The translations under genes were made by a program, and so were the position numbers. A stretch of 16,516 bases of DNA from Parcubacteria group bacterium CG08_land_8_20_14_0_20_48_21 (GTDB taxonomy: Bacteria; Patescibacteriota; Patescibacteriia; UBA1544), in contig PEYJ01000041.1 of assembly GCA_002774425.1 (NCBI GenBank), forward strand, positions 1-16,516, in the 5' to 3' direction. Positions 1-16,516 of this stretch are shown piece by piece (position 1 is the stretch's first letter; each line of letters begins with the position of its first letter). Under the pieces are notes generated by a model that did not search any database, had not been told where the DNA came from, and saw nothing but the letters and a program-made list of their open reading frames with translations.

Positions 1-680
1 AGCATCTCCCGCACATCGTGATCATTATTGATGAGCTTGCCGATATCATGGCAGCAGCCACGAGAGACGTTGAAATGGCGATTATTCGCCTGTCGCAAAT
101 GGCGCGATCGGCCGGCATTCATCTGGTTGTGGCAACGCAGCGTCCATCGGTAGACGTGATCACCGGACTCATCAAGGCAAATATTCCGACACGCATCGCA
201 TTTCGGGTTGCATCACAAATGGATTCGCGCACCATATTGGATACGGGAGGCGCGGAAAAACTCATCGGCAACGGCGATATGCTCTACTTGGCCCCCGAGA
301 TCGGCAAGCCCAAACGTCTCCAAGGTGTGTATCTCTCCGAAAAAGAGATTGCCGGTGTTGTGGATTATCTCAAATCGCATAACGATGAAGGTGTTACGGC
401 ATATGACGAAACTATTACCGAGCACCAAAGTGCAGCCGGTTATGCGGGAAGCGACGGTGAGGATGATGATCTTCTTCCCGAAGCAATAGAGGTAGTCAAG
501 CAGACCGGTAAAGCGTCTGCTACGCTTCTGCAGCGCCGGTTGAAAGTTGGCTACCCGCGAGCGGCGCGTCTTTTGGATATCATGGAAGAGAAGGGATTTA
601 TCGGTTCCGGCGAAGGCGCCAAGACACGTGAGGTGTATATGGAAGAGGTGGGAAGTTTTGAGAATGTTGAGGAAGAATAG
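1..680 (+). CDS. ftsK: DNA translocase FtsK/SpoIIIE, C-terminal part. The 5' end lies outside the window, and the frame continues from position 3.
   Basis: The translation ...HIVIIIDELADIMAAATRDVE...VVATQRPSVDVITGLIKANIPTRIAFRV... is the motor-domain tail. The C-terminal ...ASATLLQRRLKVGYPRAARLLDIMEEKGFIG is the gamma winged-helix (KOPS-binding) domain. Stop is TAG at 678-680. Confidence 0.85.
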   Translation, partial: HLPHIVIIIDELADIMAAATRDVEMAIIRLSQMARSAGIHLVVATQRPSVDVITGLIKANIPTRIAFRVASQMDSRTILDTGGAEKLIGNGDMLYLAPEIGKPKRLQGVYLSEKEIAGVVDYLKSHNDEGVTAYDETITEHQSAAGYAGSDGEDDDLLPEAIEVVKQTGKASATLLQRRLKVGYPRAARLLDIMEEKGFIGSGEGAKTREVYMEEVGSFENVEEE

Positions 681-762
681 CTTGACTTCGTGAGTCTGCA
701 AGTCTTGCGAAGTCAGTATTTTGCAGGGAGTATCGTCATTATAATTGCTACGGTCTTTTTCC

Positions 763-1734
763 ATGTTTCTCCATACCTTTATTCCAGGGCCAATTGCCTG
801 GCATTTTGTAATCACGGTCGTCTACTGGTACGGTCTTCTCGTAACGCTTGGCGGTGTTGCTGGTTTTGTGTTGATTGCACGGCTGGCAAAAAGTATCCAC
901 TTCCCCTTGGCGCATCTTACGAACCTCACTTTTTATACCGTTATTTTCGGTTTTCTCGGCGCGCGCGCCTTCTACGTTCTCTTTATTGAGTGGTCGTACT
1001 ACAGCACCAACACGGGAGAGATACTTAAATTTTGGCAGGGAGGCATTTCCATTCAGGGCGGCATCATCGCGGGAGCGTTTGTGGTGTGGCAATACGCACG
1101 ACACTTTTCCGGGAAAATAAAAAATCAAGAGGTCGTTCCACTTAAAGTCGTTGCGGGTGAGAGTGGTGCGAACGCTAAACAAACTTTGGTTGACGAGAAA
1201 ATTTTCCCCTTCACCTTCTGGCATCTTGCCGATATCATTGTTCCCGGTGTGGCTTTGGCGCAGGCAATTGGACGATGGGGGAACTACTTTAACCAGGAAC
1301 TGTTTGGCAAACCAACCGATCTACCATGGGGCATTCCCATTGATGTGGTGAACCGCCCCTCGGTGTACGCCGATGCACGCTATTTTCATCCCACCTTCTT
1401 ATACGAATCACTCTGGAATCTTGCCACTTGCATCGCGCTGGTTATGCTTTTCAACTCTATATATCATGCAAAATCTCCTTTTCGTCATTCCCGCGCAGAC
1501 CTGTCTACCGGACCGGCAGGCGGGAATTCATTGAAAAACCTTAGCGGCCTTGTTGCACTTACCTATCTTATTCTCTACTCACTCGGACGTTTTCTCTTGG
1601 AATTCGTGCGTATTGATGAAGTACCACTCTGGTTTGGCGTGCGCGCAACGCAAGCAACCGCATTACTTTTCATCCTCTTTGCGATTTTGGTTGGATTTGG
1701 TATACTGAAGAAACACAAGGTACGACAGACGTAA
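763..1734 (+). CDS. lgt: Prolipoprotein diacylglyceryl transferase. The track ORF starts at TTG 745; ATG 763 is the more likely start.
   Basis: Contains the Lgt signature GRWGNYFNQELFG and the C-terminal YLILYSLGRFLLEFVR motif, in a multi-TM protein. A TATAAT box sits at 740-745. The gene carries two insertions relative to E. coli Lgt, one of which is palindromic repeat copy A. Confidence 0.85.
   Translation: MFLHTFIPGPIAWHFVITVVYWYGLLVTLGGVAGFVLIARLAKSIHFPLAHLTNLTFYTVIFGFLGARAFYVLFIEWSYYSTNTGEILKFWQGGISIQGGIIAGAFVVWQYARHFSGKIKNQEVVPLKVVAGESGANAKQTLVDEKIFPFTFWHLADIIVPGVALAQAIGRWGNYFNQELFGKPTDLPWGIPIDVVNRPSVYADARYFHPTFLYESLWNLATCIALVMLFNSIYHAKSPFRHSRADLSTGPAGGNSLKNLSGLVALTYLILYSLGRFLLEFVRIDEVPLWFGVRATQATALLFILFAILVGFGILKKHKVRQT
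1484..1531. repeat. 48-bp imperfect palindromic repeat, copy A, inserted in-frame in lgt where it encodes RHSRADLSTGPAGGNS.
   Basis: gtcattcccgcgcagacctgtctaccggaccggcaggcgggaattcat. Terminal inverted 8-mers attcccgc/gcgggaat. The first 14 nt are identical to copy B. The length is 48 nt, which is 16 codons. Confidence 0.7.
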
Positions 1735-1753
1735 CACGACACACACCAATCAG

Positions 1754-1801
1754 GTCATTCCCGCGCATGACTGCCTTTCCGGTAGGCAGACGGAAATCTA
1801 T
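1754..1801. repeat. 48-bp palindromic repeat, copy B, intergenic, ending 6 nt before the pilin ATG.
   Basis: gtcattcccgcgcatgactgcctttccggtaggcagacggaaatctat. Inner perfect 6-bp stem ctgcct/aggcag. Same length as copy A and identical to it at about 33 of 48 ungapped positions. Confidence 0.7.
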
Positions 1802-1807
1802 AAAATT

Positions 1808-2203
1808 ATGAAAAATAATCACTTTCTTAAAACCATGATTGCAGTAAGCTGCTTGAGTTTATTGCTTATTTCACCGTATATGGTTTTTGCGGAGAAACCA
1901 AATGAAAGTAATATAGGAAATACCTGCGGATCGTCATCCGTGGGTAGTGGAGGGCTTGTCAATCCTCTTGGCGTATGCTCCATACCCCAGGCAATTGGTG
2001 TAGTGTTAAAATACATATTAGGCATTGTTGGATCGCTCGCTCTTGCCATGTTTGTTTACGGCGGGTTGATTTGGATGACCTCCATGGGTAACGCGGAAAA
2101 TGTGCGCAAAGGGCGTGATGTGCTCATCTGGTCTACTATCGGACTGGTTATCATTTTTGGCAGCTATGCTCTTGTAACCTTTGTCCTGCAGATTGGCTCC
2201 TAG
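1808..2203 (+). CDS. Secreted small two-helix membrane protein, TrbC/VirB2-like (type IV secretion pilin-like) family common in CPR/Patescibacteria.
   Basis: Signal peptide MKNNHFLKTMIAVSCLSLLLISPYMVFA|EKP, a Gly/Ser-rich spacer, then the pattern GIVGSLALAMFVYGGLIWMTSMGNAENVRKGRDVLIWSTIGLVIIFGSYALVTFVL (YGG..W.TS.GN.E...G...IGL.I.FGSYA). Recognised from memory of the family and not searched. Confidence 0.55.
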   Translation: MKNNHFLKTMIAVSCLSLLLISPYMVFAEKPNESNIGNTCGSSSVGSGGLVNPLGVCSIPQAIGVVLKYILGIVGSLALAMFVYGGLIWMTSMGNAENVRKGRDVLIWSTIGLVIIFGSYALVTFVLQIGS

Positions 2204-2252
2204 TTTTCAATTTATTTCCTCCGGATGAGATAATCTATACTCCAACATCCTT

Positions 2253-2341
2253 GTCATCCCATAGTCATTTCCGTCATTCTCGCGATCTCTTAGGTATTCC
2301 CGCGAGAGACCTGCCTACCGAACAGAAAGGCCGGAATCCAT
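2253..2341. repeat. Palindromic repeat, copy C, about 69 bp with a duplicated head (2273-2341), preceded by two extra partial head motifs (gtcatccc, gtcatttcc).
   Basis: gtcattctcgcga...attcccgcgagagacctgcctaccgaacagaaaggccggaatccat. Shares head gtcattc-cgcg, core gacctgcctaccg and tail ggaatccat with copies A and B. Confidence 0.6.
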
Positions 2342-2354
2342 AATAAATCAAACC

Positions 2355-2381
2355 AAAAAAGCGGTAACCCCCCGCTTTTTT
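2355..2381. terminator. Bidirectional intrinsic terminator.
   Basis: aaaaaagcgg-taacccc-ccgctttttt: a stem of up to 10 bp with A-run/T-run flanks, downstream of the pilin gene and copy C. Confidence 0.55.
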
Positions 2382-2421
2382 CTTTGGCACTCCTCACTTC
2401 CCGCACTTACCGCGGTTGCGA

Positions 2422-2450
2422 TTGACAACATTTTCTATATATGTTACAAT
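2422..2450 (+). promoter_or_regulatory. Sigma70 consensus promoter, TTGACA-17-TACAAT.
   Basis: TTGACA at 2422-2427, a 17-nt spacer, TACAAT at 2445-2450. The predicted TSS near 2457 gives an 80-nt leader ending in the AGGAGGA Shine-Dalgarno (2524-2530) before ATG 2537. Confidence 0.6.
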
Positions 2451-2536
2451 ATTCTGTCGGCATATTTTTTGCCGCGAGTTTGATCTTTAAAATTAAATAA
2501 TAAATATTTTCATCCACCACCTGTCAGGAGGAATCA

Positions 2537-3679
2537 ATGAACATTTTAATTCTCGTCGTAGTGGCGGTTTCGTACGTCTATGCAGCTCTTTTGTTGCTGC
2601 GGATAATGGGCAGATTTAACTTTTTCGTTACCCTTGTTCCTGAAGGGTACGCGAAAGCCATTGTGAGTGCTGAAGGTATGGAGCGGATGGTCATGCAGTG
2701 GGAAGGTCATACGTTTCACGGGAAGGTAAATAAAGCTCTTATCCCCCAATCCCCCCTCTCATACTGGAATGTAGTTGAAGATAAAAGGGCGAATAGAACA
2801 AGGAGTGTGTGGAGGATGGTGTTGAGTCAGTTAGGATTGAGGGGATTACGATGGGTGGGCATCCCCGGAGTTGTCAGTGTGTACACGTACAAATTCCGGT
2901 GGACTTCTCTGTTCCAGCAGGCAAATTTGCCGGAAGGAAAAGTAGTTACCCCACACGAAAAAAAGAGAATGGACAGGATCATTCTCAAGCCGGATGTGTA
3001 CTACATTCGGCTACCAAGCGTTGAGGACCGAAATCTCATTCCCTTAGATTTGGACATTCTGTTAACTGTGCGTATTACCAACCCATGTCTGGCACTGTTT
3101 TTCGTGCAAGAGTGGTTGGAAATGATTACAAACAGGATTCTCCCAGCGTACCGCCGTTCCATTGGTACGAAGGAGTGGAAGATGCTGCAGGGTCAACTTG
3201 GAGATATGAGCGTTCGTGGCGGGACGCCCTCACCGCTTGCCACGGATCTTGCGGAAACTATACAGGAGCTGCTGCAACAATTCGGAACCGAAATTGTTGC
3301 AGCAGAACTTATTGATATCACCCCCGGGGGTGATCGTAAGTTAGAGTTGCTCGCGGCATCCACCGCGGAGTGGGAGGCGACACAGCAAGCGAATGCTGCG
3401 GTAGAGAAGGCGCGTGGAGATGCAGCCCATGTCACAACGGTCTATCATGCCATCCAAGAGATGGGTGATGTGGGGTTGCAGGTGCGCGCCTTGGAAGCCC
3501 TCGAGGCAGCGGGTGCCAAGGAAGGAAACTGGATAATCCCGCTGGGTGGGTTGGGCGATCTGGCAACGCGTCTCGTTGGGCAGAAACGTGCAAAATCTTT
3601 GCTGGACGAGATTATCGCGCTCACCTCTGATGAGCGCGATAATTTGCTGAAACTTCTAAGAAAGGATGATAAATCATGA
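2537..3679 (+). CDS. SPFH/band-7 (prohibitin/HflK/stomatin-like) membrane protein.
   Basis: N-terminal TM, the VPEGYAKAIV motif, DLDILLTVRITNP, AELIDITP, an Ala/Glu-rich coiled coil and the C-terminal NWIIPLGG motif typical of HflC/prohibitin tails. An atypical insertion of about 80 aa lies in the N-terminal half. Confidence 0.55.
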   Translation: MNILILVVVAVSYVYAALLLLRIMGRFNFFVTLVPEGYAKAIVSAEGMERMVMQWEGHTFHGKVNKALIPQSPLSYWNVVEDKRANRTRSVWRMVLSQLGLRGLRWVGIPGVVSVYTYKFRWTSLFQQANLPEGKVVTPHEKKRMDRIILKPDVYYIRLPSVEDRNLIPLDLDILLTVRITNPCLALFFVQEWLEMITNRILPAYRRSIGTKEWKMLQGQLGDMSVRGGTPSPLATDLAETIQELLQQFGTEIVAAELIDITPGGDRKLELLAASTAEWEATQQANAAVEKARGDAAHVTTVYHAIQEMGDVGLQVRALEALEAAGAKEGNWIIPLGGLGDLATRLVGQKRAKSLLDEIIALTSDERDNLLKLLRKDDKS

Positions 3680-4395
3680 AAGAATTTTTTCATGAATACT
3701 GGCAAGTTCTGCCGGTGCTAATCATCATTTTAGCACCAGTATTGATCGCCATTGCGGATAGCATTCGCGAGGCGGAAGAACCACCGCAGGGTAAAGATAG
3801 GAAGAGCAAAGTGGAGAGGGTAAAGGCGCAGATAGAAAAATGGAAGGAAGGAGCATTCGCCGCGCCTTTGTTGTGGTACGCAACGTTCCTATGCGTACTG
3901 CTGCTCGCATTTCCGGAGAAGTTCAAGTTGTGGTATGGAAAAGATCCATTGCCACAACCCTCCTTTCTCTCTTTTCAGGTCTGCGTAGTTCTGATCGCGC
4001 TCACCTCAAAAGGGAAGGAATGGGCGCGGAAGTTCTTCATGTACGCCGCTATACTCCTGTTGCCCGTAGTACTTGTCGCGGGTAGCAGTCCTTTTCAGGA
4101 TGAAGATGAGGAGGATGAAAAAGAAGTTACCCGCTCTGCGCAACAGGCAGAGCGGATGGTCTGGAAGATGTATCCGGAAGCCAGACCAAAAGTTGGGGAA
4201 AGGTGGAAAGTCCACAATCCCCATGTATACCCCATCCATGTCAGGATGGGAGTGTACCCGATTGGCACGCCTCAAGTACCCCCGGGCGAGGACTGGTTCC
4301 TCAACATAACCCGGGCGTGCGGAACACCTCCCTTTTATGTGCTACTGAAGGAAGGGGACGAGGTAACCAGTGTAACCATTGCACTGGTTAAGTAG
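3676..4395 (+). CDS. Four-TM membrane protein with an acidic linker and a small C-terminal beta domain, possibly an NfeD-like partner of the SPFH protein.
   Basis: Its start overlaps the SPFH stop (ATGA at 3676-3679). Four hydrophobic helices, a DEDEEDE linker, and the C-terminal ...PPGEDWFLN...LKEGDEVTSVTIALVK, which resembles the NfeD OB-fold tail. The operon position fits the known SPFH-NfeD pairing. Confidence 0.4.
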   Translation: MKEFFHEYWQVLPVLIIILAPVLIAIADSIREAEEPPQGKDRKSKVERVKAQIEKWKEGAFAAPLLWYATFLCVLLLAFPEKFKLWYGKDPLPQPSFLSFQVCVVLIALTSKGKEWARKFFMYAAILLLPVVLVAGSSPFQDEDEEDEKEVTRSAQQAERMVWKMYPEARPKVGERWKVHNPHVYPIHVRMGVYPIGTPQVPPGEDWFLNITRACGTPPFYVLLKEGDEVTSVTIALVK

Positions 4396-4411
4396 TAAAA
4401 TGTATATCCAA

Positions 4412-4454
4412 GGAGCGCGGGTTCGGTTCCAAACCCTACCCCGCTCCTTTTTTC
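4412..4454 (+). terminator. Intrinsic terminator after the SPFH operon.
   Basis: ggagcg(cgggtt...aaccc)cgctcc followed by TTTTTT: an interrupted GC-rich stem plus a T-run. Confidence 0.5.
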
Positions 4455-4665
4455 TTTGTCTCTATTCCAAAATTTCCACAGGAGATTCATGTATCCAATC
4501 CTGCTTTACGCAGTTCACCTTGCCGGTCGTGCAACCAATAATTGTTGTAGTGGGAAGAATATTTTCACCCAAAATTTCCTTGGTGACAGATTCCTTTTTG
4601 AATCTCTGTTGTCACAGGGTTGATGGTGAAGAAATAGTGTACGCACGTTAAAGAACAAAATAGCA

Positions 4666-4681
4666 ATTTCTATCGTCTTGG
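4666..4681. repeat. Left arm of a 16-bp inverted repeat bracketing tRNA-Asp (atttctatcgtcttgg; overlaps the CCA).
   Basis: The reverse complement of 4757-4772 is atttctatcgccttgg, a 15/16 match. Confidence 0.6.
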
Positions 4682-4755
4682 CGGACCGGACGGGACTCGA
4701 ACCCGCGACCTCCGCCGTGACAGGGCGGCATTCTAACCAACTGAACTACCGGTCC
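4679..4755 (-). tRNA. tRNA-Asp (anticodon GTC), CCA encoded.
   Basis: Reverse complement GGACCGGTAGTTCAGTTGGTTAGAATGCCGCCCTGTCACGGCGGAGGTCGCGGGTTCGAGTCCCGTCCGGTCCGCCA. Folds as a cloverleaf, 77 nt, nearly identical in the T-arm and anticodon arm to E. coli tRNA-Asp. Confidence 0.9.
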
Positions 4756-4756
4756 T

Positions 4757-4772
4757 CCAAGGCGATAGAAAT
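4757..4772. repeat. Right arm of the tRNA-Asp flanking inverted repeat (ccaaggcgatagaaat).
   Basis: Complementary to 4666-4681 with one C/A mismatch. Confidence 0.6.
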
Positions 4773-4893
4773 ATGTGATAAAACGAAGTTTACCCAAAAT
4801 ATATTACTCCATAGAACGTGAGTAGTGTAGCAAGAAGTACGCTTTTTTGCAAGAGATATAAGGGTCTTAGCCATTTTTCCACAGATTTGCCGG

Positions 4894-4922
4894 TAGACAA
4901 AAATCATGCCACGTGCTATACT
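4894..4922 (+). promoter_or_regulatory. Sigma70-like promoter, TAGACA-17-TATACT.
   Basis: TAGACA at 4894-4899, a 17-nt spacer, TATACT at 4917-4922. The downstream A-rich region of about 215 nt contains no ORF before 5144. Confidence 0.4.
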
Positions 4923-5143
4923 GCTTGCAGAAGTCAAAAAAACAGGCTTCAAAAATACAAAAATAAAAAAATATGCAAAAACAAAATATATTCTTGCCGA
5001 AAGGCAAGGTGAATACGCACCCTATCAAAGGTCTTGCACGCCGACTTTTTATAAAAGGATGGCGCCAGAGTAATGCGATAAAAGCAAAACCTTTGTTTTG
5101 CCGATCTGATTTATTTTCACCAACCGCTGCCGGGAAGAGGTAA

Positions 5144-5476
5144 GTGGTTTTTTGTTGTATGGAATTTGACGCTTTACAACCGCATGATATAATGATCACC
5201 AGAATCGCCTTTTTTCTTGGGGTTTTGGAGTATACCGAAGGGCTACGGGAGCTATGGATGCAAACGGCGCTTAAAATGTCTGAAGAAGCAAAAACATCTT
5301 TTGCGCACATGCTGGAAGAACTGTTCATTTTACAGCTGATCGATCGTGTTCCCGAAGAACATCAGGACTATATTATTGCCCGCAAACAAGAAGAATTACA
5401 CGAACAGCAGGAAATAACCGTGCAAACGCAGGTTATCATGCAACTGGAGAGACTTGCGCCAAAACTTGCTTCATAA
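5144..5476 (+). CDS. Small hypothetical protein of about 95-110 aa. Start uncertain: GTG 5144, ATG 5159 or ATG 5192.
   Basis: Open frame ending 16 nt before the large ORF. Predicted helical and acidic (…MSEEAKTSFAHMLEELFILQLIDRVPEEHQDYIIARKQEELHEQQEI…). No family recognised. The internal TTGACG-16-TATAAT (5166-5193) could mean the true start is downstream. Confidence 0.35.
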   Translation: MVFCCMEFDALQPHDIMITRIAFFLGVLEYTEGLRELWMQTALKMSEEAKTSFAHMLEELFILQLIDRVPEEHQDYIIARKQEELHEQQEITVQTQVIMQLERLAPKLAS

Positions 5477-5492
5477 CTTTTAATCATTTTTT

Positions 5493-8400
5493 ATGGCAGA
5501 ACAACAAAAACCTACATCCGAGGAGATGGGTGAAAAATCACAAAACAATAAGGAGTTTTTTCAAGAGCTCCACTCACTCGAAGAAATGTTTGATAGTTTA
5601 GATGCTGATGCTGATGCCGAAAATATTGACCTATTATTAAAAGATTTGGTAGAGAAAGCGGGTAATCAAGGTATATACCTTACTGATCAAGAAGATAATG
5701 AACTCCTCCGTGTGCAAAATAAAATAGCAGCTCGAACAACAGTAAGCGGCGCACTTACGGAAGGATTGAATGAAGTAACTCATAAGGATGTAGCTGTTTC
5801 TGATGATGCATGGCCCGGCAATAGCTTAGGGGAGGCCCTAGCACAGGAGCTGAAAAAAACTAGAAAAATGCGCGCAACATCAAAAATTGATGACCAAGGG
5901 GAACAACCAGAATTCATTGAAGGCATAGAAAGTACTCATGCAACGGAAAATAAAGAAGAAAAATTTCCTGAAAATTTTGCAGATAAGCTTACTGAATTGA
6001 ATGAGCTTTGTGTCAACCGTACTTCTTCTGTTGATGCTATGGATTTATATACTGACACGCAACGTATGTATGCGAGCATGACTCCTGAAGGAAGGGGTAA
6101 AAGGACAAAATATAAGACAGAGGATTTTGCACGTAGAGTTCAGGCATGTAAAAAAGATACGAAAAATTGGAAGCCTGAAGATTTTATAAAACTTCTCGCA
6201 AAGCACTATACAGCCGCAACATCGGTATATGAACAGCAACAGAGTGAAGAAAAGAGCAATGGCGACGTAACCAGCACACCACATGATGTTGCAGAAGCGA
6301 CTGAACCAATTATAGCCAGGGAAGGAGTCGGTGCAGTAAGTTCGGCTTTAGAAACATCATCTACAATAATATCTTCGGAAAACGTTTTGAAAGAGGATCA
6401 TCCAGAGGCTGCTACTCCGACAAATGATGGAGTAGAAAGTTCTGCAGAGCCGATAGGACTTAACGTAATACCGGATATTGAGCCAAAAGAGCTTTCTGGT
6501 TATCGTGAGGAGATGCTGGTAAGTTTATCGCGTACCATAGATAGGCATGGTGAGGTGCTTGCGGAGGCTGATGAGGCAGTTAAACAATACAAACGCGAAC
6601 AGGCTGCGGAAATTATTTTGCAAACCAACCCAGCATTGCGGAGGCTTGCACAAGAAGACAACAATAATTTTGCCGTGTTGGTAAAAGAATTTTCCGATGC
6701 GTTCAGCAAGGATTCAGCATATGCCGATGAACGGCAGGAATTTGACGTTGCAGGACACAAGGTATATTTGGATGACCAAATGTATGTTGCGGCACTTGGT
6801 CAGGTACGCCAGCGCGAATTTGCTGCCCAAGTGTATGGAAATCGCCATCTTTGGCAGATATTGAAAGAACTTCCCGGCAATCTCTCTACCAAGGAAATTC
6901 CCGATGTGGAAGCCGAGGTACAATCTCGGCAGAGCAAGCGCATGAAGAAAGGAAAAAAAGCTGGACACTATGCCACTACCGCAAAAGTACAAAAAATGCA
7001 GCACGAGCTGCTGGCAGCGGAAACTGCTGATGCCATGGTGGTTCTCGCCAAAGAAGATGTGGCGGCACACGCATTGGACACTGTATTGGATGAGCGGATA
7101 CGCTTTGAAGATATTCGGGCAAAGAACAGCAAGCTGGACAGTGCAACCATAAATTTTTTGCGGGACAATAAGACATCACTACGGCTTGGCGGGGTAGTGG
7201 TGGCTGCCGGGCTTGGCGCTGCAAGCGGCGGACTCTTGGCGGGAGCGGTTGCGGGCGGCGTGCGCATTGCGCATATGAGTGTCGGCATGGCCGCCGGTGG
7301 CGGTTCCAAAAAATTGTTGGACTGGGTTGAAGATAAATGGCTAAAGGAACGCGATGCAGAAAGAGCGCAAGCGATTATAGATAAAGCAAGAACCGAAATA
7401 AGCGGCATCATCCGTGAGTTTGGCGCTGATCAGAAAAATGTGGAAGACGCGCATACTCAAGAAGAAAAAGCCGCGGCATTGCAAAAGCGTCAACAGACAC
7501 GTAACAGTCTGACAAAAGCGTTTGCCGCCGCGCAGCATAAACTCTCCATAGAAGATGCACGTAAACTGCACCGCGAAATAGGTGAAACACTCGCGGCTTC
7601 TACTGCGGGCATAGTTATGGGGATGCAAGCGGGGGCATTTGTGGATCAATTTTTCCCGCAAGCTCCGGAAGATCCCGCAATACCTACCTCTGCACCAGAT
7701 TCTGTAATGCCGGAAACTGTGTCCGGTGAAACGACCGCACCGCATGAGGCTATAGCGCCTGAAGTCGCGCCAATGGAAACGGGTCCTGTGGCAAGTCCGG
7801 TTGAACAAACATCAAGCACCGTTCAAACAGCTCAAGCTATGCACGAAACTACAGAAGATTCTCCTGTGTCCGGTGAAACGACCGCACCGCATGAGGCTAT
7901 AGCGCCTGAAGTCGCGCCAATGGAAACGGTGCAGTGGTTTGGTGAGGGAAATACCGTATGGGCGCAAGCGGATCATGTTCTCAAACAAGGTGCCTTTGAT
8001 AATTTAATAAAAGTTGCACGCGCTTCGGGAGTGGATATGGATGAGGTGCATACATTCAATGACTTAACACCGGCACAGCAAACCTATATCATAGATTGGC
8101 TGAAGGACATGGTGGTGGCACATCCGGAAAATTTTGGCTTGCAAGCGGGAGCTGACGTGGAGCATGGATTTTCCAAGAGCATGCATCTGGATTTCACGAA
8201 TGCATTGGAAGACCAAGGCGCAAATATTATGGCGCACATGCAGAAACTCTCACTGGACCAGCTTGCGAACATTCAGCACAATTTGGATATTGCACACCGG
8301 GCGGTAAGCGCGGGCATTCACTCTACATCGGAAAATCTGGGTCATCTTCTTGGCAATAACACTATGGAAGCATGGGTGGTAACGGGCGGTACCGAGGTAA

Positions 8401-8981
8401 CGCAAGAACATTTTACGGCACTTGCCGCCTTACAGCAGAGTGGCATGATCACGGCTGATCAGTTTGCTCATTTAACGTCCGAGCAAATCAATAACTATCT
8501 GGCATTTACGGATGCGCATCAGGGATTAGCGGCGAGCCAGGAAAACATTGTGGCAATACTCAACGGTCAGGGCGATATCGCGCAGCATGTGGCGGAACAT
8601 GCATCCTCTGCCGCCGTATCACCTCTGGAAAATGTTGAGGAGGTGCAGGTTTTCAAACCCGAAATTGAGAAGGTGGTAAGAGAAGCCATGCGACCAAAGC
8701 GTTGGTGGAATATCCCGGGAAAGGCGTTGGACAGGGTGAGTGGTGATTGGGAGCATAATTGGCAATTCTTTAAAGATCAGAACGTAGATGACCTATTGAA
8801 GAATCGGATAACTGGCCACGCGGGAGAATACGGTATACTTGAGGGTATGCACAAACGTGCGCTTCGGGAATTTATACATGTTGCATTGGGAAAAGGCATC
8901 ATACAACCTACTGACAGTGGAACTCCGATGAAGGTCGGCGAAGCTATCCGGCAGATTGCGATCTATAATAGAACTCACTAA
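5493..8981 (+). CDS. Large (1162 aa) hypothetical protein with an acidic low-complexity N-terminal half, two Gly-zipper-like hydrophobic segments separated by a coiled coil, a Pro/Thr/Glu-rich repeat linker and a C-terminal globular region of about 350 aa.
   Basis: Long uninterrupted frame and no N-terminal signal peptide. Hydrophobic segments are LRLGGVVVAAGLGAASGGLLAGAVAGGVRIAHMSVGMAAGGG and AGIVMGMQAGAFV. Contains the tandem peptide SGETTAPHEAIAPEVAPMET twice. No known domain recognised. Confidence 0.7.
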   Translation: MAEQQKPTSEEMGEKSQNNKEFFQELHSLEEMFDSLDADADAENIDLLLKDLVEKAGNQGIYLTDQEDNELLRVQNKIAARTTVSGALTEGLNEVTHKDVAVSDDAWPGNSLGEALAQELKKTRKMRATSKIDDQGEQPEFIEGIESTHATENKEEKFPENFADKLTELNELCVNRTSSVDAMDLYTDTQRMYASMTPEGRGKRTKYKTEDFARRVQACKKDTKNWKPEDFIKLLAKHYTAATSVYEQQQSEEKSNGDVTSTPHDVAEATEPIIAREGVGAVSSALETSSTIISSENVLKEDHPEAATPTNDGVESSAEPIGLNVIPDIEPKELSGYREEMLVSLSRTIDRHGEVLAEADEAVKQYKREQAAEIILQTNPALRRLAQEDNNNFAVLVKEFSDAFSKDSAYADERQEFDVAGHKVYLDDQMYVAALGQVRQREFAAQVYGNRHLWQILKELPGNLSTKEIPDVEAEVQSRQSKRMKKGKKAGHYATTAKVQKMQHELLAAETADAMVVLAKEDVAAHALDTVLDERIRFEDIRAKNSKLDSATINFLRDNKTSLRLGGVVVAAGLGAASGGLLAGAVAGGVRIAHMSVGMAAGGGSKKLLDWVEDKWLKERDAERAQAIIDKARTEISGIIREFGADQKNVEDAHTQEEKAAALQKRQQTRNSLTKAFAAAQHKLSIEDARKLHREIGETLAASTAGIVMGMQAGAFVDQFFPQAPEDPAIPTSAPDSVMPETVSGETTAPHEAIAPEVAPMETGPVASPVEQTSSTVQTAQAMHETTEDSPVSGETTAPHEAIAPEVAPMETVQWFGEGNTVWAQADHVLKQGAFDNLIKVARASGVDMDEVHTFNDLTPAQQTYIIDWLKDMVVAHPENFGLQAGADVEHGFSKSMHLDFTNALEDQGANIMAHMQKLSLDQLANIQHNLDIAHRAVSAGIHSTSENLGHLLGNNTMEAWVVTGGTEVTQEHFTALAALQQSGMITADQFAHLTSEQINNYLAFTDAHQGLAASQENIVAILNGQGDIAQHVAEHASSAAVSPLENVEEVQVFKPEIEKVVREAMRPKRWWNIPGKALDRVSGDWEHNWQFFKDQNVDDLLKNRITGHAGEYGILEGMHKRALREFIHVALGKGIIQPTDSGTPMKVGEAIRQIAIYNRTH
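7717..7781 (+). repeat. Copy 1 of a perfect 65-bp in-frame direct repeat inside the large ORF.
   Basis: ctgtgtccggtgaaacgaccgcaccgcatgaggctatagcgcctgaagtcgcgccaatggaaacgg, identical to 7864-7928. Confidence 0.85.
7864..7928 (+). repeat. Copy 2 of the 65-bp direct repeat (offset 147 bp, which is 49 codons).
   Basis: Identical to 7717-7781. Confidence 0.85.
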
Positions 8982-8991
8982 TTTTTTTCCT

Positions 8992-9315
8992 ATGCCAGCT
9001 ACCACTCCACGCAGCCAAATTACTCATTTCTTCAAGATTCTTGGCTTTGATTATTTGCAGGATGTGAAGAAAAAGGACTTAGTCAAAAAAATGGGTGAAC
9101 TTACCTACATGCGTTTTATGGTACGTATCTACGACAAGCTGTCGGCTGGAGAGCGCAAAGAGCTTACCGCGCTTTTCAAGAAAGATGCAAAGTGCGACAG
9201 GATAGCTCAATTTCTCTACATGCATATTTCTGATGTGGATAGGGTTTTGGCGGATGTCGTATTTGGCGTTCAGACTGATGTAAAAAACGATTTGGCATAT
9301 ATAACAAAAATCTAA
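8992..9315 (+). CDS. Small hypothetical protein of about 107 aa. The track ORF starts at 8956 and overlaps the large ORF; ATG 8992 is more likely.
   Basis: Open frame 11 nt after the large-ORF stop. Helical and Lys-rich (…FFKILGFDYLQDVKKKDLVKKMGELTYMRFMVRIYDKLSAGERKELTALFKKDAK…). Followed by a strong terminator. Confidence 0.45.
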   Translation: MPATTPRSQITHFFKILGFDYLQDVKKKDLVKKMGELTYMRFMVRIYDKLSAGERKELTALFKKDAKCDRIAQFLYMHISDVDRVLADVVFGVQTDVKNDLAYITKI

Positions 9316-9336
9316 ACAAACACTATGGGATGAAGA

Positions 9337-9376
9337 AAATAAAACCCCCGCCCTAAAGGGCGGGGGTTTTATTTTG
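9337..9376. terminator. Bidirectional intrinsic terminator between the + strand small ORF and the convergent rplT.
   Basis: aaaacccccgccc-taaa-gggcgggggtttt: a perfect 13-bp stem flanked by an A-run and a T-run. Confidence 0.8.
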
Positions 9377-9388
9377 TATAGGGTAGCG

Positions 9389-9739
9389 TTATGCGCTTTT
9401 CACTTTTGCAACAATTGCTTTAAACACGGTTGGCTCATCGGCAGCGAGAGCTGCTAATACTTTTCTATCAAGTTCGCTATGTGATTTTTTCAGAGAATGG
9501 ACAAACGTAGAATAGGTCATGCCTTCCTCGCGCACGGCGGCATTCAGGCGCACCTGCCACAGCGCGCGCATGGTGCGCTTTTTCTTGCGCCGGTCGCGCA
9601 ACGCGTGCTGGCCGGCCTTTTTGACCGCGGTCTTGGCGGCGCGCACCAATTTTTTACGTCCCCATTTATAGCCTTTGGTTTTTGCAAGGAGGGATTTTCT
9701 TTTCTTTGTGCGGACAGTACCGCGTTTTACTCGGGGCAT
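9389..9739 (-). CDS. rplT: 50S ribosomal protein L20.
   Basis: MPRVKRGTVRTKKRKSLLAKTKGYKWGRKKLVRAAKTAV… is the canonical L20 N-terminus. It is the last gene of the infC-rpmI-rplT operon. Confidence 0.9.
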   Translation of the reverse strand: MPRVKRGTVRTKKRKSLLAKTKGYKWGRKKLVRAAKTAVKKAGQHALRDRRKKKRTMRALWQVRLNAAVREEGMTYSTFVHSLKKSHSELDRKVLAALAADEPTVFKAIVAKVKSA

Positions 9740-9829
9740 ACTATGTTGAGGAAGTAACTTGTAGCTTGTAGCTTGTGGAACCCATTACGTATGATTTCAG
9801 GTTGTAAGCCGTAAGTCTCAAGACACTAT

Positions 9830-10024
9830 TTAAGAATAAGGCAAAAGCTTTTTAATGTTTTTTTCATGAACTTTGGAAAGCGTTGAAACGCGGCGCTTGT
9901 TGGTTCCCGTTTTTCCGGTTTCACGAGCGTTAAAGTGGTCTTGTCCCGCGGTGCGCTTTTTCATTTTTCCCTTTTTGGTAATCTTGATGCGCTTCGCGAT
10001 AGATTTATGGGTTTTCATCTTCAT
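9830..10024 (-). CDS. rpmI: 50S ribosomal protein L35.
   Basis: MKMKTHKSIAKRIKITKKGKMKKRTAGQDHF… matches the L35 signature (MPKxKTxxGAAKRFK). Positioned between infC and rplT. Confidence 0.85.
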   Translation of the reverse strand: MKMKTHKSIAKRIKITKKGKMKKRTAGQDHFNARETGKTGTNKRRVSTLSKVHEKNIKKLLPYS

Positions 10025-10042
10025 AGAGAATGCGCAAGTAAA

Positions 10043-10636
10043 TTAAGCTGACGACTTATGGTCTTGCGCAGCATGTTGAGGCACTGCGTAAATAATGGCG
10101 AGGAGCTTGCCCCCCTGCTTGGTTACCTGTTGTTCTATTGCCACAGGAAATGACTGGTTAATACTCTCAATGAACTGGTTAACCTTTTCCTTGGCAAGAT
10201 CGGTGTGCCGGTGCTCGCGGCCGCGAATGGTCATTTCTACCTTGACCTTGTCATTACCTTCCAGAAATTTTATTGCCGCTTTCTTGCGTACTTCCTTATC
10301 GTGCTCACCGATGCGGAACGTGAGCCGTATGGCTTTCACCTCAACTTGTTTTTCCTTCTGCTGAACGCGGGTTTTTTGCTTTCTCTTTTCTTCCTGATAC
10401 TTAAAGCTGCCAAAATCCAAAAACTTTACGACTGGCGGTTGTGCCAGGGGAGAAACTTCCACCATATCATATCCCCGCTCGTGCGCAAGATTTCCCGCAT
10501 CCTCGGTGCGCATGACACCAAGCGCCACGCCCTCTTCGTCAATCACCGAAACTTCAGGGGCGCGTATCTGGCGGTTGACTCGGTGCGTTTTTTCCGGAGC
10601 TTGCCTTTTATATCTTTTACGGTAAGTTCTGCGCAT
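10043..10636 (-). CDS. infC: Translation initiation factor IF-3.
   Basis: …VNRQIRAPEVSVIDEEGVALGVMRTEDAGNLAHERGYDMVEVSPLAQPPVVKFLDFGSFKYQEEKRK… and the C-terminal …KVKVEMTIRGREHRHTDLAKEKVNQF… are the IF3 N- and C-domains. Confidence 0.9.
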   Translation of the reverse strand: MRRTYRKRYKRQAPEKTHRVNRQIRAPEVSVIDEEGVALGVMRTEDAGNLAHERGYDMVEVSPLAQPPVVKFLDFGSFKYQEEKRKQKTRVQQKEKQVEVKAIRLTFRIGEHDKEVRKKAAIKFLEGNDKVKVEMTIRGREHRHTDLAKEKVNQFIESINQSFPVAIEQQVTKQGGKLLAIIYAVPQHAAQDHKSSA

Positions 10637-10714
10637 TATCTTGAAACATGAAAGTTAAAACCTGCCATAAACACGTTCTGCTTTCCGACCGCCTATCTCT
10701 TTACTGGCTGAACT

Positions 10715-11124
10715 GGTGGAGATGGTGGGAATCGAACCCACGTCTAGTAAGCATGATGCGAAGAGCCACTACATCTTATAGCCTGCCGTAGGTGCGTACG
10801 CTGTCGGCGGCAGACAACCTTGGCGGCGTACGAGTGCCTCTTATAAGTTTCGGATATTGCCTAAGAAGCCGAAGACCGTATCCTACATCGGGAATATGAC
10901 ACTCTGTTTCTCAACCCCGATAGTTAGAGGAGAGCGGCTCAAGCGATATTACGCGAAAGCTGGCGCAAAGTTCGGCATTGCAAAGCTATGCGCAAATGCA
11001 GTCCGTACTCTGCTGGCAAATGATTTTGCACTTATGAAGATGAAGCATGAGATTGACAAGCGTTGCTTCACGCTTGAAGATGCGCTTTTCGCAAAAAAAC
11101 TTCCTATCAAATCCGATCATCCCC
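10715..11124 (-). ncRNA. ssrA: tmRNA (SsrA), about 410 nt.
   Basis: The 3' end GUGGGUUCGAUUCCCACCAUCUCCACCA is a tRNA-like T-arm plus acceptor with CCA. A complementary 5' end GGGGAUGAUCGGAUUUGAUAGGAAGUUUUUUUGCGAAAAGC, found 410 nt away, aligns with E. coli GGGGCUGAUUCUGGAUUCGACGGGAUUUGCGAAACC and gives a G3:U70 pair. An internal tag reading frame ...GCA AUG CCG AAC UUU GCG CCA GCU UUC GCG UAA encodes …NFAPAFA-stop. smpB is immediately upstream. Confidence 0.75.
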
Positions 11125-11179
11125 ATAATAAGGTTATGTTAAGTTGGATGTTTCGCCCATACCCAACCCTACTATTTTC

Positions 11180-11701
11180 TCAAGGAAGCGGGTTTTTTAA
11201 CGTGTTTGCAATGTGCCGTTTAACCTCTCTTTCCCGAATGGTGCGGCGCTTGTCGTACTTCTTTTTTCCCCGCGCTAAACCAAACGAAAGTTTCACAAGA
11301 GCGTGATGAGTATACACCTTTAAGGGTATCATTGTCAACCCCTTTTGGGAGAGCTTGCCGGTCAAGGATGTTATTTCTTTCTTTTGGAGCAAGAGTTTGC
11401 GCGATCGTGTCGGATTATAGGAGAGGTCTGTGCCGGCCGGTTTGTACCGTGCAATATGGGCATTAAGTAAATAAGGTTCCCATACGGTTTGCATCATGTG
11501 CTGCGAGCTATGCGGCGCGACTTTCTTTTTTCGCTTCATCCCCTTGGACGTGTGTTTGAAGATAACGTACGCTTCGGCGATCTTCATGCCGCCGTTCTTT
11601 GTGGATTTTACCTCGTGTCCCTCCAATACCAATCCCGCCTCGAAGGTTTCCAGGATCTCATACTCATATGATGCGCGTTTATTGAGTGCGAGTGTAGGCA
11701 T
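11180..11701 (-). CDS. smpB: SsrA-binding protein SmpB. The track ORF extends to 11782; Met at 11701 (MPTLALNKRASYEYE…) is the more likely start.
   Basis: …YEYEILETFEAGLVLEGHEVKSTKNGGMKIAEAYV…LLNAHIARYKPAG…YNPTRSRKLLLQKKEITSLTGKLSQKGLTMIPLKVYTHHALVKLSFGLARGKKKYDKRRTIREREVKR… is strongly SmpB-like. Confidence 0.85.
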   Translation of the reverse strand: MPTLALNKRASYEYEILETFEAGLVLEGHEVKSTKNGGMKIAEAYVIFKHTSKGMKRKKKVAPHSSQHMMQTVWEPYLLNAHIARYKPAGTDLSYNPTRSRKLLLQKKEITSLTGKLSQKGLTMIPLKVYTHHALVKLSFGLARGKKKYDKRRTIREREVKRHIANTLKNPLP

Positions 11702-11747
11702 AAAAAAGAGTACGAAATAAGAAATAAGGGAATGACTTCTGCATTTC

Positions 11748-11776
11748 TTGCTTTTTATAGTCTCTTGTCGTATACT
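11748..11776 (+). promoter_or_regulatory. Sigma70-like promoter, TTGCTT-17-TATACT, for the AI-2E transporter gene.
   Basis: TTGCTT at 11748-11753, a 17-nt spacer, TATACT at 11771-11776. This argues against the track start at 11748 and for a start at ATG 11823 or 11877. Confidence 0.4.
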
Positions 11777-11876
11777 AGACACACCATATCATATAAGGTT
11801 TTTTACGCAATATCCGCTATTTATGTTTGGAAAAAATACGCCGTCAGTGAATATCCAAATTTCCAATGTTACGCTC

Positions 11877-12902
11877 ATGAAAGTGCTGCTCTTTGTGGCT
11901 GGTTTGGGCATGCTCTACATTATTGCAGATATTGTCGCATTGCTTTTTATAGCCATTGTGTTGGCCTCGGCAATTGAGCCAATGGTCTCATGGCTCTACA
12001 AGCGGGCAATTCCGCGTGTAGCGGGTGCGCTGATCATTTATATCGGTTTACTGGGCGTTGTGGCACTAATGTTCTCATTACTCATTCCTGCGGTGGCGAA
12101 AGAAGTAAGCCAGTTATCGCAAGAACTGCCTGCCATTCTTGACCGCTTTGACCAGGTTACTACGCAGCTCGTTGGTGTAGGCCAGCGGGGAGATATGGTT
12201 GTTTCATTTCAAGAATGGAGCAAGGCGCTTGGATCGGTTGGTGGTATGGCGATTACGAATGTCTTCCATGTGTTTATTAGCATATTCGGCGGCATCGCTT
12301 CGGCTATGCTCATCCTGGTGTTGAGTTTTTATATGGTCATAGATAAAGGCGCGATGCGTACTAGCTTGATCCAAATTATGCCGGATCGGTACCAGAAATA
12401 CATTACCGACGTAACCGGTTGCATGCAGGACAAAATAGGGCAATGGCTCAAAGGGCAGGTGCTACTCATGTTGACGGTAGGGCTGCTCACGCTGGTAGCG
12501 TTGCTCACCTTGCATATTAAATATGCGCTCTTGCTCGCGCTTTTGGCAGGTATGTTTGAGATTGTGCCGGTTTTAGGGCCTATTTTTGCGGCTATTCCCG
12601 CTCTCTTTTTTGCGTCAACACAATCTCTTTTTGCGCTCGTTTCCGTACTGATTATCTATATCGTGGTGCAGCAAATAGAAAATCATCTGCTTGCACCAAA
12701 AATCATGCAAAAAGCCGTTGGATTCTCGCCGATTGTAACCATTGTCGTCTTACTCATAGGCGCAAAACTTGGCGGACAATCCGGCCATCATGTATTCGGG
12801 GCGTTGATTGCCATTCCGGTCGCAACAGCGGTGAATGTGCTCATTCAGGATTTCTTCGGTGGCAACAAAGAACTCAAAAGAATAGAAGAGAGTTCCACAT
12901 AA
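11877..12902 (+). CDS. AI-2E family (PerM/YhhT, UPF0118) transporter. Start is 11877 (MKVLLF…) or 11823.
   Basis: Multi-TM protein with the family core …[20 protein letters not shown]…[37 protein letters not shown]…GALIAIPVA…. Confidence 0.8.
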
Positions 12903-12903
12903 T

Positions 12904-14322
12904 ATGCAAATGCCTCATGTGCAAGATCGCATGCAAAAACTGGTGTCGCTTGCCAAGCGGCGCGGTTTTATATTTCCCTCATCAGAGATCTACGGCGGCA
13001 TCGCCAATACCTGGGACTACGGCCCTTTGGGGGTGGCATTGAAAAATAACGTTAAACAGCTCTGGTGGAATCGGTTTGTGCATGGGCGCAATGATATGGT
13101 GGGAATGGACGCGGCGATTTTTATGAATCCGCGGGTGTGGGAGGCGTCCGGACACGTTGCGAATTTTGCGGACGCGCGGGTGGACTGCAAAAAATGTAAA
13201 TCGCGCTTTCGCGCGGATCATCTGGTGGAAGAGGCGACTGGCAAGAGCGTAGAGGGAAAAACTGCTGAAGATCTGACGCAGATAATCGGTGTTGAGCGTA
13301 TTGTCTGCCCGTCGTGTGGGGCGCATGAGTTTACGGAGGCGCGCAATTTCAATCTCCTGTTTGAGACAAGTATCGGCAAAGTGGAAAAGGACAAGTCTAT
13401 TGTGTATCTGCGCGGGGAGACCGCACAGGGCATGTTCGTGAATTTTAAGAATGTGCAACAGGCAATGCGCTTGCGTTTGCCTTTCGGCATGGGACAGATC
13501 GGCAAAGCGTTCCGCAATGAAATTACCCCGGGAAATTTTACCTTCCGCACGCTGGAGTTTGAGCAGATGGAGATTGAGTATTTTATCAGCCCGCGGGACG
13601 ATTGGGGAAAAATATTTGCTCTATGGGAAAAAGAAATGGCAGCATGGCTTGCGGATTTAGGTATCAGTAAAAAAAATATCCGCGTTCGTGAACATGCGCA
13701 GGAGGAGCTTTCCCACTACTCCAAAAAAACCATTGATTTTGAATATGCGTTTCCGTTCGGATGGAAAGAACTTTACGGTTTGGCATATCGTACGGATTTT
13801 GATTTGCAGAACCACATGCGGGAGAGCGGCGAGGATTTGCGCTACACGGATCCCGATACGCAGGAGAAGTATGTACCGCACGTAGTTGAGCCGACCTTTG
13901 GTGTTGATCGCACGATACTTATGCTGCTACTGGAAGCGTATGTGGAAATTGAAGGTGGGCGGACAACGACGACGGAGAGCGTGAAAGAAGAGGAGGTGGT
14001 GTTACGGCTAGACAAGCGTGTGGCACCCGTGAAAGTAGCTGTCTTGCCGTTGTCCAAAAAAGAGCCGCTTGCGCAAAAAGCTCGGGAGCTGGCACAAATG
14101 CTGCGCGGATATTTGGCGGTGCAGTACGACGAGACGGGATCTATCGGCAAGCGCTATCGCCGACAGGACGAGATTGGCACACCCTACTGCGTTACCGTGG
14201 ATTTTGATTCACTGGAGGATGATAAAGTCACGGTACGTGATCGGGATACGATGGCGCAGGAACGAGTAGCAATTGAAGATACAAAAAATTATTTTAAGGA
14301 AAATTTTGGGATGTTCCACTAA
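12904..14322 (+). CDS. glyQS: Glycine--tRNA ligase, alpha2 (GlyQS) type.
   Basis: [40 protein letters not shown]…, class-II motifs, and the C-terminal anticodon-binding region. Confidence 0.9.
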
Positions 14323-14872
14323 ATTTGGTTGATGGCAAGTAAAGAAAAGTTGCTCTTTTTCAAACCAAATTAGTGTTTTCGTGTCATAGTTCGCGTGTAT
14401 GGCTACACAACACGCGAAATCTCCCTGTTGCCGAGGGAGTATAAATCGTTTCGGCAAGCGGCGGTACCGGATACGAAGTAGCAATCTTCGCGACAAGATA
14501 CTTGAAGCAACGAGAGTAATCCTGGGTTCTCGAAATGATCGTGTTCTCCAGCAGGATAGAAGAAACATCCTAACACTCATTAACCGTCCTGTCTGTCCAC
14601 CGTATATTCGCAAACAAGCCTTGGAATTTCTGGAGCTTGAGCAAGACTTTCAAACATATCTGCGCTATCCGAGTCTGCGCTTGCCGACAACCACGAGCGC
14701 CATTGAATCAACTGGAGAATGGTACGCCGGACAACAAGAACGGCGCGCACACTGCAATCTGCAGCGCTTAGAGCCACTGTTTTTCTCCGCTTAAAAAGAT
14801 ACGTAATTTGCAATGGAAACATCAACTGAATTAAATAGATGATCCCAAACATTTCTTTAGACACCTCGCACT
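14323..14872. other. 550-bp region with no convincing ORF between glyQS and the peptidase gene. Candidate structured ncRNA or gene remnant.
   Basis: Only overlapping low-quality ORFs on both strands (Arg/Ser/Leu-biased). Several short hairpins (ctccc…gggag, cgaag…cttcg, cgaga…tctcg). GC similar to coding DNA. Confidence 0.3.
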
Positions 14873-16150
14873 ATGTACAAAAAACTCATTCTCAAAAACG
14901 GCACGCGGGTGCTGCTTGTGCCGCGGGAAGACACGGCAGCACTAACCGTACTCGCACTCTACAAAGTTGGCTCTCGCTACGAATCAAAATCCTTAAATGG
15001 TGTTTCGCACTTTTTGGAGCATCTCATGTTCAAGGGTACCGAACGTCGTCCGAATACGCTTGCCATATCCAAAGAGCTGGACAGCGTGGGTGCGGAGTAC
15101 AACGCATTTACCGGAAAGGACCACACGGGCTACTACATCAAGATAGCGGCGGAAAAAGCGGACTTGGCTATGGACATGCTGTCGGATATGTTGCACCATT
15201 CCAAGTTTGATGCAAAGGAACTTAACCGCGAACGGGGTGTCATTAAGGAGGAAATTCGCATGTACGAAGACAATCCGCTCATGTACATTGATGATATCTT
15301 TGAGAGTGCGTTGTATCGGGGGTCAACACTTGGCTGGAACATTGCGGGATCGGAAAAGACCGTGGATACCATGCCACGCGAAAGAATGCTTGCCTATAAG
15401 AACGAATTTTACCGACCGGAAAATGCGGTTGTGGCATTGGGTGGTAAGATACCTGATGATATTGGAGAACGTATGGAAATATATTTTGGTATCGCAAAAA
15501 AGTCCGGCAAGCGTCATCGTTCGCCGTTCTATAGAAACTTTAGGGTTACACAAAAATCACCTCACGTAGTTCTCTTGTATCGCGATGTCAATCAAACGCA
15601 AATTATGCTCGGCTGGCCTGCGTTCAAAAATACCGATCCCAAGTATCCGGCATTGCAATTATTGAGTACGGTGGTTGGCGGTAATATGAGTTCACGGTTG
15701 TTTATCCGCGTGCGCGAACGTAAAGGGTTGTGCTACATGATTCGTGCGACTGCCGGCGCCTACGAAGACACGGGAAGTTTTGAAGTACAGGCGGGACTGG
15801 ACAGTGCGCGGGTATTTCCCGCACTAGAGCTTATTTTGAAGGAACTCTACGCAATTGCGGATAAAGGCATTACTGCGGCGGAGCTTAAAAAGGCACAACA
15901 ATACTACGCGGGGAAAACCGTATTGGCTCTGGAAGATTCTTCAGCTTTGGCGCAATGGTTTGCTAATCAGGAACTCCTTACGGGGAAAGTACTCACGCCA
16001 GAGCAAAAAATGAAGCAGTTGGAAAAAGTGACCCTTGCGGATGTACAAGCGGTTGCGAAAAAAGTTATGCATCCATCCCGTTTAACTCTTGCCGCAATTG
16101 GACCATTCAAAGATAAAAAACCGTTTGAGGAATTGGTTGCTACCGCATAA
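14873..16150 (+). CDS. M16-family (pitrilysin/insulinase-like) zinc peptidase.
   Basis: The HxxEH zinc motif within GVSHFLEHLMFKGT, and the M16 two-domain length and pattern (…NAFTGKDHTGYY…, …GGNMSSRLF…). Confidence 0.85.
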   Translation: MYKKLILKNGTRVLLVPREDTAALTVLALYKVGSRYESKSLNGVSHFLEHLMFKGTERRPNTLAISKELDSVGAEYNAFTGKDHTGYYIKIAAEKADLAMDMLSDMLHHSKFDAKELNRERGVIKEEIRMYEDNPLMYIDDIFESALYRGSTLGWNIAGSEKTVDTMPRERMLAYKNEFYRPENAVVALGGKIPDDIGERMEIYFGIAKKSGKRHRSPFYRNFRVTQKSPHVVLLYRDVNQTQIMLGWPAFKNTDPKYPALQLLSTVVGGNMSSRLFIRVRERKGLCYMIRATAGAYEDTGSFEVQAGLDSARVFPALELILKELYAIADKGITAAELKKAQQYYAGKTVLALEDSSALAQWFANQELLTGKVLTPEQKMKQLEKVTLADVQAVAKKVMHPSRLTLAAIGPFKDKKPFEELVATA

Positions 16151-16173
16151 TGATGTTTTTTTCTTCTCACAAC

Positions 16174-16206
16174 AAAAAATCCTTAGAAATATTCCTAAGG
16201 ATTTTT
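16174..16206. terminator. Bidirectional intrinsic terminator shared by the peptidase gene (+) and tRNA-fMet (-).
   Basis: aaaaaatccttag-aaatattc-ctaaggatttttt: a perfect stem with an A-run and a T-run on either side. Confidence 0.7.
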
Positions 16207-16283
16207 TGGTTGCGGGGGAGGGATTTGAACCCTCGACCTTCTGGTTATGAGCCAGACGAGCTGCCAGACTGCTCTACCCCGCG
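16207..16283 (-). tRNA. Initiator tRNA-fMet (anticodon CAT), CCA encoded.
   Basis: Reverse complement CGCGGGGTAGAGCAGTCTGGCAGCTCGTCTGGCTCATAACCAGAAGGTCGAGGGTTCAAATCCCTCCCCCGCAACCA. Has the C1 x A72 mismatch and is close to E. coli tRNAfMet throughout. Confidence 0.9.
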
Positions 16284-16286
16284 TCG

Positions 16287-16315
16287 TTGACAAATTGATA
16301 TTTCACCCGTATGCT
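16287..16315 (+). promoter_or_regulatory. Sigma70 promoter, TTGACA-17-TATGCT, in the divergent tRNA spacer.
   Basis: TTGACA at 16287-16292, a 17-nt spacer, TATGCT at 16310-16315, about 100 nt upstream of the + strand tRNA. Confidence 0.4.
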
Positions 16316-16424
16316 GTAGCGGTAACTAGTCTAACATACGACATAAGATTTAGCAAGAGTAAGCGCGTGAAATTACAAGCAACAATATTTACTGCCAGAT
16401 TTTCACTCCCGCTCTTAGTTTTTT

Positions 16425-16500
<76 letters not shown>

Positions 16501-16516
16501 GAACAGAACTTAACGA

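Follow-up and report, generated by a model that had tools for sequence, protein, structure and literature searches.

The three short palindromic repeats that lie within 860 bp of one another in the window (the whole stretch of DNA that was analysed, 16,516 nucleotides) belong, by their sequence, to the CGTC-tagged kind of REP, of which CGTC-1 corresponds to Neisseria dRS3/NTS and Rickettsia RPE-6. We consider it probable that they are old, decaying copies of a long form of this element, hairpins putatively spread by a GIY-YIG nuclease, and that they persist here as relics. The long form differs from the published CGTC-1 and NTS elements in that its loop contains a second, nested hairpin, CCTGCCTnnCCGGnAGGCAGG. 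The repeats (n=3) are co-oriented in the 16.5-kb window at 1484-1531, 1754-1801 and 2293-2341, and are henceforth referred to as copies A, B and C. The features of the region, with orthologues from two other lgt-pilin loci (L015 and L017), are as follows.

763-1734, + strand: lgt, prolipoprotein diacylglyceryl transferase, the host gene of copy A (Pfam PF01790, E=2.6e-55; homologue alignment).
1483-1531, + strand: copy A, with a CGTC head, an outer stem of 8 perfect base pairs (ATTCCCGC/GCGGGAAT) and an inner hairpin that has decayed.
1754-1801, + strand: copy B, in the lgt-pilin spacer, with the inner stem CTGCCT/AGGCAG intact and the 3' outer arm decayed to ACGGAAAT.
1808-2203, + strand: T4SS-type pilin gene (Pfam PF18895, E=7.6e-9; orthologues in L015 and L017).
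2253-2284, + strand: partial 5' heads upstream of copy C (GTCATCCC at 2253, GTCATTTCC at 2264, GTCATTCTCGCG at 2273).
2293-2341, + strand: core of copy C (49 nt), within the 3' untranslated region of the pilin gene, with 7/8 pairs in the outer stem and the tail CCA.
2355-2381, no strand assigned: terminator-like hairpin 3' of copy C.

A repeat search returned them as the strongest direct-repeat family of the window (1484-1527; 1754-1797, 73%; 2294-2337, 68%), and the three copies of the original prediction stand. Its copy C was drawn too wide: the degenerate heads that it described are present at 2253, 2264 and 2273, and the core is 2293-2341 rather than the whole span from 2253. The sequence GTCATTCCCGCG is exact at 1484 and 1754, has one mismatch at 2273 and two at 2293, and at ≤2 mismatches matches five times versus 1.4 expected, a count reached in 1 of 200 shuffles. 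A search profile built exclusively from elements of other genomes, with none from the window, gave E-values of 1.6e-10 for copy A, 9.8e-11 for copy B and 2e-4 for copy C, the most decayed of the three. Copies A and B themselves fit the search pattern that fixed the first 23 nt of the profile, which leaves their agreement in the 3' half as the independent evidence. The profile found nothing beyond copies A, B and C in ~35 kb of the host genome and two short contigs of relatives. Further copies, whose absence would have told against the original prediction, are abundant, although in other genomes; the ~35 kb of the host genome contains three, all within 860 bp.

The family shares its head and outer stem, CGTCATTCCCGCG...GCGGGAATCC, with the published CGTC-1 REPs, a group that has been equated with dRS3 of Neisseria and RPE-6 of Rickettsia conorii (PMC3733652). 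The published NTS, CGTCATTCCCGCGMAVGCGGGAATCYRG (PMC11893778), has the same 16 nt of head and 5' arm, CGTCATTCCCGCGCAG, and the same 3' arm, GCGGGAAT. The long form can therefore be written as the NTS CGTCATTCCCGCG-MAG-GCGGGAATCC with the second palindrome nested in its loop, and its master is the 48-mer GTCATTCCCGCGCAGGCCTGCCTGTCCGGTAGGCAGGCGGGAATCCAG. The inner-hairpin sequence was not found in a literature search. Identity to the master is 40/49 for copy A, 41/48 for copy B and 36/50 for copy C, and the copies match one another at 38/50, 38/49 and 33/50 positions. They are nearer to the shared master (72-85%) than to each other (66-78%), and alignment shows them as probable star-like descendants of the family master.

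We scanned species-representative genomes and found at least 120 matching loci. Among the matches listed, the 46-48-nt long form occurs in Proteobacteria, Bacteroidota, Ignavibacteriota, Omnitrophota and at least 10 CPR genomes, with two to four matches in each of the other CPR genomes. A regular expression for complete long forms retrieved at least 62 loci from many phyla and from more than 10 CPR genomes, a few of the loci being tandem-head or other variants, and an identical 46-mer is common to at least five loci across phyla. The tandem-head layout upstream of copy C (head, ~10 nt, complete element) recurs in unrelated contigs. The family is therefore not novel in the sense originally proposed, since the same 46-48-nt element is present in many phyla, other CPR genomes included. 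We detected no match to the canonical 48-mer in PLSDB plasmids, and the pattern GTCATTCCCGCGN{5,6}CTGYCT had 0 matches in viral contigs.

The neighbourhoods of these elements point to a candidate enzyme. ORFs of the GIY-YIG family (PF01541) are present in 6 of the 120 8-kb loci listed, where they are the sole recurrent family of small ORFs. Elements lie directly on either side of the GIY-YIG gene in L135 (Moranbacteria), L102 and L200, and one of the L200 flanks is a long form; this bracketing, like that of NTS-ssnA-NTS, is seen in those genomes and not in the window. The small GIY-YIG genes adjoining elements are ~70% identical across phyla. We envisage that the elements would spread as single-stranded DNA hairpins and that a small single-domain GIY-YIG nuclease, putatively of the Ssn type by analogy, would recognise them. 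The nuclease gene, typically bracketed by repeats, would then form an IS-like unit able to move between phyla. Neither a GIY-YIG gene nor another candidate enzyme was found in the window and its flanks (~35 kb in all), and a search with a CPR GIY-YIG gave more than 5500 homologues, of which none of the best 120 is attributable to the host organism. Comparison of the CPR GIY-YIG ORFs with solved structures (PDB) and NCBIfam models gave nothing usable.

The elements could instead be REPINs mobilised by a RAYT, a tyrosine transposase of the IS200/IS605 type, rather than by a GIY-YIG nuclease. Neisseria offers a precedent, in that one study regards ATTCCCGCGCAGGCGGGAATC as forming a REPIN population linked to a Group-2 RAYT (bioRxiv 10.1101/2021.07.10.451892), and an inverted doublet of REPIN shape lies in the lgt of P0088. 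We nevertheless regard this route as unlikely: no RAYT flanked by CGTC REPs was found by Di Nocera et al. (PMC3733652), no recurrent small family in the 120 loci listed is RAYT-like, and the window copies are direct singlets spaced 270 and 540 nt apart, not inverted pairs.

We next consider whether the copies do anything in the transcript that carries them. Copy B stops 6 nt upstream of the pilin ATG at 1808, as originally described, and copy C lies downstream of the gene. Because the terminator-like hairpin follows copy C, we place that copy within the lgt-pilin transcription unit, of which copies B and C occupy untranslated parts. Copy A folds at -9.7 kcal/mol (z = -1.8). The terminal inverted 8-mers that were ascribed to every copy are perfect in copy A, reduced to 7/8 in copy C and spoiled in copy B by the decay of the 3' arm; the outer hairpin is no longer formed by copies B (z = -1.15) and C (z = -0.03). 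Co-option at the RNA level, as an mRNA-stabilising or processing hairpin or as the ribosome-binding context of the pilin start, would suit the orientation of all three copies with transcription and upstream of the terminator, and REPs in general are mostly transcribed and located downstream of ORFs (PMC3733652). It would also suit the 3' end of copy B, GGAAAT (AAGGAAT in L015), a stretch ~12 nt upstream of the pilin start codon that is better preserved than any other part of the remnant in L015. Such a role is nonetheless improbable, given that the folding of copies B and C is no more stable than that of shuffled sequence, that an Rfam search returned tRNAs and tmRNA as its sole matches and no family for the repeats, and that L017, where the two genes are separated by a spacer of 13 nt, has no element at any site.

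The original prediction also held that the repeats might be an active mobile or recombinogenic element that encloses the pilin gene and causes pilin cassettes to be exchanged. The pilin gene is indeed flanked by two co-oriented copies and carries a strain-variable 12-nt patch at ~1936-1947, and in Neisseria NTS/dRS3 cluster around surface-protein genes, where the NTS-gene-NTS layout affects the integration of transforming DNA (PMC11893778). Against this, all three copies, together with the pilin gene outside the patch, are identical in 10 assemblies of the host population, and the patch itself lies inside the gene and bears no relation to the repeats. In the relative L015 (63% Lgt identity), lgt and the pilin gene are arranged in the same way, and degenerate remnants can be recognised at sites B and C, the one at the position of copy B reading ...AAGGAATCCATA; site A has only a weakly similar stretch. 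The outer hairpin is lost in copies B and C, no pilin homologue was found near the element in the other fetched loci, and the C-terminal part of the pilin is nearly identical in L015 and L017. We judge cassette exchange to be very unlikely, and weakly refuted already.

The repeats are fixed and invariant in the population, and at least the two intergenic insertions (B and C) appear to pre-date the split from the relative at 63% Lgt identity. On the strength of these remnants and of the invariance in ten assemblies, we read the copies as old relics and not as an active shuffler of pilin cassettes; they are most likely inert rather than working parts.

Copy A illustrates how such a relic can persist inside a gene. 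As originally described, it is 48 nt long and preserves the lgt frame, in which it encodes RHSRADLSTGPAGGNS from 1483. We attribute its survival to this length, to the lack of a stop codon in the lgt frame and to its position in a loop that varies in length across all Lgt homologues in our alignment. The 16 residues are absent from all Lgt homologues below 98% identity; unrelated orthologues, and every one at or below 63% identity, do without them, so the comparison left the insertion reading intact. No clean empty site is definable, as the L017 loop is only ~10 aa shorter and is filled by other sequence. We attempted to define one through a flanking TTTTC/GAAAA mini-palindrome and dropped it because L017 is similar there and the alignment is ambiguous. 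That the resemblance is chance, or the 16 residues ancestral Lgt sequence, is scarcely credible and already refuted: the copies number only three, two have weak hairpins and the loop is variable in every homologue, yet the profile E-values for copies A and B are 1e-10, unrelated genes and spacers from different phyla contain this 46-48-mer, and the residues are missing from the homologues just described.

Insertions of this kind are not peculiar to copy A. A short NTS encoding VIPAEAGIQ lies in the lgt of P0004, an inverted NTS doublet in that of P0088, and long forms lie in-frame in genes for an E2 acyltransferase, a reverse transcriptase, DNA pol III delta' and a PKD protein. Tolerance of in-frame insertion is evidently general for such elements, and the original view of a REP/RPE-like palindromic element with this property is borne out. 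Separately, we examined a candidate second palindromic insertion in loop 1 of lgt (1111-1210), which has terminal inverted repeats of 8 nt, GGGAAAAT/ATTTTCCC. We rejected it as an element: its folding is no more stable than that of shuffled sequences (z = 0.04), and it includes a stretched near-copy of what relatives have at that site. It is more likely to be a sequence that was duplicated or expanded locally.

For the window itself the significance is small, because the copies look like inert scars, save for the 16-residue peptide in the Lgt loop. The wider interest lies in a 46-48-nt non-coding sequence whose conservation, in some cases down to every base, reaches from Gammaproteobacteria to Patescibacteria, and that occurs repeatedly in-frame in real genes and next to small GIY-YIG genes. 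Its occurrence extends the REP/Ssn story to CPR bacteria. Annotators gain a sequence to mask, together with the element-derived peptides VIPAQACLSGRQAGIQ, RHSR...GGN and LDSRLPTGQAGLRGND. More speculatively, the hairpin-in-hairpin long form may be an undescribed sub-family that travels across phyla with a highly conserved single-domain GIY-YIG nuclease, with a range that includes the reduced genomes of CPR bacteria and possibly archaea; by analogy with SsnA/NTS in Neisseria, element and nuclease together might, in CPR bacteria, act as a gate on uptake-driven recombination at surface genes, of which this pilin is one. We offer this as a conjecture with a small chance of being right.

We compared the window copies with the known systems that they resemble. 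CGTC-1 REPs (Di Nocera, De Gregorio & Rocco 2013, PMC3733652) are defined by a CGTC head, an 8-bp stem starting with AT and a CCA tail. The unpaired head (CGTC, or TGTC/CCTC) is present as CGTC at 1483-1486 in copy A and at 2273, where the head is preceded by C; it reads GGTC in copy B and GGT- in the copy C core. The stem (8 bp, complementary A/T at the first and second positions) is retained to the extent described above, and the short unpaired tail, mostly CCA in the published elements, is CCA in copy C and in the pan-bacterial master, TCA in copy A and TCT in copy B. CGTC-1 REPs are likewise often transcribed and 3' of ORFs, with documented intragenic copies that add in-frame peptides. The difference is the loop, which is 4 nt in the published elements and 24 nt here, where it contains the second conserved palindrome; loops of other lengths were noted for Bradyrhizobium alone.

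The NTS and Ssn-related motifs, with their GIY-YIG single-stranded DNA nuclease SsnA (PMC11893778, 2025), are identical to our family outside the loop (CGTCATTCCCGCGMAV...GCGGGAATCY). There too copies flank a surface-protein gene, and the NTS-ssnA-NTS arrangement resembles the long and short forms that in other genomes bracket small single-domain GIY-YIG genes, candidate Ssn relatives (cd10448). A difference is that no ssnA-like gene was found in the 35 kb of the host genome examined. By inspection, the long form fits neither the NTS definition (CGTCATTCCCGCGMAVGCGGGAATCYRG, ≤1 mismatch) nor the SRM pattern HGTCWYN(0-2)YYVSBRHN(0-5)WNVSBRGN(0-2)RNCYNB, because of ~21 extra loop nt, although its 5' 16 nt and 3' arm do match. 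Published censuses based on the CGTC-REP and Ssn-motif search patterns would therefore miss it.

The analogy with Rickettsia palindromic elements is nearly literal, since the head and stem are those of the CGTC-1 family that has been equated with R. conorii RPE-6 (PMC3733652). As in Rickettsia, a palindromic insertion adds a short peptide in-frame to a tolerant region of an essential gene and is absent from orthologues, here without a clean empty site. RPE-1 differs in being longer and unrelated in sequence (the CGTC type comprises RPE-6 and RPE-4 only), and a single intragenic copy was seen in the 35 kb of the host genome examined. REPIN-RAYT systems share short hairpin repeats and long vertical persistence, and doublet forms exist among family relatives (P0088); they consist of inverted REP pairs within ~130 bp and a cognate RAYT, whereas the window has direct singlets and no associated RAYT. 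MITEs such as Correia/NEMIS are also small non-coding repeats near or inside genes. They span 70-300 bp, with terminal inverted repeats of 15-30 bp and a target-site duplication, whereas our elements are 48 nt long with 8-nt arms, no duplication at their ends and no long terminal inverted repeats bounding a non-palindromic body.

A repeat search of the whole window returned 1484-1527, 1754-1797 and 2294-2337 as its top direct-repeat family; the repeat of the original prediction is real and was accurately described. The motif GTCATTCCCGCG occurs without mismatch at 1484 and 1754 and almost unchanged at 2273 and 2293; allowing ≤2 mismatches, the window has 5 matches versus 1.4 expected. Copy A is indeed 48 nt long, lies in the frame of lgt (encoding RHSRADLSTGPAGGNS) and has perfect 8-nt arms. 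In the proposed folding check, copies B and C no longer gave a convincing fold. All three copies are oriented with transcription. Their starts (1484, 1754, 2294) lie 270 and then 540 nt apart, a ratio of exactly 1:2 that is probably a coincidence. The sequence derives from a CPR (Parcubacteria) population of Crystal Geyser-type groundwater, with bins including "Parcubacteria group bacterium CG2_30_48_51" and related ones. The features around the copies are:

18-680, 3′ end of ftsK
763-1734, lgt (PF01790)
1484-1531, copy A, within lgt
1754-1801, copy B
1808-2203, T4SS-type pilin gene (PF18895)
2253-2284, tandem heads
2293-2341, copy C
2355-2381, terminator-like hairpin
2422-2450, strong promoter-like site, followed by a Band_7 protein gene

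In its head and stem (CGTCATTCCCGCGCAG...GCGGGAAT), copy A fits two descriptions in the literature. One is the "Neisseria Transformation Sequence" (NTS), CGTCATTCCCGCGMAVGCGGGAATCYRG, which includes the dRS3 repeat and which SsnA, a GIY-YIG nuclease, cleaves when the DNA is single-stranded (PMC11893778). The other is that of the CGTC-1 tagged REPs, described in 2013, whose authors equate them with the dRS3 of Neisseria and the RPE-6 of Rickettsia conorii and document intragenic in-frame copies (PMC3733652). Because of this fit, the earlier likening to RPE and REP elements proves nearly literal and the label "novel family" is incorrect. Judged by its sequence, the window repeat is a member of a known superfamily (CGTC-tagged REP, dRS3/NTS, RPE-6). 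However, the published NTS and CGTC-1 elements have a loop of 3-4 nt, whereas the window copies carry ~21 nt more, which form a second palindrome. The repeat is a long-loop, nested-hairpin variant that falls outside the published definitions and is spread over many phyla.

We scanned one genome per species for this long form using the pattern GTCATTCCCGCGN{5,6}CTGYCT, and at least 120 loci matched. Among the matches listed, a regular expression for complete long forms retained 62 of 120, including a few tandem-head or other variants, and these 62 give the consensus GTCATTCCCGCG-MAGG-CCTGCCT-GYCCGGY-AGGCAGG-CGGGAATCC. The host phyla among these matches are very diverse and include Gamma-, Beta- and Deltaproteobacteria, Bacteroidota, Ignavibacteriota, Chlorobiota, Omnitrophota, Melainabacteria, Elusimicrobia, Acidobacteria and Chloroflexota, as well as at least 10 CPR genomes (Daviesbacteria, Falkowbacteria, Doudnabacteria, Moranbacteria, Paceibacterota, Nealsonbacteria and other Patescibacteria) and one MAG labelled Bathyarchaeia. 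An identical 46-mer is common to five listed loci of different phyla. The canonical 48-mer, the pan-bacterial master, had no match in PLSDB plasmids. The Candidatus Bathyarchaeia MAG (L151) has a near-complete long form and a GIY-YIG ORF on one archaeal-binned contig, reflecting either cross-domain spread or a binning error.

The same outer stem houses other inner hairpins elsewhere, and the inner palindrome, which matched no paper in the literature searched, also stands alone as a multi-copy repeat on IMG/VR contigs. The lone form, cCTGCCTG(T)CCGGTAGGCAGg, is multi-copy in L047-L082 (e.g. IMGVR_UViG_3300038551_000082), where one 28.8-kb contig carries at least 9 copies, and in L059 it directly follows a GIY-YIG ORF. 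Tandem heads like those of copy C are common in other genomes (L028, L033, L034, L039-L046, L102, L172). In these arrangements at least one orphan 5′ half (GTCATTCCCGCG plus ~10 nt) immediately precedes a complete element, and matching extra 3′ halves are absent.

The 16 residues encoded by copy A are missing from all Lgt homologues of 63% identity or less; the suggested comparison of lgt orthologues does not refute an insertion. They occupy a loop of variable length across the Lgt family, which, from the topology of E. coli Lgt, we presume to be cytoplasmic and between the fifth and sixth helices; the PDB alignment covers this region poorly. Read in the frame of copy A, the canonical 48-mer would encode RHSRAGLPVR and then meet a TAG stop. 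Copy A has a different loop (ACCGGACCGG) that stays open, as expected if only open copies of 3n length survive in genes. Coding sequence tolerates such elements elsewhere too. One Lgt homologue (P0004, among the best 120) has a short NTS, GTCATCCCCGCGGAAGCGGGGATCCAG, encoding VIPAEAGIQ in the other variable loop, and the same loop of a further lgt (P0088; L204, 3334-3412) holds an in-frame, REPIN-like inverted NTS doublet with a 27-nt spacer. IS-type DDE transposase genes lie ~1 kb upstream of the doublet on the same contig. About one-fifth of the 62 regex-matched long forms are within open frames of ≥150 aa; genuine host genes by Pfam encode an E2 acyltransferase, a reverse transcriptase, DNA polymerase III delta′ and a PKD-domain protein.

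Loop 1 of lgt (1111-1210) holds a lineage-specific insert of ~30 aa (KIKNQEVVPLKVVAGESGANAKQTLVDEKIFP, bounded by GGGAAAAT/ATTTTCCC) that is absent from E. coli Lgt and from both relatives described below. We rejected it as a palindromic element, as it has no significant fold and contains a stretched near-copy of the relatives' sequence at the same site (TTGCGGG..GCGAAC..ACTTTGG); we read it as a local duplication.

Every window copy is nearer to the master (A, 40/49; B, 41/48; C, 36/50) than to either of the other two (A to B, 38/50; A to C, 38/49; B to C, 33/50), the pattern expected of independent decay after separate insertions of one master. The protein collection contained only two moderately close relatives. 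The first (L015; Lgt 63% identical) keeps the ftsK-lgt-pilin synteny and has a recognizable degenerate remnant, ...AAGGAATCCATA, immediately before the pilin ATG at site B, degenerate GTCATTCC heads with a short imperfect hairpin after the pilin at site C, and just a weakly similar stretch at site A. In the second (L017; Lgt 57% identical) the element is absent, the lgt-pilin spacer is 13 nt and the Lgt loop is shorter. Copies A, B and C are identical in all 10 assemblies of the population. The search for further copies found none in the window and its flanks (~35 kb of this genome) and many in other genomes. Given the remnants, the invariant assemblies and the lack of a further copy in those ~35 kb, the window copies are best read as old, fixed relics, one of them tolerated in-frame in lgt. 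The proposed shuffling of pilin cassettes finds no support in these data, and no other fetched locus has a pilin homologue near the element. Copies B and C may have an RNA-level role, but neither folding nor an Rfam search gave anything positive.

The one variable spot among the 10 assemblies is a 12-nt patch within the pilin gene (1936-1947). It has three alleles, namely ATCCGTGGGTAG, ATCCATAGCTAG and a deletion of 12 nt, which all fall in the exposed N-terminal region of mature pilin; in one assembly a run of N stands here. Elsewhere, a 66-nt perfect direct repeat (7717-7782 and 7864-7929, 147 nt apart) lies inside a 1162-aa ORF (5493-8981) without a Pfam match. The ORF is called differently in L001, L007, L009 and L010 than in the other assemblies, which suggests a variable repetitive protein.

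When all ORFs of the 120 listed loci were clustered, one small family recurred: a single-domain GIY-YIG protein of 85-105 aa (PF01541), found in 6 of the 120 and on one viral contig. No such gene lies in the ~35 kb of window and flanks. The family is very large, and among the best 120 of >5500 homologues, members from CPR, Omnitrophota and Nitrospirae are 70-76% identical, which fits horizontal movement. These proteins (P0129-P0248; ~95-105 aa, from Moranbacteria/Parcubacteria, Omnitrophota and Nitrospirae MAGs) have unusually high identity for such distant hosts. Spread driven by a RAYT, the REP-associated transposase, as proposed for Neisseria, had no support in the loci examined. We infer instead that the elements may spread in the company of a single-domain, Ssn-like GIY-YIG nuclease. 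Elements directly bracket a gene of the GIY-YIG family in three loci: in L135 (Moranbacteria) a short form precedes the gene by 29 nt and an inverted one follows it after 18 nt, in L102 several elements lie on either side, and in L200 a short form lies on one side and a long form on the other. These arrangements, around ORFs assigned to PF01541, match the NTS-ssnA-NTS layout of the Ssn nucleases (PMC11893778).

Follow-up and report, generated by a model that had tools for sequence, protein, structure and literature searches.

The window analysed here (the whole 16,516-nt stretch of contig PEYJ01000041.1, assembly GCA_002774425.1) carries a conserved operon in which the gene of a large membrane protein is paired with a small gene of the DUF5663 family, and the large protein belongs to a family found only in the ultra-small Patescibacteria (CPR). 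We tentatively propose that it is an envelope-spanning scaffold, anchored externally to the wall, with a cytoplasmic adaptor attached on the inner side. It looks like a structural component of the envelope rather than a toxin system, the role suggested in a preliminary description of this DNA. All genes and protein segments of the locus are on the forward strand of the window.

Architecture and distribution of the large protein

The 1162-aa open reading frame reported previously was present at positions 5493–8981, and its product had no match in Pfam, NCBIfam, PHROGs, PADLOC or PDB sequences, in agreement with its placement outside any described family. The protein is no orphan, since its core recurs across many lineages of Patescibacteria: HMM searches found it at 34 distinct loci, in proteins of 550–1590 aa, in which a hydrophobic hairpin and a helix are followed by the third membrane segment, an acidic linker and the outer domain. 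The hosts are Saccharibacteria, Doudna-, Niyogi-, Lipton-, Jorgensen-, Moranii-, Portnoy- and Yonathbacteria, Paceibacterota and others; the loci are chromosomal and have housekeeping surroundings, and the hairpin, helix and third segment form a conserved anchor. The ortholog P0004 (44% identity, E = 7.6e-200) was most conserved at residues 335–720 and 815–975, and conservation so concentrated at this level of identity indicates that the gene is real and under selection.

Residues 1–559 (5493–7169) form an acidic N-terminal region, probably cytoplasmic, with 80 Asp+Glu against 46 Lys+Arg in the first 400 residues. Its acidity was correctly described, but low complexity is only part of the picture, since residues 335–560 are strongly conserved in the ortholog of locus L004; the region as a whole is conserved with L004 only and not family-wide. 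Consistently with the earlier reading, we found no signal peptide. The two Gly-rich hydrophobic segments were also borne out. The first, Gly/Ala-rich residues 560–604 (7170–7304; Kyte-Doolittle maximum 1.9), contains a literal GxxxGxxxG (G580/G584/G588) and may form a two-helix membrane hairpin; AlphaFold2 placed helices at 560–577 and 584–594 with low pLDDT, and relatives have hydrophobic segments of 28–60 aa at the equivalent position. The second, residues 699–721 (7587–7655; hydropathy 1.34), would be a third membrane segment and is found in most relatives. The coiled coil expected between them (residues 605–698, 7305–7586) was modelled as a single unbroken helix (606–707, about 100 residues) joining the hydrophobic segments, albeit at pLDDT <50.

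Next comes the acidic Pro/Thr/Glu linker (residues 722–812, 7656–7928), disordered in the AlphaFold2 model, which has 16 Asp+Glu, 15 Pro and no Lys or Arg and which probably lies outside the membrane. Its repeat character was confirmed, with perfect 66-nt direct repeats at 7717–7782 and 7864–7929 (spacing 147 nt); precisely the 49 aa separating the two copies are missing from strain P0002. Beyond the outer domain, a C-terminal helical module (residues 1040–1162, 8610–8978) is common to P0004 and to P0005, an otherwise unrelated large protein, and a 2-nt deletion splits it off in strains L002 and L003.

Since pLDDT was <50 throughout the membrane and helix region, the hairpin and the topology were read from hydropathy and charge. 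Nearly every family member has a net acidic stretch between its last membrane segment and the outer domain. Lys/Arg-rich sequence flanks the first membrane segment and is also found where the last one begins. In the window protein the ends of the long helix have only a slight basic excess (Lys/Arg to Asp/Glu 5:4 and 4:3) and, these charges being near balanced, its putative cytoplasmic placement relies mainly on the acidic linker that follows the membrane. Together these features suggest that the N-terminus is inside and the C-terminal domain outside, as in a resident membrane protein.

The Gly-rich hairpin with its GxxxGxxxG had been likened to a colicin-like or glycine-zipper pore-forming module, which would be part of a secreted or membrane-inserting toxin whose chaperone and immunity protein would be encoded by the small flanking genes, and the strain-level indels in the linker and at the C-terminus would also suit a toxin. 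We consider this explanation highly improbable: colicin, Pfam glycine-zipper, toxin and defence models were all unmatched, the protein is without a secretion signal, the hairpin lies mid-protein and is conserved as an anchor throughout a phylum-wide chromosomal family, and the gene sits among housekeeping genes in conserved synteny. Nor did we see a polymorphic-toxin pattern, in which a variable C-terminal domain is paired with its matching immunity gene.

The outer domain and its similarity to LysM

The family is defined by the outer domain (residues 813–963, 7929–8381; HMM matches in 34 loci), which is conserved over about 130–150 aa, is modelled with pLDDT 75–93 and carries the motifs G-D/N-T/S-V-W ... 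KTY-L/I-ID-x-I/L-KD ... P..FGL ... IDF. It lies in the C-terminal globular region that had been described as having no recognisable family. This stands as regards solved folds, as the domain matched no PDB fold, LysM structures included, but not as regards relatives, since a domain of about 130 aa recurs across Patescibacteria.

The outer domain is possibly derived from LysM, to which it shows a split, weak-to-moderate similarity. Pfam LysM matches were obtained in 4 of 32 outer domains of relatives, each covering one half of the model only (positions 2–16 on GDSVW, or 28–42 on VGQ.IDF), and the best of them (23.5 bits) was the sole one to reach the curated cut-off of 20.9; the window protein itself had no Pfam LysM match. 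Comparison of the LysM profile with the family by hhalign gave P = 9.8e-4 across the full LysM length, with an insertion, and an isolated beta-bridge between residues 816 and 900 joins exactly the two LysM-like motifs in the second model only. As in LysM (PF01476), a strand and then GD(S/T)(V/L)W..(I/M)A come first and L.VGQ.I.(F/P) last, in the same order. In contrast to LysM, the two halves are about 45 aa apart, roughly 25–30 aa further than in the 43-aa LysM, the insert carries the conserved KTYLIDAIKD...P..FGL helices, and a fold-level match to LysM structures is lacking.

An envelope role is also favoured by the genes adjoining the large gene, among them a LysM-LysM-M23 peptidase in seven loci, PMT-type glycosyltransferases in four and, as described below, a small protein with a TraD/VirD4-like ATPase in nine to ten. 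The peptidase neighbours would suit a transmembrane sensor or regulator, in which the outer domain perceives an envelope or host signal, the helix relays it to the cytoplasmic region and DUF5663 is the downstream effector, for instance in the control of a peptidoglycan hydrolase as in FtsEX acting on EnvC or PcsB; signalling proteins also typically link an outer domain to a cytoplasmic one through a membrane segment and a long helix. However, searches found no domain of the kinase, HAMP, anti-sigma, cyclase or ATPase type, and the cytoplasmic N-terminal region is not conserved family-wide, which would be unusual for an output domain, so that we regard a sensor as improbable.

A conserved operon with a DUF5663 partner

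Both small genes reported on either side of the large gene were present, and both have counterparts in the L004 locus, although the starts of the two had to be moved. ORF3, downstream, starts at ATG 8992 according to its L004 ortholog (8992–9315, 107 aa) rather than at 8956, and its product is a divergent member of DUF5663 (PF18908). It was matched with 56.8 bits (E = 2.4e-16) by an HMM made from 25 partner proteins, all from lineages other than its own. Among the partners, 20 of 23 matched PF18908 and the L004 ortholog did so at E = 0.027, while ORF3 by itself has diverged too far to be matched by the Pfam model; like other PF18908 proteins it is about 100 aa long, and visual inspection showed neither a signal peptide nor a hydrophobic stretch. 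In 27 of 34 loci the large gene has a co-oriented DUF5663 gene as its direct neighbour (absent next door in seven), usually 2–90 nt downstream and sometimes upstream. ORF3 is thus a conserved partner of the large gene, a pairing that we did not find in the searchable literature.

The linkage of the small genes, raised as a question earlier, is therefore wide for ORF3 but limited to the window lineage for ORF1. The latter starts at ATG 5159, as set by its L004 ortholog, rather than at 5144, and encodes a 105-aa acidic protein (5159–5476; 56% identical to L004 2790–3104), helical according to the preliminary reading of its sequence. Its HMM matched the window strain and L004 only, and hhalign found it unrelated to DUF5663 and to the c3 family described below (probabilities 2.6% and 0.1%).

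What had been described as an A-rich leader upstream of ORF1 is not a mere leader, since it contains a fourth conserved reading frame (4973–5143) for a 56-aa basic protein (13 Lys+Arg, 1 Asp+Glu), 59% identical to its counterpart at L004 2607–2777 (33 of 56 residues). Differing codons were synonymous in 14 of 37 cases in this frame, compared with 4 of 41 in one alternative frame and 3 of 37 in the other, and this enrichment of synonymous changes in one frame only identifies it as a conserved ORF. It had no match in a Pfam search and occurs only in the window lineage.

A promoter-like site was present upstream, where a strong promoter had been proposed. A consensus scan located TAGACA-17-TGcTATACT at 4894–4922 (forward strand), about 237 nt 5' of ORF1, and L004 has TGGACA-17-TGcTATAAT about 240 nt 5' of its own ORF1, the extended -10 block being kept in the alignment; this site may act as a promoter. 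The top-scoring consensus match, however, TTGACG-16-TGnTATAAT at 5166–5193, lies within ORF1. Downstream, the perfect terminator was confirmed as a two-way intrinsic one (9336–9375; a perfect inverted repeat of 19 nt between runs of A and T), common to the locus and the convergent rplT, and a hairpin occupies the corresponding place in L004. ORF1, the large gene, ORF3, the terminator and, equally far upstream, the promoter-like site are all retained in L004, in keeping with the single transcription unit proposed earlier. In the window, a T4SS-pilin-like gene lies 3.3 kb upstream.

Possible roles of the large protein and its partner

In the scaffold that we propose, the large protein would insert with its N-terminus staying in the cytoplasm and its Gly/Ala-rich residues 560–604 forming a helical hairpin within the membrane; the helix of about 100 residues would remain cytoplasmic and segment 699–721 would span the membrane, so that the acidic Pro/Thr/Glu stalk presents the outer domain outside the cell. 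This domain, which looks like a LysM module split by inserted helices, may attach to peptidoglycan or to a different glycan of the envelope. A cytoplasmic docking surface would be provided by the long helix together with the variable acidic N-terminal region, and there, judging from gene adjacency only, the soluble DUF5663 protein probably docks as an adaptor or assembly factor; in the window lineage, ORF1 and the 56-aa protein may dock there too. Such a complex would serve housekeeping, either in cell-wall or division organisation or in the docking of envelope machines.

FimV, HubP and TspA are peptidoglycan-anchored polar hubs with an outer LysM-type domain, a membrane anchor and an acidic cytoplasmic docking region. 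The large protein resembles them in having a putative wall-binding LysM-type domain outside and a long, very acidic, poorly conserved cytoplasmic platform, but it is reversed, with a cytoplasmic N-terminus and a C-terminal LysM-like domain, would pass the membrane three times (hairpin included) instead of once, has its LysM-like module split by inserted helices and is accompanied by DUF5663. To our knowledge, it has neither sequence homology to these hubs nor the FimV C-terminal motif or TPR. By analogy only, DUF5663 may be compared with GpsB and DivIVA, which are likewise small (about 100 aa) and cytoplasmic and could attach to the cytoplasmic parts of envelope proteins; the matches of the DUF5663 profile to GpsB were weak, not significant (E = 0.018–0.16) and limited to a coiled-coil-like stretch, and the DivIVA signature was not recovered with it.

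A small protein and a TraD/VirD4-like ATPase adjoin the large gene in nine to ten loci: nine have the order large gene, DUF5663, c3 (about 150 aa) and an ATPase of about 800 aa, and the tenth, L025, has the ATPase directly upstream. This ATPase matched DUF87 (2.5e-8), T4SS-DNA_transf (7.3e-5), TraD (1.3e-12), CedD and TrwB. The large protein and DUF5663 could accordingly be accessories of an envelope machine that translocates DNA or protein and has an "orphan" coupling ATPase at its centre, the former as membrane and wall anchor or conduit, the latter, with c3, as cytoplasmic adaptor. Of the 5,713 VirD4-like genes counted in Patescibacteria by Quinonero-Coronel et al. 2025 (PMC12102498), just 148 are near virB4, and those authors suggest another function for them; the adjoining LysM-M23 peptidases (VirB1-like in PMC12102498) and the T4SS-pilin-like gene of the window also speak for translocation. 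Yet neither a coupling ATPase nor c3 is close by in the window or L004, the ATPase neighbour is missing in about 24 of the 34 loci, and searches found no homology to known T4SS subunits. We judge this reading rather unlikely, although less so than a sensor.

Published data from Southlakia epibionticum bear on the scaffold as well as on its alternatives. DUF5663 is a core, Patescibacteria-enriched family (Meheust et al. families as used in PMC10633639), and the DUF5663 gene SEML1_0162, flagged as such, starts 14 nt after SEML1_0161, which encodes a hypothetical protein of 767 aa (PMC10633639 Tables S1, S2). For one S. epibionticum DUF5663 protein, a published structure-based annotation lists Spy/CpxP-like and trigger-factor-C-like folds; by analogy, the small partner might conceivably be loosely chaperone-like, which would suit a toxin locus. 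A core, essential partner that is not conditionally needed, and an ORF1 not kept outside the window lineage, nevertheless argue against the toxin, chaperone and immunity set. The coupling-protein homologue of S. epibionticum is reported to be non-essential (PMC12102498), in contrast to the candidate pair. SEML1_0161, a candidate homologue of the large protein, provides a lead on essentiality, as it and SEML1_0162 were both scored GD/ES/ES in Tn-seq, i.e. essential (PMC10633639).

The large protein, its genomic setting and its relatives

Inspection of the large protein (1162 aa, 5493-8981, + strand) bore out the open reading frame, both hydrophobic segments, the acidic N-terminus and the Pro/Thr/Glu linker of the preliminary description. 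The linker carries a perfect 66-nt direct repeat (7717-7929, copies 147 nt apart), and the 49 aa between the copies are exactly those missing in the protein of one near-identical strain (P0002, contig L001), indicating that linker length varies by recombination. A 2-nt deletion (CGACCAAAGCG to CGACCAGCG) at about 8695-8700, around codon 1069, was present in two other strain contigs (L002 and L003), assembled from two other samples, where it cuts the last 94 aa off as a separate 81-aa ORF; it reflects either genuine polymorphism or an assembly error common to both.

The locus lies in a chromosomal stretch with housekeeping gene content. It is preceded by the end of ftsK, lgt, a T4SS-pilin-like gene (PF18895), an SPFH/Band_7 gene, a gene for a small membrane protein and tRNA-Asp, and followed by convergent rplT, rpmI and infC and then by tmRNA, smpB, a permease gene, glyS and an M16 peptidase gene. 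Contigs of three near-identical strains, 99.8-99.98% identical at the DNA level, have the same arrangement. The tmRNA (tag peptide AKSFASRVRTAFAHSFAMPNFAPAFA) directly adjoins smpB (10714-11124 and 11180-11782, both on the - strand), and two tRNA-Met genes (16207-16283 and 16425-16500) point away from each other.

Family searches of Pfam, PHROGs, NCBIfam and PADLOC returned nothing significant for any of the three proteins, and the large protein also had no match among PDB sequences. A word-indexed protein search recovered near-identical strains only, two profile runs of the same search were nearly empty, and a metagenome scan found the same organism again and nothing else. In an exhaustive HMMER search, no more than nine of 1.84 billion representative proteins matched the large protein, among them an ortholog, P0004 (1279 aa, 44% identity, E 7.6e-200), six weak matches that all fell on query residues ~850-990, and one more on residues 1004-1155. 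Residues 335-720 and 815-975 are where the ortholog is most conserved, and its contig (L004) preserves the gene order Band_7, small membrane protein, ORF1, large gene, ORF3 and convergent rplT. The Band_7 gene and the small-protein gene after it (2537-4395, + strand; 215-1644 of the ortholog contig) are kept as a pair, perhaps a variant of the SPFH-NfeD type; the small protein has a conserved C-terminal domain of ~80 aa (MV.K.YP..RPK.GERW.VHN ... GTPPFYV).

Using the conserved C-terminal motif as query against one genome per GTDB species, we found 29 loci, all in Patescibacteria lineages. Four assemblies carrying the Patescibacteria-specific gene pair or family (L009, L010, L022 and L027) are labelled "uncultured Gammaproteobacteria", probably through binning or taxonomy errors. 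A local HMM search located the family-defining domain (residues 813-963 of the large protein, hereafter the outer domain) in proteins of 550-1590 aa that have a common layout: a long hydrophobic stretch (28-60 aa) in which Gly/Ala/Ser/Thr make up about half; a spacer, usually of 45-215 aa and in some members of 15-20 aa; a second hydrophobic segment; a net-acidic, often Pro-rich linker; and the conserved domain. For the first 560 aa of the protein studied here, a counterpart exists in the ortholog alone. With conservation limited to ~130 residues and the membrane architecture, this fast-evolving membrane protein family is missed by family-clustering methods.

A helical module at the C-terminal end (W.F.K...DLL...I.GH.G...LEG.H...L...I; residues 1040-1162) recurs at residues ~1200-1290 of P0005, a 1589-aa protein in which the outer domain found no match; its occurrence in both indicates that the module moves between large CPR proteins.

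Predicted topology and the outer domain

No signal peptide is present in the large protein; its first hydrophobic segment follows an acidic stretch of 560 residues. Lys and Arg are enriched in the flanks of that segment and at the start of the last one, while the linker past the last segment contains no Lys or Arg and 16 Asp+Glu, and is net acidic in almost all relatives. This charge pattern, together with the missing signal peptide, fits an N-terminus inside and a C-terminal domain outside the cell. In the predicted topology, the protein would start inside the cell, form a membrane hairpin of two helices, continue as a helix in the cytoplasm and cross the membrane a third time to reach its external C-terminal domain. 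Structure models, built from alignments of only 9-13 sequences, placed one helix of ~100 residues between the hydrophobic segments (AlphaFold2, low confidence) and an all-helical fold in residues 806-1162 (mean pLDDT 78, alignment of 13 sequences).

The family consensus of the outer domain is (hydrophobic)ETA.KGDSVWK(M/I)A ... KTYLIDAIKDKIA.NP..FGL ... L.VGQKIDF. The Pfam LysM model (PF01476) matched four of 32 relatives, one of them above the curated cut-off, and each match covered one half of the profile, either positions 2-16 on the first motif or positions 28-42 on the last; the large protein itself had no Pfam LysM match. When a LysM profile built from neighbouring M23 peptidases was aligned with the family, the alignment was full-length with an insertion (hhalign P 9.8e-4, probability 22%), and a second model contained a lone beta-bridge between residues 816 and 900, which are the first and last LysM-like motifs. 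On the strength of the half-domain matches, the profile alignment and the beta-bridge, we give roughly even odds that the outer domain is a LysM-derived module with inserted helices. TALE-repeat matches of the outer-domain profile were dropped, as they contained no single significant stretch.

The large protein was also compared with the FimV/HubP hub proteins, in which a periplasmic LysM domain at the N-terminus is followed by one membrane segment and, at the C-terminus, a FimV motif or TPR. In contrast, the large protein has the reverse domain order and three predicted membrane passes, and it matched no FimV-related Pfam or NCBIfam model.

The DUF5663 partner and the transcription unit

Directly after the gene of one relative, P0007, lies a gene for a Pfam DUF5663 protein (PF18908), and a partner HMM detected a single copy adjacent to the large gene and in the same orientation in 27 of 34 distinct loci. 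Its usual position is 2-90 nt downstream, but seven loci have it upstream. All 27 partner loci are in Patescibacteria assemblies, and PF18908 was matched by 20 of 23 partners. ORF3, whose true start was fixed by comparison with the ortholog at ATG 8992 (107 aa, 57% identical), aligned with an HMM of 25 partners from other lineages at 56.8 bits (E 2.4e-16, positions 10-99 of 103). Alone it fell below the Pfam PF18908 model, for which its ortholog scored E 0.027. By this partner profile, matched over most of its length, ORF3 is a DUF5663 protein, and its size and lack of any hydrophobic stretch fit a small soluble DUF5663 protein of ~100 aa. PDB profile matches that might have related DUF5663 to GpsB/DivIVA or Protein A were short-motif or coiled-coil artefacts.

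The same comparison set the start of ORF1 at ATG 5159 (105 aa, 56% identical to its ortholog). ORF1 was detected in the strain studied here and in the ortholog only, and was rejected as a DUF5663 paralogue or a relative of the c3 family of ~150-aa neighbour proteins (hhalign probabilities 0.6%, 2.6% and 0.1%).

A promoter-like site conserved with the ortholog lies at 4894-4922, ~237 nt before ORF1. The intervening conservation is explained by a very basic 56-aa protein encoded at 4973-5143 (+ strand; 13 Lys+Arg, 1 Asp+Glu), which is 59% identical to its counterpart at 2607-2777 of the ortholog contig and matched no known family. Synonymous changes are enriched in this reading frame only, and its stop codon abuts GTG 5144. 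A structured leader RNA was discarded, as Rfam returned nothing and the small coding ORF accounts for the conservation. A near-consensus extended -10 match (TTGACG-16-TGnTATAAT, 11/12; 5166-5193, + strand) falls within the 5' end of ORF1; being inside conserved coding sequence, it was dropped as the operon promoter, and may be fortuitous or else drive the large gene from within the operon. Downstream, the terminator was confirmed as a perfect 19-nt inverted repeat. The conserved promoter-like site, the 56-aa ORF and the shared terminator together indicate that the transcription unit probably comprises four genes.

In the searchable papers, no main text mentioned DUF5663. According to supplementary tables in Wang et al. 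2023 (PMC10633639), the Southlakia epibionticum gene SEML1_0161 encodes a hypothetical protein of 767 aa, and two DUF5663 genes come after it, SEML1_0162 at a distance of 14 nt and next SEML1_0163. Tn-seq scores there are GD/ES/ES for SEML1_0161 and SEML1_0162 and NE/GD/GD for SEML1_0163; the tables mark the two DUF5663 genes as core and Patescibacteria-enriched, and the fold matches given for SEML1_0163 are Spy/CpxP-like and trigger-factor-C-like. By its size and adjacency, SEML1_0161 fits as a candidate member of the large-protein family. DUF5663 is already flagged as Patescibacteria-enriched and essential in the sole system with genome-wide Tn-seq data, and the present locus gives this Pfam family, which has no assigned function, one specific partner.

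Neighbouring genes and the proposed role of the module

The preliminary description had suggested that the locus could be a toxin, chaperone and immunity trio, with a large protein resembling Gly-zipper pore formers. One literal GxxxGxxxG occurs within residues 560-604 (G580-x3-G584-x3-G588), a motif that is not diagnostic alone, and no pore-forming or Gly-zipper profile (Pfam Colicin, Gly-zipper) matched at E up to 1, nor did any in PADLOC, PHROGs, NCBIfam or PDB sequence searches. A toxin-immunity or toxin-chaperone-immunity locus is not supported either: housekeeping synteny is kept, Pfam revealed no toxin domain, ORF1 is lineage-confined, and DUF5663, the partner, belongs to the core families and is reported to be essential. 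The preliminary sequence observations were right, and the locus is undescribed. The results favour a conserved resident protein of the envelope, paired with DUF5663 in the cytoplasm, over a toxin system.

We favour, tentatively, a wall-tethered transmembrane scaffold with an adaptor as the mechanism. That the large protein is instead a transmembrane sensor or regulator seems to us improbable. The main rival ties the pair to an orphan coupling ATPase. In nine loci (L014, L015, L016, L017, L026, L028, L030, L033 and L037), DUF5663 is followed by a c3 protein, with the C-terminal end LD.FHD.LVD.L, and then by a TraD/VirD4/HerA-like ATPase of ~800 aa that bears an N-terminal membrane segment; at L025 the cluster has the ATPase upstream. 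A LysM-LysM-M23 peptidase adjoins the large gene in seven loci and PMT-type glycosyltransferases in four. Thousands of Patescibacteria VirD4-like genes lie far from virB4, with their role left open (Quinonero-Coronel et al. 2025, PMC12102498), and the cluster of large gene, DUF5663, c3 and ATPase may be the usual home of such orphan coupling-protein genes. Both the present locus and its ortholog are without c3, coupling-ATPase, LysM-LysM-M23 peptidase or PMT-type neighbours; none of the three proteins matched a VirB, Prg or Trs subunit of a T4SS in Pfam or NCBIfam, and T4SS-like genes occur as neighbours at other loci only. We regard the coupling-ATPase link as unlikely to explain the pair. 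The same low standing applies to the broader proposal that the large protein and DUF5663 would form the core of an essential, hitherto unrecognised and Patescibacteria-specific envelope apparatus with a split-LysM wall tether, to which many lineages would add the ~150-aa protein and the orphan VirD4/TraD-like ATPase. Such an apparatus would move DNA or proteins across the envelope, or organise the contact pole, in bacteria that depend on a host.

Patescibacteria account for a large part of bacterial diversity, and for most of the essential genes specific to their lineages no function is known. The module offers two concrete proteins, together with a topology prediction, a domain that is a candidate for wall binding, and a recurrent association with unexplained coupling-ATPase genes. 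If the wall-tethered scaffold is the true mechanism, it would help explain how the envelope or the host contact site is organised in minimal cells.

The Pam pilus system of CPR bacteria (bioRxiv 10.64898/2026.03.03.709456) was set aside, as its Ig-like pilins are unrelated to this helical protein. The T4SS-pilin-like protein encoded 3.3 kb upstream of the locus (131 aa, 1808-2203, + strand; PF18895, E 7.6e-9) is of a VirB2-like type that is common in Patescibacteria.
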